64,000 bases of DNA from an uncultured Clostridia bacterium (GCA_944384585.1 CALWTY010000004.1:1563-65562); one strand, 5' to 3'; positions 1 through 64,000 are shown, counted from the first letter of the stretch. Program-made: numbers and translations. The notes: generated by a model from the letters alone, not told the origin.

Positions 1-240
1 TGATATTGAAAATATATACTTTTCAAGGCAAGACAATCCTGATTATCCGTATGAAAAATCGCGTCCCTACGGGGAAGCGGAGATTTTTACAAGCAAATCA
101 AGTCATTCCATGTTTTTTGCGCGTCAAGAGATGAAAACTTAGTTAACGATTGGCTATCAACTATATGCTGTCCCATCGTCAGAGTAGATGGAACGTTGCC
201 GGTATGTGATAATGTGAATCTGATTGTCAAGAAGTTGTAA
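1..240 (+). pseudogene. Remnant of a nucleoside-monophosphate-kinase-like AAA (AAA_17/AAA_18-type) gene, internally deleted and frameshifted, 5' part outside the window
   Basis: Frame 2 reads DIENIYFSRQDNPDYPYEKSR. Frame 1 from about nt 55 reads ..GDFYKQIKSFHVFCASRDENLVNDWLSTICCPIVRVDGTLPVCDNVNLIVKKL* (TAA 238-240). From memory these match the N-proximal and C-terminal parts of this Clostridial family. 92 of 240 nt are G/C (38%). Confidence 0.5.
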
Positions 241-324
241 ATCAATACCAATCAATCGAACAGAGAAGGGCGCACTTCTATACACCTCGGTGCAGTGCAT
301 AACGCACGATATCGCACCGCACCA

Positions 325-350
325 AAGCCTCCCTCATCAGAGGGAGGCTT
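325..350. terminator. Perfect 11-bp hairpin (terminator or REP-like palindrome)
   Basis: AAGCCTCCCTC-ATCA-GAGGGAGGCTT. Confidence 0.55.
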
Positions 351-395
351 GAATAATCCAGCCCCAACACACGAAAATAAAATCCGACCTGTGAT

Positions 396-461
396 TGATG
401 TGCCCCCTTTCCGTAGTCTTGAAAACTTTTTTTCGAGTGTCTACTCTAAGGGACTATATCA
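396..461. mobile_element. Putative 66-bp IS3/IS150-family remnant (two ends fused, MITE-like)
   Basis: Bounded by TG...CA. Left end TGATGTGCCCCCTTTCCGTAGTC matches the reverse complement of the right end (TGATATAGTCCCTTAGAGTAGAC) at 15 of 23 positions. No transposase and no clear target-site duplication. Confidence 0.4.
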
Positions 462-675
462 GCCATAGGTCGGATTCACTGTTTTATGAGCACCCCGCAA
501 GTGCCGCGGGTCTTCTTTCCGCTTTCAAAGGGGCAAGCCGTTGCCCGGCAGGAGGGGCAGTGCGCCTGAAGAGCGCGGCTTGTGCCGGGCGTCAGCCGGG
601 GCTTGAATATGAATTATTTGTAAACAAAAGACGTTTCCGCTTGACATTCTCGATAATCGGAGGGGAGGAATCGGC

Positions 676-999
676 ATGGCGAGGATCAGATTTCAAACGT
701 TGACGGAGCAGATGTTTTATACGCTTCTATGCCTTCGGGAAGAGTGCTGCGGAATGGATATCCTCGACCGCATTCCCGCCATGACGGGGAAGCGGGTCAG
801 GATCGGATCGGGGACGCTGTATATGCTGCTCGAGCAGTTTTGCGATGCGGGCATGATCAGGGAGACGAAGGTGGAGGGACGCCGCCGCAGTTATCTTCTG
901 ACCGAAAAGGGCAGAGAAATGCTGAAGGAGGAGTGCTTGCGCCTCAGCGCGCAGCTTCAGGATTACCGAAAGGCTTTCGGGGAGGATGAAACGGAATGA
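676..999 (+). CDS. PadR family transcriptional regulator
   Basis: 107 aa; IGSGTLYMLL and RRRSYLLTEKGREML winged-helix motifs; GGAGG RBS; ATGA overlap with the next gene. Confidence 0.9.
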   Translation: MARIRFQTLTEQMFYTLLCLREECCGMDILDRIPAMTGKRVRIGSGTLYMLLEQFCDAGMIRETKVEGRRRSYLLTEKGREMLKEECLRLSAQLQDYRKAFGEDETE

Positions 1000-2343
1000 A
1001 ATACAGACTTGAGCTATTATCGTACTATGATCGGAGCGGGATCGTGCGGCATCTGGAAGGGATGGCGAAAAAGGGATGGATGCTTGAAAAGCGCATCGGG
1101 CTTCTGTGGTGCTACCGCCGCATCGAGCCGTCGGAGATCCGCTTTGCCGTCAGCTATTATCCGAAAAACTCCGACTATGCGCCGCAGCAAAGTGCAGCCG
1201 GGGAGGAATTCGACGAGCTGTGTGCCGCATCCGGCTGGGAGGCGGTCTGCCGGATCGGATCGATGCATTTTTCTGCAGCCGGAAGGAGGAGGTTCTTCCG
1301 CTGGAAACCGATCCGCAGACAGAGCTTTCCTCCCTCCATGCCGCGATGAAGCGGGGATTCCTGCCGCTCTATCGGATTCTCCTTCTCCTCTCCGCCTTCT
1401 TTTTTCTGCTATGGGTTTCCAATCTGCTCGGCGATCCCATCGATCTCCTTTCCTCATCCGGCGACTTCTTTTCCGGACTTCTCTGGGGGCTGCTCGGGAT
1501 CTATTGCGCGGAAGAGCTGCTTCGTTATTCGGGATGGTATCGAAGGTCGATGGAGGTGGTGAAGCGGGGGGAACTGCCGGAAACGCCCGATACCCGTCCC
1601 TTTCAGCGGGTCATGCTGATCCTGATACTGCTTTGCTTCCTGATCTGGGGAGCGGAATTTATCCTGAATTCCGACGGACCGCAGCGTCTGATCGGCGTGA
1701 CGATTATGGTATGGCTTCCGCTGCTATCGCTGATTCTGTACGGCGTGAGGGAAGGGCTGAAGCGCATCCGTCTGCCGGGGGCGCTCAACCGCGTGATGAC
1801 GACGGCGGTTTGCTTTCTTACGACGCTCGGCATACTGGCGCTGCTCACGGGCGGGGTTTTTGCCGGCTATTCCTCCGGCTTTTTTGAGAACAAAGACGAG
1901 GAGGGAAGTATCATCCGCATGATCCGAAAAGCGGAGCTGCCGCTGACGGCGGAGACGCTCGGATTGGGGGCGGGGATAGACATCAAGGAGTTCACCGGCA
2001 CACTGTCCTCCCTGCTCGGGCGCTTAAGCCTTCGTCAATATCCCCGCGACGGGACCTCCGACCGCCCGACGTTGACCTATACGATCGTGCCGGTCCGGCA
2101 GCAGTCGCTGTATGACCTCTGGAAAGACTGCCTCCTCGGGGATCGCGGGGCGGGTGAGGCCGATCCGACGGAATGGGGGCGCTGGAGGCGTTCCGCCTTG
2201 ATGACGGGGAGAATGGGCGGATCCCGTATCTGCTCTGTTACGAGAGACTGCTGGTTCTGATCTCCTTTTCCTCCGAGCCGACGGAGGAACAGCGTCAGCA
2301 GGCGGGGCGGCTGCTTGCGGACGTCGATTCGTCAAGCAGATGA
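996..2343 (+). pseudogene. DUF2812-domain membrane protein split by two single-base homopolymer frameshifts
   Basis: N-terminal part in ORF 996..1349 (LEGMAKKGWML, SGWE), middle in ORF 1106..2260 (PLETDP, TM helices), tail ..WGALEAFRL..YLLCYERLL..EPTEEQ* ending at TGA 2341-2343. Adding one T at T5 1268-1272 and one G at G5 2175-2179 gives a single 449-aa ORF. PadR-DUF2812 pairing is common. Confidence 0.8.
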
Positions 2344-2415
2344 TGAAATATGACGGATGAGAGGCGGATACGGGTGGAATTTTCTCATAAATTACCTAAA
2401 TTAAACCGCCGTATA

Positions 2416-2444
2416 TTGACTTCATAAATCAAATGTGCTATACT
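2416..2444 (+). promoter_or_regulatory. Sigma-A type promoter of the Dlt-like operon
   Basis: TTGACT-N17-TATACT with extended TG. Confidence 0.7.
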
Positions 2445-2547
2445 GTACCTATTAATTGTAACCGATGTCGGATTCCGCCCGGAAGCAGCGAAACGGGAGG
2501 AGAATCATCATCGGTTCAGCTCGAAACAAGTCAGGTTAGTAATAGAT

Positions 2548-4068
2548 ATGATGCAAAATAGACTGTCACTTAAGAAAATCCTGTTCGGCACGACGCCTGT
2601 CGCGGCGGTGTTTCTTCTGATTATGCTTCATACCCTGGGAAGGGGAACACCGCTCGGTTCAGAGCCCTCCATGACGGAACAGACGGAAATGATCCTGTCC
2701 ATGACAGCGGTCCGCGATGTCAGTATTTTCAGCGGTGCGCCGCTGAACGCCGAGGACTTTTTCGCGGAGGGACGTCCTGACGGAGTGAAGATTTCCTTTG
2801 AGACGATTCCCCCGACCGATCGGGCAGGTCGCTACCCCGTGGTCCTGATCCTGAGCCTCGACGGACAGAGTCAGAAGCGGGAAGCGGTCCTGACGGTGAG
2901 CGAATGTCTTTCGCTGCTTCGTCTCCCCATCGGGAGCGACCGTGTGATCTCGGTGGCTGATTTTGTCGGGAATAATGCGACCGATGCGGAATTTGTAGAC
3001 TTCTATCCCAATTCCTTCTCCCGCTCCGAGCCGGGGCTTTACCGCGGCAAGATCCGCATCGACGGACAGCTCTATGAAATCGCGCTGGAGATTGCAGACC
3101 TGACGCCTCCCACCGGCGATCCCGTGACGGGCGTCACCGTCTTTCTGAATCAGACCGTCGATCCGTCGCTTCTGGTGACAAACCTGTCGGATTACGGAAA
3201 GATTACCGTCGGTTATGCGGAAGAGCCCGATTTTTCCCGCGAAGGGGAGATCCCGGTCTCGGTGCTTCTGACCGACGATAGCGGAAATCGGGCGACCGTG
3301 GATACGGTCGTGACGGTGATCCGCGATACCGAGCCGCCGGTGTTTTCCGGCATATCGGATAAGACCATTACGGTCGGTGACGGCATTTCCTATAAAAAGG
3401 GCGTGACGGTGACCGACAACAGCGGAGAGGTGCCGGATTTCACGGTGGACAGCTCCGCCGTCAATCGCAACAAGCCCGGCGTGTATTCCGTCGTGTATAC
3501 CGCGACCGATTCGTCGGGAAATACGGCCAGGGAAACGATGACCGTCACCGTCGTCAGGGTTTCGACCGAGCAGGTCAATCGGAAGCTGGAGCAGATTGCC
3601 GCAAGGATTATTTCCGACGGCATGACGCGGGACGAAAAGATCCTGGCGGTATGGAAATACACCCGCAAGGCGATCACCTACACCGGACGGTCGGACAAAA
3701 CCGATCTCTATTCCGCTGCCTATGAGGGGCTGGTGACCGGCGGGGGAGACTGCTATACCTACTATGCGCTGAATGCGCTGCTCTTTGATTTTCTCGGAAT
3801 CGAAAACGTCGAGGTCCGGCGCGTCGACGGGCAGTCAAGACACTGGTGGAGTCTTGTGCTGTTCGAGGACGGTCTGTGGTATTTTGTCGATTCCTGCCCG
3901 CTGCCCGCCAAGATGGGACAGCACGCGGGAATGACCGGCAGGATGACCAAAAGCGATCTTGCCTATCTGACCTCGCTGTCCGATCAGATCGCCGGCGAAG
4001 AGGGCGTTTATTCCGGCTACTATGAATACGACACGGCGCTGGACGCGCTCTATGCCGTCGCGCCTTGA
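2548..4068 (+). CDS. Membrane-anchored protein with Ig-like (DUF5011-type) repeats and a C-terminal transglutaminase-like domain
   Basis: N-terminal hydrophobic segment; DTEPPVF..VVYTATDSSGNTA Ig-like unit plus earlier similar units; triad motifs GDCYTYY, RHWWSLV, YFVDSC. Confidence 0.8.
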   Translation: MMQNRLSLKKILFGTTPVAAVFLLIMLHTLGRGTPLGSEPSMTEQTEMILSMTAVRDVSIFSGAPLNAEDFFAEGRPDGVKISFETIPPTDRAGRYPVVLILSLDGQSQKREAVLTVSECLSLLRLPIGSDRVISVADFVGNNATDAEFVDFYPNSFSRSEPGLYRGKIRIDGQLYEIALEIADLTPPTGDPVTGVTVFLNQTVDPSLLVTNLSDYGKITVGYAEEPDFSREGEIPVSVLLTDDSGNRATVDTVVTVIRDTEPPVFSGISDKTITVGDGISYKKGVTVTDNSGEVPDFTVDSSAVNRNKPGVYSVVYTATDSSGNTARETMTVTVVRVSTEQVNRKLEQIAARIISDGMTRDEKILAVWKYTRKAITYTGRSDKTDLYSAAYEGLVTGGGDCYTYYALNALLFDFLGIENVEVRRVDGQSRHWWSLVLFEDGLWYFVDSCPLPAKMGQHAGMTGRMTKSDLAYLTSLSDQIAGEEGVYSGYYEYDTALDALYAVAP

Positions 4069-4116
4069 CCTTTCCCGATTTCCCGAAGACCGGCTTCCGT
4101 CCGGCATGAGGTTGAT

Positions 4117-5661
4117 ATGACGAATGTTCTTGAGTACCTTGAAAACGCGGTCCGCCTGACCCCCGATAAGATCTGCTATCTGGACGACGACTGCCGGATG
4201 ACCTTCCGCCGTGTGGCGGAGGAGGCGCGGGCGATCGGAAGCCTGCTTGCCCGCCGCGGCGTGTGCCGGAGGCCGGTCGCCGTCTTTATGAAAAAAGGCC
4301 CGCGCGCCGTCACCGCGTTCCTCGGCGCACTTTACGGGGGCTGCTTCTATGTTCCGCTCGACATTGAAATGCCGATGTTCCGGATCGAGCTGATTCTCGG
4401 GCTGCTCGGAGATTGCCCGATCCTCTGCGACGACGCTTCCCTCCCCGTGCTGAAAAAGCTCGGAAGGGAGGAGGACGCGGTCCTCTATGAGACCGCCGCG
4501 GCGGAGGAGACGGACGAGGAGGCGCTTGATGAGGTGAGACGGCACGGAATCGATACCGATCCCGTATATGTGCTGTTCACCTCCGGCTCGACCGGTATTC
4601 CCAAGGGAGTCATCACCTCGCATCGCGCCCTGATCGACTATGTCGATCACCTGTCGCAGATCCTGCGGGTCGATTCCGAATCGGTCTTCGGAAATCAGAC
4701 CCCGCTCTATACCGACGCCTGTCTCAAGGATCTCTATCCCACGCTGAAATGCGGCGCGACGACGGTTTTTATTCCGAAATCCCTCTTTTCCTTTCCGGTC
4801 AGGCTTCTGGAGTATCTCAATCGCCATCGGATCAATACCGTTTGCTGGGTCGCCTCGGCGCTCTCGATCGTTTCCTCGCTCGGCGCTCTTGATTCGGTGA
4901 AGCCCCGTGAGCTTCGCACCGTCGCCTTCGGCTCGGAGGTCTTTCCCGTGCGGCAGCTCCTGCTTTGGCAGAAGGCTCTTCCCGAGGCGCGGTTCATCAA
5001 TCTCTACGGCCCGACGGAATGCACTGGCTGCTGTTGCTTCTATGAGCTTGACCGCCCCTTTGAGACGGAGGAGGTCATTCCCATCGGCAAGCCCTTTCCG
5101 AACGCCGGCGTCTTTCTCCTTTCGGAGGAGGATCGCCCCGTCCCGCAGGGAGAGCTCGGCGAGATCTGCATCAAAGGAACGGGCCTTGCCTACGGCTATT
5201 ATAAGAATCCTCAGAGAACGGCGGAGGTCTTCGTTCAGAATCCTCTCAACGACGCCTACCCGGAGCGCATCTATCGGACGGGAGACCTCGGTCGCTTCAA
5301 CGAGCGGGGAGAGCTGATCTATGTGACCCGCAAGGATTTTCAGATCAAGCATATGGGGTATCGGATCGAACTGGGAGAGATCGAGGTGGTTTGCGCCGCC
5401 TGCGAGGGCGTATCGCTCTGCTGCGCGGTCTATGATCGTGAGAAAAAGCGCATCCTCCTCTACTATACCGGCGAAACGGAAAAAGGAACGCTGCTCGGTT
5501 ATCTCAAGGGAAAGCTGCCGCGGTATATGCTGCCGGCAGAGCTGATCCGGCTGCGCCAAATGCCGCTGACGCTCAATCGGAAGATCGACAGGAAGCGGCT
5601 GGAAACGGAGGGCGCGCCGGAGGAAGCGGCGGAGGAGAGCCGCCGACTGATTTCAGACTGA
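4117..5661 (+). CDS. Stand-alone amino-acid adenylation enzyme (DltA-like)
   Basis: LFTSGSTGIPKG, NLYGPTE, YRTGDLG, KHMGYRIELGEIE, NRKIDR core motifs. Confidence 0.9.
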   Translation: MTNVLEYLENAVRLTPDKICYLDDDCRMTFRRVAEEARAIGSLLARRGVCRRPVAVFMKKGPRAVTAFLGALYGGCFYVPLDIEMPMFRIELILGLLGDCPILCDDASLPVLKKLGREEDAVLYETAAAEETDEEALDEVRRHGIDTDPVYVLFTSGSTGIPKGVITSHRALIDYVDHLSQILRVDSESVFGNQTPLYTDACLKDLYPTLKCGATTVFIPKSLFSFPVRLLEYLNRHRINTVCWVASALSIVSSLGALDSVKPRELRTVAFGSEVFPVRQLLLWQKALPEARFINLYGPTECTGCCCFYELDRPFETEEVIPIGKPFPNAGVFLLSEEDRPVPQGELGEICIKGTGLAYGYYKNPQRTAEVFVQNPLNDAYPERIYRTGDLGRFNERGELIYVTRKDFQIKHMGYRIELGEIEVVCAACEGVSLCCAVYDREKKRILLYYTGETEKGTLLGYLKGKLPRYMLPAELIRLRQMPLTLNRKIDRKRLETEGAPEEAAEESRRLISD

Positions 5662-5693
5662 TACCGCGGCTGCGGGGAAGGGAATATAACAAT

Positions 5694-5921
5694 ATGGATA
5701 AGATCATTTCGATGCTCAGGGAGCTTCATCCCGATATCGACTTCGAGACGGCGGAGGCGCTGGTGGACGACGGGATTCTCGATTCGATGGATATCGTATC
5801 ACTGGTGACGGCGATTTACGACGAGTTTGACGTGCGGATCCCCGCCGACAGAATTCTGCCGGAGAATTTCAATTCCGCCGCGGCGCTCGGAAAACTGGTC
5901 AATGAACTGATCGACGAATGA
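5694..5921 (+). CDS. Acyl/aminoacyl carrier protein (DltC-like)
   Basis: 75 aa, acidic; GILDSMDIV phosphopantetheine site. Confidence 0.9.
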   Translation: MDKIISMLRELHPDIDFETAEALVDDGILDSMDIVSLVTAIYDEFDVRIPADRILPENFNSAAALGKLVNELIDE

Positions 5922-7510
5922 GCTTTACCTCCTTTTCGTTTGCGCTGTTTTTTCTCGTCCTTACGCTGCTCTACTATACCGTGGCCGGGAAAAAGCAGTG
6001 GCAGCTTTTGCTGATTGCCGGCTATTTCTTTTATGCCTGCGCCGATCCCCGCTATCTGATCTTCATTCTGGTCACGACTGCCTCCGCATATCTTGTCACG
6101 ATGCGCTTTACGGCGCTCCGACGGGAGCTTGGACGATGGTTTGACGAGCATCCCGAACTGACCCGCGAGGAGAGAAAGAGATACAAGGAAAAAACGGCGT
6201 CCCGCTGTCGGAAATGGCTGCTGCTTGCCGTTTTGCTGAACTTCGGGATTCTGTTCACCTTCAAATACCTGAACTTTTTCCTTGTCAATCTCGATTCGCT
6301 GTTCGGCCTTTTCGGAGGGGGACTGCCGGTCACATCGGTCAGGCTGCTGCTTCCGCTGGGACTTTCGTTTTATATTTTTCAAACGATCGGCTATGTGGCG
6401 GATATTTATTTCGGAAAATACGAAGCCGAACGGAATCCCTTTCGGCTGGCTTTGTTTGTCTCCTTCTTTCCCCAGCTTCTGCAAGGGCCGATCGGGCGCT
6501 ATAATCTGATGGCGCCCACCCTCTTTGCTTCTCATGCCTATGATTCCAAAGCCGTGCGCTTCGGACTTCAGCGGATGCTTTGGGGGTATTTCAAGAAAAT
6601 CGTGATCGCTGACCGACTGATCAAGCCGGTCTCGACGATCGGCGGCGCTCCCGAGGAATACGGCGGCGTCTTTGTGCTGCTTGGGATGCTGCTCTATGCG
6701 GCGCAGCTCTACTGCGACTTTACCGGAGGGATCGATATCACCATCGGCTCAGCGGAGGTGCTGGGCGTCCGGTTGAGCGAGAACTTCAATCGCCCCTTCT
6801 TCTCCAAGAGCGTTGCGGAGTATTGGCGTCGCTGGCATATTACCCTCGGCACCTGGTTCAAGGATTATACCTTCTATCCCCTGTCGACGAGCAAAGCGAT
6901 GATGAAGCTTTCGAAATGGACCAAGGGCAGATTCGGCCCTGCCGTCGCGCGGCGCGTCCCCGTCTATCTCTCCACCGTGATCCTGTGGCTTGCGACCGGC
7001 GCGTGGCACGGCGCGAAATGGAACTTTATCGTCTGGGGACTCGGAAACTGTCTTGTCATCCTGATTTCACAGGAGCTGACGCCCCTATACCGCCGCTTTT
7101 ACGAGCGCTTTCCGAAGCTGCATCGCTCCCGCTTCTGGGACGGAGTGCAGGTGCTTCGCACCAACGGCATCATGTGCCTGCTTCGCACCCTTGACTGCTA
7201 CGCTTCCCCCGGGGCGGCGTTCTTTGCGATCGGAACGATCTTTACCCGCATGAACGGCGGCGCGCTGACGACGGATGCGCTGCTTGAGCTTGGACTGAAG
7301 CCGGCGGATATTGCGGTGACGGCGGTCGGGGTGCTGATCGTCTTTGCCGTCAGCATGGCGGGACGGAGCGGATCGGTCAGAGAAAAGCTCGCCCGGCTTC
7401 CCGCAGGCGTCCGGGTCCTGCTTTTCGGCGCGCTGTTCTTCTCGATTCTGGTGTTCGGCGCTTACGGCATCGGATACGACGCGGGACAGTTTATCTATAC
7501 GCAGTTTTAA
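5918..7510 (+). CDS. MBOAT family O-acyltransferase (DltB/AlgI-like) with C-terminal DltX-like motif
   Basis: LPLGLSFYIFQ, SFFPQLLQGPI, EYWRRWHITLGTWF, TGAWHG (catalytic His); ends in FIYTQF. Confidence 0.92.
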   Translation: MSFTSFSFALFFLVLTLLYYTVAGKKQWQLLLIAGYFFYACADPRYLIFILVTTASAYLVTMRFTALRRELGRWFDEHPELTREERKRYKEKTASRCRKWLLLAVLLNFGILFTFKYLNFFLVNLDSLFGLFGGGLPVTSVRLLLPLGLSFYIFQTIGYVADIYFGKYEAERNPFRLALFVSFFPQLLQGPIGRYNLMAPTLFASHAYDSKAVRFGLQRMLWGYFKKIVIADRLIKPVSTIGGAPEEYGGVFVLLGMLLYAAQLYCDFTGGIDITIGSAEVLGVRLSENFNRPFFSKSVAEYWRRWHITLGTWFKDYTFYPLSTSKAMMKLSKWTKGRFGPAVARRVPVYLSTVILWLATGAWHGAKWNFIVWGLGNCLVILISQELTPLYRRFYERFPKLHRSRFWDGVQVLRTNGIMCLLRTLDCYASPGAAFFAIGTIFTRMNGGALTTDALLELGLKPADIAVTAVGVLIVFAVSMAGRSGSVREKLARLPAGVRVLLFGALFFSILVFGAYGIGYDAGQFIYTQF

Positions 7511-7522
7511 GGCGGTGGCGAA

Positions 7523-8590
7523 ATGAAAAAACGGCTTGCGGCTGTTGCGGTCTGCCTGTCGGCGGTGCTGATCTTCTTCGCATTGCAGGCGCTGCTCACG
7601 CCGAAATACATCACCGAGGCGCAGGAGGGCAATCTCCTTGCGGAATATTACGATTCCGGGAAAAATCACGACGTGATCTTTATCGGGGATTGCGAGGTCT
7701 ATGAAAACATCGACCCGGTTGTGCTGTGGAGAGAATACGGAATTTCCTCCTATGTCAGAGGCTCGCCCCAGCAGCTGATCTGGATGTCCTATTATCTCAT
7801 GGAGGAGACCCTGCGGTACGAGAAGCCCGATGTCTTCGTCTTCAACGTGCTGGCAATGAAATACGGGGAGCCTCAGAGCGAGGCCTATAACCGGCTGGCG
7901 CATGACGGAATGAGACTGTCAGGGAGCAAGCTGCGCTCCGTCCGGGCATCGATGACCGAGGAGGAGAGCTTCCTCTCCTATCTTTTTCCGCTCCTACGCT
8001 ATCATTCCCGCTGGTCGGAGCTGGATAAGAACGATCTGAAATATTGGTTCAAACCCGCCCCTCAGATTTCCTGTGCCGGCTATCTGATGCGGGTGGATAC
8101 CAAAGGGATCGATTTCATCCCGCCGGGACAGGAGCTGCCCGACTATCGGTTTTCCGGGCTCTGCTATGAATATCTCGATAAAATGACGGCGCTCTGCCGC
8201 GAAAACGGGATCGAGCTTGTGCTGATCAAGGCGCCCTCCCTCAGCCCCTATTGGTATGATCAGTGGGATGAGCAGATCGAGGAATATGCCGAGAAAAACG
8301 ACCTTTTGTATTACAACTTCCTTGAAATGTCGGAGCAGACCGGCATTGATTATATGACCGATACCTACGACGCGGGCCTTCATCTGAATCTCGCGGGGGC
8401 GGAGAAGCTCACCCGCCTGATGGGGGAGCTTTTGATGCGGGAATACGATCTGACCGATCACCGCGGCGACGCGGCGTATCGGGAGGAATGGGATCGGATC
8501 GCGGCGTTCCACGACAGGGTCAAGGCGCATCAGGAGAAAGAGCTTGCCGAGAATGGCTACTTGTCGGGCTTTACCTATTTTGAAGATTGA
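7523..8590 (+). CDS. SGNH-like / DltD-like extracytoplasmic acyltransferase
   Basis: N-terminal signal anchor; block I VIFIGDCEVY; block V YDAGLHLNLAGA. Confidence 0.75.
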   Translation: MKKRLAAVAVCLSAVLIFFALQALLTPKYITEAQEGNLLAEYYDSGKNHDVIFIGDCEVYENIDPVVLWREYGISSYVRGSPQQLIWMSYYLMEETLRYEKPDVFVFNVLAMKYGEPQSEAYNRLAHDGMRLSGSKLRSVRASMTEEESFLSYLFPLLRYHSRWSELDKNDLKYWFKPAPQISCAGYLMRVDTKGIDFIPPGQELPDYRFSGLCYEYLDKMTALCRENGIELVLIKAPSLSPYWYDQWDEQIEEYAEKNDLLYYNFLEMSEQTGIDYMTDTYDAGLHLNLAGAEKLTRLMGELLMREYDLTDHRGDAAYREEWDRIAAFHDRVKAHQEKELAENGYLSGFTYFED

Positions 8591-8604
8591 GAAAGGATGG
8601 AATC

Positions 8605-9162
8605 ATGAAAAAACGGATTTGTGTATGGCTGTCTGCGCTTTTGCTGACAGCGTTGCTTGCCGGCTGCGGAGAGCCCTCCGGCGAGAGAGAGGAGAGCGGG
8701 TCTGCGGGGGATCAGACGACGGCATCCGTCACGGCTTCTGCCCCGGCGTCGGAAAAGAAGGGCTATCTCTTCCGGTTTGACGGCAAGGATGTATACTGCA
8801 ATCAGGACGGCGAGGAGGCGCTCTCGATTCTCGGAGAATTCGAACATAAGCTGGAATCTCCCTCCTGTGCCTTTGACGGCGTGGATACCACCTATTATTA
8901 CGCTTCGGTGCAGCTGATCACCTACACCGACGGATCGTCTCCTTCGAAGGTGCTGTCGATCTATCTGCAGGATGATACCGTCGAAACGGCGGAAGGAATC
9001 TCAGTGGGAGACAGCAAGGAGGACGTGGAGGCCGCCTACGGCGAGCCGGCAGAGCGGGGGGAGAACAGTCTGATTTTCGAAAAGGACGGAATGAGGCTGA
9101 CCTTTGTCTTCAACGAGGACGGCGTTTCGTCGGTTCTCTATTCTCTGATCACGGAGGAATAA
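8605..9162 (+). CDS. Lipoprotein of unknown function
   Basis: ATG 8605 after GAAAGGA; MKKR + hydrophobic stretch + lipobox LAGC (Cys21); Ser/Thr/Ala linker; GISVGDSKEDVEAAYGEP domain. Confidence 0.8.
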   Translation: MKKRICVWLSALLLTALLAGCGEPSGEREESGSAGDQTTASVTASAPASEKKGYLFRFDGKDVYCNQDGEEALSILGEFEHKLESPSCAFDGVDTTYYYASVQLITYTDGSSPSKVLSIYLQDDTVETAEGISVGDSKEDVEAAYGEPAERGENSLIFEKDGMRLTFVFNEDGVSSVLYSLITEE

Positions 9163-9167
9163 GGTTG

Positions 9168-9199
9168 CCGCCGTCACCCGAACGGGTGACGGCGGTTTT
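9168..9199 (+). terminator. Rho-independent terminator of the Dlt-like operon
   Basis: CCGCCGTCACCC-GAAC-GGGTGACGGCGG-TTTT. Confidence 0.8.
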
Positions 9200-9273
9200 A
9201 TCGATGGCGGGAAGCGGGGATCGGCGGGCGGGAAGGCATCAGGGCATCGGGGCTGTAAGCCTGTCTGCGTCCC

Positions 9274-9376
9274 GCCGCCCGTTCGGAAGCAATCTCTACG
9301 ACGTTTTGCCGCCGGTCGGAAGCAAATCCTTACGACGTTCCGCCGCCCGGCCGGAAGCAAATCCTTACGACGTTTC
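9274..9376. repeat. Three tandem copies of a 34-35-bp unit
   Basis: GCCGCC..CGGAAGCAA(A)TC(C)TTACGACGTT units start at 9274, 9308 and 9342 with no spacers. Confidence 0.85.
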
Positions 9377-10213
9377 GCCTCCTCCGCCGGTTGAGGACTT
9401 ACCCGCCCTTGCTTCAACGGGTGTCAGCCCGAAGGCCTTTCGGTATACCTTGGAGAAATATCCCGCGTCGCGGAAGCCGCAGTCGAAGGCAATGCTTTTG
9501 ACGGGGCGGTTTGTCCCGGTTATCAGCTTCTCCGCCTCCGCAAGGCGCAGCTCGTTCAGCTTATCGGACACCGAACAGCCGTATTTCTTTTTGAAGGAGG
9601 AGAGGAGGTGTGTACGGCTGCAGAGAAACTCCCCGCATAGCCGTTCCAGCGTAATTCTCTCGCGATAATGCTCCGACAGATACGACAAAACCGTCTCCGG
9701 CAGATCGCGGGTTTTCGGTCGGAGAATGTTTGACAGCGTGATATAGCCGGCGAAGACCGACATGATGTTGGCATAGGTGCGAAGCATCGGCTCCCCCACC
9801 CGCGGAATCTGCCCGACGGCGGCGGAGAGGGAGCTGTCGGATTGCCCGAGAAGAACGGATGCCGCCTCAAGCGCCGCATGAAGCTCGGCCTCGGTCTCCC
9901 CCAGCACCTGCCCCATCATCAGATAGCCGATCGGTACGTCATAGCGGCAGATCGGGCAGACCGCCTCCCACAGCCCGAAAGGGCATCGGTAGACGACAAG
10001 CCCCCGCTCCCGATCGGCGGCGCGGAAGGCCGCGTCATCGCTCATGCGGCAGCGCTCCTCCGCCTCCGCCGAGGCGTGAAGAAGACGGCAGAACCGGAGA
10101 GGCTCCTCCGGGCAGGAGGCAAGCTCCTTTCCGTCGCGGTCGTGGATCGAGATTCTGAAGCCGGTGGCGCGGTGCAGCTCCCGCAGCAGCGAGGAGAGAT
10201 CCGGTTGCTTCAT
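9365..10213 (-). CDS. AraC family regulator with N-terminal PocR-type sensor domain
   Basis: FCRLLH, YRCPFGLWEAVCPI (PocR); C-terminal double HTH ..IAFDCGFRDAGYFSKVYRKAFGLTP. Confidence 0.9.
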   Translation of the reverse strand: MKQPDLSSLLRELHRATGFRISIHDRDGKELASCPEEPLRFCRLLHASAEAEERCRMSDDAAFRAADRERGLVVYRCPFGLWEAVCPICRYDVPIGYLMMGQVLGETEAELHAALEAASVLLGQSDSSLSAAVGQIPRVGEPMLRTYANIMSVFAGYITLSNILRPKTRDLPETVLSYLSEHYRERITLERLCGEFLCSRTHLLSSFKKKYGCSVSDKLNELRLAEAEKLITGTNRPVKSIAFDCGFRDAGYFSKVYRKAFGLTPVEARAGKSSTGGGGETS

Positions 10214-10259
10214 GGCAGTCCTCCTGTCGGATTATCATTTGTGTACGATTTTACTATAC

Positions 10260-10304
10260 ATTATACTATTTTTTATTGAAATGTCAAGCGCGTCGGTGTA
10301 TAAT
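10260..10304. promoter_or_regulatory. Overlapping divergent sigma-A promoters
   Basis: Plus strand TTGAAA(10276)-N17-TATAAT(10299); minus strand TTGACA(10287)-N16-TATAAT. Confidence 0.65.
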
Positions 10305-10379
10305 GATAGCGTCAGAACAAGAGAAGAGGTCCGCCACCCGACCGAGGGACCGGCGGTCCCGAAAGGATTGGTGAGCAAT

Positions 10380-11204
10380 ATGGCAAAGGCAACGCTGGTG
10401 GTAATGGCCGCCGGGATGGGAAGCCGCTTCGGCGGCCTGAAGCAGCTTGAGCCTGTCGGGTTGAACGGCGAGGTGCTGCTGGACTATTCTGTCTACGATG
10501 CAAGGCGCGCAGGCTTTGACAAGGTCGTTTTCATCATCAAGGAGAGCATTGAAAAGGAGTTCCGCGCGCTGGCGGGAGACCGCATCTCCGCCAATATCGA
10601 GACGGAGTATGTGTTCCAGCAGATTCCCGCGCATCGGAAGAAGCCCTACGGGACGGGAGAGGCGATCCTTTGCGCGGCGGATGCCGTGGATTCCCCGTTT
10701 TCCGTGATCAACGCCGATGATTTCTACGGCGAGGACGCCTTCCGCAGGATTCGGAGGGGGCTTGAGGATCGCCGGGATTACTGCATGGTGGGATATCGTC
10801 TTGAGAATACCCTTTCCGACAACGGCGCGGTCTCGCGAGGGGTCTGTGAGATCGAAAACGGATTTCTGACCGATATCAAGGAGCATACGGCGCTGACGAG
10901 GGAGTCCGGGCTTCCCGCATCGACCGTCGTTTCGATGAATATGTGGGGGCTTCAGCCCGACATCTTCCCGGAGCTGAAGAAGCAGTTTTCGGAATTCCTT
11001 GAGACCGCCGACATCACAAAAGACGAATTTCAGATCCCGAAGGTGATCGCCCGCGTCATTGAGAGCGGTATGCATCGGGTTCGGGTCTACAACACCGACG
11101 AGGTCTGGTACGGCATGACCTATCGGGAGGATAAGGAGAAGGTCGCGGAGGCTGTCAGACGGATGACCGCGGAGGGGCGATATCCCGAGGAGCTGTGGCG
11201 ATGA
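10380..11204 (+). CDS. Sugar-phosphate nucleotidyltransferase (MurU/GlmU-like GT-A fold)
   Basis: VMAAGMGSRFGGLKQ, PYGTG, VINADDFYG; start placed at ATG 10380. Confidence 0.88.
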   Translation: MAKATLVVMAAGMGSRFGGLKQLEPVGLNGEVLLDYSVYDARRAGFDKVVFIIKESIEKEFRALAGDRISANIETEYVFQQIPAHRKKPYGTGEAILCAADAVDSPFSVINADDFYGEDAFRRIRRGLEDRRDYCMVGYRLENTLSDNGAVSRGVCEIENGFLTDIKEHTALTRESGLPASTVVSMNMWGLQPDIFPELKKQFSEFLETADITKDEFQIPKVIARVIESGMHRVRVYNTDEVWYGMTYREDKEKVAEAVRRMTAEGRYPEELWR

Positions 11205-12301
11205 AAGAGATGGAAGCGATCTGCCGGCTTTTTGCCTTTGAGGGCAGACTGATCCACGCAGAGCCCTACGGATGCGGCCATATCAACGATACCTACTGCC
11301 TGTGGTTCGATCGGGGCGGCCGTCCGCCGAGGCGTTATATTCTGCAGCGCATCAATACCGATATCTTCCGTGACGTCGACGGTCTGATGCGGAATATTGC
11401 AGCTGTGACCGAGCATATCCGCGCCGGCCTGAGAGCGGAGGGGCGGGACGACAGCCGCGGGACGCTGACGGTGATCCCGACGGTCGACGGCGGGCTGTAT
11501 GCCCGCACCGATGACGGCTGCTATCGTGCGTATGTCTTTCTGGAAAATACCGTCTCCCTCCAGACAGTCGAAAACCGCGACCGGTTTGCCGCACTCGGCA
11601 GAGCCTTCGGGCGGTTTCAGAAGCAGCTTGCGGATTTTGACGCTTCCTCGCTGGTTGAGACGATTCCCGACTTTCATAATACCGTCCGGCGCTGTATCGC
11701 CCTTGAGGCGGCGGTGAAGCGGGATGCGGTGGGGCGCGCCGCCTCGGTTGCGGCGGAAATCGCATTTGCCGATGCCAAAAAGGGGGAGGCAGGGGTTCTG
11801 ATCGAAGGAGCGGAGCGGGGAGAGCTTCCCGTTCGGGTCACGCATAACGACACCAAGCTCAACAACGTGCTGTTTGACATCGACAGCGGGGAGACGGCGG
11901 TGATCGATCTGGATACCGTGATGCCGGGGCTGGTGCTTTATGATTTCGGAGACAGCATCCGCTTCGGTGCAAGCACCGCCGCCGAGGATGAAAAGGACCT
12001 CAGTCGGGTCGGGATGGATCTGACGCTCTTCGAGGCGTATGCCGAGGGCTTTCTTGAGACCTGCGGCGATATGCTGACAAGCGCGGAGCGGGAGCTTCTC
12101 CCGTTTTCCGCCCGTCTGATGACCTATGAATGCGGCGTGCGCTTTTTGACAGATTACCTGGAGGGCGACGTCTATTTCAAAACCCACTATCCCGGGCAGA
12201 ATCTTGATCGCTGCCGCACGCAGTTCAGGCTCGTTGCCGATATGGAAGGAAAGCAGGAGCAGATGCGGCGGATCATCAATCGCATTACGGCGCGCCTTTG
12301 A
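11201..12301 (+). CDS. N-acetylhexosamine 1-kinase / AmgK-like phosphotransferase (APH fold)
   Basis: GHINDTY, YILQRIN, THNDTKLNNVLF, VIDLDTVMPG, YDFGDSIR; ATGA overlap with the upstream gene. Confidence 0.85.
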   Translation: MKEMEAICRLFAFEGRLIHAEPYGCGHINDTYCLWFDRGGRPPRRYILQRINTDIFRDVDGLMRNIAAVTEHIRAGLRAEGRDDSRGTLTVIPTVDGGLYARTDDGCYRAYVFLENTVSLQTVENRDRFAALGRAFGRFQKQLADFDASSLVETIPDFHNTVRRCIALEAAVKRDAVGRAASVAAEIAFADAKKGEAGVLIEGAERGELPVRVTHNDTKLNNVLFDIDSGETAVIDLDTVMPGLVLYDFGDSIRFGASTAAEDEKDLSRVGMDLTLFEAYAEGFLETCGDMLTSAERELLPFSARLMTYECGVRFLTDYLEGDVYFKTHYPGQNLDRCRTQFRLVADMEGKQEQMRRIINRITARL

Positions 12302-12318
12302 AGCGCGGGAGCGGGGAA

Positions 12319-12786
12319 ATGGGAATGTATCGGTACGAAAGAAAGGTTCAGTATCACGAAACCGACAAGATGGGGATCACCCATCACGCCAACTATGTCA
12401 AATGGATGGAGGAGGCGCGGGTGGCCTATCTGGAAGCGGTCGGCCTTCCCTTTGAGAAAATCGAGGCGGAGGGGATCGTCTCTCCCGTCGTGCGGCTGAC
12501 GATCGATTACAAGCTCCCCTCCACCTTCGGGGATACCGTGACGGTTCTGGTGAGCGTGGAGCGGTATAACGGCTTCCTCTTTGAAATCTCCTACCGGATG
12601 ATCGGGCGTGACGGGGAGGAAACGATCGCGGAGGCGCACTCTTCGCATTGCTTCATGAAAAACGGCAGGATCGTATCCCTCAAGCGATCCGATCCGTCGA
12701 TGCATGAGCTTCTGGAAAACGCCTTTTCCGGCGATCGGAGAGAGGAGCGGGACGGGGCTTCGGCGGAAGAGAAGCCGGGCACATAA
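12319..12786 (+). CDS. Acyl-CoA thioesterase (YbgC/4HBT hot-dog family)
   Basis: YHETDKMGITHHANYVKWMEEAR. Confidence 0.9.
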   Translation: MGMYRYERKVQYHETDKMGITHHANYVKWMEEARVAYLEAVGLPFEKIEAEGIVSPVVRLTIDYKLPSTFGDTVTVLVSVERYNGFLFEISYRMIGRDGEETIAEAHSSHCFMKNGRIVSLKRSDPSMHELLENAFSGDRREERDGASAEEKPGT

Positions 12787-12798
12787 ATACGCAGCAAA

Positions 12799-12830
12799 AG
12801 CCTCCCGCAGAATCGGTTCCGCGGGAGGCT
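12799..12830. terminator. Hairpin between convergent genes (probably bidirectional terminator)
   Basis: AGCCTCCCGC...GCGGGAGGCT. Confidence 0.6.
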
Positions 12831-12855
12831 GATCGTTTTGTAAGAGGCGCTGTTA

Positions 12856-14454
12856 TCAATCGGAATGGTTGATGATCAGAACGTCGTCCTCCCGCAGGAC
12901 GGTTTTGCCCTCCGGGATGACAATGTTGTTTTTGCGTTTGATCATGATGACGAGCATATCGGAGCCGAGGTCGATCTCGGAGAGCGATTTGCCGAGCCAC
13001 TCGTTATCCTGTGTGATCCGCATCTCGGTCAGAGAGCCGAGATATTCTCCTCCGATGGAGGGGGCGCTGATGACGGCGATGTCGTCAGGCAGCAGCACCG
13101 TGTTGCCCTTCGGGACGATGTGAGTTCCGTCCCGCACCAGCAGCGCGATCAGGGTCTGCGGAAGCAGCCGAACCTCCTTGATCTTCCGATTAGCCCAGGG
13201 ATGCCCCGCGTGGATCTGAAGCTTGATGAATTCCACGGGAATCTCCTCGGAATAGTCGCTGAAGGTCTTCATAACGTCGCTGTTCTCATCGGTCATGCCG
13301 AGCTTTTTCGCAGCGAAGGGGATCAGCGTTCCCTGCAGTGAGATCGAGAAGAGAACGATGAAGAACACGATATGGAAGATATCGTTTCCGAGATGGGCGG
13401 CGCTGACCTGGGCGACGATGGCGAACACGATGGAGGCCGCTCCTCTCAACCCGGCGAGGGAGATGAGGAGCTGCTGTCTGATCGGGCAGCGAAAGGGCGT
13501 CAGAATGGTAAAGACCGCAAGAGGCCGGGCGACAAAGGTCAGAAACAGCGCAATGGCGAGGGCGGTCAGCGCGATGGCGGGGAGCTGCGAGGGGAAGGAG
13601 AGCAGGCCGAGCAGGAAGAAGATGGCGATCTGCATCAGTCCGTTCAGACCGTCAAAAAAGCCGACCATTGTCTTCTTGTTCCGAATGGGCTTGTTTCCGA
13701 GGAGGATGCCGGTGATATAGGTGCTGAGATATCCGTTTCCGCCGAGCAGCGCCGCCCCGGAATAGGAGAGCAGTGCCACGCTGAATACGAAGAGGGAATC
13801 GGAGCCGTCGGCGGTGAGGCGGACGCGCTTCAGCACGAAAAGCGCGAGAAAGGCGGTGAGAACCCCGACCAGCGCGCCGACAGCGATCTGGGCAAGGATC
13901 ATGAGGAGCATCTGTCCGATGCTGAATTCTCCCTTCATCAGCGAAAGAAGAATGATGGTCATCATATAGGCAAACGGATCGTTGCTCCCGCTCTCCACCT
14001 CAAGCAGCGAGGCGGTATTGTACTTCAGATTGAGCTTTTTGGAGCGGAGGATGGCGAAAACGGAGGCGGCGTCGGTCGATCCGATGACCGCGCCGATGAG
14101 AAAGCTCTCCAGCAGCGGGATGTCGAGAACAAAACAGCAGAACAGCCCGGTGAAGGCAGCGGTCAGAATCACTCCGAAGGAGGAGAGCAGCACCGCCTTG
14201 ACGGCGACGGGCTTTGCCTTTCTGATATTCGTGCCGAAGCCGCCGTAGAACATAATGAAGATCAGCGCCGTCGAGCAGATCTGCTCGGCAAAGGGATAAT
14301 CGTCAAATCCGATCTTGATGATGCCGTCCGATCCGAAGAGCATTCCCAGCACGATGAAGGCAAGCAGCGTGGGGATCCCGTACCGGAAGGAGAGCTTCCC
14401 TGCGGAAAGACAGATAATGATGATGACGGCGGCGACAAAGATAAAGAGATTCAT
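12856..14454 (-). CDS. K+/H+ antiporter (CPA1, CvrA/NhaP2-like) with two TrkA-C domains
   Basis: GSTDAASVF, LEVESGSNDP, GLRGAASIVFA; C-terminal RCK-C repeats. Confidence 0.92.
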   Translation of the reverse strand: MNLFIFVAAVIIIICLSAGKLSFRYGIPTLLAFIVLGMLFGSDGIIKIGFDDYPFAEQICSTALIFIMFYGGFGTNIRKAKPVAVKAVLLSSFGVILTAAFTGLFCCFVLDIPLLESFLIGAVIGSTDAASVFAILRSKKLNLKYNTASLLEVESGSNDPFAYMMTIILLSLMKGEFSIGQMLLMILAQIAVGALVGVLTAFLALFVLKRVRLTADGSDSLFVFSVALLSYSGAALLGGNGYLSTYITGILLGNKPIRNKKTMVGFFDGLNGLMQIAIFFLLGLLSFPSQLPAIALTALAIALFLTFVARPLAVFTILTPFRCPIRQQLLISLAGLRGAASIVFAIVAQVSAAHLGNDIFHIVFFIVLFSISLQGTLIPFAAKKLGMTDENSDVMKTFSDYSEEIPVEFIKLQIHAGHPWANRKIKEVRLLPQTLIALLVRDGTHIVPKGNTVLLPDDIAVISAPSIGGEYLGSLTEMRITQDNEWLGKSLSEIDLGSDMLVIMIKRKNNIVIPEGKTVLREDDVLIINHSD

Positions 14455-14481
14455 GCTTCCTCCCGGGATGACGGTAGTGGT

Positions 14482-15477
14482 TCAGACGGGAAACAGCTTG
14501 ACGTCGAGACAGAGTCGATCGGTGCAGGCGGGACTTCCGTCCCGGATCGCTTTCATCAGCAGCTCGGCGGCTGCCTCACTCATGCGGGTATCGGCCGCAC
14601 CGACGGAATCGAGGGGCGGCATATAAAAAAGACGTTTGCGCAGATGGTCGATCCCGACCACCGGGATATCCTCCGGCACTTTTTTGCCTCGCTCCGACAG
14701 CAGATTGATCGCGGCATAGGCAAACAGATCGGAAAAGGCGAAGATTGCGTCGTATTCGATCCCCCGTCCGGCAAGTTCGTCAAAGACCCGGCCGATCGTC
14801 CCCGCCTTGGTCGGAATGGTGAAGACCATCTCCTCCCGATAGGGAAGCCCGCAGTCGGAAAGGGCGCTGCGATAACCGGTGAGCCGATCCGCCGCACAGG
14901 AAATGGAGAGCAGACCGTTGATGAAGACGATACGGCTGCGGCGGTAATGCTCCGCCAGATAGCTGGTGGCGAGATAGCCGCTCTTCACGTCGTCGAGAAT
15001 GACGGAGGGATGCTCTCCGACCCGACGCCCCAGGAGAATATAGGGCTTCCCGGTCTTTTTGAGAAATTCGAGGTTGTCGTGGCATTCGGGACAGGGGCAG
15101 AGGATAAAGCCGTCGACCTTTTTCCCGAGGGCGCTTTTGATCGCCCGCCGTTCCAGCTCGCGATCCTCGTTGGTGTTGAGAATCAGGACCGAATAGCCGT
15201 AGGCTGAGACCAGCTGCTCGGTCTCCCGCACCAGGATGGCGAAGAGCGGGTTTGTGATATCCGCGAGGATGACGGCGATGGTGCCGGTCCTGCCCGTCCG
15301 CATGGAGCTTGCGATGTTGTCGTTGATGTAACCCATTTCGTCAGCCACGGCGTTGATATATGCGACGGTTTTCTGCGAGATGTCGGGCTTGTGATGCAGG
15401 GCGCGGGATACGGTATTGACGGTATAGCCGGTCTTTTCCGCGATATCCCGAAGCGTGACGCGGTTGTTTTTGATCAT
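14482..15477 (-). CDS. LacI family transcriptional regulator
   Basis: TLRDIAEKTGYTVNTVSRAL HTH; periplasmic-binding-fold core, VPEDIPVVGID. Confidence 0.93.
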   Translation of the reverse strand: MIKNNRVTLRDIAEKTGYTVNTVSRALHHKPDISQKTVAYINAVADEMGYINDNIASSMRTGRTGTIAVILADITNPLFAILVRETEQLVSAYGYSVLILNTNEDRELERRAIKSALGKKVDGFILCPCPECHDNLEFLKKTGKPYILLGRRVGEHPSVILDDVKSGYLATSYLAEHYRRSRIVFINGLLSISCAADRLTGYRSALSDCGLPYREEMVFTIPTKAGTIGRVFDELAGRGIEYDAIFAFSDLFAYAAINLLSERGKKVPEDIPVVGIDHLRKRLFYMPPLDSVGAADTRMSEAAAELLMKAIRDGSPACTDRLCLDVKLFPV

Positions 15478-15567
15478 GTTGGTTCAGCCTTTGTTCCGGA
15501 TTGATGGATATGCGTTACGGGGCGGCGCTGGCTCTCATGCCTTGTAAAATGACGGCATATCAACAAT

Positions 15568-15596
15568 ATTATACCGTTTTTCCGAAGGGATGTCAA
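15568..15596 (-). promoter_or_regulatory. Consensus sigma-A promoter for the LacI gene
   Basis: TTGACA-N17-TATAAT on the minus strand. Confidence 0.8.
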
Positions 15597-15666
15597 TAGC
15601 AGCGGGGCGCTGACAGAAAAAAAGCAGCAGGCACCGGGGGCGCGCTGCTGCCGTCAGGACCGGGGC

Positions 15667-16251
15667 TCAGTCGGTCTTTTCGACCGGACCGAGGAATTTG
15701 GTGAACCGCTTTCCCTTGACGCCCATGATATAGGCGGCCATACAGGTCAGCATGGCGGGGAGGGTGATGACGATGAAGATCCAGGGGGAATTGGGGAACC
15801 AGAAGTTGATTACGCCGGAATACATTCCCTCAAGCAGGGTGGCGATCGTTTTGGCAGTGCCGAAGAGGTTGACGGCACTCTGGGGGGCGACAGGGAAGAT
15901 CACGCCCGCTTCGTTGGGAGCGCCGAGGACGGAGGTATAATAGCTGACCGTGATCAGAATGCCGAGGACAAGGTTGAGAAGATTGGCGCAGAAGGAGATG
16001 AGCAGCCCCTTCATCGGCCGGTATTTCAGCCGTTTGCCGTCGATCCTGATTTTTTCGGCGTAGCCGATCTCCCAGGTCATGGTGTAGAGAAGCACCATAT
16101 AAAACACGATTGAGAAGATGCTGGAGATGAGAAAGAGGATTTCGTTCTGGCTCGTCGCCATTGACAGAACCAGGCCGAACATGGTCATTCCGATCTGATT
16201 TACGATCATTTTGAAAATCAGATAGGAGTTATCCTTCAAAAAATTGATCAT
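15667..16251 (-). CDS. Hypothetical membrane protein (about four TM helices)
   Basis: Start placed at MINFLKDNSY; several hydrophobic helices; host-like codon style. Confidence 0.75.
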   Translation of the reverse strand: MINFLKDNSYLIFKMIVNQIGMTMFGLVLSMATSQNEILFLISSIFSIVFYMVLLYTMTWEIGYAEKIRIDGKRLKYRPMKGLLISFCANLLNLVLGILITVSYYTSVLGAPNEAGVIFPVAPQSAVNLFGTAKTIATLLEGMYSGVINFWFPNSPWIFIVITLPAMLTCMAAYIMGVKGKRFTKFLGPVEKTD

Positions 16252-16541
16252 GAAGTGAGCCGCGATCCTTTCACAAAGGGTAGTGCAAGCCGTTAAAAAG
16301 CCGCTGTCCGATCCGGGCGGCGGATGGTTTGCCGTCAGGCTGTGCATCGGCGTCGGGAGCTGCCCGATCCGCCACTTTTTATTTTAATCGCTTATTATTA
16401 ACAAAACAAGCGGATTGTAGAAAATTTACACTTTCGAAAAGATTTTTCCGATTCGGATATAAAGATATCTGTTATGCTTTTCTTGCAGGGGAATTCCGCA
16501 TTGACCGGCGGAATCCCGAATTCATCATAAGGAGTGGTGGC

Positions 16542-17546
16542 ATGACGCAGCTTCCCGAGCCGATTACCGAATTTTCGCAGTATATGCTGGTGGTTAAGGG
16601 GCGATCCCGCCGAACGGTGGAGCAATATGAGATCGACCTGATGCTGTTCTTTAAATTCCTGAAGGCCAAGCGGAACGGTCTGCCCACCTCGGGGGAGGAG
16701 TTCGATACCCTCCCCATTGCCGAGCTGGATCATGCCTTCGCCGGCTCGGTGACGAGAACGGAGGTGCTGGAGTTCTTGAATTTTGCCGCGATCGGACGGG
16801 AGAACCACGCAAGAACCCGGGCAAGGAAGCTCTCCTCCCTCAAGTCCTTCTACCGCTATTACTGCGGCACGATGATGCGGTTTCCGCAGAATCCGACCGA
16901 TCACATCGATTCCCCGAAGCTCCCGAAAAACCTGCCGAAGCATCTGACGGCGGAGGAGAGCATTGAGCTGCTCCGTACCGTCGGATCTGACGCGGAAAAT
17001 CGTTTCCGCACGCGGGATTATTGCATGATCACGCTGTTTCTCAACTGCGGGCTGCGGCTCTCCGAGCTGGTCGGGATCAATCTCGGGGACATTGACCGCG
17101 ATATGGTCTCGCTCCGGGTGACGGGGAAGGGGGCGAAGGAGCGGGTGATCTACCTCAACGACGCCTGCCGCGCAGCGCTGACCGCCTATCTGCGCGACCG
17201 GGACAAAGAGCCGGAGCCGGGGCACAAGAATGCCCTGTTCCTCAGCGCGAGGCACCGTCGCATCAGCAAGCAAATGGTGCAGACCGTGGTCTATCGCAGT
17301 CTGGACGCCGCAGGATTTCACAATCGCGGGCTGTCGGTGCATAAGCTGAGGCATACTGCCGCGACGCTGATGTATCAGACCGGCAAGGTCGATATCCGGG
17401 TTTTAAAGGACATTCTCGGGCACGAGCAGCTCAATACCACACAAATCTATACCCATGTCAGCGACGAGGAGATGCGCCGCGCCATGTCGCAGAACCCGCT
17501 TGCGAATCTGACGGAGGGGCGGCTTCCGAAGGATAAGAAGGAATAA
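16542..17546 (+). CDS. Tyrosine recombinase, XerC/XerD family
   Basis: AAGGAG RBS; GLRLSEL, GKGAKER, HKLRH, LGHEQLNTTQIY (complete R-K-H-R-H-Y set). Confidence 0.92.
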   Translation: MTQLPEPITEFSQYMLVVKGRSRRTVEQYEIDLMLFFKFLKAKRNGLPTSGEEFDTLPIAELDHAFAGSVTRTEVLEFLNFAAIGRENHARTRARKLSSLKSFYRYYCGTMMRFPQNPTDHIDSPKLPKNLPKHLTAEESIELLRTVGSDAENRFRTRDYCMITLFLNCGLRLSELVGINLGDIDRDMVSLRVTGKGAKERVIYLNDACRAALTAYLRDRDKEPEPGHKNALFLSARHRRISKQMVQTVVYRSLDAAGFHNRGLSVHKLRHTAATLMYQTGKVDIRVLKDILGHEQLNTTQIYTHVSDEEMRRAMSQNPLANLTEGRLPKDKKE

Positions 17547-17860
17547 CTCCGCCCGGGCGGCGAAGGGAAGCCTTCTGCTGCGGGGGCGGGATGAGCCGTC
17601 TTTTTCAGAGCTTTTCGGATCAGCGCCCCGTCAGACCGGCAGCGGAAAAACGCGAGGAAATGAGCCCGGTTCCGAAATCGGAGGCAGCTGAAGCCGGGAT
17701 TTCCGCGTTTGCGCCGGGGAGAAGACGGGCCGACAACGGACGTTTGCATATCCCGGATCGGTCGGAAGGTCGATTCATGGGGGATCCGTTCCCGATGAGC
17801 GGGAAGCGCACCCGGATCCCGGCGAGGAGATCCTCTCGGCGCCTCAAGCGAAGGAAATGC

Positions 17861-18064
17861 TTATTTCTTCCGACCGAGCCTGACCCGACGTCCGTCGGGG
17901 TATTCGATCTCGGTGTTGTCGAGGGTGGCGGTGAGGTTCTGACGGACTGCGAGGAGATATTCTTCCCGCAGTCTGCGCTGCTCCTCCTGCTCATCGGGGG
18001 TGAGCCCCGACTGCTTCTTTTTCCTTGCCAGCTCGTTTATCCGTTCGATTTTATTCCGTTCCAT
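17861..18064 (-). CDS. DUF896 (UPF0291, YnzC-like) protein
   Basis: IERINELARKKKQSGLTPDEQEEQRRLREEYL. Confidence 0.9.
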   Translation of the reverse strand: MERNKIERINELARKKKQSGLTPDEQEEQRRLREEYLLAVRQNLTATLDNTEIEYPDGRRVRLGRKK

Positions 18065-18653
18065 CGGTCAAACCGCCTTTCTGAAGCAGAATCAGCCGCC
18101 CGAAGCATTCGGGACGGTGGAAATCGGGCGTTTCGGAGGCGACCGGCGACCACATTCCATAGTGGGGGAAGGGGGTCTCGTCGCCGCACTTGAAGAAGTT
18201 TCCCATCAGGCACTGCAGCTCGGCAAAGCCGTAGAGCGCCCGCAGCTTGGCAAGGGAGATTTCCGCGTCGATCTGCCAGCCCTCCGCGCCGATGACGGCA
18301 CGGGGATGGGAGTAGAGAAGATCCGCGTCGATCCTGTCGCGGCGGGAGCGCCCGATCCGACAGACATAGCAGCCGTTGGCGTTGATCTCAAGATTGCAGT
18401 AGCGATCCTCGCCGTTCGGCGCGAAGAAAAATTCCATACAGCTGTCAAGGTGGACGGGAGAGCCGTCCTCCGTGAAGCGGGCAAGGGGCTCTTTTTCCGT
18501 GCAGGTCATACGGAGGGAGAGCTTTTCGTCGTCAAGGGCAAGGCGTGCCGTCGTGCGGGGAGCGTAGCCGTTTTGCTCCCACAGGAAGCAGTCAAGGGCG
18601 GCCTCCGGACTGTGAAGGGCGTCGCTTCCTATAGGAACGAGATACGTTTTCAT
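18051..18653 (-). CDS. Carbohydrate-binding family 9-like (DOMON-like) protein, no signal peptide
   Basis: DSCMEFF, YCNLEINANG, GNFFKCGD, PDFHRPECFG. Confidence 0.75.
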   Translation of the reverse strand: MKTYLVPIGSDALHSPEAALDCFLWEQNGYAPRTTARLALDDEKLSLRMTCTEKEPLARFTEDGSPVHLDSCMEFFFAPNGEDRYCNLEINANGCYVCRIGRSRRDRIDADLLYSHPRAVIGAEGWQIDAEISLAKLRALYGFAELQCLMGNFFKCGDETPFPHYGMWSPVASETPDFHRPECFGRLILLQKGGLTDGTE

Positions 18654-18656
18654 GCG

Positions 18657-21299
18657 TTACGCCTTCCCGACGGGGAGCTGCGCGATGGCGGCCTCGATTC
18701 CCGAAAGGGTTTCCCGACAGCGGGCGAGCTTGGTCCGCTCGGCCTCCACCACGGCAGCGGGCGCTTTGGACAGGAAGCCGGGATTCTCCAGCTTCTTGCC
18801 GAGGCGGTCGATTTCCTTCTCAATCCCCTTCTTCTCACGGGTCAGACGGGTCAGCTCCTTTTCGGTGTCGATCATCTCGGAAAGCGGGATATAGACCGTT
18901 GCGGAATCGGTGACGATCGTAACGGCGTTCTCCCCGCGGTATTCGGAGGGATAGACGGCATCGGAGGCGGAGGCGAGGCGGGTAAAGAAGGGTGTGATGC
19001 TTTCGTTGAAGGTGTCGTGGTAGGCGGAGACGATGTGGAGCGTTGCCTTTTTGGAGGGGGGAACGTTCATCTCGGCGCGGCGGTTGCGCACCGCCTTGAT
19101 GACGGCGATGATACGCTCCATCGCCAGCTCCTCCTCCGGGAAGGTCAGACTGTCGTCGCTGACGGGGAAGGGCGATATCATGATGCTCTCGCCCTCATGC
19201 GGCAGAGCCAGCCATATTTCCTCGGTGATAAAGGGAAGGAAGGGATGCAGCAGCTTCATGGTATTGGACAGCACCCATGCGATGACCTGCTGCGCCGCGG
19301 CATTGTCCTCCGTCCCCTTGGCGTTGAGTCTCGGCTTGAGCAGCTCGATATACCAATCGCAGAAGATGTCCCAGATGAAATCGTAGAGCTTCGAGAGGGC
19401 GATTCCAAGCTCGTATCCGTCGAGATTGGCTCTGACCTCTCCGACAAGACGGTTGAAGAGGGAGAGGATCCACTTGTCCTCCGTCTTGAGAAGGCTGCGG
19501 TCGGGGAGGGCGATCGTGTCGATCGTAAGATTCATCCGGACGAAGCGCGCCGCGTTCCAGATCTTGTTGTTGAAGTTCCGCGCCGCCTCGATCTTCTCGT
19601 CGGAGAAGCGCATATCGTTTCCGGGGGCGTTTCCGGTGGCCAGCGCGAAGCGGAGCGCGTCGGCGCCGTAGCGATCGATGATCTCCAGCGGATCGATGCC
19701 GTTGCCAAGCGATTTTGACATTTTCCTTCCCTTCGCGTCCCGCACCAGCCCGTGAATGAAGACATCGGGGAAGGGAATGTCGTCGGTGTTTTCAAGGCCC
19801 ATGAAGATCATCTTGGAGACCCAGAAGGGGATGATGTCGTAGGCGGTGACAAGAACGTTTGTGGGATAAAAGACGGAGAGATCCTCGGTGCGGTCCGGCC
19901 AGCCCAGCGTCGAGAAGGGCCAGAGCGCGGAGGAGAACCAGGTATCAAGAACGTCGCTGTCCTGCGTGATCGCAGTGCTTCCGCACTTCGGGCAGACGGC
20001 GATGTCCTCCTCCGCGACGGTCATCTCGCCGCAGTCGGCGCAATAGAAGGCGGGGATGCGGTGTCCCCACCAGAGCTGACGGGAGACGCACCAGTCATGA
20101 ATATTCTCCATCCAATTGAGGTAGATCTTGCTGAAGCGGTCGGGGATAAAGCGGATCCTGCCCTCCTTCACGACCTTGATGGCTGGCTCTGCCAGCGGCT
20201 GCATTTTGACAAACCACTGAAGGGAGGCCATCGGCTCGATGACCGTGCCGCAGCGATAGCAGTGCGCAACGTTGTGGCTGATCTCCTCCTTTTTGACCAG
20301 AAGGCCGAGCGCCTCCAGGTCGGCAAGGATCTTCTTTCTCGCCTCATACCGCTCCATTCCGCAGTAGGGGCCGCCGTTTGCATTGACGCAGCCCTTTTCG
20401 TCCAGAATGAGAATCTGAGGCAGATCGTGACGAAGCCCCATCTCGAAGTCGTTGGGGTCGTGGCAGGGGGTGATCTTGACGCAGCCTGTGCCGAATTCCT
20501 GCTCGACATATTCGTCTGCAATGACGGGGATCTGCCTTCCGACCAGCGGCAGCTCCAGCATTTTCCCGATCAGGTGAGCATAGCGCCCGTCGTTCGGGTT
20601 GACGGCGACGGCGGTATCTCCGAGCATCGTTTCGGGACGGGTGGTGGCAATGGTGACGAATTCCTCCGAACCGACCACGGGGTACCGGATATACCAGAAG
20701 CCGCCGTTCAGCTCTTTATGCTCCGCCTCCGCGTCGGAGAGGGCGGTATTGCAGTGGGGACACCAGTTGGTGATCCGAAGGCCGCGGTAGATCAGCCCCT
20801 TGCGGTAAAGCGAGACAAAGGTCTTTCTGACCGCCGCAGAAAGGGTCTGATCCATCGTGAAGGCCTCATGCTCCCAATCGCAGGAGGCGCCGATCTTCTT
20901 GAGCTGACCGATGATCCGGTTCCCGTAGCGGTTCTTCCAATCCCAGACGAGTTTGAGGAACTCCTCCCGTCCGATATCGTGGCGGGTGAGGCCCTTTTCC
21001 TTGCGGAGCATCTCCTCGACCTTGATCTGGGTAGCGATGCCGGCGTGATCCGTCCCCGGGACCCAAAGGGTGTTATAGCCCTGCATCCGCTTGGCGCGGA
21101 CGATGATATCCTGAAGCGTGTCGTTCAGGGCGTGTCCCATATGGAGCTGACCCGTTACGTTGGGGGGCGGGATCACGACGGAGAAGGGCGGGGCACTGCG
21201 ATCGCCGGAGGGCTTGAAATACCCGCTTTCCTCCCATTTCCGATAGAGCCTGTCCTCGAATTCCGAGGGGTTATAGGTTTTTGACAGTTCGTTTTGCAT
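18657..21299 (-). CDS. valS: Valine--tRNA ligase
   Basis: [38 protein letters not shown]; start MQNELSKTY at 21299. Confidence 0.98.
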
Positions 21300-21354
21300 G
21301 GCTGGCTTCTCCTTATCTCCGGAATTTGTCGGGGCATCCGCTGTCGGACGAGCC

Positions 21355-21610
21355 GAAAAAAACTGCGCCCTGTCGACACAGGACGCAGTATTGCGCGGTA
21401 CCACCTGATTTCGCGCCGAAGCGCGCACTCTTTTCGCGTTGCCGCACGCGGGGGCGGCGGATTCTACTGACAGCGGGCGGCCGACTGACGGCGGGCTGCG
21501 TTCTTTCCGCGGCGCGGAGGGCGACTTCATCGGACATTCGCCGCGGCGCTTTCAGCAGGGTGTGCCGCTCTCTGTGGACGTGTTTCCGATTACTCCTCGA
21601 TCCGATCGCC
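21355..21610 (-). promoter_or_regulatory. T-box riboswitch leader of valS
   Basis: Minus strand: AGTA/GAA loop-E motif, AGAGAGC and GCTGAAAGC distal motifs, candidate specifier GUC (21523-21525), T-box CAGGTGGTACCGCG (21394-21407), terminator CTGCGTCCTG..CAGGGCGCAG-T7. Confidence 0.9.
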
Positions 21611-21623
21611 TGAATACCCTTTC

Positions 21624-21652
21624 ATTATAGCTTGAATTCAACCTTTTGTCAA
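21624..21652 (-). promoter_or_regulatory. Consensus sigma-A promoter for valS
   Basis: TTGACA-N17-TATAAT. Confidence 0.85.
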
Positions 21653-21921
21653 GAGTGTTTTTTTCAAACCGTGGCGGAATTGCGGCGGGAAAGTCCTCCG
21701 TACCGCGCATGATTTACGGTGTTTACCCATAATGCAGCCGATGCTCCGGGGTGGGGCTTGTGACGGCCGAAGGGGAGGCGGCCTGAAACGGAAGCCGATA
21801 TGAAAACGATGCACAGCAGCGTGCGGCAGCCGAAGAGCGGTACGCGGGAGGCGGCACGCGGGACGGTTTTTGGACGTACCGTTAAATAATTATGAAAAAC
21901 GCCGAAATTGCAGAAATCGTG

Positions 21922-21950
21922 TTTACAAATTCACAAAAGAGTGGTATGAT
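21922..21950 (+). promoter_or_regulatory. Sigma-A promoter for pyrH
   Basis: TTTACA-N17-TATGAT with extended TG. Confidence 0.7.
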
Positions 21951-22040
21951 AGGTATAGATTTTTTATGCGATAATGGAGCGGGGCTTCCGCCATGCCTCG
22001 TATCGGGAGGAACGTCGTTCTGCAGGAAAACGGAGGGTTT

Positions 22041-22760
22041 ATGGAACAGACAACACGGTATAAAAGAGTGCTGATCAAATTGTCGGGAGAAGCGCTGGCG
22101 ACCGGGATCACCGGAGGGATTCTCAACTACGATTTCGTGAGGGACATCTGCCTCGCCATCAAGGAATGCGGCGAGATGGGCGTCCAGACGGCGCTGGTGG
22201 TCGGCGCGGGCAACATCTGGAGAGGACGGCAGGGCGAAAAAATGGATCGCACCAGAGCCGACCATATGGGGATGCTCGCCACCGCGATCAACGCTCTGGC
22301 CCTTCAGGATGCCTTCGTGCAGATCGGGGTGGACTGCCGCGTGATGACGGCGATCGCCATGCATGAGGTGGCGGAGCCTTATATCCGCAACAAGGCGGTC
22401 GCGCATCTGGAGAAGGGACGCACCGTGATCTTCGGCTGCGGGATCGGAAGCCCCTTCTTCTCCACCGACACCACCGCCGTTCTCCGTGCCGCCGAGATCA
22501 ACGCAGACGTTGTGATGATGGCAAAGAACATCGACGGTGTCTATACCGCCGATCCCCGCCTCGACGCAGGGGCCGTCAAGCTTGACGAGTTGAGTTATAT
22601 GGATATTCTGAGCCGCGAGCTGCGGGTGATTGACAGCACCGCCGCCTCCTTCGGAAAGGATAATCACATCCCGCTGCATATCTTCGGCATCAACGATCCT
22701 TACAATATCGTCCGGGCGGTCAGGGGCGAAAAGATCGGCACGATCGTCACGGGCGCATAA
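22041..22760 (+). CDS. pyrH: UMP kinase
   Basis: KRVLIKLSGEALA, GAGNIWRG, DHMGMLAT, FSTDT. Confidence 0.97.
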   Translation: MEQTTRYKRVLIKLSGEALATGITGGILNYDFVRDICLAIKECGEMGVQTALVVGAGNIWRGRQGEKMDRTRADHMGMLATAINALALQDAFVQIGVDCRVMTAIAMHEVAEPYIRNKAVAHLEKGRTVIFGCGIGSPFFSTDTTAVLRAAEINADVVMMAKNIDGVYTADPRLDAGAVKLDELSYMDILSRELRVIDSTAASFGKDNHIPLHIFGINDPYNIVRAVRGEKIGTIVTGA

Positions 22761-22798
22761 GAGAAAAACAATCCTATCTGAGAAAGGAATTGCATAGT

Positions 22799-23353
22799 AT
22801 GAAGCTGGATACGAAAGAATTCGAAGAAAAAATGAAAAAGAGCGCGGCGGTTTACGAGTCCGAGTTGGGAACGATCCGGGTCGGCAGAGCCAACGCCTCG
22901 GTGCTTGACAAGATCACCGTCGATTACTACGGCACGCCGACGCAGATCAACGCGATGGCGCAGATTTCGATCCCCGACGCGCGCACGATGGTCATTCAGC
23001 CCTGGGACGCCTCGACGCTGAAGTCGATCGAAAAGGCGATTCTGGCTTCCGATCTCGGTCTCAATCCCCAGAACGACGGCAAGGTGCTTCGCCTGATGTT
23101 CCCGATGCTGACGGAGGATCGGCGCAAGGAGCTGTCCAAGCAGGTTTCGAAGATGGGGGAGGAGGCGAAGGTCGCCATCCGCAACATCCGCCACGCCGCC
23201 AACGACAAGTGCAAGGAGCTGCAGAAGAAATCGGAAATGACCGAGGACGAGCAGAAGATTTCGGAAAAGGCGGTGCAGGAGCTTACCGATAAATACATCA
23301 AGGAAATCGACGCCATCACGGCGAAGAAGACCAAGGATATCATGGCGATCTGA
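22799..23353 (+). CDS. frr: Ribosome recycling factor
   Basis: IRVGRAN, YYGTPT, LTEDRRKEL, AKVAIRNIR. Confidence 0.97.
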   Translation: MKLDTKEFEEKMKKSAAVYESELGTIRVGRANASVLDKITVDYYGTPTQINAMAQISIPDARTMVIQPWDASTLKSIEKAILASDLGLNPQNDGKVLRLMFPMLTEDRRKELSKQVSKMGEEAKVAIRNIRHAANDKCKELQKKSEMTEDEQKISEKAVQELTDKYIKEIDAITAKKTKDIMAI

Positions 23354-23396
23354 ACGCCTGTCCCGCTCCGGCGGAAGCGCGTTCCGATTGAAAACG

Positions 23397-23430
23397 GGGG
23401 CTGTTTCGCTCGGTGAAAACAGCCCCTTTT
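23397..23430 (+). terminator. Terminator-like hairpin after frr
   Basis: GGGGCTGTTT...AAACAGCCCC-TTTT. Confidence 0.55.
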
Positions 23431-23450
23431 GCAGAATGAAGGGAAACGGG

Positions 23451-24179
23451 ATGATCACACGGCTTTTGGGAAAACGCGGCGCGGGACGGAAGGTGAATGC
23501 CGAGGGGAAGCTCCGGCATATCGCGTTTATCATGGACGGCAACGGCCGATGGGCAAAAAAACGGGGGATGCCCCGTACATACGGTCACGCGGCGGGAGCC
23601 GCCGTTTTTAAAAGGATCATCGAATACTGCGGAAAGATCGGGATCGGCGCGGTCACGGTCTACGCGTTCTCGACGGAAAACTGGAAGAGGCCGAAGGAAG
23701 AGGTCGACGCGATCATGAAAATCTTCCGCGATTATCTGGACGAGGCGGAGCGCAGCTTTTCTCAAAAGGATATTCAACTCCACTTCCTCGGAAGCAAGTC
23801 GGTCTTCCCGGAGGAGACGGCCAAACGGATGACGGCGCTGGAAAAGGCCTCCGCCGGCAGGCGGCTGATCCTCAATATCGCCGTCAATTACGGCGGACGG
23901 GACGAGATCGTCCACGCCGTGAACGAGCTGATCCGGGAGGGACGCACCGAGATATGCGAGGAGGATATCACCTCCCATCTCTACACCAAGGACAGCCCGC
24001 CCCCCGATCTGATCGTCAGAACCGGGGCGGAGAAGCGGATCTCCAATTTTCTGCTCTGGGAGGCGGCTTACGCCGAACTGTATTTTACTGACGTGCTGTG
24101 GCCCGATTTTGACGAGCGGCAGGTCGATCTCTGCGTCGCGGATTTCTATGCGCGGAAGCGCCGGTTCGGCGGGATCTGA
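23451..24179 (+). CDS. uppS: Undecaprenyl diphosphate synthase (cis-isoprenyl transferase); start uncertain
   Basis: HIAFIMDGNGRWA, YAFSTENWKRP, IVRTGAEKRISNFLLW. Confidence 0.95.
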   Translation: MITRLLGKRGAGRKVNAEGKLRHIAFIMDGNGRWAKKRGMPRTYGHAAGAAVFKRIIEYCGKIGIGAVTVYAFSTENWKRPKEEVDAIMKIFRDYLDEAERSFSQKDIQLHFLGSKSVFPEETAKRMTALEKASAGRRLILNIAVNYGGRDEIVHAVNELIREGRTEICEEDITSHLYTKDSPPPDLIVRTGAEKRISNFLLWEAAYAELYFTDVLWPDFDERQVDLCVADFYARKRRFGGI

Positions 24180-24242
24180 CGCGCCGCTTCTTTGTCCCGC
24201 GCTTCCCGTCGGGAACCTCTCATGTTTCGGAAAGGAATTGAT

Positions 24243-25070
24243 ATGAAAACTCGGGTTTTGACGGCTGTGGTGATGGTTGCAGTGATGGTTCCGTTCTTTG
24301 TCTTTTCGGATACCGTCGCTTTTACCCTGCTGATCGCGTGTCTGGCTGCCGTCGGTGTGTTTGAGATGCAGCGCTGCATCGGAGCGGAGCGTTTTTATCC
24401 GACGCTGCTCCCGCTTTTGGCCGTGTCGCCGGGAATGCCGTTTCTGCTGCGTCAGCTTGGGGAGGGAGCGCTCGGTTGGGCATTTCTGCTCTCCTTTTCC
24501 CTGATTACCTATACCTTCGCGGCGGCGGTTTTTTCCAAATCCCGCCTGTCGGTGGAGCAGGCAGGTCTTTCCTCCGTCACGACGATTTATATCGCCTTCG
24601 GCTTTTCCTCGATCCTGCTCCTGCGCGATCTTCCGCACGGTGAGTATATCTATTTTCTCGCCTTCATCATTCCGTGGGTTACCGATACCTTCGCCTATTT
24701 CTGCGGATGTGCCTTCGGAAAACATAAGCTGATCCCGGATGTAAGCCCCAAAAAGACGGTGGAGGGCTCGGTGGGGGGCACGGTCTCTGCCGTCGGCGTG
24801 ACGCTGCTCTACGGTCTTTTGATCGGCTCTTTGACGGAATCTCAACCGAATTGGCTCGGTATTGCCGTTGTCGCGGGGGTGGTCAGCCTTCTTTCGCAGT
24901 GCGGCGATCTGATCATGTCGCTGATCAAGCGGAAATTCGGAATCAAGGACTACGGACGCATATTCCCGGGTCACGGAGGCGTGCTTGACCGCTTTGACAG
25001 TATCCTCTGCACAGCGCCCTTCCTCTATTTTCTGACCTCCTGCGTCCCGGCCCTCCGGTTGTTTACATGA
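24243..25070 (+). CDS. cdsA: Phosphatidate cytidylyltransferase
   Basis: DTFAYF, SPKKTVEG, GDLIMSLIKR..IKDYG..PGHGGVLDRFDS. Confidence 0.96.
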   Translation: MKTRVLTAVVMVAVMVPFFVFSDTVAFTLLIACLAAVGVFEMQRCIGAERFYPTLLPLLAVSPGMPFLLRQLGEGALGWAFLLSFSLITYTFAAAVFSKSRLSVEQAGLSSVTTIYIAFGFSSILLLRDLPHGEYIYFLAFIIPWVTDTFAYFCGCAFGKHKLIPDVSPKKTVEGSVGGTVSAVGVTLLYGLLIGSLTESQPNWLGIAVVAGVVSLLSQCGDLIMSLIKRKFGIKDYGRIFPGHGGVLDRFDSILCTAPFLYFLTSCVPALRLFT

Positions 25071-25083
25071 AGGGGTCAGAGAC

Positions 25084-26250
25084 ATGACGGAACGATTGGC
25101 GGTGCTGGGCTCGACGGGGTCTGTCGGAAGGCAGGCGCTTGATGTCTGCCGGCACGGAAAAATCAAGGTGACTGCCCTCGCGGCAGGGAGGGATATTGAT
25201 TCCCTCGAACAACAGATCCGGGAATTCGCTCCGGAATATTGCGGCGTTTCCGACGAGGAGGCTGCCGCTGTGCTGCGGGTGCGCGTTGCCGATACCGCGA
25301 CCGAGGTGCTGGGCGGGGCTTTTGCCGCCGAGCGGGTCGCGGCGCTCTGCTCCGCCGATACGATTCTCAATGCCGTCTCGGGGATCGCGGGGCTTCGTCC
25401 CACGCTGGCTGCGGCGAAAAGCGGAAAGCATATCGCCCTTGCCAACAAGGAGTCGCTGGTTACCTACGGGGAGCGGGTGACTGCTCTGATCAAAGAGAAG
25501 GGTGTCAGGCTGCTGCCGGTCGACAGCGAGCATTCCGCAATCCTTCAGTGTCTGACGGGACAGCAGATCAAGCGGCTGATCCTGACCGCCTCCGGCGGAC
25601 CGTTTTACGGAAGATCGGGGGAGGAGCTTGCCGCCGTCACCGCGGAGGAGGCACTCTCACATCCGACCTGGCGCATGGGAAGCCGCATCACCGTCGATTC
25701 CGCCACCATGATGAACAAGGGCTTCGAGGTGATCGAGGCGATCTGGCTTTTCGGCGTGCGTCCGGAGCAGGTCGAGGTCGTCGTCCACCGGGAGAGTATA
25801 ATCCATTCGATGGTGGAATATATTGATAACGCCGTCATCGCGCAGATGGGACTGCCCGACATGAGACTCTGCGTGCAGTATGCGCTCACCTGCCCGCAAC
25901 GACTTGAAAGCCCCGTCGGTTCGCTGGATTTCGGCAGGCTTTGCACCCTGACCTTCGGCCAGCCGGACGGGGTGAATTTCCCGCTGCTTCCCCTGGCATA
26001 TCGGGCGGTTTCGCGGGGCGGCGTGACGCCGGCCGCCATGAACGGCGCTGACGAGGAGGCCGTCCGTCTGTTTCTGTCCGGGAAGATCTCCTTCCCGGCG
26101 ATTTCCGCGCTGGTTGCCGAGGCAACCGAGCGCGCGCCGACGGTAATGTCACCGTGTCTTGAGGAAATCGAGGCTGCCGATGCCGAGGCAAGGCGGCTTG
26201 TCCGGGAGCTGGCCAAGAGACGGGAGTACGCGCCCCGTCCCCGCATTTGA
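25084..26250 (+). CDS. dxr: 1-deoxy-D-xylulose-5-phosphate reductoisomerase
   Basis: LGSTGSVG, LANKES, PVDSEHSA, HPTWRMG, NKGFEVIEA. Confidence 0.97.
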   Translation: MTERLAVLGSTGSVGRQALDVCRHGKIKVTALAAGRDIDSLEQQIREFAPEYCGVSDEEAAAVLRVRVADTATEVLGGAFAAERVAALCSADTILNAVSGIAGLRPTLAAAKSGKHIALANKESLVTYGERVTALIKEKGVRLLPVDSEHSAILQCLTGQQIKRLILTASGGPFYGRSGEELAAVTAEEALSHPTWRMGSRITVDSATMMNKGFEVIEAIWLFGVRPEQVEVVVHRESIIHSMVEYIDNAVIAQMGLPDMRLCVQYALTCPQRLESPVGSLDFGRLCTLTFGQPDGVNFPLLPLAYRAVSRGGVTPAAMNGADEEAVRLFLSGKISFPAISALVAEATERAPTVMSPCLEEIEAADAEARRLVRELAKRREYAPRPRI

Positions 26251-26273
26251 GATTATAGCAAGGAGCTCTAACG

Positions 26274-27305
26274 ATGTTGAATATACTGATCGCAATCCTG
26301 ATCTTCGGCTTTATGATCCTGATCCACGAGCTCGGTCACTTCGTCGTGGCGCGGCTCTGCAAGGTGAAGGTCAACGAGTTTTCCATCGGCATGGGACCGA
26401 AGCTGGTGCAGAAAAAATCCGGAAAAACCGGCATCGCCTATACCCTCCGTCTTCTTCCGATCGGCGGCTACGTCAGTATGGAGGGGGAAGAGGAGGATTC
26501 CGAGTGTGAGAATTCCTACAGCAAAAAACCGATCTGGCAGCGATTTCTGATTACGGTGGCGGGTGCGGTGATGAATCTGCTTGTCGGCATCATCATCACC
26601 TGCGTGATCGCCGGACGTCTCTCTGCGTATGCGTCGACCGAGATTGCCGGCTTTGCCGAGAATTCCGTTTCCCAGGCCTCCGGGCTTCAGGAGGGCGACG
26701 TGATCGTCAAGATCGGCGGGACGCGGATTCATACCTATTACGATTTGTCCTATACCATCTCCCACGATGCGGTGGAGAAGATCGACGTGACCGTCATCCG
26801 CGACGGAGAGCGCGTGGTGGTTCCCGATGTCGGGTTTCCCACCGAGACGGTGGCGGGGGTGACCCTTGCCCGCTGGGATTTTTCCCTCTGCCGGGAGGAC
26901 AAAACCTTCGGAAATACCATCAAGCACGCCTTCTGGCAGTCGGTGACCTCGGTCCGGATGATCTGGGATTCCCTGATCGATCTTGTGACGGGGCGCTACG
27001 GAGTCGAGGCGATGTCAGGGCCGATCGGGATCACCTCCGAGATCGGCGCGGCGGTGGAGGCCGACGACGGCGGGGCATATCTTCTGTCACTGACGGCGCT
27101 GATCGCCCTGAACCTCGGCGTCTTTAACCTCCTCCCGATCCCGGTGCTGGACGGCGGCAACATTCTCTTCATGCTGATTGAGCTGATCCGCCGCAAGCCC
27201 CTGAAGCGGGAGACCGAGGGGATGCTTAAGTTCATTACCTTCGCGCTGTTGATGCTGCTGATGCTGTTTGTCACCTTCCAGGATATTTCAAAGCTGGTCA
27301 AATAA
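26274..27305 (+). CDS. rseP: Site-2 (M50) zinc metalloprotease with PDZ domain
   Basis: IHELGH, NLLPIPVLDGG. Confidence 0.95.
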   Translation: MLNILIAILIFGFMILIHELGHFVVARLCKVKVNEFSIGMGPKLVQKKSGKTGIAYTLRLLPIGGYVSMEGEEEDSECENSYSKKPIWQRFLITVAGAVMNLLVGIIITCVIAGRLSAYASTEIAGFAENSVSQASGLQEGDVIVKIGGTRIHTYYDLSYTISHDAVEKIDVTVIRDGERVVVPDVGFPTETVAGVTLARWDFSLCREDKTFGNTIKHAFWQSVTSVRMIWDSLIDLVTGRYGVEAMSGPIGITSEIGAAVEADDGGAYLLSLTALIALNLGVFNLLPIPVLDGGNILFMLIELIRRKPLKRETEGMLKFITFALLMLLMLFVTFQDISKLVK

Positions 27306-27306
27306 G

Positions 27307-28386
27307 ATGGAATACAACCGATACAGAAGAAATTCACGTCAGATCAGGGTCGGAAGCCGCAGCGTCGGCGGCGACGCGCCGATTACGGTGCAGTCGATGA
27401 CCAACGTTTCAAGCGGCGATTTCGACGCGCTCTGCCGTCAGATCAAGGCGCTGGAGGCAGAGGGCTGCGACATCGTGCGGATGACCGTCCCCGACGACGA
27501 AGCGGTGCGGAATCTTGCGCGGCTGAAGGAAGCGGGGCTTTCGATCCCGATCGTGGCCGATATCCATTTCAACTTCCGTCTCGCCGTCGAAAGCGCGGCG
27601 GCAGGCGCCGATAAGATCCGCATCAACCCCGGTAATATCGGCGGTGAGGATCGGGTCAGGGCGGTGGTCGCCGCCTGTCGGCGCGCCGGCATTCCGATCC
27701 GCATCGGGGTAAACGGCGGATCTCTTGAAAAAGAGCTGCTCGCAAAATACGGCGCGCCCCTTCCGGAGGCGCTGGCGGAAAGCGCAATGGGGCATATCCG
27801 CCTGCTTGAAAAATACGATTTTTACGATACGATCGTCGCCGTCAAGTCCTCTGACGTCAGGACAATGATCGCCGCCAACCGCCTCCTTGCCGAGCGCTGC
27901 GATTATCCGCTCCATCTCGGTGTGACGGAGGCGGGGACGCACCGGCTCGGTACGCTCCGCTCCGCCGCCGGGATCGGCTCGCTGCTCTGCGATGGCATCG
28001 GGGATACGATACGGGTTTCCCTGACCGACGATCCCGTCAAGGAGGTCAGGGAGGGGAAGGCAATCCTCCGCTCGCTCGGACTCGATCCGCAGTCCGCGAT
28101 CCGGGTCGTCTCCTGCCCCACCTGCGGCAGAACCAAGATCGACATGATTGCCATTGCCACCGAACTGGAGGAGAAGCTGTCGCGGATTGAGACGCGCCGC
28201 CCCCTGACGGTGGCGGTCATGGGCTGTGCCGTCAACGGTCCGGGCGAGGCGCGGGAGGCCGATATCGGCATCGCGGGGGGAGACGGGGAGGCGCTCCTCT
28301 TCCGCCGCGGGGAGATCCTCGGCAAGCTGCCGGAGGAAGAGTTGATAAAACGGCTGATTGAGGAGGTCAGGCGGCTTGCCGAATGA
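27307..28386 (+). CDS. ispG: HMBPP synthase (flavodoxin-dependent)
   Basis: VQSMTN, IVADIHF, RINPGN, LHLGVTEAG, CPTCGRT, MGCAVNGPGE. Confidence 0.97.
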   Translation: MEYNRYRRNSRQIRVGSRSVGGDAPITVQSMTNVSSGDFDALCRQIKALEAEGCDIVRMTVPDDEAVRNLARLKEAGLSIPIVADIHFNFRLAVESAAAGADKIRINPGNIGGEDRVRAVVAACRRAGIPIRIGVNGGSLEKELLAKYGAPLPEALAESAMGHIRLLEKYDFYDTIVAVKSSDVRTMIAANRLLAERCDYPLHLGVTEAGTHRLGTLRSAAGIGSLLCDGIGDTIRVSLTDDPVKEVREGKAILRSLGLDPQSAIRVVSCPTCGRTKIDMIAIATELEEKLSRIETRRPLTVAVMGCAVNGPGEAREADIGIAGGDGEALLFRRGEILGKLPEEELIKRLIEEVRRLAE

Positions 28387-28403
28387 CCACCCTCCGGGGC
28401 CGC

Positions 28404-28515
28404 GGAACCGAATTCTGCGCCCCGATCGACAGACAGGACAGCGGCGGGAGCAGGAACCGGAGTCTGCGCCCCGATCGGCAGACAGGACAGCGACGGGAGC
28501 GGGAACCGGCTTCTC
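28404..28515. repeat. Two tandem 49-bp copies plus a partial third, between ispG and polC
   Basis: GGAACCG..TCTGCGCCCCGATCG.CAGACAGGACAGCG.CGGGAGC units at 28404 and 28453; partial copy at 28502. Confidence 0.85.
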
Positions 28516-28604
28516 CCCCCGGACGTCGGGTGACAGCCGATCCGATGTGCGGCCGCTCCCCGCAGGGAAGGTTCTGACATTTTTGCGACAAAGGAGCGAG
28601 ATCG

Positions 28605-31600
28605 ATGGACAGACAGGTCCCCTTTCTTGAAAAATTCAAAAAATATGCTCCCGGCGCGGAACATCAAAGCATTTTGCAGAAAGTCTCGGACTACCGTATC
28701 CGAACCGATAAGGAGCGGAAAATGATCGAGGCTTTTGCCTCTTTTCCGGAGATTGTCGAAAAAAGCGTTTTATACGCGATCGAGGAGGAAATCACCGAGG
28801 CGTATCAGATCAATTCCGTCAGGATTTTCCCAAGCTATCCGCCCGCGCTCTTTTCCGAGGCATATCTTCCGCAGCTTGTCATCGAGCTGCAGCGCATCGG
28901 CGCGGTCTCAAAAGGCTTTTTTGAGCATTATACCGCAAGGCTTGACGGCAATAAGATCGTGATAGAGATCGGCTTCCCCGATGGCGGGATCGAGCTGCTC
29001 TACAAAGCCGAGACCCCTCAGATCCTCTCCGCGATCGTCAAATCGGAATTCGGATTGAGTTTTGAAACCGAAATCCGACAGACCGAGGGCTACAGCTTCG
29101 ATTACGCGGGCTATGAGAAGGAGCAGGCCAAGGCGCTGCTCGACCTTCCCGCCGAGCCCTCCTTCCGCAGGCAGGATAAGGTGACCGTGGAGGTCAAGGA
29201 GCCGGAACCAATCAGAAAGATGCTTCCGCTGCTCGGGAGCGAGCTGACCGAGGCGCAGCAAACGGAGGAGGGCTTCTATCGGGTCGGGAACGCTGTTTTC
29301 GATGTCTCCGCCCCGCAGCCCCTGTTCGGGGGGGAGTTTCCGATCGAGGATCCGATCCCGCTTCGCAATATCGAGCTGCTGCACACCTCGATGCGGCGTG
29401 CCTGTCTGCTCGGAACGGTGGTCTCGGTTGAAACCAAGGACACCCGAAAGGGTGACAAGACGATCATCAATTTTGCCCTGACCGACGACGATTATTCTAT
29501 CTACTGTAAGACCGTTCTGTCGGGGGAGGAGGCTTCGGACCTTTGCGCGGCGCTCAAGGAAGGGAAGTCCTGTGCCGTTCTGGGATCGGTACGGACGGAT
29601 AAGTTCGACGGTGAGCTTTTCCTTTCCCCCACGGCTGTCGCGGAGATCAGACGGGTCAATCGGGCGGACAATGCGCCTCGGAAGCGGGTGGAGCTGCATC
29701 TGCATACCCAGATGTCTGCCATGGACGGGCTGATCCCGCCCGACGTCGCCGTCAGAACCGCCTATGAATGGGGACATCCCGCCGTGGCGATCACCGATCA
29801 CGGAAATGTTCAGGGCTATCAGGACGCGATGCTGGTGGCGGACAAGACCGGCATGAAGGTCATCTACGGCATGGAGGCCTATTTTGTCGACGATGCCGCC
29901 CGCTCTGTCTACGGTGAAAGCGACGCAGATCTGATCACCGATGAGTTTGTCGTGTTCGATATCGAGACGACCGGTCTGTCGGCGCTGAAGGACGGCATTA
30001 CGGAGATCGGCGCTGTACTTGTCAGGAACGGGGAGGTGCTGGATGTATTCAATACCTTCTCCGATCCCGGGATGCCGATCCCGCCGAACATCACCGAGCT
30101 GACCGGCATCACCGACGATATGGTCAAGGGAGCGCCCTCCCAGGAGGCGGCGGTGCGCGCCTTTCTCGGATTTGCGGGAGGTCGGACGCTGATTGCCCAC
30201 AACGCGGGCTTTGACACCAGCTTTATCCGCAAGGTATGCGACGACTTTGGCATCCCCTTTCCCAACGCCTATCTCGATACCGTTGCGCTCTCCAGGTATG
30301 TCAATCCCGATCTGAAAAAGCATAAGCTCGATACGCTTGCCGCTTATTTCGGGCTTGGGGATTTCAATCATCACCGCGCCTCCGACGACGCGAAGATGCT
30401 GGCGCTCATTTTCTTCCGGATGGCGGAAAAGCTGACCGAGGAGGGCATCAGAACCCTGTCGGGGATGAACGCCGTGATGTCGGATAAGGTCGATTGTCTG
30501 AAACTCAAGCCCTACCATATGATCATCCTCGTCAAGAACAAGACAGGTCTTAAGAACCTCTACAAGCTGGTCTCCTTCAGCTATCTTAACTACTTCAAGA
30601 AGCATCCCCGCATTCCGAGAACGGTGCTGGACGAATATCGGGAGGGGCTGATCATCGGATCTGCCTGCTCGGAGGGAGAGCTGTTCAGCGCCCTGCTCGA
30701 AAACCGCTCGAAGGCCGATCTGATCGAGATCGCTTCCTATTACGACTATATCGAAATTCAGCCGATCTGCAACAACCGCTACCTGATCGCAAACGGCAGA
30801 GCGTCCTCCGACGAGGATCTGCGCGAACTGAACCGCCGGCTGATTGCGCTGGCGGATGAGCTGGGGAAGCCGGTCGTTGCCACCTGCGACGCGCATTTTC
30901 TCAATCGGTATGATGAAATCTACCGCAAGATTCTGCTCAAGGGCATGAAGTTTTCCGACGCCGACAAGGATACCGGCATCTACTTCAGAACCACCGAGGA
31001 GATGCTCAAGGAGTTTTCCTATCTCGGTGAGGAACGGGCGGAGGAGGTGGTGATCACCAATACCAACCGCATTGCCGATATGATCGACGCCGATATCCGC
31101 CCCTTCCCCAAGGGAACCTTCACGCCGCACATGGAGGGCGCGGAGGAGGATCTGCAGCGGATCTGCTACGAAAACGCGACGAAGAAATACGGCGATCCGC
31201 TGCCGGAGCTGGTCAAAACCCGACTTGACAAGGAATTGACCTCGATCATCAAGCACGGCTTTGCGGTGCTGTACATGATCGCACAGAAGCTCGTGTGGTT
31301 CAGCGAAAGTCAGGGATATCTGGTCGGCTCAAGAGGCTCGGTGGGATCCTCCTTTGTCGCGTCGATGGCGGGCATTTCGGAGGTCAATCCGCTGCCGCCG
31401 CATTACTACTGTCCGAACTGCCGGTACAGCGATTTCTCAAATCCCGACCATGTCGGCTCCGGCTTTGACCTTCCTGACGCGACCTGCCCGGTCTGCGGCG
31501 GAAAACTCTGCGGGGACGGTCACGACATTCCCTTCGAGACCTTCCTCGGCTTCTACGGAGACAAGTCCCCCGATATCGATCTGAATTTCTCGGGGGAGGT

Positions 31601-32990
31601 GCAGGGAAGGGTTCACAAATATACCGAAGAGCTGTTCGGCGCAGAGAACGTTTTCCGCGCCGGTACGATCGGCGCGCTGGCAGATAAGACCGTCTACGGC
31701 TATGTGATGAAGTACCTGGAGGAAAAGGGGACGATGGTGAACAAGGCCGAGATTCAACGGCTGGTCAACCATTGCGTCGGCGTCAAGCGGACGACGGGAC
31801 AGCATCCCGGCGGGATTGTCGTCGTGCCGCGGGAATACGAAATCTATGATTTCTGTCCTGTTCAGCATCCGGCAGACGATCCCGATTCCGACATCGTCAC
31901 CACACACTTCACCTTTTCCTATCTTCACGATACGCTGCTGAAGCTTGACGAGCTGGGTCACGATATTCCGACCAAGTATAAATGGCTTGAGACTTACAGC
32001 GGGACCGGCGTGATGGATGTGCCGATGAACGACCCCGCCGTCTACGAGCTGTTCAATTCCACCGATTCCCTCGGCATCCGCAAGGGGGAGATCGACGCCA
32101 ATCTCGGAACATACGGCCTGCCGGAATTCGGGACGAAATTCGTCATGAAGATGGTGGAGGAGGCCAAGCCGAAGAGCTTTGCCGACCTGCTGCAGATCTC
32201 GGGGCTTTCCCACGGCACCGACGTCTGGACCGGCAACGCCCAGGAGCTGATCCACAGTGGGATCTGCGATATCTCCCGCGTCATCGGCTGCCGCGACAAC
32301 ATTATGAATGACCTTATCCGCTACGGTGTGGAGAACGCCCATGCCTTCAAGATCATGGAATCGGTGCGGAAGGGAAAGGGTCTGACCCCCGAATGGGAGG
32401 CGGAGATGCGGGAGCATAACGTTCCCGATTGGTACATCGGCTCCTGCAAGAAGATCAAGTATATGTTCCCGAAGGCGCACGCCGCCGCCTATGTCATGTC
32501 CGCCATCCGCCTCGGCTGGTTTAAGGTGCATATGCCCCTGGTTTTCTACGCCGCCTTCTTCACGGCAGCCCCCGGCGGCTTTGATGCGGAGATCGCCATG
32601 AGCGGCAAGGCGGGGGTGATGCGGACGATGAAGGAGATCGAGGACAAGGGAAATGATGCGACCCAGAAGGAGGCGGCGATGATGTCGACGCTGAAGCTCG
32701 TCAACGAATGCTATGCCAGAGGCATTCGCTTCCTCCCCGTCAACTTCTTCCATTCCAGCGCGTTTGCCTATGTCCCGGAGGACGGCAGAATCCGTCTCCC
32801 CTTCAACTCGCTGGCGGGAGTGGGGGAAAGCGCCGCACAGGCGATCCAGGACGCCCGCGACCGGGAAAACGTTTTGTCGGTCGAAGATCTCCGCCTGAAG
32901 GCCAAGCTAACCAAGTCGGTCATCGACGTGCTGCAGAAGAACGGCGCACTTGACGGCCTCAGCGATACCAATCAGATCACCTTCTTCTGA
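28605..32990 (+). CDS. polC: DNA polymerase III PolC-type alpha subunit
   Basis: ELHLHT..S.MD PHP domain, VFDIETTG exonuclease, GSRGSVGSS, PDIDLNF, FPKAHAAAY. Confidence 0.98.
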   Translation: MDRQVPFLEKFKKYAPGAEHQSILQKVSDYRIRTDKERKMIEAFASFPEIVEKSVLYAIEEEITEAYQINSVRIFPSYPPALFSEAYLPQLVIELQRIGAVSKGFFEHYTARLDGNKIVIEIGFPDGGIELLYKAETPQILSAIVKSEFGLSFETEIRQTEGYSFDYAGYEKEQAKALLDLPAEPSFRRQDKVTVEVKEPEPIRKMLPLLGSELTEAQQTEEGFYRVGNAVFDVSAPQPLFGGEFPIEDPIPLRNIELLHTSMRRACLLGTVVSVETKDTRKGDKTIINFALTDDDYSIYCKTVLSGEEASDLCAALKEGKSCAVLGSVRTDKFDGELFLSPTAVAEIRRVNRADNAPRKRVELHLHTQMSAMDGLIPPDVAVRTAYEWGHPAVAITDHGNVQGYQDAMLVADKTGMKVIYGMEAYFVDDAARSVYGESDADLITDEFVVFDIETTGLSALKDGITEIGAVLVRNGEVLDVFNTFSDPGMPIPPNITELTGITDDMVKGAPSQEAAVRAFLGFAGGRTLIAHNAGFDTSFIRKVCDDFGIPFPNAYLDTVALSRYVNPDLKKHKLDTLAAYFGLGDFNHHRASDDAKMLALIFFRMAEKLTEEGIRTLSGMNAVMSDKVDCLKLKPYHMIILVKNKTGLKNLYKLVSFSYLNYFKKHPRIPRTVLDEYREGLIIGSACSEGELFSALLENRSKADLIEIASYYDYIEIQPICNNRYLIANGRASSDEDLRELNRRLIALADELGKPVVATCDAHFLNRYDEIYRKILLKGMKFSDADKDTGIYFRTTEEMLKEFSYLGEERAEEVVITNTNRIADMIDADIRPFPKGTFTPHMEGAEEDLQRICYENATKKYGDPLPELVKTRLDKELTSIIKHGFAVLYMIAQKLVWFSESQGYLVGSRGSVGSSFVASMAGISEVNPLPPHYYCPNCRYSDFSNPDHVGSGFDLPDATCPVCGGKLCGDGHDIPFETFLGFYGDKSPDIDLNFSGEVQGRVHKYTEELFGAENVFRAGTIGALADKTVYGYVMKYLEEKGTMVNKAEIQRLVNHCVGVKRTTGQHPGGIVVVPREYEIYDFCPVQHPADDPDSDIVTTHFTFSYLHDTLLKLDELGHDIPTKYKWLETYSGTGVMDVPMNDPAVYELFNSTDSLGIRKGEIDANLGTYGLPEFGTKFVMKMVEEAKPKSFADLLQISGLSHGTDVWTGNAQELIHSGICDISRVIGCRDNIMNDLIRYGVENAHAFKIMESVRKGKGLTPEWEAEMREHNVPDWYIGSCKKIKYMFPKAHAAAYVMSAIRLGWFKVHMPLVFYAAFFTAAPGGFDAEIAMSGKAGVMRTMKEIEDKGNDATQKEAAMMSTLKLVNECYARGIRFLPVNFFHSSAFAYVPEDGRIRLPFNSLAGVGESAAQAIQDARDRENVLSVEDLRLKAKLTKSVIDVLQKNGALDGLSDTNQITFF

Positions 32991-33014
32991 AAAGGGGATC
33001 GATCGGACAGAAAT

Positions 33015-33048
33015 ACCGGCAGAAGACCGTGATCGGTCTTCTGCCGGT
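33015..33048. terminator. Perfect 15-bp hairpin after polC
   Basis: ACCGGCAGAAGACCG-TGAT-CGGTCTTCTGCCGGT. Confidence 0.8.
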
Positions 33049-33060
33049 TTGCTGTATAAC

Positions 33061-33159
33061 GCGCAGGGAAGATCCTCCTGCCCGCCGTGAAAAGCCTGTG
33101 GGGGATGCTGCGCTGGGAAGATCCTCCTGCTCCGCCGCAAAAAACCTGTGAGGTATGCC
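33061..33159. repeat. Two tandem copies of about 49-50 bp between polC and fucO
   Basis: GCGC.GGGAAGATCCTCCTGC..CGCCG..AAA..CCTGTG.GG.ATGC at 33061 and 33110. Confidence 0.75.
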
Positions 33160-33175
33160 GTATGCCGGTGAAAAA

Positions 33176-34324
33176 TCAGAGGAGGGAACGGTAGAGCGCT
33201 TTGATCTCTTCGACGGAGGTGTCGCGGGGATTTCCGGGGCGGCAGGCGTCGTCATATGCCGACTGCGCGAGAAAATCGAGATCCTCCTCCTTGACGATCT
33301 GCTTCAGATCTGCGGGGATGCCGACGTCGGAGGAGAGCGCCCGGACCGCGTCGATTGCGGCGGTGCGCGCTTCTTCAATCGTCATTTCGTCGGTCTTCGG
33401 CACGCCCATTGCAGCGGCAACGGCGCGGTATTTGTCTCCCGTTGCCGGTGCGTTATACTCCATGACGGTCGGCAGGATGATGGCGTTTGCAATGCCGTGA
33501 GGGGTGTCGTAGAGCGCGCCGAGGGGGTGCGCCATGGAATGAACGATTCCAAGCCCGACATTGGAGAAGCCCATGCCGGCGATATACTGTCCGAGCGCCA
33601 TGCCCTCGCGGCCTTCCGGCGTGTTGGCTACCGCGCCGCGGAGATGGCGGGAAATCAGCTCGATCGCCTTGAGGTGGAACATATCGCTCATTTCCCACGC
33701 TCCCTTGGTGATATAGCCCTCGATGGCGTGAGTCAGCGCATCCATGCCGGTGGCGGCGGTCAGTCCCTTCGGCATCGATGCCATCATGTCGGGATCGACG
33801 ACGGCGACGACCGGAATATCATGCACGTCAACGCAGACCATCTTGCGGTTTTTCTCGGCGTCGGTAATGACATAGTTGATCGTGACCTCGGCGGCGGTTC
33901 CTGCGGTGGTGGGGACGGCGAGGATCGGGACGCATTTGTTTTTCGTCGGCGCCACGCCCTCAAGCGATCTTACGTCGGCAAAATCGGGATTGTTCACAAT
34001 GATGCCGATGGCCTTGGCGGTGTCCATGGAAGAGCCGCCTCCGATGGCGACGAGGCAGTCCGCGCCGCTTGCCCGAAAGGCTTCAACGCCGGTTTTGACG
34101 TTTTCGATGGTGGGATTGGCTTTGATCTGACTGTAGATTTCGTAGGGGATGGCGGCGTCATCAAGAAGTCCGGTGACCTTTTGCGTTACGCCGAAGCGGA
34201 TCAGATCGGGGTCGGAGCAGACAAAGGCTTTGGTAAAGCCTCTTCCTTTGATCTCCTCCGGAATCGACGCGATCGCGCCCTTGCCGTGATAGCTGGTTTC
34301 ATTGAGTACGAATCGGTTTGCCAT
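33176..34324 (-). CDS. fucO: Lactaldehyde reductase (iron-containing alcohol dehydrogenase)
   Basis: MANRFVLNETSYHG, GGGSSMDTAK, PTTAGTAAEVT, GMDALTHAIE, HSMAH, HGIANA. Confidence 0.92.
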   Translation of the reverse strand: MANRFVLNETSYHGKGAIASIPEEIKGRGFTKAFVCSDPDLIRFGVTQKVTGLLDDAAIPYEIYSQIKANPTIENVKTGVEAFRASGADCLVAIGGGSSMDTAKAIGIIVNNPDFADVRSLEGVAPTKNKCVPILAVPTTAGTAAEVTINYVITDAEKNRKMVCVDVHDIPVVAVVDPDMMASMPKGLTAATGMDALTHAIEGYITKGAWEMSDMFHLKAIELISRHLRGAVANTPEGREGMALGQYIAGMGFSNVGLGIVHSMAHPLGALYDTPHGIANAIILPTVMEYNAPATGDKYRAVAAAMGVPKTDEMTIEEARTAAIDAVRALSSDVGIPADLKQIVKEEDLDFLAQSAYDDACRPGNPRDTSVEEIKALYRSLL

Positions 34325-34527
34325 GATACGATACCTCCTTTGAAATAACAGAATTAATATGCGTCACCGTCGGAATTCTATGCCGATCGGGGCATTGTTG
34401 TATTTGTCTTCCGCGACGCGGCAAGGCGCGGGGCGGTGATCGGCCGCGTATCACGAAAGATGCTCGGTCAAAAAGGGAAATGCGGGGAATCCGGGATGAG
34501 ACGGGTGGAGCCGCTCCGCAGGTGCGT

Positions 34528-35262
34528 TCAGATCGCGCAGCCGCCGTCGACCTGCAGGACCTGCCCCGTTGTAAAGGAGGAGGCGCTGTCCGCGAGGAAA
34601 AGCACCGCCGCCGCGACCTCCTGCACCGTTCCGGGGCGCTCGATGGGACATTCCGAGCAAAACGCGCGCAGCTCCTCCTCGGTCAGGGAGGCATTCATTT
34701 CGGTATCGATCAGTCCCGGGGCGACGCAGTTCACCCGAATGCCGGAGGGACCGAGTTCCTTGGCAAGCGCCTTGGTAAACCCGATGACGGCCGCCTTGGA
34801 AGCGGAATAGAGCGCCTCGCAGGACGCGCCGCAGATCCCCCAGACCGACGCGATGTTGATAATCGAGCCGGAATGGGTCTTCAGCATATAGGGAATGACC
34901 TCACGGCAGCAGCGGAAGACCCCGCCGAAGTTGACGGACATCAGCTCCTCATAATCACGGTCGGTCGCGTCGGTCAGCACCTGACGCTTTGAGATGCCGG
35001 CGTTATTGACCAGAAGATCGACAGAGCCGAAGGTCTTTTCCGCGGTGCGGAAGAGCCGGCGGACGTCTTCCGTGCGGCTGACGTCGGCGGGAACGGCAAT
35101 CGCCTGTCCGCCCGCGGAAATCAGTTCTGTTTCCAAGGCCCTGGCGGCATCCGGGGAACGGTTATAATTGATGATGACGCGATAGCCCCGTTGCGCGAGG
35201 AGGCGGCAGACGGCCGCTCCGATCCCGCGGGAGCCGCCCGTGACAACAGCGGTAGGATTCAT
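34528..35262 (-). CDS. SDR oxidoreductase, YmfI-like (FabG family)
   Basis: TGGSRGIG, NNAG, SVWGICGASCEALYSASK. Confidence 0.88.
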   Translation of the reverse strand: MNPTAVVTGGSRGIGAAVCRLLAQRGYRVIINYNRSPDAARALETELISAGGQAIAVPADVSRTEDVRRLFRTAEKTFGSVDLLVNNAGISKRQVLTDATDRDYEELMSVNFGGVFRCCREVIPYMLKTHSGSIINIASVWGICGASCEALYSASKAAVIGFTKALAKELGPSGIRVNCVAPGLIDTEMNASLTEEELRAFCSECPIERPGTVQEVAAAVLFLADSASSFTTGQVLQVDGGCAI

Positions 35263-35357
35263 GGATCTGCTTCCTTTGCATGATTCGGAGGGGTACTCAC
35301 GATTTCTGCTCTTATTATATCATGATATCACGTCTTTTTCAATAAATATTTTACAAA

Positions 35358-35391
35358 TCATCATAATGCTGTCACAATATGGTTCTATACT
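35358..35391 (+). promoter_or_regulatory. htrA promoter with Pho-box-like direct repeat replacing -35
   Basis: TCATCAT-AATG-CTGTCAC, then 10 bp, then TATACT (35386-35391). Confidence 0.5.
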
Positions 35392-35465
35392 ATATTACAA
35401 GATCCAAGATACGGCATCATCGTATGATAACGATTCCGATAGAACGAACCGAAGGAGATCATCAT

Positions 35466-37064
35466 ATGGAAAACGAATATGACAACAACAGACAGCAAAC
35501 GCCGGATGGCAGCGGCAGAGACAATCCCGATCCCAGAAACGGCTGGTATCGGGTAGACGGCACAGCCGAAAGCAGGGAAGGACAGAGCGGGGCGTCATTT
35601 GCCTCCGACGAATCCTCCCGCGTGTCCGCCTCGGAGGGCTCGTCCCGCGGGGAGAATGCCTCGCAGGACGGGAAGACCGCAGGAGACGGGGAAAGTTTCG
35701 GCGGAGTATACAGCTCACAGCAGCAGTATTATAACCGTCAGAATTCCTATTCCCCTTACGGAACGGGCGGGTATCAGCAGAATTACGGATCCCGCAGCTC
35801 CTATGAGGGAAACGGCTACGGGCAATATAACGGCGGAGGCTTCGGACAGAACGGAGGCTTCGGGCAGAACGGAGGCTTCGGACAGAACGGAGGCTTCGGC
35901 GGGCAGCAGAACACGCAGGTGAAAAAGGAGAAACGCGGCGCTTCCAAGGGCTTTGTCGTCGGCATGACGGCGCTGGGCATGGTGATCTGCCTGCTGATCG
36001 GCACGTTTGCCGGCTCCGCGCTCTATGCGTCGCTCGCTGACGGCGATCATGTGGTTCACTCGGGAAACGTGAACGTTCAGTATGAGCAGATCGGCGAAAA
36101 GCCGACGGTCACCGATAAGGGAGACGCCGCCTATGTCGCGTCGATCGCCTCCGCCACGGTGGTGGAGGTCACGACCGAGACTGTTTCGACCGATTCGATT
36201 TTCGGTCAGTATGTCACGCAGGGAGCAGGAAGCGGCGTGATTATTTCCTCCGGCGAAGCCGGCAGCTATATCCTCACCTGCGCGCACGTCATTGAGGGCG
36301 CGTCAAAGGTCAAGGTCACCCTGAAGGACGGAACGGAGTACGAGGCCTCCTTCAGCGCGGGCGATGCGCAGACCGATATCGGAATCATCAAGATCGATGT
36401 TGAGGGTCTTCCCGTCGCCACCATTGCCGACTTTTCCACGGTGGTCGTCGGGGAGGAGGTCGTCGCTATCGGAAATCCTCTCGGAGAGCTCGGCGGCTCC
36501 GTCACAAACGGCATCGTCAGCGCGCTCGACCGCGATATCATAATCGACGGCACTTCCTACCATCTGCTCCAGACCAACGCCGAAATCAATCCCGGAAACT
36601 CCGGCGGCGGCTTGTTCAACATGGAGGGCAAGCTGATCGGGATCGTCAACGCGAAATCGGCGGGGGAAAACGTCGAGGGGCTCGGCTTTGCCATCCCGAT
36701 TGACGACGCGATGGAGATCGCCGGCGCTCTGATCGAAAACGGCTATGTCACCGGGCGCGTCAAGCTGGGCTTCACGCTGATCCAGATCAGCTCCAAGGCC
36801 GACATCTACAACTTCTGGCAGTACAGCAAATACTTCACCGATTACGGGGTGTATATCATCAAGTCGGAAAGCCCCGATTTCCACACCGGAGACCGGATCG
36901 TCGCACTGAATTCCTTCACGGTAAGCAGTACCTCCGATATCAAACGGGAGCTTCAGAAATACGAGGTGGGGGATGTCATCACGGTCACCGTCTCCCGTCT
37001 GAACGCGGAAAATCAGAGCGAAATACTGAATATCGAGCTGACGCTGAAGGAAATGACGAACTGA
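35466..37064 (+). CDS. htrA: HtrA/DegP-family (S1C) serine protease with long low-complexity N-terminus, TM helix and PDZ domain
   Basis: LTCAHV, DIGIIK, INPGNSGGGL triad motifs; C-terminal PDZ. Confidence 0.92.
   Translation: MENEYDNNRQQTPDGSGRDNPDPRNGWYRVDGTAESREGQSGASFASDESSRVSASEGSSRGENASQDGKTAGDGESFGGVYSSQQQYYNRQNSYSPYGTGGYQQNYGSRSSYEGNGYGQYNGGGFGQNGGFGQNGGFGQNGGFGGQQNTQVKKEKRGASKGFVVGMTALGMVICLLIGTFAGSALYASLADGDHVVHSGNVNVQYEQIGEKPTVTDKGDAAYVASIASATVVEVTTETVSTDSIFGQYVTQGAGSGVIISSGEAGSYILTCAHVIEGASKVKVTLKDGTEYEASFSAGDAQTDIGIIKIDVEGLPVATIADFSTVVVGEEVVAIGNPLGELGGSVTNGIVSALDRDIIIDGTSYHLLQTNAEINPGNSGGGLFNMEGKLIGIVNAKSAGENVEGLGFAIPIDDAMEIAGALIENGYVTGRVKLGFTLIQISSKADIYNFWQYSKYFTDYGVYIIKSESPDFHTGDRIVALNSFTVSSTSDIKRELQKYEVGDVITVTVSRLNAENQSEILNIELTLKEMTN
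35835..35899 (+). repeat. In-frame 18-bp tandem repeat (GGFGQN, 3 copies plus a partial) in htrA
   Basis: GGAGGCTTCGG(A/G)CAGAAC at 35835, 35853 and 35871; partial at 35889. Confidence 0.9.
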
Positions 37065-37075
37065 ACGGATTATAC

Positions 37076-37104
37076 TTGCATTATTCTCGGATTTGAGATA
37101 TAAT
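37076..37104 (+). promoter_or_regulatory. Sigma-A promoter for the two-component system
   Basis: TTGCAT-N17-TATAAT. Confidence 0.7.
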
Positions 37105-37185
37105 GAAGGCAGGGAAGGAAGCGTGAGCCCTCCCTGCCTTCGGCTTTAACGAACAAATTGCTGCGGAAAAGGTGGTTGATTCGGT

Positions 37186-37872
37186 ATGTACAGGATTCTT
37201 GTTGTCGACGATGAGGAAAAAATACGCGCCCTGATCCGTAAATACGCGGAGTTTGAAGGGCATCAGGTGGTGGAGGCCGCCAACGGGATGGAGGCGGTCA
37301 CGCTCTGCCTCGGACAGAGCTTTGATATCATCATCATGGATGTCATGATGCCGGAGCTGGACGGCTTTTCTGCCAGCCGCCAGATCCGAAGACATACCGA
37401 TACCCCGATTCTGATGCTTTCGGCCAGGGGAGAGGAGTACGACAGGATCAGCGGCTTCGAATTCGGCGCCGACGACTATGTGGTCAAGCCCTTCTCCCCG
37501 AAGGAGCTGATGCTCAGGATCGATGCGATTATGAAGCGCTTTTCCAAGGGTCAGCCGGAGGAGACGGTCAAAAAGGAGATTTTCCGCTATGAAGGACTGA
37601 CCGTCGATTTCACGGCGAGGCTGGTTTACATCGACGGCAGTCGGGTCGAAATGTCCCCGAAGGAGTATGATCTCTTCTTCTACCTCTGTCGGAACCGCAA
37701 CATCGCCCTGTCCAGGGAGAAGCTGATCACCGAGGTCTGGGGCTACGATTTTTACGGCGACGACAGGACGCTTGACACCCATATCAAGCTGCTCAGGAAG
37801 AGCCTCGGTCCGTACAGCTCCCTGATTGTGACGCTGAGAGGGGTCGGATACCGCTTTGAGACCGAAAAATAA
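37186..37872 (+). CDS. OmpR family response regulator
   Basis: VVDDE, MDVMMPELDG, GADDYVVKPF, TLRGVGYRF. Confidence 0.96.
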   Translation: MYRILVVDDEEKIRALIRKYAEFEGHQVVEAANGMEAVTLCLGQSFDIIIMDVMMPELDGFSASRQIRRHTDTPILMLSARGEEYDRISGFEFGADDYVVKPFSPKELMLRIDAIMKRFSKGQPEETVKKEIFRYEGLTVDFTARLVYIDGSRVEMSPKEYDLFFYLCRNRNIALSREKLITEVWGYDFYGDDRTLDTHIKLLRKSLGPYSSLIVTLRGVGYRFETEK

Positions 37873-39382
37873 GCCCGCCGTACCCGCAATCGGCATCAAA
37901 TGGAAGCTGTTTGCCTATCTTGCCGCCTTTGCCGCCGTGATCTTTGTGATCCTGTGGCTATGTCAGGTGGTGTTTCTCGGTGACATCTATCGGACGATCA
38001 AGACCGCAGAGATCAAGAAGGCCGCCTCCGAGCTGTCCCGCGCCGTTGACGACGCAGAAGGGCTTTCGGTAGCGGCGGAGCGGGTATCGGTCAAAAATGA
38101 CGTCTGTATTCTGGTGCTTCGGATGCTCAGCGATGAGACAGCCTTCCGGCTTGCCTCCTGCGACGCCGTCAAAAACTGCGCCATTCACAATATGTCGATG
38201 TCGGGAATCTTTACGCTCTATGATGCGGCGGCGGAAAACGGCGGAAGATCGCTGCAGCATTTCCGATATGACGCGGGCTCGCATCTCTATGTGGCCATCA
38301 ACGCGGGGGAGAGCAACGGCGACCCGGAAAGCATCATCTACTCGGTGATCGTCAGCGATCACACCGGGCATGACGTGCTGTTCATCCTCAATTCCGTCGT
38401 TTCGCCTGTCGATGCGACGGTCAAGACCCTCAATGCCCTGCTTGTGGCGGTGAGTATTGTCATGATCTGCCTCGCGCTGCTGCTCGCCGTCGTGATCTCC
38501 GGGAAAATCTCAAAGCCGATCATCGATATCAACAATTCCGCCAAGGCGCTCGGCGTCGGGCTCTATGACACCCGTTTCACGGGCGGGTCTTATCGGGAGA
38601 TCTCGGAGCTGAGCGACACCCTCAATCATGTGGCGGCGGAGCTTTCGAAGGTGGATTCCTTGCGGCGGGAGCTGATTGCCAACACCTCTCACGATCTGCG
38701 GACGCCCCTCACCATGATTACAGGCTATGCTGAGGTGATGCGGGATATTCCGGGGGAGAACAACGCCGAAAATGCGCAGGTGATCATCGACGAATCGGAG
38801 CGGCTGACTTCTCTGGTCAACGATATGCTCGATATCTCCAAGCTGGAGAGCGGCAACCAGACGGTCAACTCCGAGTTGTTCGATCTGACCGATACCCTGA
38901 AGCAGGGGATGGAGCGCTATAATCGCTTCCGTACCCGCGACGGCTATCACATCGATTTCCGCGCGGAGGAGTCGGTTTTCGTCTTTACCGATAAATCCAA
39001 GCTGCTGCAGGCCTTCTACAATATCGTCAACAATGCCATCACCTACACGGGGGAGGATAAGCTGGTGACGGTCGAGCAGACGACCTATGACGATCCCTCC
39101 GACGGCAGGAGATGGGTGAGGATCTCGGTCACCGATACCGGGGAGGGGATCCCGGAGGATAAGTTGACGCTGATCTGGGATCGCTACTATAAGATCGATT
39201 CGGCGCACCGACGCGCCGCACAGGGAACAGGACTCGGCCTATCGATCGTCAATAAGATCATGAGACTGCTCGGCGGACGCTGCGGCGTCAGGAGTCAGAT
39301 CGGAGTCGGCAGTACCTTCATGATCGAGATCCCGGCGGCAGAGGAGCAGTCTCCCTCTCCGACGGAGGATCGTCCGGCATGA
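37856..39382 (+). CDS. Sensor histidine kinase (two TM, HAMP, HisKA, HATPase); start uncertain
   Basis: SHDLRTPLT, NIVNNAI, DTGEGI, GTGLGLSIV. Confidence 0.95.
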   Translation: MRPKNKPAVPAIGIKWKLFAYLAAFAAVIFVILWLCQVVFLGDIYRTIKTAEIKKAASELSRAVDDAEGLSVAAERVSVKNDVCILVLRMLSDETAFRLASCDAVKNCAIHNMSMSGIFTLYDAAAENGGRSLQHFRYDAGSHLYVAINAGESNGDPESIIYSVIVSDHTGHDVLFILNSVVSPVDATVKTLNALLVAVSIVMICLALLLAVVISGKISKPIIDINNSAKALGVGLYDTRFTGGSYREISELSDTLNHVAAELSKVDSLRRELIANTSHDLRTPLTMITGYAEVMRDIPGENNAENAQVIIDESERLTSLVNDMLDISKLESGNQTVNSELFDLTDTLKQGMERYNRFRTRDGYHIDFRAEESVFVFTDKSKLLQAFYNIVNNAITYTGEDKLVTVEQTTYDDPSDGRRWVRISVTDTGEGIPEDKLTLIWDRYYKIDSAHRRAAQGTGLGLSIVNKIMRLLGGRCGVRSQIGVGSTFMIEIPAAEEQSPSPTEDRPA

Positions 39383-39396
39383 GAGCGAAATAAAAG

Positions 39397-39432
39397 AACC
39401 GGAAGCGGAGCAAAGCGCCGCTTCCGGTTTTT
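39397..39432. terminator. Bidirectional terminator
   Basis: AACCGGAAGCGG...CCGCTTCCGGTT-TTT with an A-tract upstream. Confidence 0.75.
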
Positions 39433-39475
39433 CGCGTTCCGACAGACCGATGAGCCGGACAGGTCAGAGACGATC

Positions 39476-40048
39476 TTATTTGACGATCTCGCCGTAGCAC
39501 TTTCCGAAGGCGCAGGTTGCGTTGGCTTCGTCGGTATCGATGTGCATGGCGGTGGAGAATTTCGGGCTGACACGGATGACGACGTCGCCCAGCAGCGCGC
39601 TTCTTTCGGACGCGATCCTGACCGAGACGATCTCCTTGTCCTTCACACCGGCCGCTTCGGCGTCCTCGGGGGTCATGTGGATGTGGCGCTTGGCAACAAT
39701 CACGCCGCTGTCAAGATCGACCTCGCCGCAAGGGCCGACCAGCTTGCAGCCGGGGGTCCCGGTAAGATCTCCGCTTTCGCGGACGGGCGCGGAGATGCCG
39801 AGGGTGCGGGCGTCGGTGAAGGATACCTCCACCTGGGAGGCGGGACGGGCAGGGCCGAGGATGATGACGTTCGGGATGGACTTCTTCGGGCCGACGATGG
39901 TGGCACGCTCTTCGCAGGCGTACTGTCCGGGCTGGCTCAGATCCTTTTTCTTCGTCAGAGTCGCTCCTTTTCCATAGAGGGCTTCGATATGGGCTTCGGT
40001 CAGGTGAATATGCCTTGCCGAGGTTTCGACCAGAACTTTTGCTGACAT
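39476..40048 (-). CDS. pduL: Phosphate propanoyltransferase / phosphotransacylase
   Basis: SARHIHL, DLSQPGQY, QVEVSFTDA, AKRHIHM, MHIDTDEANA. Confidence 0.93.
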   Translation of the reverse strand: MSAKVLVETSARHIHLTEAHIEALYGKGATLTKKKDLSQPGQYACEERATIVGPKKSIPNVIILGPARPASQVEVSFTDARTLGISAPVRESGDLTGTPGCKLVGPCGEVDLDSGVIVAKRHIHMTPEDAEAAGVKDKEIVSVRIASERSALLGDVVIRVSPKFSTAMHIDTDEANATCAFGKCYGEIVK

Positions 40049-40086
40049 TGTGGTTCTCCTTGTCAATAATATTTTCAACAAAAAGT

Positions 40087-40115
40087 ATTATACTATACCG
40101 TGAAGAAAAAGTAAA
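40087..40115 (-). promoter_or_regulatory. Sigma-A promoter for pduL
   Basis: TTTACT-N17-TATAAT on the minus strand. Confidence 0.65.
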
Positions 40116-40191
40116 GCCTGTTTTTGAAAAAAACGGCTGTACAACTATAAAACGACGCAGTGTGCGTCTGAGAAACGGAAAGGAGCGGCAA

Positions 40192-40920
40192 ATGGAGGAG
40201 AGCATCCGGAATCGGGGAGAAAAGGCGGCGGAGGAGGAAATCGAAAAGGACGGCGCGGTTACCGCAGAGCGTGAGGGGCTGCGCTTTCGCTGCATGACGG
40301 TGATCGGTCAGATCGAGGGGCATTATTATCTGCCGGAAAACCAGAAGGCGACGAAATACGAGCATATGATCCCCGCGCTGACCGAGGCGGAGCAGAGCGA
40401 GGAGATCGAGGGGCTTCTCATTCTGCTGAATACCGTCGGCGGGGATGTGGAGGCGGGGCTTGCGCTGGCGGAGCTGATAGCCGGTATGTCGAAGCCGACC
40501 GTTTCGCTGGTGCTGGGCGGCGGACATTCCATCGGCGTGCCGCTGGCGGTCGCGGCGAGGCGCTCCTTTATCGTTCCCTCCGCGACCATGACGCTGCACC
40601 CCGTCCGGATCAACGGGCTGGTGTTGGGGGTGCCGCAGAGCTTCCTGTATCTGCGGCGGATGCAGGATCGGATCGTCGACTTCGTCGTCCGTCATTCCCG
40701 CGTGCGGGAGGAGGAGCTTCGGCGGCTGATCCTGCAGACCGATGAGCTGGCGAACGACACCGGTACGATCATCGACGGCAGGGAAGCGGTGAAAATCGGC
40801 CTGATCGACGGTATCGGAGGCTTGAGCGACGCGCTGGCAGTGCTGAAGGAGCTTGCGGCTCGGGAGCGCAGGGAGAAAAAGGGAAGGAAGCTCAACGCGC
40901 CGGGACGGCGGCGTCAATGA
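40192..40920 (+). CDS. tepA: ClpP-like protein TepA
   Basis: TKYEH, LNTVGGDVEAGLA, GGGHSIGVP, TLHPVR. Confidence 0.88.
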   Translation: MEESIRNRGEKAAEEEIEKDGAVTAEREGLRFRCMTVIGQIEGHYYLPENQKATKYEHMIPALTEAEQSEEIEGLLILLNTVGGDVEAGLALAELIAGMSKPTVSLVLGGGHSIGVPLAVAARRSFIVPSATMTLHPVRINGLVLGVPQSFLYLRRMQDRIVDFVVRHSRVREEELRRLILQTDELANDTGTIIDGREAVKIGLIDGIGGLSDALAVLKELAARERREKKGRKLNAPGRRRQ

Positions 40921-41929
40921 TCCCGCCGAACAGCAGGTCGCTGTTCCGATAGAAGACGGCGCTCTGCCCCGGCGTGACGGCGCGGAGAGGTTCCCGAAAG
41001 CGGACGATCGCGCAATCGTGGGAGAGGGTCACCTCGCAGGGGACGGGACGAGCCGAGTAGCGAACCCGGACATCGGCGGTCAGAATGCCCTGCGTTTCGG
41101 GGGGAAGCTTTTGAAAATTCAGCTCACGCACCGACATCTCCGAGCAGAATTCCCCGCCGGCCGGCACCAGCGTCACGGTGTTGGCGTCGGGATCGAGGGA
41201 GGCGACGAACATCGGCTCTCCGAAGGAGATCCCCAGCCCCTTCCGCTGTCCGACGGTATAGCGGATCAGCCCCTTGTGCCTTCCGAGAATTCTGCCGTCC
41301 CGGTCGATAAAATTCCCCTCGGGGAAGTGCTTGCCGAGGGCGCGTTCGATATACCCGACATAGTCGTGATCGGGGATGAAGCAGTTCTCCTGGCTTTCCG
41401 GGGCTTCTGCGGCGCGGTAGCCGAGGGCCTTTGCCTTTTCGCGGATATCTTCCTTTTTCATGCCGGAAAGGGGCAGACGGAGCATGGAGAGCTGACGCTG
41501 GCTGAGACGCCAGAGGACATAGCTCTGATCCTTTTTTCCGTCCTCGGCACATCGGATGAAATATCGTCCCCCTTCTGTCAGCACGGAGGCATAATGCCCG
41601 GTCGATACCGCATCAAAGCCCCGCTCCTCCGCATAGCGGCAGAGCGCGCCGAATTTGACGTGCGGATTGCATTCGACGCAGGGATTGGGGGTCCTGCCGC
41701 GGCTGTATTCCGCGATGAAGCGGGAGATCACGGCGGACTCGAAGTCCTTTCTTGCGTCAAGGATAATATGAGGAATGCCGACGGCCGAAGCCGCCTCCTC
41801 CGCAGAGGCGGTATCGGTATGCTCGTGCATGATAACGGAGGCGGCAACGACCTCGTGCCCCTCCTCCTTCAGCAGATGAGCGGCATAGGTGCTGTCAAGA
41901 CCGCCGCTCATTCCCAGTAAGATCTTCAT
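40892..41929 (-). CDS. mnmA: tRNA 2-thiouridine(34) synthase
   Basis: SGGLDS, TPNPCVECN, TGHYA, KDQSYVL, YTVGQRKGL, VTPGQSAV. Confidence 0.97.
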   Translation of the reverse strand: MKILLGMSGGLDSTYAAHLLKEEGHEVVAASVIMHEHTDTASAEEAASAVGIPHIILDARKDFESAVISRFIAEYSRGRTPNPCVECNPHVKFGALCRYAEERGFDAVSTGHYASVLTEGGRYFIRCAEDGKKDQSYVLWRLSQRQLSMLRLPLSGMKKEDIREKAKALGYRAAEAPESQENCFIPDHDYVGYIERALGKHFPEGNFIDRDGRILGRHKGLIRYTVGQRKGLGISFGEPMFVASLDPDANTVTLVPAGGEFCSEMSVRELNFQKLPPETQGILTADVRVRYSARPVPCEVTLSHDCAIVRFREPLRAVTPGQSAVFYRNSDLLFGGIIDAAVPAR

Positions 41930-42000
41930 ATGAGCCTGCCTTTCGCATGGATCGCGGAATGCGTCCGACGCGCCGAAGGGCGCGGACAACCGGAAACAGC

Positions 42001-42032
42001 AAAGGCGGCGCCCCGTGTTCGGAAGCGCCGCC
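42001..42032 (-). terminator. Terminator after nifU
   Basis: GGCGGCGC...GCGCCGCC hairpin with a minus-strand T-tract. Confidence 0.5.
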
Positions 42033-42039
42033 GTTTCGT

Positions 42040-42477
42040 TCAGTGACCGCTGCAGGCGGCACAGTTGCCGTGACAGGCTGTACCGTGGAGCGGCACCTCC
42101 TTGTCGATTCCGTTCCGCTTGTAGTAGTCTGCGACGGCAGCCTTGACCGCCTCCTCCGCCAGCACCGAACAGTGGATCTTGGCGGGGGGAAGTCCGTCCA
42201 GCGCCTCAACGACGGCCTTGTTGGTCAGCGTGAGCGCCTCGTCGACCGACTTGCCCTTGATCATTTCTGTCGCCATAGAAGAGGTGGCGACGGCGGCGCC
42301 GCAGCCGAAGGTTTTGAATTTGACATCGGTGATGATATCGTTTTCGATTTTCAGGTAGATCTTCATGATGTCGCCGCAGACGGCATTTCCGACCTCGCCG
42401 ACCGCCGAAGCGTCCGCGATCTCACCGACATTGCGGGGATTTGAAAAATGGTCCATGACCTTTTCGCTGTAGTTCAT
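42040..42477 (-). CDS. nifU: Fe-S cluster scaffold, NifU/IscU type
   Basis: HFSNPRNVG, CGD, FGCGAA, HCSVLAE. Confidence 0.95.
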   Translation of the reverse strand: MNYSEKVMDHFSNPRNVGEIADASAVGEVGNAVCGDIMKIYLKIENDIITDVKFKTFGCGAAVATSSMATEMIKGKSVDEALTLTNKAVVEALDGLPPAKIHCSVLAEEAVKAAVADYYKRNGIDKEVPLHGTACHGNCAACSGH

Positions 42478-42502
42478 AGCAATTCCTTTCTGCGCAGAGA
42501 TA

Positions 42503-43675
42503 TCAGTTCTTTCCGACCTGCTCGTAGAGCGGGCTCATATCGCGGAGCCGCTGTACGATCGGCGGGAGCTTTTCGAGAATGTAATCAACGTCCTCTTCGG
42601 TATTTTCGTGAGAGAGCGTGAGACGGAGGGAGCCGTGCGCCTTTTCGGGAGGAAGCCCGATGGAGAGCAGGACGTGGGAGGGCTCAAGAGAGGCGGTCGA
42701 GCAGGCGGAGCCGGTCGAGGCACAGATCCCCGCCATATCCAACAGCAGGATCAGGCTTTCCCCTTCGATAAATTCAAAGGCGACATTGAGGTTTCCGGGC
42801 AGACGATGCTCCATCCCGCCGTTGATGCGGGAGTAGGGGATGCGGGAGACAATCTCCCGGGCAAGACGGTCGCGCATGGCGGCGATCCGTTCCATGTCGG
42901 GAAGCCCCTCCACGGCAAGCTCAAGCGCCTTGGCAAGACCGACGATATAAGCGACGTTTTCCGTCCCGCCGCGCTTGCCGCGCTCCTGTCCGCCGCCGTC
43001 GATGAGGTTGGCGATGCGCACGCCTGTTCTGACATAGAGTACGCCGATCCCCTTGGGGGCGTGGATTTTGTGACCGGAGAGGGCGAGCATATCGACTCCC
43101 AGCTCGGCGACGTTGACGGGAAGATTGCCGATTGCCTGGACGGCATCGGTGAAGAAGGTGATCTTGTGAGCCTTGGCGATTGCCGCCATCTCCCGGATGG
43201 GAAGCACCGAGCCGATCTCATTGTTGGCGTACATCATGGCGATCAGAACGGTATCGGGCCGAATGGCGGCCTCCAGCGCCTCCGGCGCGATCTGTCCGTC
43301 TGCGTCGACCTTGAGGTAGGTGATCTCGAAGCCTTCCTTTTTCAGAGAATCCATCGCGTGCAGCACGGCGTGATGCTCGTAGACTGTCGTGATGATGTGC
43401 CGGCCCTTTGCGGCGTTGGCGCGGGCGGCTCCCTTGATGGCCCAGTTGTCAGACTCCGAGCCGCAGGAGGTGAAGTATATCTCATTGGGCTTTGCCCCGA
43501 TCAGGGAAGCGATTTTCTCCCGTGCGGCGGCAATCGCCAGCGAGGAAGCGCGTCCGATCGAATAGAGGCTGGAGGGGTTTCCGTACTCCGACGAGAGATA
43601 CGGAAGCATTTCTTCCAGAACCTCCGGCGCGACCCGCGTGGTGGCGGCGTGATCGGCATATACGAATTTGGACAT
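42503..43675 (-). CDS. nifS: Cysteine desulfurase, NifS/IscS type
   Basis: DHAATT, TDAVQ, SGHKIHAPKG, STGSACST. Confidence 0.96.
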   Translation of the reverse strand: MSKFVYADHAATTRVAPEVLEEMLPYLSSEYGNPSSLYSIGRASSLAIAAAREKIASLIGAKPNEIYFTSCGSESDNWAIKGAARANAAKGRHIITTVYEHHAVLHAMDSLKKEGFEITYLKVDADGQIAPEALEAAIRPDTVLIAMMYANNEIGSVLPIREMAAIAKAHKITFFTDAVQAIGNLPVNVAELGVDMLALSGHKIHAPKGIGVLYVRTGVRIANLIDGGGQERGKRGGTENVAYIVGLAKALELAVEGLPDMERIAAMRDRLAREIVSRIPYSRINGGMEHRLPGNLNVAFEFIEGESLILLLDMAGICASTGSACSTASLEPSHVLLSIGLPPEKAHGSLRLTLSHENTEEDVDYILEKLPPIVQRLRDMSPLYEQVGKN

Positions 43676-43716
43676 ATGTGAACTCCTTTCGGAATAATCT
43701 TAATTGGTACGATTCT

Positions 43717-43745
43717 ATTGTATACCATTTTAGTGTACTTTTCAA
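43717..43745 (-). promoter_or_regulatory. Sigma-A promoter for nifS-nifU-mnmA
   Basis: TTGAAA-N17-TACAAT on the minus strand. Confidence 0.65.
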
Positions 43746-43945
43746 GAGCTTTGCGAAAAAAAACTGACTAAATTTCGGGCAAACGCGGCAGAATTTTTTG
43801 CCGCATTCCGAAAATAAGCCTCCGACCGCGGCGAACCCGTCGTTTTGCGACCCGGACAAACCGGGAAGGGGCTGCCTCTCTGCGGCGCACGGCGGCTTCG
43901 GATTTCTGCGGACGCCGCGCAAGTTTTCAGAAAATTCAAAGTCGA

Positions 43946-43999
43946 GGAACGCTTTTGGAACAGAAAAGGAACAGGACGGGAACGCCGGTTTGGTATAAT
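43946..43999 (+). promoter_or_regulatory. fab operon promoter with four phased heptamer direct repeats (SARP-type activator geometry)
   Basis: GGAACGC(43946)-TTTT-GGAACAG(43957)-AAAA-GGAACAG(43968)-GACG-GGAACGC(43979)-8 bp-TATAAT(43994); extended TG; no consensus -35. Confidence 0.75.
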
Positions 44000-44036
44000 T
44001 AGGGTAAATATTTTTTTGATGATACGGAGGCACATT

Positions 44037-44261
44037 ATGTTACTCGAAACGATTGCAAAGATTATTGCGGAGCGCACCGACTGCGACCCGGCGGAGGTAA
44101 AGCCGGAAAGCACCTTTGTTGAGCTGGGGATCGATTCTCTCGATACCGTGGAGCTGCTGATGAGTCTGGAGGATGAGCTCGGCATGGAGATCGAGCTGGA
44201 CCAGAAGGTTGAGACGGTGGGCGAGCTGATCGCCTTCATCGAGAAGAAGCAGCAGGCGTAA
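44037..44261 (+). CDS. acpP: Acyl carrier protein
   Basis: LGIDSLDTVELLM; GGAGG RBS. Confidence 0.93.
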   Translation: MLLETIAKIIAERTDCDPAEVKPESTFVELGIDSLDTVELLMSLEDELGMEIELDQKVETVGELIAFIEKKQQA

Positions 44262-44263
44262 TC

Positions 44264-45208
44264 ATGATTCGTTCCGAAATCTGTCGTTTGCTGGGGATCC
44301 GCTACCCGGTGTTTCAGGGCGGAATGGCTTGGGTGGCCGACGGCCGCCTGGCTGCCGCCGTCTCGGAGGGAGGCGGACTCGGCATTATCGCGGCCGGGAA
44401 CGCGCCCGGAGACTATGTGCGGGAGCAGATCCGCATTGCCAAATCCCTGACCGATAAGCCCTTCGGCGTCAATATCATGCTCCTCAGCCCGCATGCCGAC
44501 GAGGTGGCACAGGTCACGGCGGAGGAGAAGGTGGCGGTAGTGACCACCGGCGCCGGAAATCCTTCCAAATATATGGAGCTTTGGACCTCAAACGGAATCA
44601 AGGTGATCCCGGTGGTCGCTTCCGTTGCGATGGCAAAGCTCGTGACCAAGGCGGGCGCTTCCGCTGTCATCGCGGAGGGGGGAGAAAGCGGCGGTCATGT
44701 GGGGGAACTGACCACGATGGTGCTGGTCCCGCAGATCTGCGACGCGGCGCCTCTTCCCGTAATCGCGGCGGGCGGAATTGCCGACGGACGCGGCGTGGCC
44801 GCGGCCTTTATGCTCGGCGCCTGCGCGGTTCAGATGGGAACGCGCTTCCTGTCGGCGGAGGAGTGCAATATTCATCCCGTCTATAAGGAAAAAATCGTGA
44901 AAGCCACCGATCTCTGCACGATGGTGACGGGAAAGCGCCTCGGGCATCCCGTCCGAAGCCTCCGCACCCCCTTCGCCCGGAATTATCTGAAGGCGGAATA
45001 CGGCGGAGCGTCGGATGAGGAACTCGAGGAAATGGGCGTAGGCTCCGTTCGGCTTGCGGTTCAGGAGGGCGATCTGGAAAAGGGAACCTTCCTTGCCGGT
45101 CAGGCTGCCGCGATGGTGAAACGGATTCAGCCTGCTGCCGAAATCGTGAAGGAAGTGATGGAGGAGGCAGAGCCTCTTCTGATGAGGGCTTCGCAATGGG
45201 TAGAATAG
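44264..45208 (+). CDS. fabK: Enoyl-ACP reductase II
   Basis: QGGMAWVA, EGGESGGHVG, AAGGIADGRG, QMGTRF. Confidence 0.95.
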   Translation: MIRSEICRLLGIRYPVFQGGMAWVADGRLAAAVSEGGGLGIIAAGNAPGDYVREQIRIAKSLTDKPFGVNIMLLSPHADEVAQVTAEEKVAVVTTGAGNPSKYMELWTSNGIKVIPVVASVAMAKLVTKAGASAVIAEGGESGGHVGELTTMVLVPQICDAAPLPVIAAGGIADGRGVAAAFMLGACAVQMGTRFLSAEECNIHPVYKEKIVKATDLCTMVTGKRLGHPVRSLRTPFARNYLKAEYGGASDEELEEMGVGSVRLAVQEGDLEKGTFLAGQAAAMVKRIQPAAEIVKEVMEEAEPLLMRASQWVE

Positions 45209-46104
45209 CGTTTTTGTTTTCCGGACAGGGCGATCAGCACGCCGGAATGGGAAAGGAAATTGCCGATCGGTATCCTGCCGCCGCGGAGGTATTTTCTCTC
45301 TGCGACGGGATCCGCCCCGGCACCTCGACGCAATGCTTTGAGGGAAGCGAGGAGGAACTGAAGGAAACCGTGAATACACAGCCCTGCCTGTTTGCCGTCG
45401 AGACGGCGATGGCGGCGGTGCTGAAGGCGGAGGGGATTGCCCCGGAGGCCGTGGCGGGCTTTTCGCTCGGAGAGCTTGCGGCCTGCACCTGTGCCGGCAT
45501 TTTCGACTGCGCAGACGGCTTCCGCGCGGTCTGTCGCCGCGGCGAGCTGATGCAGCACGCCTCCGAGCAGACCGAGACGGCGATGGCGGCGGTCGTCAAG
45601 CTGTCAGAAGAGGCGGTGACCGCTCTGTGCGGCGGCTTTGAAGGGGTGTATCCCGTCAATTTCAACTGCCCGGGTCAGATCACCGTGGCGGGGCTTGCGA
45701 GCCGCATGGCGGACTTTACGGCGGCGGTCAGAGCGGCGGGCGGCAGAGCCATTCCGCTCAAGGTACGGGGAGGCTTCCATTCCCCCTTTATGCAGGAAGC
45801 GTCGGAGGGCTTTGCTGAGGTGCTGGACGGCATGAAGATCGGGCAGCCGAGTCTCTCGGTTTACTCGAATCTGACGGCAGAGCCGTATACCGGGGACGTA
45901 AAGGGACTGCTGTCCGCACAGATCTGTAACCCCGTCCGCTGGGAGCGGACGATCCGCAATATGATCGCGTCGGGGATCGATACCTTTATCGAAATCGGTC
46001 CCGGCAAGACGCTGACCAACATGATGGGCAAAATCGACGCGGGGGTCAGAGCCTGTTCTGCCTCCGAGCTGTCGGTCGTCCTTTCGGAGGTGGAAAAATG
46101 CTGA
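45196..46104 (+). CDS. fabD: Malonyl-CoA:ACP transacylase
   Basis: FSGQG, NTQP, GFSLGE, GGFHSP, EIGPG. Confidence 0.95.
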   Translation: MGRIAFLFSGQGDQHAGMGKEIADRYPAAAEVFSLCDGIRPGTSTQCFEGSEEELKETVNTQPCLFAVETAMAAVLKAEGIAPEAVAGFSLGELAACTCAGIFDCADGFRAVCRRGELMQHASEQTETAMAAVVKLSEEAVTALCGGFEGVYPVNFNCPGQITVAGLASRMADFTAAVRAAGGRAIPLKVRGGFHSPFMQEASEGFAEVLDGMKIGQPSLSVYSNLTAEPYTGDVKGLLSAQICNPVRWERTIRNMIASGIDTFIEIGPGKTLTNMMGKIDAGVRACSASELSVVLSEVEKC

Positions 46105-46826
46105 ACGGGAAGACAGCCGTCGTGACAGGCGGCAGCCGCGGCATCGGCAAGGCGATCGTTCTGAAGCTCGCTTCGCTGGGGGCGGACGTCGCGGTGCTTT
46201 GCGCCGGACGGCTTGACGCGGCGGAGGCGGTCTGCGCCGAATGCGTCGAGCGCTGCGGAGTGAAGGCAAAGGCATACTGCTGCGACGTTTCTGATTTTGA
46301 AAAGGCCAAGCAGACGGTCCTTGCCATCAAAGCGGAGTTCGGGACGGTGCATATCCTGGTGAACAATGCCGGCATCACGCGTGACGGCCTTGCCGCCATG
46401 ATGAAGGAAGAGGATTTCGACGCGGTCCTGGATACCAACCTCAAGGGCGCGTTCAATATGATCCGCCACTGCGTCGGAATGCTGATCCGCAACCGAAGCG
46501 GCTGCATCATCAATATCACCTCGGTCGCAGGGCTGACCGGCAACGCCGGGCAGTGCAACTATGCCGCCTCCAAGGCGGGGCTGATCGGGCTGACCAAATC
46601 GATCGCAAAGGAGCTTGCTCCGAGAGGAATCCGCTGCAATGCCGTCGCGCCCGGCTTTATCGACACCGAGATGACGGAATCCCAGACAGATAATCCTCTT
46701 CTTGCCGCCATTCCGCTCGGACGGATGGGGACGACCGAAGAGGTGGCGGAGGCGGTGGCGTATCTGGCCGAGGCCTCTTATGTGACCGGCGAGGTCCTCC
46801 GCGTTGACGGCGGGATCGCCATGTAA
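46098..46826 (+). CDS. fabG: 3-oxoacyl-ACP reductase
   Basis: TGGSRGIG, NNAGITRDG, NYAASKAG. Confidence 0.95.
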   Translation: MLNGKTAVVTGGSRGIGKAIVLKLASLGADVAVLCAGRLDAAEAVCAECVERCGVKAKAYCCDVSDFEKAKQTVLAIKAEFGTVHILVNNAGITRDGLAAMMKEEDFDAVLDTNLKGAFNMIRHCVGMLIRNRSGCIINITSVAGLTGNAGQCNYAASKAGLIGLTKSIAKELAPRGIRCNAVAPGFIDTEMTESQTDNPLLAAIPLGRMGTTEEVAEAVAYLAEASYVTGEVLRVDGGIAM

Positions 46827-46838
46827 GGAGAAACGATT

Positions 46839-48086
46839 ATGAATGAAACGAACAGACGTGTGGTGGTGACGGGGCTTGGCGCAGTGACGCCGGTCGGCAA
46901 TACCGTCGCGGAGAGCTGGGAGAGCCTGATCACCGGCAAAAACGGCATCGCTCCGATTACACGCTTTGATACGACCGATTCCAAAGCCAAGCTCGGCGCG
47001 GAGGTCAAGAACTTCAACCCTCTCGATTATATGGAAAAATCCGAGATGCTGCGCAGCGACCGCTATACCCATCTGGCGGTGGCGGCGGCGGAACAGGCCA
47101 TGAAGGACAGCGGGGTCGCCGGCAGCGTTGCGCCGGAGCGCTTTTCTGTCTATATCGGCGTCGGCATCGGCGGGATCAGCACGCTGGAAGCGGAGCATAC
47201 CAAGCTGCTGCAGAAGGGCGCGCGCCGCGTCTCCCCGCTCTTCGTTCCGATGATGATTCCGAATATGGCGGCGGGGACAATCGCCATCCGCTATCAATGC
47301 AAGGGAACGGCGATGCCGATCGTAACAGCCTGCGCCTCCGGCTCCAATGCCATCGGTGAGGCGGTTCGTCTGATCCGCCACGGCTATGCCGACGCGGTTA
47401 TTTCGGGAGGCAGCGAGGCTGCCGTGACCCCTCTTTCCATCGCGGGCTTCGTCAATATGCAGGCGCTTTCGGTTTCGGAGGATCCCGATGCCGCCTCGCT
47501 CCCCTTCGACCGTCGCAGAGGCGGCTTCGTGATCGGGGAGGGCTCTGTGGTGCTGGTGCTGGAGGAATATGAGCATGCGGTGTCGCGGGGCGCCCGGATC
47601 TACGGGGAAATCTGCGGCTACGGCTCTACCTGTGACGCGCATCATATCACCGCGCCCGATCCCGACGCAATCGGCGGCTCGGAGGCGATGAAAGCGGCAA
47701 TGCGGGAGGCGGGCTATACCGAGGCCGACCGCGTCTATATCAATGCCCACGGCACCGGAACTCCGATGAACGACCTGACCGAGACGGTCACCATCAAAAA
47801 GGCAATGGGAGAAGAGGCGGCGCGCAGGGCGCTCGTCAGCTCGACGAAATCGATGACGGGGCATATGCTCGGCGCAGCCGGCGCGGTCGAGGCGATGGCT
47901 TGTCTGTTGGCGCTCCGCGACGGGATCATCCCGCCGACGATCAATCTGCTCGAGCCAGATCCCGATTGCGATCTGAATTACACGCCCAACAAGGCGGTCA
48001 AGACGGAGATCGATCTTGCACTTTCCAACTCCCTCGGCTTCGGCGGACATAACGCATGTCTTGCCTTCCGTGCGGTCAGAGGCTGA
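46839..48086 (+). CDS. fabF: 3-oxoacyl-ACP synthase II
   Basis: TACASG, NAHGTGT, KSMTGHMLGAAG, NSLGFGGHN. Confidence 0.97.
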   Translation: MNETNRRVVVTGLGAVTPVGNTVAESWESLITGKNGIAPITRFDTTDSKAKLGAEVKNFNPLDYMEKSEMLRSDRYTHLAVAAAEQAMKDSGVAGSVAPERFSVYIGVGIGGISTLEAEHTKLLQKGARRVSPLFVPMMIPNMAAGTIAIRYQCKGTAMPIVTACASGSNAIGEAVRLIRHGYADAVISGGSEAAVTPLSIAGFVNMQALSVSEDPDAASLPFDRRRGGFVIGEGSVVLVLEEYEHAVSRGARIYGEICGYGSTCDAHHITAPDPDAIGGSEAMKAAMREAGYTEADRVYINAHGTGTPMNDLTETVTIKKAMGEEAARRALVSSTKSMTGHMLGAAGAVEAMACLLALRDGIIPPTINLLEPDPDCDLNYTPNKAVKTEIDLALSNSLGFGGHNACLAFRAVRG

Positions 48087-48098
48087 AAGGATCATGCT

Positions 48099-48536
48099 AT
48101 GAACGAATCTGAAATCAGAAAATATGCCGAGCTGATGAAGGAACTCGGCCTCACAAGGCTGGAGTTCAACGACGACAAGAAGGTCGTCCGGCTCGAGCGT
48201 GCGATTCCCCCTGCCGCCGCGCCGGTGAGCGCCGCTCCCGTTCCGCTGCAGCAGACCGTTCCTGCGGCGTCCACACCGGAGCAGCGCGATTATACAAGCG
48301 TCAGAGCCCCGATGGTCGGTGTCTTTTATTCCGCTCCCGCCGCCAATGCCGAGCCTTTTGTCTCGCCCGGCGACCGCGTGGAGAAGGGAAAGACCCTCTG
48401 CATCATCGAGGCCATGAAGCTGATGAACGAAATCTGCGCGGAGGAAAGCGGCGTGATCACCGAGGTCTGCGTCACCAACGGGCAGGTTGTGGAGTACGGA
48501 ACGGAGCTGTTTCGCTTCAGGAGGGAAAACGCATGA
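48099..48536 (+). CDS. accB: Biotin carboxyl carrier protein
   Basis: APMVGVFY, IEAMKLMNEI. Confidence 0.96.
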   Translation: MNESEIRKYAELMKELGLTRLEFNDDKKVVRLERAIPPAAAPVSAAPVPLQQTVPAASTPEQRDYTSVRAPMVGVFYSAPAANAEPFVSPGDRVEKGKTLCIIEAMKLMNEICAEESGVITEVCVTNGQVVEYGTELFRFRRENA

Positions 48537-48949
48537 ACAAAGAGGAGATCATGAAGCTCCTGCCTCACCGCGAGGATATGCTGCTTCTGGACGACGCCGG
48601 GCGGGATGGCGAGGAGGCGGTCGGGCACTACACCGTGCGGGGAGACGAATTCTTCCTGCGGGGGCATTTCCCCGGCAATCCGATCGTGCCCGGCGTGATC
48701 CTCTGCGAGATCCTGGCACAGTCGGCCTGCGTGCTGCTGGAAGGCGCGCTGACCGAGGGGCAGACGCCGGTTTATACCGGGCTTGATAAGGTTCGCTTCC
48801 GCAGCCCCGTCCGCCCCGGCGATACCATACAGACCCGCTGTCGGATCAAGCGGGCAAAGCATCCGTTCTACTTCGCGGAGGGGACGGCCTCGGTCGGAGA
48901 TCGGGTTTGCGTGACGGCGGAATTTTCCTTTGCCGTTACGGGGAGCTGA
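48533..48949 (+). CDS. fabZ: 3-hydroxyacyl-ACP dehydratase
   Basis: LPHR, GHFPGNPIVPGVILCEILAQ. Confidence 0.93.
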   Translation: MNKEEIMKLLPHREDMLLLDDAGRDGEEAVGHYTVRGDEFFLRGHFPGNPIVPGVILCEILAQSACVLLEGALTEGQTPVYTGLDKVRFRSPVRPGDTIQTRCRIKRAKHPFYFAEGTASVGDRVCVTAEFSFAVTGS

Positions 48950-48952
48950 ACG

Positions 48953-50260
48953 ATGTTTTCCAAAATTCTGATCGCCAATCGCGGAGAGATCGCCGTCCGG
49001 ATCATCCGTGCCTGCAAGGAAATGGGGATTGCCACCGTCGCCGTCTGCTCCGAGGCCGACCGCAATGCGCTGCACGCGGCGCTTGCCGACGAATGCTACT
49101 GCATCGGCCCTGCCGAGGCGCAGGAGAGCTATCTGAACGAAAACCGGATCATTGCAACGGCGCTTCTGGCCGGTGCGCAGGCGATCCATCCCGGATACGG
49201 CTTTCTCTCGGAGAATGCCCATTTTGCAAGGCTCTGCCGCAAGAACGGAATCGTCTTCATCGGCCCTGCGCCCGAGAGCATGGAGCGCCTGAGCGACAAA
49301 GCGGTTCTGAAAAAGCTGATTGAGAAGACGGGACTGACGGTTATTCCCGGTACGGAGGCGGTCTCCTCCGTTGCAGAGGCGACGGAGGCGGCGCGCGCCA
49401 TCGGGTATCCCGTGATGCTCAAGGCCTGCTCCGGCGGCGGCGGACGGGGAATTCGCCTGATCCGATCGGAGGAAGAGCTTGAGCCCGCCTATCTTCAGGC
49501 GACGGCGGAGGCACAGACCTCCTTCGGAGACGGCTCCGTTTATCTTGAAAAATACATTTATCCCGCAAGGCACGTCGAGTTTCAGATCATGGCCGACGAG
49601 CAGGGCAACGTCGTCTGCCTCGGAGAGCGGGACTGCTCACTGCAGAGACGGAATCAGAAACTGCTGGAGGAGACGCCGTCGCCGGCGGTCTCCGGGCAGA
49701 TGCGGCAGCGGATGACGGAGCTGGTGATCGAGGCGGTGAAGACGATCGGATATGTCGGCCTCGGCACGCTGGAATTCCTCCTCGACCGGGAGGGCAATTT
49801 CTGGTTTATGGAGATGAATGTCAGGCTTCAGGTGGAGCATTGCGTGACGGAAATGCTCACCGGCATCGATCTTGTCAAGTGGCAGATCCGCATTGCGGCG
49901 GGGATCGGGATCGGATTCAGTCAGCAGAGCATCCGCTTCTCCGGCTCTGCCATCGAATGCCGCATCAACGCGCAGAACTGCGGGACGCTTCGGATGCTAC
50001 ATGTCCCGGGCGGACCCTTCGTCCGCTTTGATACCTGTCTCATCGAGGGAACGACCGTTACCCCCTACTACGACCCGCTGCTCGGGAAGCTGATCGTTCA
50101 CGCCGCGACAAGGGAGGAGGCGCTTCGGAAGATGCGCGCCGCACTCTGTGAGCTGGTGATCGACGGGATTTCCACGAATATCGAGGAGCAGCTTCGCTTT
50201 GTCGATGACGAGCGCTTTATCCTCGGAAACTATGATCTGACCTTTATGGGAAGCCGATGA
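48953..50260 (+). CDS. accC: Biotin carboxylase
   Basis: LIANRGEIA, HPGYGFLSEN, ERDCSLQRRNQK, EMNVRLQVEH. Confidence 0.97.
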   Translation: MFSKILIANRGEIAVRIIRACKEMGIATVAVCSEADRNALHAALADECYCIGPAEAQESYLNENRIIATALLAGAQAIHPGYGFLSENAHFARLCRKNGIVFIGPAPESMERLSDKAVLKKLIEKTGLTVIPGTEAVSSVAEATEAARAIGYPVMLKACSGGGGRGIRLIRSEEELEPAYLQATAEAQTSFGDGSVYLEKYIYPARHVEFQIMADEQGNVVCLGERDCSLQRRNQKLLEETPSPAVSGQMRQRMTELVIEAVKTIGYVGLGTLEFLLDREGNFWFMEMNVRLQVEHCVTEMLTGIDLVKWQIRIAAGIGIGFSQQSIRFSGSAIECRINAQNCGTLRMLHVPGGPFVRFDTCLIEGTTVTPYYDPLLGKLIVHAATREEALRKMRAALCELVIDGISTNIEEQLRFVDDERFILGNYDLTFMGSR

Positions 50261-50324
50261 CGGCGGGCGGCGTACCGGAAGGACGATTCCGCATTCCCCG
50301 ACGGGGTGCCGATAGGGAGGCAAT

Positions 50325-51188
50325 ATGCCACTGTTTAATTTTTTGAAACCGAAAAATCAGCTTGAGGAAGGGGGACGCAGCGCAGCGCCCGTCCAGCAGG
50401 ACGAGGGCGAGCCGGTCAGAACCTGTCCCAACTGCCGCAAGGAAATTCCCATCAGTCGTCTGCAGAACAATCGCCTCGTCTGCTCCTGCGGCCATCATTT
50501 CAGAATGCGGGCAAGACAGCGCATTCTGATGATTACCGACAAAAACACCTTTTCGGAGCTGTTTGCCGAGGTGCAGTCAAGGGACAGCATCGGCTTCCCC
50601 GGATATCCCGAAAAGCTCGAAACCGTCCGCGCCGCCAGCGGCGAGGAGGAGGCGGTCATCTGCGGAACGGCGATGATCGGAAAGCAGAAATGCTGCCTCT
50701 TCGTGATGGAGCCGACCTTTATGATGGGAAGCATGGGGAGCGCCGTCGGTGAAAGGATCACACGCCTTTTTGAGTACGCGCTGGAAAATCGCCTGCCGGT
50801 CATCGGTTTTACCGTTTCGGGAGGAGCGCGGATGCAGGAGGGGCTTGTTTCCCTGATGCAGATGGCCAAGACCAGTGCCGCCGTAAGGCGCCATTCCGAT
50901 GCGGGACTGCTTTATATCGCGGTGCTGACCGATCCCACAACGGGAGGGGTCACCGCCAGCTTTGCCATGGAGGGCGATATTACATTGGCCGAGCCCGGCG
51001 CAACCGTCGGCTTCGCCGGTGCCCGGGTGATTGAGCAGACGACAAGAAAGCAGCTGCCGAAGGGCTTCCAAACGGCGGAATTCCTTCTGGAGCATGGCTT
51101 TGTCGACGCCATTGCGGACCGGAAGGAGCAGAAAAAGCTCCTGACCGAGCTGCTGAAGCTGCATAACGGAGGTGTCGGGAATGAGTGA
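50325..51188 (+). CDS. accD: Carboxyltransferase beta subunit
   Basis: CPNC..CSC Zn finger, MGSMG, SGGARMQEG, PTTGGVTASFA. Confidence 0.96.
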   Translation: MPLFNFLKPKNQLEEGGRSAAPVQQDEGEPVRTCPNCRKEIPISRLQNNRLVCSCGHHFRMRARQRILMITDKNTFSELFAEVQSRDSIGFPGYPEKLETVRAASGEEEAVICGTAMIGKQKCCLFVMEPTFMMGSMGSAVGERITRLFEYALENRLPVIGFTVSGGARMQEGLVSLMQMAKTSAAVRRHSDAGLLYIAVLTDPTTGGVTASFAMEGDITLAEPGATVGFAGARVIEQTTRKQLPKGFQTAEFLLEHGFVDAIADRKEQKKLLTELLKLHNGGVGNE

Positions 51189-51987
51189 AACGGCCTATGA
51201 CAAGGTAAAACTTGCAAGAAAAAACGACCGGCCGACCGGTCTTGACTATATCCGAGGGATTTTCAAGGGATTCATCGAGCTGCACGGAGACCGTCGCTTC
51301 GGTGATGATCCCGCCGTGGTCGGCGGCCTTGCCTGCATCAGCGGCATCCCGGTGACGGTGATTGCCATTGAAAAGGGTCATACGGCGCGGGAGCGCGCCA
51401 TGCGGAATTTCGGCGCACCGAATCCGGAGGGATATCGGAAGGCGCTTCGCCTGATGAAGCAGGCCGAAAAATTCGGACGCCCCGTCGTTTGCCTGATCGA
51501 TACCTCCGGCGCATTCTGCGGAATCGGCGCGGAGGAACGGGGACAGGGGCAGGCGATTGCCGAAAATCTCACGGAGATGTCGGCGCTGCGCGTTCCGATC
51601 CTGTCGATCCTCGTCGGAGAGGGCGGCAGCGGCGGCGCTCTGGCGCTGGCGGCGGCAGACCGCGTCTTTATGCTGGAGAACGCCGTTTATTCCGTGATTT
51701 CCCCCGAGGGCTGCGCCAGCATCCTCTGGAAGGACGCGACCAAGGCGGAGGAAGCGTCGGAGCATCTCCGACTGACGGCGCAGGATGCGCTTTCGCTCGG
51801 TATCATCGAGAGGATCATCCCCGAAGCCGACATCGGCACCAAGGTCTTTTACGATCGTCTTCGGACCCTCATCGGTGAGGAAATCAAGGCGCTGATAAAG
51901 ACTCCCGGGCTTGTCTCGCAGCGGTATGCCCGCTTCCGCGGCATTGGCTCGGACGAAGCCGCCAAACTTACTGCGAATGAAGGATAA
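51181..51987 (+). CDS. accA: Carboxyltransferase alpha subunit
   Basis: ELHGDR, PEGYRKALR, IDTSGA, GEGGSGGAL, SVISPEGCASILW. Confidence 0.96.
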   Translation: MSETAYDKVKLARKNDRPTGLDYIRGIFKGFIELHGDRRFGDDPAVVGGLACISGIPVTVIAIEKGHTARERAMRNFGAPNPEGYRKALRLMKQAEKFGRPVVCLIDTSGAFCGIGAEERGQGQAIAENLTEMSALRVPILSILVGEGGSGGALALAAADRVFMLENAVYSVISPEGCASILWKDATKAEEASEHLRLTAQDALSLGIIERIIPEADIGTKVFYDRLRTLIGEEIKALIKTPGLVSQRYARFRGIGSDEAAKLTANEG

Positions 51988-51990
51988 ACC

Positions 51991-53637
51991 ATGAGTATAT
52001 ACCAAAAATTTTGCCGCGAGACGGTCGACGACGCGGGACGGCTCGTTCACTTCGAGCTTGACTTTCCGGAGCATTTCAATTTCGGATATGACGTGGTCGA
52101 TGCGATCGCGGAGCAGACCCCCGACAAACGGGCGCTGGTCTGGTGCAATACCGAGAACGAGGAGCGCTTCTTCAGCTTCGGAGAGCTGCGCGACCTCAGC
52201 AATCGGGCAGCCAACGTACTCCGTGCGGCGGGTCTGAAGCGGGGGGACAGAGTCCTGCTCATCCTCAAGCGTCATTATGAGTATTGGATCGCCGTCCTCG
52301 CGCTGCATAAGCTGGGCATCACCGCCATCCCCGCGACCCATATGCTGACCGAAAGCGATTTTGAATACCGCCTGAAGGCATCCGGAGCGGCCGGCGCGAT
52401 CTGCACCCCGCAGAACGGCGTCCCGGAAAAGCTGGCGGCGGCGGTCAGGAAGACGGGGGTTTCCTGTAAGCTGTGGTGCGTGCAGCAAAAGATCGAGGGC
52501 TTTTCCGATTTCACAGAAGAACTGAAAAACGCCTCTCCCTTCCTTCCCCGAATCGCAACCGACGTCTCCGATCCGATGCTTCTCTACTTTACCTCCGGAA
52601 CGACAGGATATCCCAAGGGGGTCATTCATGACTTCTCCTATCCTCTTGCCCATATCGTCACGGCGAAATACTGGCAGCAGGCGGAGGAGGGAGGCCTTCA
52701 TTTTACCGTGGCGGAAACCGGCTGGGGCAAGGCGTCCTGGGGCAAGATCTACGGACAGTGGCTGGTCGGGAGCGCCGTCATGGTCTTTGATTTCGATAAT
52801 TTCGATCCGCGTCAGCTTACGGCGGTGATCAATCGCTACGGTGTGACCTCCTTCTGCGCCCCTCCTACCGTATACCGTTATCTCGTCAGAAAGGAGCTTC
52901 CTCCGATGCCTACCCTCCGCCATGCCTCGACGGCTGGGGAGATGCTGGCGCCCCGTGTTTTCCGTCTCTTTACCGAGAAGACCGGGATTCCGCTCTGCGA
53001 GGGCTACGGGCAGACCGAGACCGCCATGCTTCTCGGCAATCTCAAAGGGGAAGTGCCGGTCGACGGTTCGATGGGGCGGGAATCCCCGCTGTATCATGTC
53101 GAGCTGCGCAACGACGACGGCAGTCCGACACCGAGAGGCGAGGTGGGAGAGCTTGTCGTCGTGCCGCCGGCGGGCGGCCGTCAGCCCGGCCTCTTCAGCG
53201 CCTATCTCGATAATGAGGAGCAGTACCGCTATGTCTGGCGCGGCGGAGTTTATCATACCGGAGACGTTGCCTGGCAGGATGAGGAGGGAGTCTATTGGTT
53301 TCACGGCCGCTTTGACGATATCATCAAGACGGGCGGCTTCCGCGTCGGTCCGTATGAGATCGAAAACGTGCTGATGAAGCATCCCTCCGTGGTGGAATGC
53401 AGCGTGGTCGGAATTCCCGATCCTCTGCGCGGGCAGGCCATTAAAGCCGTGATCGTCCTTTCTCCCGAATATGCCCCCTCAAGGGAGCTTGAAAAGGAGA
53501 TCCGCGACTTCTGCAACGCAAGGCTTGCCGAGTATAAATGGATCCGCTCCATCGATTTTGCCGCCGAGCTTCCCAAAACCATCAGCGGGAAGATCAGGAA
53601 AAACGTTCTTCGCGGCACTGCCGACGAGGAAACGTGA
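51991..53637 (+). CDS. AMP-forming short/medium-chain acyl-CoA synthetase (ACSM/AAE-like)
   Basis: YFTSGTTGYPKGV, AETGWGKASWGKIYGQW, EGYGQTET, YHTGD, PKTISGKI. Confidence 0.9.
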   Translation: MSIYQKFCRETVDDAGRLVHFELDFPEHFNFGYDVVDAIAEQTPDKRALVWCNTENEERFFSFGELRDLSNRAANVLRAAGLKRGDRVLLILKRHYEYWIAVLALHKLGITAIPATHMLTESDFEYRLKASGAAGAICTPQNGVPEKLAAAVRKTGVSCKLWCVQQKIEGFSDFTEELKNASPFLPRIATDVSDPMLLYFTSGTTGYPKGVIHDFSYPLAHIVTAKYWQQAEEGGLHFTVAETGWGKASWGKIYGQWLVGSAVMVFDFDNFDPRQLTAVINRYGVTSFCAPPTVYRYLVRKELPPMPTLRHASTAGEMLAPRVFRLFTEKTGIPLCEGYGQTETAMLLGNLKGEVPVDGSMGRESPLYHVELRNDDGSPTPRGEVGELVVVPPAGGRQPGLFSAYLDNEEQYRYVWRGGVYHTGDVAWQDEEGVYWFHGRFDDIIKTGGFRVGPYEIENVLMKHPSVVECSVVGIPDPLRGQAIKAVIVLSPEYAPSRELEKEIRDFCNARLAEYKWIRSIDFAAELPKTISGKIRKNVLRGTADEET

Positions 53638-53643
53638 AAAATT

Positions 53644-53682
53644 ACCGCTTTTCCCGGAAAAGGGAAAGGCGGTGCTTTTTTT
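53644..53682 (+). terminator. Terminator of the fab operon
   Basis: ACCGC-TTTTCCC..GGGAAA-GGCGGT followed by T7. Confidence 0.7.
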
Positions 53683-53718
53683 GTCGGAGGATTCGGGGGG
53701 AAAACCTTTCGGGAATGA

Positions 53719-53745
53719 TTGACATTTTCGGGGAATATGATATAA
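53719..53745 (+). promoter_or_regulatory. Promoter of the PAS-SARP regulator
   Basis: TTGACA-N15-TATAAT with extended TG; TTTCGGGAAT direct repeats at 53707 and 53726 flank the -35. Confidence 0.55.
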
Positions 53746-53829
53746 TGGTATCCGTAACGGGGAAAATTCCCCGCAAGAGTCCTCCCGCAGCACGGGAAAC
53801 CGCGCTGCTGCCGTAGACCTGGAGATATC

Positions 53830-54684
53830 ATGGATCATTTTCTGACGAATGCCGAAGAGGTTTTCAGCCGCCATATCAGCGGCTTTCATCTGTATATTCT
53901 GAAGCCGTCGATACGGCTGTCCTATGTCAGCGAAAGTCTTTGCCGTCTGACCGGCTACACAAGAGAGGAGCTTCTCGATCGGGATACCGATATCTACTCC
54001 GCGCTGCTGCATCCCTCCGATGCGCCGCTGTTTTCGGAATTCTTAAGAAGGCTGGCCTCGGAAGAGAAGATGCAGACTGCGCAGTATCGGCTGGTACGGA
54101 AGGACGGATCGCTGATCCATGTCAGCGAAACCGCCTCCTGCGGGCGTCTTTCCGACGGTACGCCGGTCGCGTATTGCGTACTGGTGGAGCTTACCCCGAT
54201 GAAAGGCGGCGCGGAGCAGAGTCAGAAGCCGCCGCTGCCTTCCGGTCCCTTGCCGCTGCCGACGGCAAAAAAGGTCTACGTCCGCACCTTCGGCTATTTC
54301 GACGTCTTCATCAATGAGATTCCCATCGCGTTCCGCAATCAGAAATCGAAGGAACTGCTGGCGCTCCTGATCGATCGCCGCGGCGGCTATGTCTCCTCGG
54401 AGGAGGCGATCAGCTATCTCTGGGAGAACGAGCCCATCAATCAGGTCACGATGGCGCGCTACCGAAAGGTCGCAATGCGTCTGAAGCTGATTCTGGAGGA
54501 ATATGGGATTTCCGATATTGTCAGAACCGTCAACGGCAAGCGCTGCATCGTGCCGGGAAAGGTGCGCTGCGATCTCTACAATTATTTGTCGGGAGAGGAA
54601 AAATATTCCCAGCTCTTCAAGGGAAGCTACCTGACCAATTACAGCTGGGGCGAGGTGACGCTCGCCGAGTTGTCGGGGGTGTGA
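53830..54684 (+). CDS. One-component regulator: N-terminal PAS domain + SARP-type (OmpR-like) winged helix with short BTAD-like tail
   Basis: YVSESLCRLTGYTREEL..LLHPSD..YRLVRKDGSLIHV (PAS); VRTFGYFDVF..KSKELLALLIDRRGGYVSSEEAISYLWE..FKGSYLTNYSW; no receiver domain. Confidence 0.8.
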   Translation: MDHFLTNAEEVFSRHISGFHLYILKPSIRLSYVSESLCRLTGYTREELLDRDTDIYSALLHPSDAPLFSEFLRRLASEEKMQTAQYRLVRKDGSLIHVSETASCGRLSDGTPVAYCVLVELTPMKGGAEQSQKPPLPSGPLPLPTAKKVYVRTFGYFDVFINEIPIAFRNQKSKELLALLIDRRGGYVSSEEAISYLWENEPINQVTMARYRKVAMRLKLILEEYGISDIVRTVNGKRCIVPGKVRCDLYNYLSGEEKYSQLFKGSYLTNYSWGEVTLAELSGV

Positions 54685-54727
54685 ATTGCTTCTCGATCCT
54701 CCCCAAAGCATACTTTTCACAAGCATA

Positions 54728-54778
54728 CTCCCCCCGATGCGAACGATTGATCTCGTCCGTATCGGGGGGAGCTTTTTT
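54728..54778. terminator. Terminator between convergent genes
   Basis: CTCCCCCCGATGCG...CGTATCGGGGGGAG followed by a T-tract. Confidence 0.7.
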
Positions 54779-54797
54779 GATTCAAAAATGAAACGGA

Positions 54798-56243
54798 TCA
54801 GTCGCGGCGCTCGCGGAGATGGATATGGCTGAGGCGCTCGTATTCGTCAAAGTCGAGGGCTCTTACGATATCTTCCAGCTCCATGTCGCCCATGGCGGTG
54901 TTGCGTCCGTCTGCATACTGACGGTCGACCTCCTCCTTGATCATGGCGACGAGGGGACTGCGCTTGTCGATGGCGTCCTCTCCCGTCAGACGGAAATAGC
55001 CGTTGATCCAGAAGGCGATGCCGGCAAGGCCGCTGTGCGAGTCGACGGCAACGGTGGCGGGGCGGCCGAGAATCTTCTCGGTGTCGAAGATATTGTAGAT
55101 CTCCTGATCCTTGAGCAGACCGTCGGCATGGATGCCGGCGCGGGTGACGTTGAAGTTCCGTCCGACAAAGGGCGTCCGCGGCGGGATCTCATATCCGATC
55201 TCCTGCTCGAAGTAGTTGGCGATTTCGGTGATGACCGAGAGATCCATTCCGTCGGTCGTGCCGCGGAGGGAGGCATATTCGATCGCCATCGCTTCCAGGG
55301 GGCAGTTTCCCGTCCGTTCTCCGATGCCGAGGAGGGAACAGTTGACGCCGGAGCAGCCGTAGAGCCAGGCGGTGGAGGCATTGGTCACGACCTTATAGAA
55401 ATCGTTGTGGCCGTGCCATTCGATCATGCTGCTGGGGAAGCCCGCATAATGCTGTAACCCGTAGACGATGCCGGGCACGCTTCTCGGCAGGGCTGCGCCG
55501 GGATAGGAGACGCCGAAGCCCATCGTATCGCAGGCGCGGATGCGGATCGGGATGCCGGATTCCTCTGACAGGCCGGCCAGCGCCTCGGCAAAGGGAACGA
55601 CAAAGCCGTAATAATCGGCGCGGGTGATGTCCTCGAAATGGCAGCGCGGACGGATTCCCTTGTCCAGCACGCTTTTGACGATGCCGAGATACTTGTCCAT
55701 CGCTTTGGCGCGGGTCAGTCCCATTTTATTGTAGATGTGATAATCGGAGCAGGAGACAAGCACGCCGGTCTCCTTCAGACCGAGCGACTTGACAAGGTCG
55801 AAATCCTTCTCGTTGGCGCGGATCCAGCTTGTGACCTCCGGGAACTCATATCCGAGGGCGAGGCATTCCTCCACGGCGCGGCGATCCTTCTCGGAATAGA
55901 CGAAGAATTCGCTCTGACGGATCAGTCCGTTCGGTCCGCCGAGCTTGTGGAGCAGTTTGAAGAGGTCGGTGATCTGCCTGACCGTGAAGGGGGAGGTGGA
56001 TTGCTGACCGTCGCGGAAGGTGGTGTCGGTAATCCAGATTTCCTCCGGCATATTGACAGGGACGTAGCGATGATTGAAGGAAATCTTCGGGATCGATTCA
56101 TAATCGAAGAGCTGACGGTAGAGATTCGGGCTCTGACGATCCTGAAGCTGATATTTATAGGCGGATTGCTCAAGCAGGTTGGTGGCGCGTGAGAATTCAA
56201 GCTCCTGACCCTGTTGAATCGGTCGATTGGGGTGTTTCTGCAT
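54798..56243 (-). CDS. Re-citrate synthase (DRE-TIM family, often annotated as isopropylmalate synthase-like)
   Basis: IWITDTTFRDGQQ, EFPEVTSWIRA, SCSDYHI, RCHFEDITRAD, HGHNDF, GIGERTGN; no LeuA regulatory domain; resembles Clostridium kluyveri Re-citrate synthase from memory. Confidence 0.85.
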   Translation of the reverse strand: MQKHPNRPIQQGQELEFSRATNLLEQSAYKYQLQDRQSPNLYRQLFDYESIPKISFNHRYVPVNMPEEIWITDTTFRDGQQSTSPFTVRQITDLFKLLHKLGGPNGLIRQSEFFVYSEKDRRAVEECLALGYEFPEVTSWIRANEKDFDLVKSLGLKETGVLVSCSDYHIYNKMGLTRAKAMDKYLGIVKSVLDKGIRPRCHFEDITRADYYGFVVPFAEALAGLSEESGIPIRIRACDTMGFGVSYPGAALPRSVPGIVYGLQHYAGFPSSMIEWHGHNDFYKVVTNASTAWLYGCSGVNCSLLGIGERTGNCPLEAMAIEYASLRGTTDGMDLSVITEIANYFEQEIGYEIPPRTPFVGRNFNVTRAGIHADGLLKDQEIYNIFDTEKILGRPATVAVDSHSGLAGIAFWINGYFRLTGEDAIDKRSPLVAMIKEEVDRQYADGRNTAMGDMELEDIVRALDFDEYERLSHIHLRERRD

Positions 56244-56295
56244 TTTTTCCTCCCTGATTCGTCATGACAGTCCGTCGGACTGGAGATATACGAAG

Positions 56296-56324
56296 ATTAT
56301 AACATGTTGTATGAAATTTTGCAA
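56296..56324 (-). promoter_or_regulatory. Sigma-A promoter for Re-citrate synthase
   Basis: TTGCAA-N17-TATAAT. Confidence 0.7.
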
Positions 56325-56353
56325 TAGGGTTCTTGCAATTTTTTGAAATATTT

Positions 56354-57310
56354 TTAAACAACTCCCGCCTTGATCGCGACGGCGGCGAAAAGGGCGGCAA
56401 GGAGGGAGGAAAGAAGCCTTGAAAGCAGGAAGCGGCGAAGGCGAAGCTCTCCACCCGTGACGAGCGCCGTTTGAGCCAGCACCGAAAGCCCCGACCAGCC
56501 GGAAGCGGCGGCGATGGCAATCAGCGCGGCGGCGTCTGGCAGCAGGCGTGCGGAGAGGGAGGCGCCGGAGGTCAGCTCAAGGAAGCAGGCAAGGGCGCAC
56601 TGCAGAATCGGCGGCAGAATGGACAGGGAGGAGAGATAGCCGGTCAGCACCGAAAAGAAGAGAACGGCGCCGCAGATCCCGAGGGTCGTGTCTGCGCTCA
56701 CCCGGATCGATTCGGCAAGGGCGGCAAGAGGGGCGTGTCGCTTGCGCGGGAAGCAAATCGGATCGGACGGCACTGCCGCGCGCTCCGTCCCGTTCATCAG
56801 CAAGCCGGCGCAGAGGGTGGCCGCGGCCTGCACCAGCCAGAGAAAAAGCCCCAGCCGAGCGCTGCCGAGCATTCCGCTCCCGACCCCTGCGATCATAAAG
56901 GCAGGGGAGGCAAAGGCGCTCATACACAGCGTCCTTTCGCAGTCACGGTCGGTGCAGAGCCCCCTGCTCCGGATGCCGAAAGCGACGGCAGCACCCGTCG
57001 GAAAGCCGCAGAGAAGCCCCGCGGGGACCGCCGCGACAGAGGAAGGGCTGATTCCGAGAATGCGGCCGACCGGCCGTCCGACCGCGGCGGCCAGCCATTC
57101 GGGAAACCCGACCCGCAGCAGCAGTCCGCACAGCACAAGGCAGGGGAACAGCGAAGGAATCAGCGATTTTCCGCACAGCTCAAGTCCCCGCAAAGCTGCG
57201 CGCGCGGCAAGATCCGAGGTGGCGAGAAAGAGAAAGAGGGCGGCGAGCGCCGCTGTCGGGAGAAGCAGAGCGGCAGGCCTGCGTTTGCCCGTATTCGGAA
57301 TATTGTCCAT
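56354..57310 (-). CDS. ylbJ: YlbJ-like sporulation integral membrane protein
   Basis: LCGKSLIPSLFP, GLLCGFPTGA, SPAFMI, LELTSG, GWSGLSVLAQ. Confidence 0.8.
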   Translation of the reverse strand: MDNIPNTGKRRPAALLLPTAALAALFLFLATSDLAARAALRGLELCGKSLIPSLFPCLVLCGLLLRVGFPEWLAAAVGRPVGRILGISPSSVAAVPAGLLCGFPTGAAVAFGIRSRGLCTDRDCERTLCMSAFASPAFMIAGVGSGMLGSARLGLFLWLVQAAATLCAGLLMNGTERAAVPSDPICFPRKRHAPLAALAESIRVSADTTLGICGAVLFFSVLTGYLSSLSILPPILQCALACFLELTSGASLSARLLPDAAALIAIAAASGWSGLSVLAQTALVTGGELRLRRFLLSRLLSSLLAALFAAVAIKAGVV

Positions 57311-57417
57311 GAATGTATCCCGTCCGTGATGCATATGATTTCAGCGGATAGCGCCCCGAGGGGCATATCCTCTGTTTTACTATATTTACGGTTCGGGGGA
57401 GATATGCGTTGAGAAAA

Positions 57418-57681
57418 ATGAAAAAGAAAATTGCCGAAGCGCTGGAGCTGCCGCTTTCCGCCTTCGGTCGATGCCCCGGGATTGCAATTGAGGGAAATCA
57501 TGCCGTCCGCATCGATGAGTGTGTGGAGATTCTGACCTATGACGAGGAGGAGACGGTGCTGCTGGTCAGGGGCATGACCGTTACCGTGCGGGGGCGGGAG
57601 CTGACCATGCGCTCCTACGGCGGCGGCACGATCCGCCTGACGGGGATCGTCAGCGGAGTTCTGCTGTCGGACGGGCAGTAA
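57418..57681 (+). CDS. yqfC: YabP/YqfC family sporulation protein
   Basis: Small beta-rich ORF directly upstream of yqfD; ILTYDEEE..VTVRGRELT..IRLTGIVSGV. Confidence 0.75.
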   Translation: MKKKIAEALELPLSAFGRCPGIAIEGNHAVRIDECVEILTYDEEETVLLVRGMTVTVRGRELTMRSYGGGTIRLTGIVSGVLLSDGQ

Positions 57682-57696
57682 GAGGGAGGTGGGTGA

Positions 57697-58932
57697 ATGC
57701 TGCTCTTCAGAATTCTGAATTATCTATCGGGCTATCGGGAGCTGTCCTGTTCCCCGGAGCGGGTGAGGATCGTGATCAATCGGATCGCGTCAAATCAACT
57801 GGATTATTGGGGGATGCGACGGGAGAAAGGCGGGGAGCTTCGCTTTTCGATGCTCAACCGCGAATACCGGAGATTCCGGTCGCTTGCGGAGGAGGGGGAG
57901 GGGGAGCTGCTTCGCGTCGAGCGGGAGGCGGGGCTGCCCCGTCTGATCCGACGATATCGAAAGCGGCTCGGAATCCCGATCGGACTGCTTCTCTTTCTGA
58001 TGCTCGCGAAGCTCTCGACGATGTATGTCTGGGAGGTGACGGTTTCGGGAAACGATCGCATCAGCGACGGAGAGGTGATCGAATCGCTCGGGGAACTCGG
58101 CTGCTCGGTGGGGAGCTATATTCCTTCCATCGATTTCTATTCGATCTGTCATGAATTTATCCTGTCAAACGACGAGGTGTCCTGGATCTCGGTCAATATG
58201 ATCGGCACAACGGCGCAGGTCGAGATCATCGAGCGGCGGGGGAAGGACGGGATGGAGGAGGAAGGCAACGGGACGCCGACCAATCTGATCGCGGCGCGGG
58301 AGGGCGTGGTGGTACGGGTGGAGACGGCGAGCGGGGAGACTCTTGTGAGCGCGGGAGAGACAGTCGGCAAGGGACAGCTTCTGATCAACGGCGTGGTGGG
58401 GGTAGGTCCGGAGGAGGAGGGACGCTTTGTTCTGGTGCGCTCCCGCGGGAAGGTCTATGCCGAGACGGAACGTACCCTTCAGATCGCCGTTCCGCTGAAA
58501 AGCGTCAAAAAGACCTATTCCGGCAGAGATGAACGGTACAAGTATGTAAAATTCTTCGGAAAAATCATAAAACTTAAAGAAAACAGTAGCATTTTACCCG
58601 AAGGTTGTGATATAATAGAAGATAAAAAAAGGCTTATTCTGTTTGAAGGAGATCGGATCACCGGAGGGATCGCCCTTCCCGTCAGCGTGATCACGGGATA
58701 CTGCGAGCGATACGATGAGACCGAGGTGACCCTGACGCCTGAGGAGGCGCTGGCAGAGGCGCAGCTGCGGATGGCACAGCTCTTTGCGGAACAGCTCCCC
58801 GATGCCGAGGTCCTGACAAGACGGGTCTCTTCCCGAATCCGGGAGGGGGAGGACGGCCGGGTGCTTCTTTTGGAATGGCAGCTCCGCTGTATTGAGAATA
58901 TTGCGGAGGAGGTGCCGATCGGAATAAGCTGA
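57697..58932 (+). CDS. yqfD: Sporulation protein YqfD
   Basis: GLP..RYRKR, TM segment, WISVNMIGT, NLIAAREGVV, GQLLING; followed by phoH. Confidence 0.88.
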   Translation: MLLFRILNYLSGYRELSCSPERVRIVINRIASNQLDYWGMRREKGGELRFSMLNREYRRFRSLAEEGEGELLRVEREAGLPRLIRRYRKRLGIPIGLLLFLMLAKLSTMYVWEVTVSGNDRISDGEVIESLGELGCSVGSYIPSIDFYSICHEFILSNDEVSWISVNMIGTTAQVEIIERRGKDGMEEEGNGTPTNLIAAREGVVVRVETASGETLVSAGETVGKGQLLINGVVGVGPEEEGRFVLVRSRGKVYAETERTLQIAVPLKSVKKTYSGRDERYKYVKFFGKIIKLKENSSILPEGCDIIEDKKRLILFEGDRITGGIALPVSVITGYCERYDETEVTLTPEEALAEAQLRMAQLFAEQLPDAEVLTRRVSSRIREGEDGRVLLLEWQLRCIENIAEEVPIGIS

Positions 58933-58953
58933 CAATAGCGAAAGGCATATTCT

Positions 58954-59982
58954 ATGACTGAAAAAGTGATCCTTACCGATAGCATCGAGCAGACGGCGAT
59001 CCTGTTCGGCGGCTACGACGCCAACATCCGTCTGATCGAGGAGGCGTTCGGCGTAACCGCCGCGACGAAGGACAGCGAGAGCGCCGGCGGCAACGCCGTT
59101 TCGGTGAGCGGACCCGATTCCGATCGGGTGGAGCAGGCAGCGGAGGCGCTGCTTTATCTTAAGCGCATCGCCGCCCTCAACGGCAGACTGACGGAGCGCG
59201 ACGTCGATTATGTCATCGGCATGGTGCGGGACGGAAAGAGCGCAGAGCTTGAGGGAATTGACGGCGACTGCATCTGCATCACCACCCGCGGCAAGCCGAT
59301 CAAGGCCAAGACCGTCGGACAGAAGCGCTATGTCTCGCTGATCCGCGACAATACCGTCGTGATGGGAGTCGGTCCTGCCGGAACGGGAAAAACCTTCCTT
59401 GCCGTCGCGATGGCGGTCAAGGCGCTCCGCGCCAAGCAGGTCAGCCGTATCATCCTCACACGGCCCGCCGTCGAAGCGGGAGAGAAGCTCGGCTATCTGC
59501 CCGGCGATTTGCAGAACAAGATCGATCCCTACCTGCGCCCCCTATATGACGCGCTTTTTGAGATGCTCGGCAGCGATACCTATCAGAAAAATATCGAGCG
59601 GGGGGTCATCGAGATCGCGCCGCTTGCCTATATGAGAGGACGGACGCTGGATGATTCCTTTATCATTCTCGACGAGGCGCAGAACACGACGCCGGAGCAG
59701 ATGAAGATGTTCCTCACCCGCCTCGGCTCCGGCTCCAAGGCGGTCGTCACCGGCGACATTACCCAGACCGACCTGCCGCGCGGCACAAGGAGCGGGCTTG
59801 TCGAAGCGATCAAGGTGCTTGACGGGATCGAGGATATCGCCGTACATCGCTTCACCGAGCGCGATGTTGTCCGCCACAGGCTGGTGCAGCGGATCATCAC
59901 AGCCTACGAAAAATACGACAGGGAACGGGCGGAGAAAGAGAAGAACAATGAAGGCAAAAGCTACCGTTTTCATAAAAAATGA
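58954..59982 (+). CDS. phoH: PhoH family protein
   Basis: [43 protein letters not shown]. Confidence 0.95.
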
Positions 59983-60439
59983 TCAGAAGCGCAGGACGGT
60001 ATCCCCGTCAATGCGCGCCCTGATCCGAAAGGCGGTCGCCGCCGCACTGACTGCGGAGGCGTTCAGGCGCCCGGCGGAGGTGTCGGTCACCCTGACCGAC
60101 AATGCCTCGATCCATGCGCTCAACAAGGCCTACCGAGGGGTGGATCGCCCGACCGACGTGCTTTCCTTCCCGCTGTCGGAGGATGGGGAATATGATACCG
60201 ACGGGGAGGCGGCGCTGCTCGGCGATATCGTCATTTCTCTCGAAAAGACGGAGGAGCAGGCGGCGGAATACGGTCATTCCTTTGAACGGGAGCTGGCGTT
60301 TCTGACGGTCCATTCGATGCTGCATCTGCTCGGCTACGATCACGAGACCTCCCGGGAGGAGGAAAAAGAGATGTTCCGCAGGCAGGAGGAGATCCTGATC
60401 TCCCTCGGCCTCGGCAGGGAACCCGATACCACAGAATAA
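59948..60439 (+). CDS. ybeY: rRNA maturation endoribonuclease YbeY
   Basis: PTDVLSFP, LGDIVIS, HSMLHLLGYDH. Confidence 0.95.
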   Translation: MKAKATVFIKNDQKRRTVSPSMRALIRKAVAAALTAEAFRRPAEVSVTLTDNASIHALNKAYRGVDRPTDVLSFPLSEDGEYDTDGEAALLGDIVISLEKTEEQAAEYGHSFERELAFLTVHSMLHLLGYDHETSREEEKEMFRRQEEILISLGLGREPDTTE

Positions 60440-60450
60440 AGGACGGAAAC

Positions 60451-61338
60451 ATGAAAACAGGATTCATTGCCATACTCGGAAGACCGAACGTGGGGAAATC
60501 CACGCTTCTCAACGCCATGCTCGGCGAGAAGATTGCCATTGTCTCAAACAAGCCCCAGACCACAAGAACAAGGATCACCGGCGTACTCACCCAAGGGGAG
60601 GATCAGTTCGTCTTCCTCGATACGCCCGGTCTGATCCGTGCCCGCAACAAGCTGGGGGATTTCATGGTGAAAACGATCTCCAATACCATCGGAGAGGTGG
60701 ACGCCTGCCTTGTCGTCGTGGAGGCGGGGGTAAAGCCCGGCGCCACCGATCTCAATATTATCAAAAGGATCGCCGCAAAGCAGCTTCCCGCGATCCTTGT
60801 GATCAATAAGATCGACCGTGTCGGCGGGGAGTCGGTCGGACAAACCATCCTCGACTACAAGGATCTCTATGATTTTGCCGCGGTCGTGCCGATCGCCGCC
60901 GTCAACGGCAGGGGAGTGCCCGACGTGATCGCAGAGGCGGGACAGTTTTTAAAGGAAGGAACATGGTTTTTCTCGGAGGACGACATTACCGATCAGCCGG
61001 AGCGTCAGATCGCTGCCGAGATCATCCGGGAAAAGCTGCTCCGCACCCTCGACGACGAGATTCCGCACGGAACGGCCGTCGTGATCGAAGATTTCAGCGA
61101 GACGGAACGCCTGCTCTCGATCCGTGCCGAGATCTTCTGCGAGCGGGAATCGCACAAGCGGATCATCATCGGCAAGCACGGCGAGCAGCTCAAGAAGATC
61201 GGTACTTACGCACGGGAGGATATGGAGTCTTTCTTCGGAATGAAGGTCTATCTGAACCTTTGGGTGAAGGTCAAGGAAAATTGGCGTGACGACACCGTTT
61301 ATCTGAACAATTTCGGCTTCAATAAGGACAGGCTCTGA
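60451..61338 (+). CDS. era: GTPase Era
   Basis: GRPNVGKST, PQTTR, DTPG, NKID, KH domain. Confidence 0.97.
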   Translation: MKTGFIAILGRPNVGKSTLLNAMLGEKIAIVSNKPQTTRTRITGVLTQGEDQFVFLDTPGLIRARNKLGDFMVKTISNTIGEVDACLVVVEAGVKPGATDLNIIKRIAAKQLPAILVINKIDRVGGESVGQTILDYKDLYDFAAVVPIAAVNGRGVPDVIAEAGQFLKEGTWFFSEDDITDQPERQIAAEIIREKLLRTLDDEIPHGTAVVIEDFSETERLLSIRAEIFCERESHKRIIIGKHGEQLKKIGTYAREDMESFFGMKVYLNLWVKVKENWRDDTVYLNNFGFNKDRL

Positions 61339-61359
61339 GCCGGCTGCGGAGGTGGCGCG

Positions 61360-62148
61360 ATGACGATGCTGACTTTCCCGGCGCTTGTGATCCGGGAATG
61401 TGACTATGCCGAGAACGATAAGCTGATCACCCTTCTGACTGCGGAACGGGGCAAGATCACCGTCTGCGCCAAGGGCGCGAAGAGTCTCCGCAACAAGGAT
61501 ATGGCCTGCTCCCAGCTCCTCTGCTACAGCGAATTCACCGTCAGGGAGCGAGGGGGCTACTACACGCTTTCGGAGGCCTCGCTGATCCGACAGTTTTTCG
61601 GGTTGGGGCGGAGTCTTGAGCGAAACGCCGTCGGCTCGTATGTGGCGGAGGTGACGGCAGAGGTCTGCGTGGAAAACAGCGACGAGAGCGAGATGCTGTC
61701 CCTTGCCCTCAACACCCTGCATATGCTCTCCGAGACCGATCGGGAGCCCGATCTGATCAAGGCGGTCTTCGAGCTTCGCTGCGCGGCCGTTACGGGCTTC
61801 TGCCCCGAGCTTTCCGGCTGCGCGATCTGCGGCAAAGAGGACGGAAGGAGCTATCTTGACGTGATGAACGGGCGGCTGGTCTGCAGCGCGTGCTTCAACC
61901 CCGAACCGGGGGAGGCGGGCGCGGAGGAGCTGGCGACGGCAAGGATCATACTCCCGCTCACGGAGGGGCTGCTCAACGCCATGCGATATGTTGTCTCCTG
62001 TCCGCCGAAGCGCATCTTCTCCTTTTCGGTTGCGGAGGAGGAGCGGGAGGATTTTAGCCGGGTCTGCGAGAAATATCTGATCAATCAGCTTGAGAGAAGC
62101 TTCCCGACCCTGGAATTTTATCACAGGATCAAGGCCATGTCGCTCTGA
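61360..62148 (+). CDS. recO: DNA repair protein RecO
   Basis: YAENDKLITLLT..GKI..AKGAK; Zn finger CAICG..CSAC; after era. Confidence 0.93.
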   Translation: MTMLTFPALVIRECDYAENDKLITLLTAERGKITVCAKGAKSLRNKDMACSQLLCYSEFTVRERGGYYTLSEASLIRQFFGLGRSLERNAVGSYVAEVTAEVCVENSDESEMLSLALNTLHMLSETDREPDLIKAVFELRCAAVTGFCPELSGCAICGKEDGRSYLDVMNGRLVCSACFNPEPGEAGAEELATARIILPLTEGLLNAMRYVVSCPPKRIFSFSVAEEEREDFSRVCEKYLINQLERSFPTLEFYHRIKAMSL

Positions 62149-62197
62149 ACGGATGCGTTCGGCAGCCGCGGGAGGCGACGGACAGAAAGGATATAAC

Positions 62198-64000
62198 GTG
62201 AATACAACCTATTTCGGAAAGGCAATCCGGACGCTGGAATTCGATAAGATCGCCGCGCTGCTGGCCGACTGCGCCCCGACGGAGGGCGGAAAGGCGCTGG
62301 CGCTGCGCATTGTGCCGGACTGCGATATTCCGACGATACGCAAAAAACTGATGCAGACGGGGGAGGCGAGGCGGCTGCTGACCGCCAAGGGAATGCCGTC
62401 CTTCGGGCAGGTCAAGGATATCACCGAATCCGTCGATCGGGCGGAGAAGGGGGCTTCGATGACCCCCGCAGAGCTGCTTGCGGTCGCGTCGCTGCTCTGT
62501 TCGACAAGGCGGGTCTCCGATTATTTCTTCGGAGACCGACGGGAGGGCGACGTGGGAGAGGGACTGAGGGAGCTGTTTTCCCGACTGATCCCCGACCGCC
62601 CGCTTGAGATGAGGATCACCCGCGCCATCCCGGCGGAGGATATGATCGCCGATGAGGCGAGCCCCGCGCTCGCTGATATCCGCAGGCGGATCAGAGCAGA
62701 GAATAACCGCATCAAGGACAGCCTGCAGCGGTATCTCGGCGGCGCATATGCCAAATACCTGCAGGAAAATATCGTAACGCTGCGGAACGGGCGCTATGTC
62801 GTGCCGGTCAAGGCGGAATACAAAAACGAGATCAAAGGGCTTGTCCATGATACCTCGGCTTCCGGCGCGACCTTCTTTATCGAGCCGCTGGCGGTTGTCG
62901 ATGCGAACAACGAGCTGAAGGCGCTGGAAAAACGGGAGCAGCAGGAGATCGAGCGAATTCTTGCCGAGCTTTCGGCGGAGTGCGCGGCCTGCGGCAGCTC
63001 CCTGATCGCGAATTATCACAACCTCACCGAGCTGTCGTTCCTTTTCGCCAAGGGGGAATTTTCCTGCCGCATCGAGGGAACTGAACCGATGATCAATGAG
63101 GAGCGCCGCCTTCTGCTGAAGAAGGCGCGGCATCCGCTGATTGATCGGAAGAAGGTTGTCCCGGTGACGATCGCGCTGGGAGAAAGCTACGATACGATGG
63201 TCATCACCGGCCCGAATACCGGCGGCAAAACGGTCACGCTGAAGACGCTGGGACTGATGGCGATGATGGCGCAGGCGGGACTTCATGTACCCTGCGCCGA
63301 GGGCTCTGAACTATGTGTCTTCGATTCGGTCCTTGCCGATATCGGAGACGAGCAGAGTATCGAGCAGTCGCTTTCGACTTTTTCCGCCCATATGGTGAAT
63401 ATCGTCGGGATTTTGTCGAGACTGACCGACAGAAGCCTTGTGCTGTTTGACGAGCTGGGAGCGGGAACCGATCCGACCGAGGGGGCGGCGCTGGCGATGG
63501 CGATCATCGAAAAGGTGCGTACCTACGGGGCGCTCTGCGCGGCAACCACACACTATGCCGAGATCAAGGAATACGCACTTCAGACCGAGGGCGTGATCAA
63601 CGCCTCCTGCGAATTCGATGTCAGCACGCTGAAGCCCACCTATCGGCTGATCATCGGCGCGCCGGGCAAATCCAACGCCTTTGCCATTTCCGCCAAGCTG
63701 GGGCTCGGGCAGGACGTCATCGAGGCGGCCAAGGCACGCATCTCCTCCGAAAGCCGCCGCTTCGAGCAGGTCATCGAGGAGCTTGAGAAAAACCGCCTTG
63801 AAGCGGAACGGGAGCGCGACCGGGCGCTGAAGGAGAGACGGGACTACGAGGCCTTCCGCAATGCCGAGGAGCAGAAGCTGCGGAGGCGGGCGGAGCAGGC
63901 CGAAAGGGAGCTGGAGAAGGCGCAGGAACGGGCGAATCAGATCGTGGTAAGCGCCAAGGCGACGAGCGATTATGTGCTGCAGCAGCTTGAGGAGCTGAAA
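62198..64000 (+). CDS. mutS2: Endonuclease MutS2, 3' end outside the window (absent from the ORF track)
   Basis: GTG start after AGAAAGGA; TLEFDKI, GPNTGGKTVTLKT, DIGDEQSIEQSLSTFSAHM, DELGAGTDPTEG, TTHY, NASCEFD. Confidence 0.95.
   Translation, partial: MNTTYFGKAIRTLEFDKIAALLADCAPTEGGKALALRIVPDCDIPTIRKKLMQTGEARRLLTAKGMPSFGQVKDITESVDRAEKGASMTPAELLAVASLLCSTRRVSDYFFGDRREGDVGEGLRELFSRLIPDRPLEMRITRAIPAEDMIADEASPALADIRRRIRAENNRIKDSLQRYLGGAYAKYLQENIVTLRNGRYVVPVKAEYKNEIKGLVHDTSASGATFFIEPLAVVDANNELKALEKREQQEIERILAELSAECAACGSSLIANYHNLTELSFLFAKGEFSCRIEGTEPMINEERRLLLKKARHPLIDRKKVVPVTIALGESYDTMVITGPNTGGKTVTLKTLGLMAMMAQAGLHVPCAEGSELCVFDSVLADIGDEQSIEQSLSTFSAHMVNIVGILSRLTDRSLVLFDELGAGTDPTEGAALAMAIIEKVRTYGALCAATTHYAEIKEYALQTEGVINASCEFDVSTLKPTYRLIIGAPGKSNAFAISAKLGLGQDVIEAAKARISSESRRFEQVIEELEKNRLEAERERDRALKERRDYEAFRNAEEQKLRRRAEQAERELEKAQERANQIVVSAKATSDYVLQQLEELK

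Follow-up and report, generated by a model that had tools for sequence, protein, structure and literature searches.

Few families of transcription factors are known to control bacterial fatty-acid synthesis (FASII), namely FadR, FabR, DesT, FapR, FabT and FasR/MabR, and each of them has changed views of membrane balance. The locus described here shares with the FabT (MarR) and FapR systems one dedicated regulator for the same acp-fabK...accA cluster. Unlike FabT and FapR, however, this regulator has an unrelated fold, probably exerts positive control rather than repression, carries a PAS sensor in place of acyl-ACP or malonyl-CoA binding, and is usually encoded at the 3' end of the operon. From acp to accA the gene order is identical to that of the streptococcal-type FASII cluster, except that here there is no fabH at the head. 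The last gene of the operon encodes a ligase whose best NCBIfam and PDB matches are MbcS of S. aureus and MacsMa of M. acetivorans. MbcS acts through FabH, whereas here FabH is missing and the ligase gene forms part of the fab-acc operon itself.

At the level of DNA recognition, two further systems are comparable. Like the SARPs (AfsR, ActII-ORF4, DnrI, EmbR), the regulator has a predicted winged-helix fold that in the structural model lies nearest to AfsR and EmbR, and its predicted site is made up of direct repeats of 11-bp phase that lie over the -35 region and end 8-10 nt before the -10. The conserved stretch that follows the wing is short and may match the first BTAD helices, with Foldseek alignments of 109-120 columns. 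Unlike the SARPs, the regulator has no BTAD, its DNA-binding domain is C-terminal behind the PAS domain rather than N-terminal, its hosts are Clostridia and not actinomycetes, and it would act on core fatty-acid synthesis instead of secondary metabolism. The pho boxes bound by PhoB offer a similar likeness: tandem 11-bp units stand in place of the -35, with 10 bp between the last unit and the -10, and the winged helix is of the OmpR type. The PhoB/OmpR response regulators differ in that our regulator lacks a receiver domain and a kinase partner, and has a fused PAS input. Finally, in one source a near relative of the DNA-binding domain goes by the name of a COG3947-type 'SAPR family' response regulator of Clostridia. 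In general, COG3947-type regulators carry a receiver domain; the fab-linked group has PAS modules instead.

We analysed a window of 64,000 nucleotides (the whole stretch of DNA considered here) together with the 2.29-Mb, 95%-complete assembly to which it belongs (G000). A first-pass annotation of this DNA had proposed the gene order acp to accA, followed by an acyl-CoA ligase and a regulator, and Pfam and NCBIfam searches confirmed it (Table 1). The operator geometry that it had placed at the 5' end of the operon is real, with four repeats followed by TGgTATAAT. Its further claim, that FabH is absent, was borne out by the whole assembly, from which both PF08545 and PF08541 are missing. By Pfam and NCBIfam, the operon is flanked in the window by nifS-like and nifV-like genes. 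The regulator gene is set apart from the fab operon by a terminator and a consensus promoter of its own. An Rfam scan of positions 43400-55000 found no riboswitch or leader family.

Table 1. Features of the fab locus and its regulator gene (window coordinates).
Feature	Position	Strand	Evidence
Operator: four GGAAC direct repeats, 11-bp period (43946, 43957, 43968, 43979)	43946..43983	+	Predicted site
Extended -10 TGgTATAAT, fab promoter	43991..43999	+	No -35 box (best match 1/6)
acp (acyl carrier protein, 74 aa)	44037..44261	+	TIGR00517 E=3e-19; PP-binding domain
fabK (FMN enoyl-ACP reductase II)	44264..45208	+	TIGR03151, 465 bits, above cut-off
fabD (malonyl-CoA:ACP transacylase)	45196..46104	+	Acyl_transf_1 E=1e-39
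fabG (3-oxoacyl-ACP reductase)	46098..46826	+	adh_short E=3e-62
fabF (KAS II)	46839..48086	+	TIGR03150, 580 bits; single tblastn match in genome
accB (biotin carboxyl carrier protein)	48099..48536	+	Biotin_lipoyl
fabZ (3-hydroxyacyl-ACP dehydratase)	48533..48949	+	FabA-like domain
accC (biotin carboxylase)	48953..50260	+	NF006367, 604 bits, above cut-off
accD (carboxyltransferase beta)	50325..51188	+	TIGR00515, 322 bits, above cut-off
accA (carboxyltransferase alpha)	51172..51987	+	NF004344, 360 bits, above cut-off
Short/medium-chain acyl-CoA synthetase-like AMP-ligase (MACS/MbcS-like), last gene of operon	51991..53637	+	Pfam, NCBIfam and PDB matches
Intrinsic terminator, end of fab operon	53643..53684	+	13-pair stem (53643-53674), then T-run
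Regulator's own promoter, TTGACA-16-TATAAT with TG	53719..53746	+	12/12 consensus match
One-component PAS + winged-helix regulator, 284 aa	53830..54684	+	Pfam, AF2 models, Foldseek

FabF, found as a single KAS by tblastn, is the only condensing enzyme in G000. Among 401 species (one order, Oscillospirales), 25 genomes carry a ligase-ended fab operon, and the ligase orthologue follows accA in all 25. FabH was found in none of these genomes versus 150 of the 376 others (p=6e-6). About 6% of the sampled Oscillospirales species thus have FASII without FabH, always with the MACS-like ligase. FabH-type operons of the same order have fabH just ahead of acp. Two genomes, G360 and G267, hold FabH plus a more distant ligase (49-52% identity) within the fab operon, so the exclusion of FabH by the ligase is not strict.

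The ligase contains both AMP-binding (E=2e-60) and AMP-binding_C (E=5e-22) Pfam domains, which together with its close similarity to known members place it, on sequence, among the medium-chain acyl-CoA synthetases (MACS/ACSM) of the ANL superfamily. Its closest PDB match is 3ETC (MacsMa, E=5e-166), reportedly a 2-methylbutyrate-preferring enzyme, and ACSM2A also matches (E=1e-89). The MbcS model (NF047394) scores best in NCBIfam, at 377 bits, below its equivalog cut-off of 850. MbcS is reported to provide fatty-acid synthesis with branched primers, and MacsMa and MbcS to use branched C4-C5 acids, not acetate (PMC10026030). The homology to MacsMa and MbcS, taken with the mutual exclusion of ligase and FabH, suggests that the ligase probably supplies primers in place of FabH.

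It is also possible, if somewhat doubtful, that FabF itself initiates synthesis by decarboxylating malonyl-ACP to acetyl-ACP, while the ligase tops up acyl-CoA pools (acetate/propionate) or recycles acids. Loss of fabH in Lactococcus is reportedly bypassed by FabF overproduction, decarboxylation routes to initiation exist in Proteobacteria, and we know of no route for acyl-CoA onto FabF without a KAS III. The constant position of the ligase gene 3' of accA would fit such a role, as would the retention of FabH beside a related ligase in G360 and G267. Against it, FabH and the ligase, when counted at 58% identity or more, are fully mutually exclusive in the 401 genomes, and the nearest characterised relatives use branched C4-C5 acids rather than acetate.

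The ligase-type operon and the regulator occur together. Regulator orthologues are present in 19 of the 401 genomes, 18 of which also carry the ligase-type operon (1 genome has the regulator alone, 7 have the operon alone and 375 have neither; Fisher p=1e-24). The first-pass annotation had named as a check the co-occurrence of regulator, operator and ligase in the absence of fabT and fabH; in these 18 species they do occur together, and without FabH. Nor is the linkage to fab genes unique to one genome: the regulator, the GGAAC operator and the ligase-ended, FabH-less operon co-occur in at least eight GTDB families and also in a single genome outside the order, with the regulator gene either directly 3' of the ligase or divergent beside the array. 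The same-genus genome G013 has an empty site, where nifS adjoins the nifV-like gene with no operon and no regulator; the two thus come and go as a single block. Tentatively, the locus may be a self-contained, horizontally mobile, KAS III-free FASII cassette in which the ligase loads scavenged short or branched acids (onto CoA or straight onto ACP) for the single FabF, and the PAS-winged-helix activator, as a new family of FASII regulator, turns the cassette on in response to a lipid or primer-related signal. This reading, if true, would give gut and rumen Oscillospirales a new initiation route and bacterial fatty-acid synthesis a new control logic.

The regulator consists of a PAS domain (residues ~17-120), a Pro-rich linker (124-144), a SARP/OmpR-like winged helix (149-247) and an invariant 40-aa tail. 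In Pfam, its N-terminus is PAS_3 (residues 32-113, E=7e-13), with no Response_reg match and no BTAD match even at E<=10. Sequence-only family assignments of the DNA-binding domain were all sub-threshold, whether by Pfam, by phmmer against the PDB or with a profile of 29 homologues: Trans_reg_C reached 16-17 bits (E=0.01-0.02) versus a cut-off of 26.2, and similarity to AfsR only E~0.07. With a model of this domain (pLDDT 70), Foldseek placed AfsR in its transcription-activation complex (8HVR; E=6e-4, TM 0.62) and EmbR (2FF4; TM 0.63) ahead of ArlR, SaeR and PhoB. PAS and LOV matches dominated when the full-length model was used, and gave no ligand clue. A LOV-type flavin sensor was rejected on inspection of the sequence, since the conserved Cys sits in the wrong helix. 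The regulator had earlier been labelled 'PAS + SARP-type'; the PAS domain and the SARP-like DNA-binding fold stand, but with no BTAD and a C-terminal DNA-binding domain the regulator is not a SARP. Replacement of FabT had been claimed as well. The window's contig carries no MarR-family gene, and with 13 MarR_2 matches elsewhere in G000 an unlinked FabT orthologue could still be present. The replacement itself draws support only from comparison with the same-genus genome G008, in which a MarR gene heads a related operon.

Within G000 the regulator is the sole member of its family. Its orthologues, which adjoin the same operon in many Oscillospirales, are usually ~650 aa with several PAS-like modules; in the window's protein, a shortened version of these, PAS1 is joined directly to the DNA-binding domain. 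Among the fab-linked regulators, which make up a close-knit subgroup, identity in this domain is 66-78%; the order also has many proteins of ~270-290 aa that are 30-48% identical in it.

The GGAAC array at the fab promoter is the sole such array in the 2.29-Mb assembly, and its three-repeat pattern gave no match in 100 shuffles of the window. It ends 10 nt from the -10, and the promoter was not picked up by a consensus promoter scan. The arrangement GGAAC-N6-GGAAC-N17-GGAAC-N10/11-TATAAT was found in 16 of 16 readable regulator-bearing genomes and in one metagenome contig. Across these 17 promoters, repeats 1, 2 and 4 are kept and the spacers diverge, and the best -35 match does not exceed 3/6. 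In most genomes repeat 3, the one that falls at the -35 position, is degenerate; an exact order-wide search for three GGAAC units therefore undercounts and recovers 5 of at least 16 fab promoters. Where the regulator is missing, ligase-type operons show no GGAAC array and carry TTGACA-17-TATAAT (12/12; G351, G067 and G323) or TTGACA-16-TACAAT (11/12; G030). These promoters match the TTGACA/-10 consensus perfectly or nearly so, and their perfect -35 elements are expected if the regulator supplies the -35 function elsewhere.

We consider it likely that the regulator is a one-component, class-II-type activator of FASII at the GGAAC array, coupled to a FabH-less, probably ligase-primed operon. From the co-occurrence, the regulator most likely binds the GGAAC repeats; that its control is positive and that it senses a ligand, we infer. 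In the proposed mechanism, its C-terminal OmpR/SARP-type winged helix would bind the direct repeats head-to-tail centred on one DNA face at about -60, -49, -38 and -27 relative to the predicted transcription start. The bound regulator would then recruit RNA polymerase to a promoter with a good -10 and without a -35, in analogy to PhoB at pho boxes and AfsR at the afsS promoter. As a result, the state of the PAS sensor would govern transcription of the whole FASII, acetyl-CoA carboxylase and ligase operon, while the ligase would feed scavenged short or branched acids in as primers, with FabF as the sole condensing enzyme.

The array might instead be bound by the regulator as a repressor or fine-tuner of an extended -10 promoter, with the PAS domain sensing, for example, exogenous fatty acid in a FabT/FapR-like manner. 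We regard this as unlikely. A TGn precedes the -10 in G000, G012, G058, G353 and G371, where it could suffice without an activator, so that the array could modulate rather than switch; an array spanning about -60 to -23 would hinder polymerase, and to our knowledge the known Firmicute FASII regulators are repressors. However, TGn is missing from 11 of the 16 array promoters, and a usable -35 from all of them. Moreover, the orthologous operons that lack the regulator have all gained a perfect -35, the phase of the repeats and their distance to the -10 fit PhoB/SARP activator sites, and the nearest fold is that of AfsR in an activation complex. It is highly improbable that another factor binds the repeats and that the regulator gene is a mere neighbour with a different target, as the separate contigs of regulator and operon in the sister species G012 might suggest, because the array is present in 17 of 17 regulator-bearing fab promoters versus none of six regulator-less ones, family member and array each occur once in G000, both are missing at the empty site of G013, and paralogues with the same DNA-binding domain also adjoin GGAAC repeats. 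Arrays of GGAAC-N6-GGAAC adjoin even distant PAS-GGDEF-winged-helix relatives, ahead of non-fab genes, a link between motif and DNA-binding family that does not depend on the fab genes.

Activation by the regulator, if true, would add a positive, PAS-sensing, one-component form of FASII control in abundant, little-studied gut Clostridia. Within the searchable literature, we found no description of SARP/PAS regulators of fab genes, and literature searches returned none of FabH-less Clostridia or of a ligase replacing FabH. A FabH-less, ligase-bearing FASII points to an undescribed chain initiation, probably from the short and branched acids that predominate in gut and rumen fluid. Ligase-primed initiation would bear on long-known branched-acid growth requirements, and FabH-less FASII on the action of FabH- or FASII-targeted inhibitors on commensals. 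Because the operator is delimited at base-pair resolution and one carrier, Acidaminobacterium chupaoyuni, is in culture and completely sequenced, the proposal is directly testable.

Among chicken-gut metatranscriptome contigs, the locus is represented by scattered pieces of ~150 nt only, one of which covers the operator and may be DNA carry-over. In G012, an IS3 element follows the ligase gene and contigs end 250-700 bp short of the regulator gene on its upstream side; one metagenome contig has a different upstream gene. The TTGACA-16-TATAAT promoter of the regulator also precedes its orthologue in G012.

Pfam and NCBIfam searches bore out the gene order proposed in the first-pass annotation, in which an operon running from acp to an acyl-CoA ligase is followed by a regulator gene. 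All operon gene identities were confirmed, with FabK, FabF, AccC, AccD and AccA scoring above curated cut-offs. The proposed absence of FabH also held, as neither PF08545 nor PF08541 was found in the 95%-complete assembly, in which FabF is the sole condensing enzyme. The window's contig carries no MarR gene.

Features of the window's fab region and of related loci
Feature	Location	Strand	Details
GGAAC repeats	43946, 43957, 43968, 43979		exact 11-bp spacing, upstream of acp
acp	44037-44261	+	Pfam/NCBIfam
fabK, fabD, fabG, fabF, accB, fabZ, accC, accD, accA		+	closely packed after acp; Pfam/NCBIfam
AMP-binding ligase	51991-53637	+	start codon 3 nt past accA stop
Terminator	53643-53674	+	13-pair, 3' of ligase
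Regulator promoter	53719-53746	+	perfect TTGACA-16-TATAAT with TG (12/12 consensus)
Regulator ORF	53830-54684	+	284 aa
PAS_3 domain	regulator residues 32-113		E=7e-13
Linker	regulator residues 124-144		disordered, Pro-rich
Winged helix	regulator residues 149-247		
C-terminal tail	regulator, after winged helix		40 residues
AcpS (holo-ACP synthase) gene, A. chupaoyuni	L108 1532-1900		between ligase and regulator
Biotin-protein-ligase-like gene, G371	L049 3870-4589		between ligase and regulator
IS3-family element, G012	L016 1862-3063		3' of ligase; 116-aa OrfA-like and 284-aa transposase ORFs
PAS-GGDEF-winged-helix locus, G355	L106 8143-11745		protein 758 aa
PAS-GGDEF-winged-helix locus, G131	L107 364-11109		protein 1104 aa

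We defined a ligase-type operon by a ligase orthologue, at least 58% identical, directly after accD-accA, and found it in 25 genomes of a 401-genome sample of Oscillospirales. At a threshold of E<=1e-61, a regulator orthologue accompanied this operon in 18 genomes; one genome had the orthologue alone, seven the operon alone and 375 neither (Fisher's exact p=1e-24). The linkage, which the first-pass annotation had allowed might be unique to this genome, is thus shared by 18 of 401 species. In most of the 25, a long form of the regulator is the next same-strand gene after the ligase, and the same order recurs on metagenome contigs, in one NCBI MAG and in one genome of another Clostridia order. 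Two intervening genes, acpS in Acidaminobacterium chupaoyuni (complete genome CP176394) and a biotin-protein-ligase-like gene in another species, indicate that the cassette in some species also carries the enzymes attaching the ACP and AccB cofactors. An exact-pattern scan of the 401 species for the array returned four further four-repeat arrays, each immediately before acp-fabK (FabK ~80% identical) and adjoined by the gene of a 650-aa regulator that shares the window protein's winged helix and has several PAS-like modules. These comparisons are strong evidence that regulator, operator and operon belong together; the initial observation as a whole is confirmed, and its interpretation gains comparative support.

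The operator geometry described earlier upstream of acp is present as four 11-bp-phased GGAAC pentamers. A three-repeat pattern occurred in none of 100 dinucleotide-preserving shuffles of the window, and three of the only four GGAAC-N6-GGAAC pairs in the whole 2.29-Mb assembly lie within this array. TGgTATAAT sits 10 nt past the last GGAAC, without a -35 box (best match 1/6), and a generic promoter scan of the window did not pick up this promoter. The acp upstream region was readable on one metagenome contig and in 16 genomes with the regulator, and each of these 17 fab promoters had the form GGAAC-N6-GGAAC-N17-GGAAC-N10/11-TATAAT. Numbered from the 5' end, repeats 1, 2 and 4 are invariant between unrelated spacers; repeat 3, which occupies the -35 position, is frequently degenerate, and the best -35 matches are 0-3 of 6. 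In contrast, of the regulator-less ligase-type operons, those of G351, G067 and G323 have TTGACA-17-TATAAT (12/12) and that of G030 has TTGACA-16-TACAAT, and the GGAAC array was not found at any of these four. Such reciprocity between array and canonical -35 is expected if the regulator stands in for the -35 contact that the array promoters lack. Together, the promoter sequences argue moderately for the regulator being an activator of fab operon transcription, which would work much as PhoB- or SARP-type class-II activators do.

The regulator gene has its own promoter, kept in the sister species while the remaining upstream sequence is not; the 84-nt leader between promoter and ORF has no Rfam match. 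The protein is the only member of its family in the assembly. It aligns to residues 9-130 and 500-664 of a 668-aa form, and is thus an internal-deletion version that keeps the first PAS and the DNA-binding domain. Sequence searches with the latter, which has 55 invariant columns within the family, gave Trans_reg_C and AfsR matches, all sub-threshold. When modelled with AF2 (pLDDT 70), the domain matched, as its top fold, AfsR in a transcription-activation complex (8HVR, 8K60; TM 0.62), followed by EmbR (TM 0.63) and then ArlR, SaeR and PhoB. The earlier description as SARP-type therefore stands for the predicted AfsR/EmbR-like DNA-binding fold, but the protein itself falls outside the SARPs: it lacks a BTAD, and its DNA-binding domain is C-terminal. 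Nor is it a response regulator, since a receiver domain is absent, and it has no relationship to FabT or FapR. NCBI labels the cultured A. chupaoyuni orthologue (668 aa, WP_458862475) just 'PAS domain-containing protein'. Full-text literature searches returned no described FASII regulator of this kind and no described ligase-ended, FabH-less operon. The sample source was chicken-gut metagenomes.

FabH scored above the Pfam cut-off in 150 of 401 genomes and in none of the 25 with ligase-type operons (p=6e-6); operons of the FabH type in this order have fabH immediately 5' of acp. In G360 and G267, FabH is found together with a more distant ligase (49-52% identical). The window ligase scores best in NCBIfam with MbcS, under that model's cut-off, and in the PDB with M. 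acetivorans MacsMa (3ETC, E=5e-166). MbcS, from S. aureus, is a branched short-chain acyl-CoA synthetase with a supporting part in priming fatty-acid synthesis. Three features, namely that FabH is missing, that FabF is alone as condensing enzyme and that the ligase gene always comes last in the operon, together suggest that the ligase activates short or branched acids as primers, a weaker reading than those of activation and of the regulator-operator-operon link. Alternatively, the ligase may load ACP directly, or initiation may be decarboxylative and driven by FabF, the ligase then playing an auxiliary part.

Both FabK and the regulator are missing from most of the species sampled in the window's genus. 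Sixteen of 18 (G001-G018) lack FabK and apparently any FASII, and are probably fatty-acid auxotrophs. In one of the genus, G013, nifS-like and nifV-like genes that flank an 11-kb region in the window lie 220 bp apart, so that operon and regulator are absent together. The operon is also present in the sister species G012 (FabK 91%, ligase 79% identical), where the fab promoter, GGAACgcaagtGGAACagaatgGGAACagctaaGGAACggacttttGGTATAAT, retains the four pentamers and the -10 with changed spacers. The G012 regulator, 71% identical, is on a separate contig; an IS3 element separates the ligase gene from that of a PcrA/UvrD helicase, and contigs of this species end 250-700 bp upstream of the regulator. 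The operon-regulator link there thus seems rearranged. Across families, ligase-type operons share 74-91% identity in FabK, versus 53-63% for FabK of FabH-type operons in the same order, which suggests a conserved, probably mobile cassette. In G008, of the same genus, a MarR gene heads an operon carrying a 43%-identical ligase.

Relatives of the PAS-GGDEF-winged-helix type in G355 and G131 are 53-56% identical in the DNA-binding domain. GGAAC-N6-GGAAC arrays adjoin their genes, before genes unrelated to fab, in G131 a signal-peptidase and LPXTG/SpaA/Cna_B surface-protein set; the domain family is therefore tied to the GGAAC motif independently of fab genes. It would then also control non-lipid regulons, possibly tied to c-di-GMP. 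A two-PAS family member (P0009, 418 aa; L101/L102) is encoded among xylan-utilisation and GGDEF genes, without fab genes in the vicinity; the FASII link is therefore not universal among close homologues.

Three homologues (P0045, P0074, P0103) have an N-terminal part of AccC fused in frame to the regulator's last PAS-like module and winged helix, one cluster comprising 36 member sequences. Such fusions resemble assembly chimeras or the products of deletions that join accC to the regulator gene downstream; both origins agree with the two genes sharing a strand in the genomes concerned. In most fab leaders of long-regulator genomes (L081-L092), a small hairpin followed by ttgaaaa lies some 20-60 nt upstream of the acp RBS; the short leaders of the window and G012 lack this hairpin. 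Its stems vary in sequence by genome with pairing kept (e.g. GGCGG..CGCCG, AGCG..CGCT, GGCAGC..CTGCC), and the hairpin could serve to stabilise the mRNA or in regulation.
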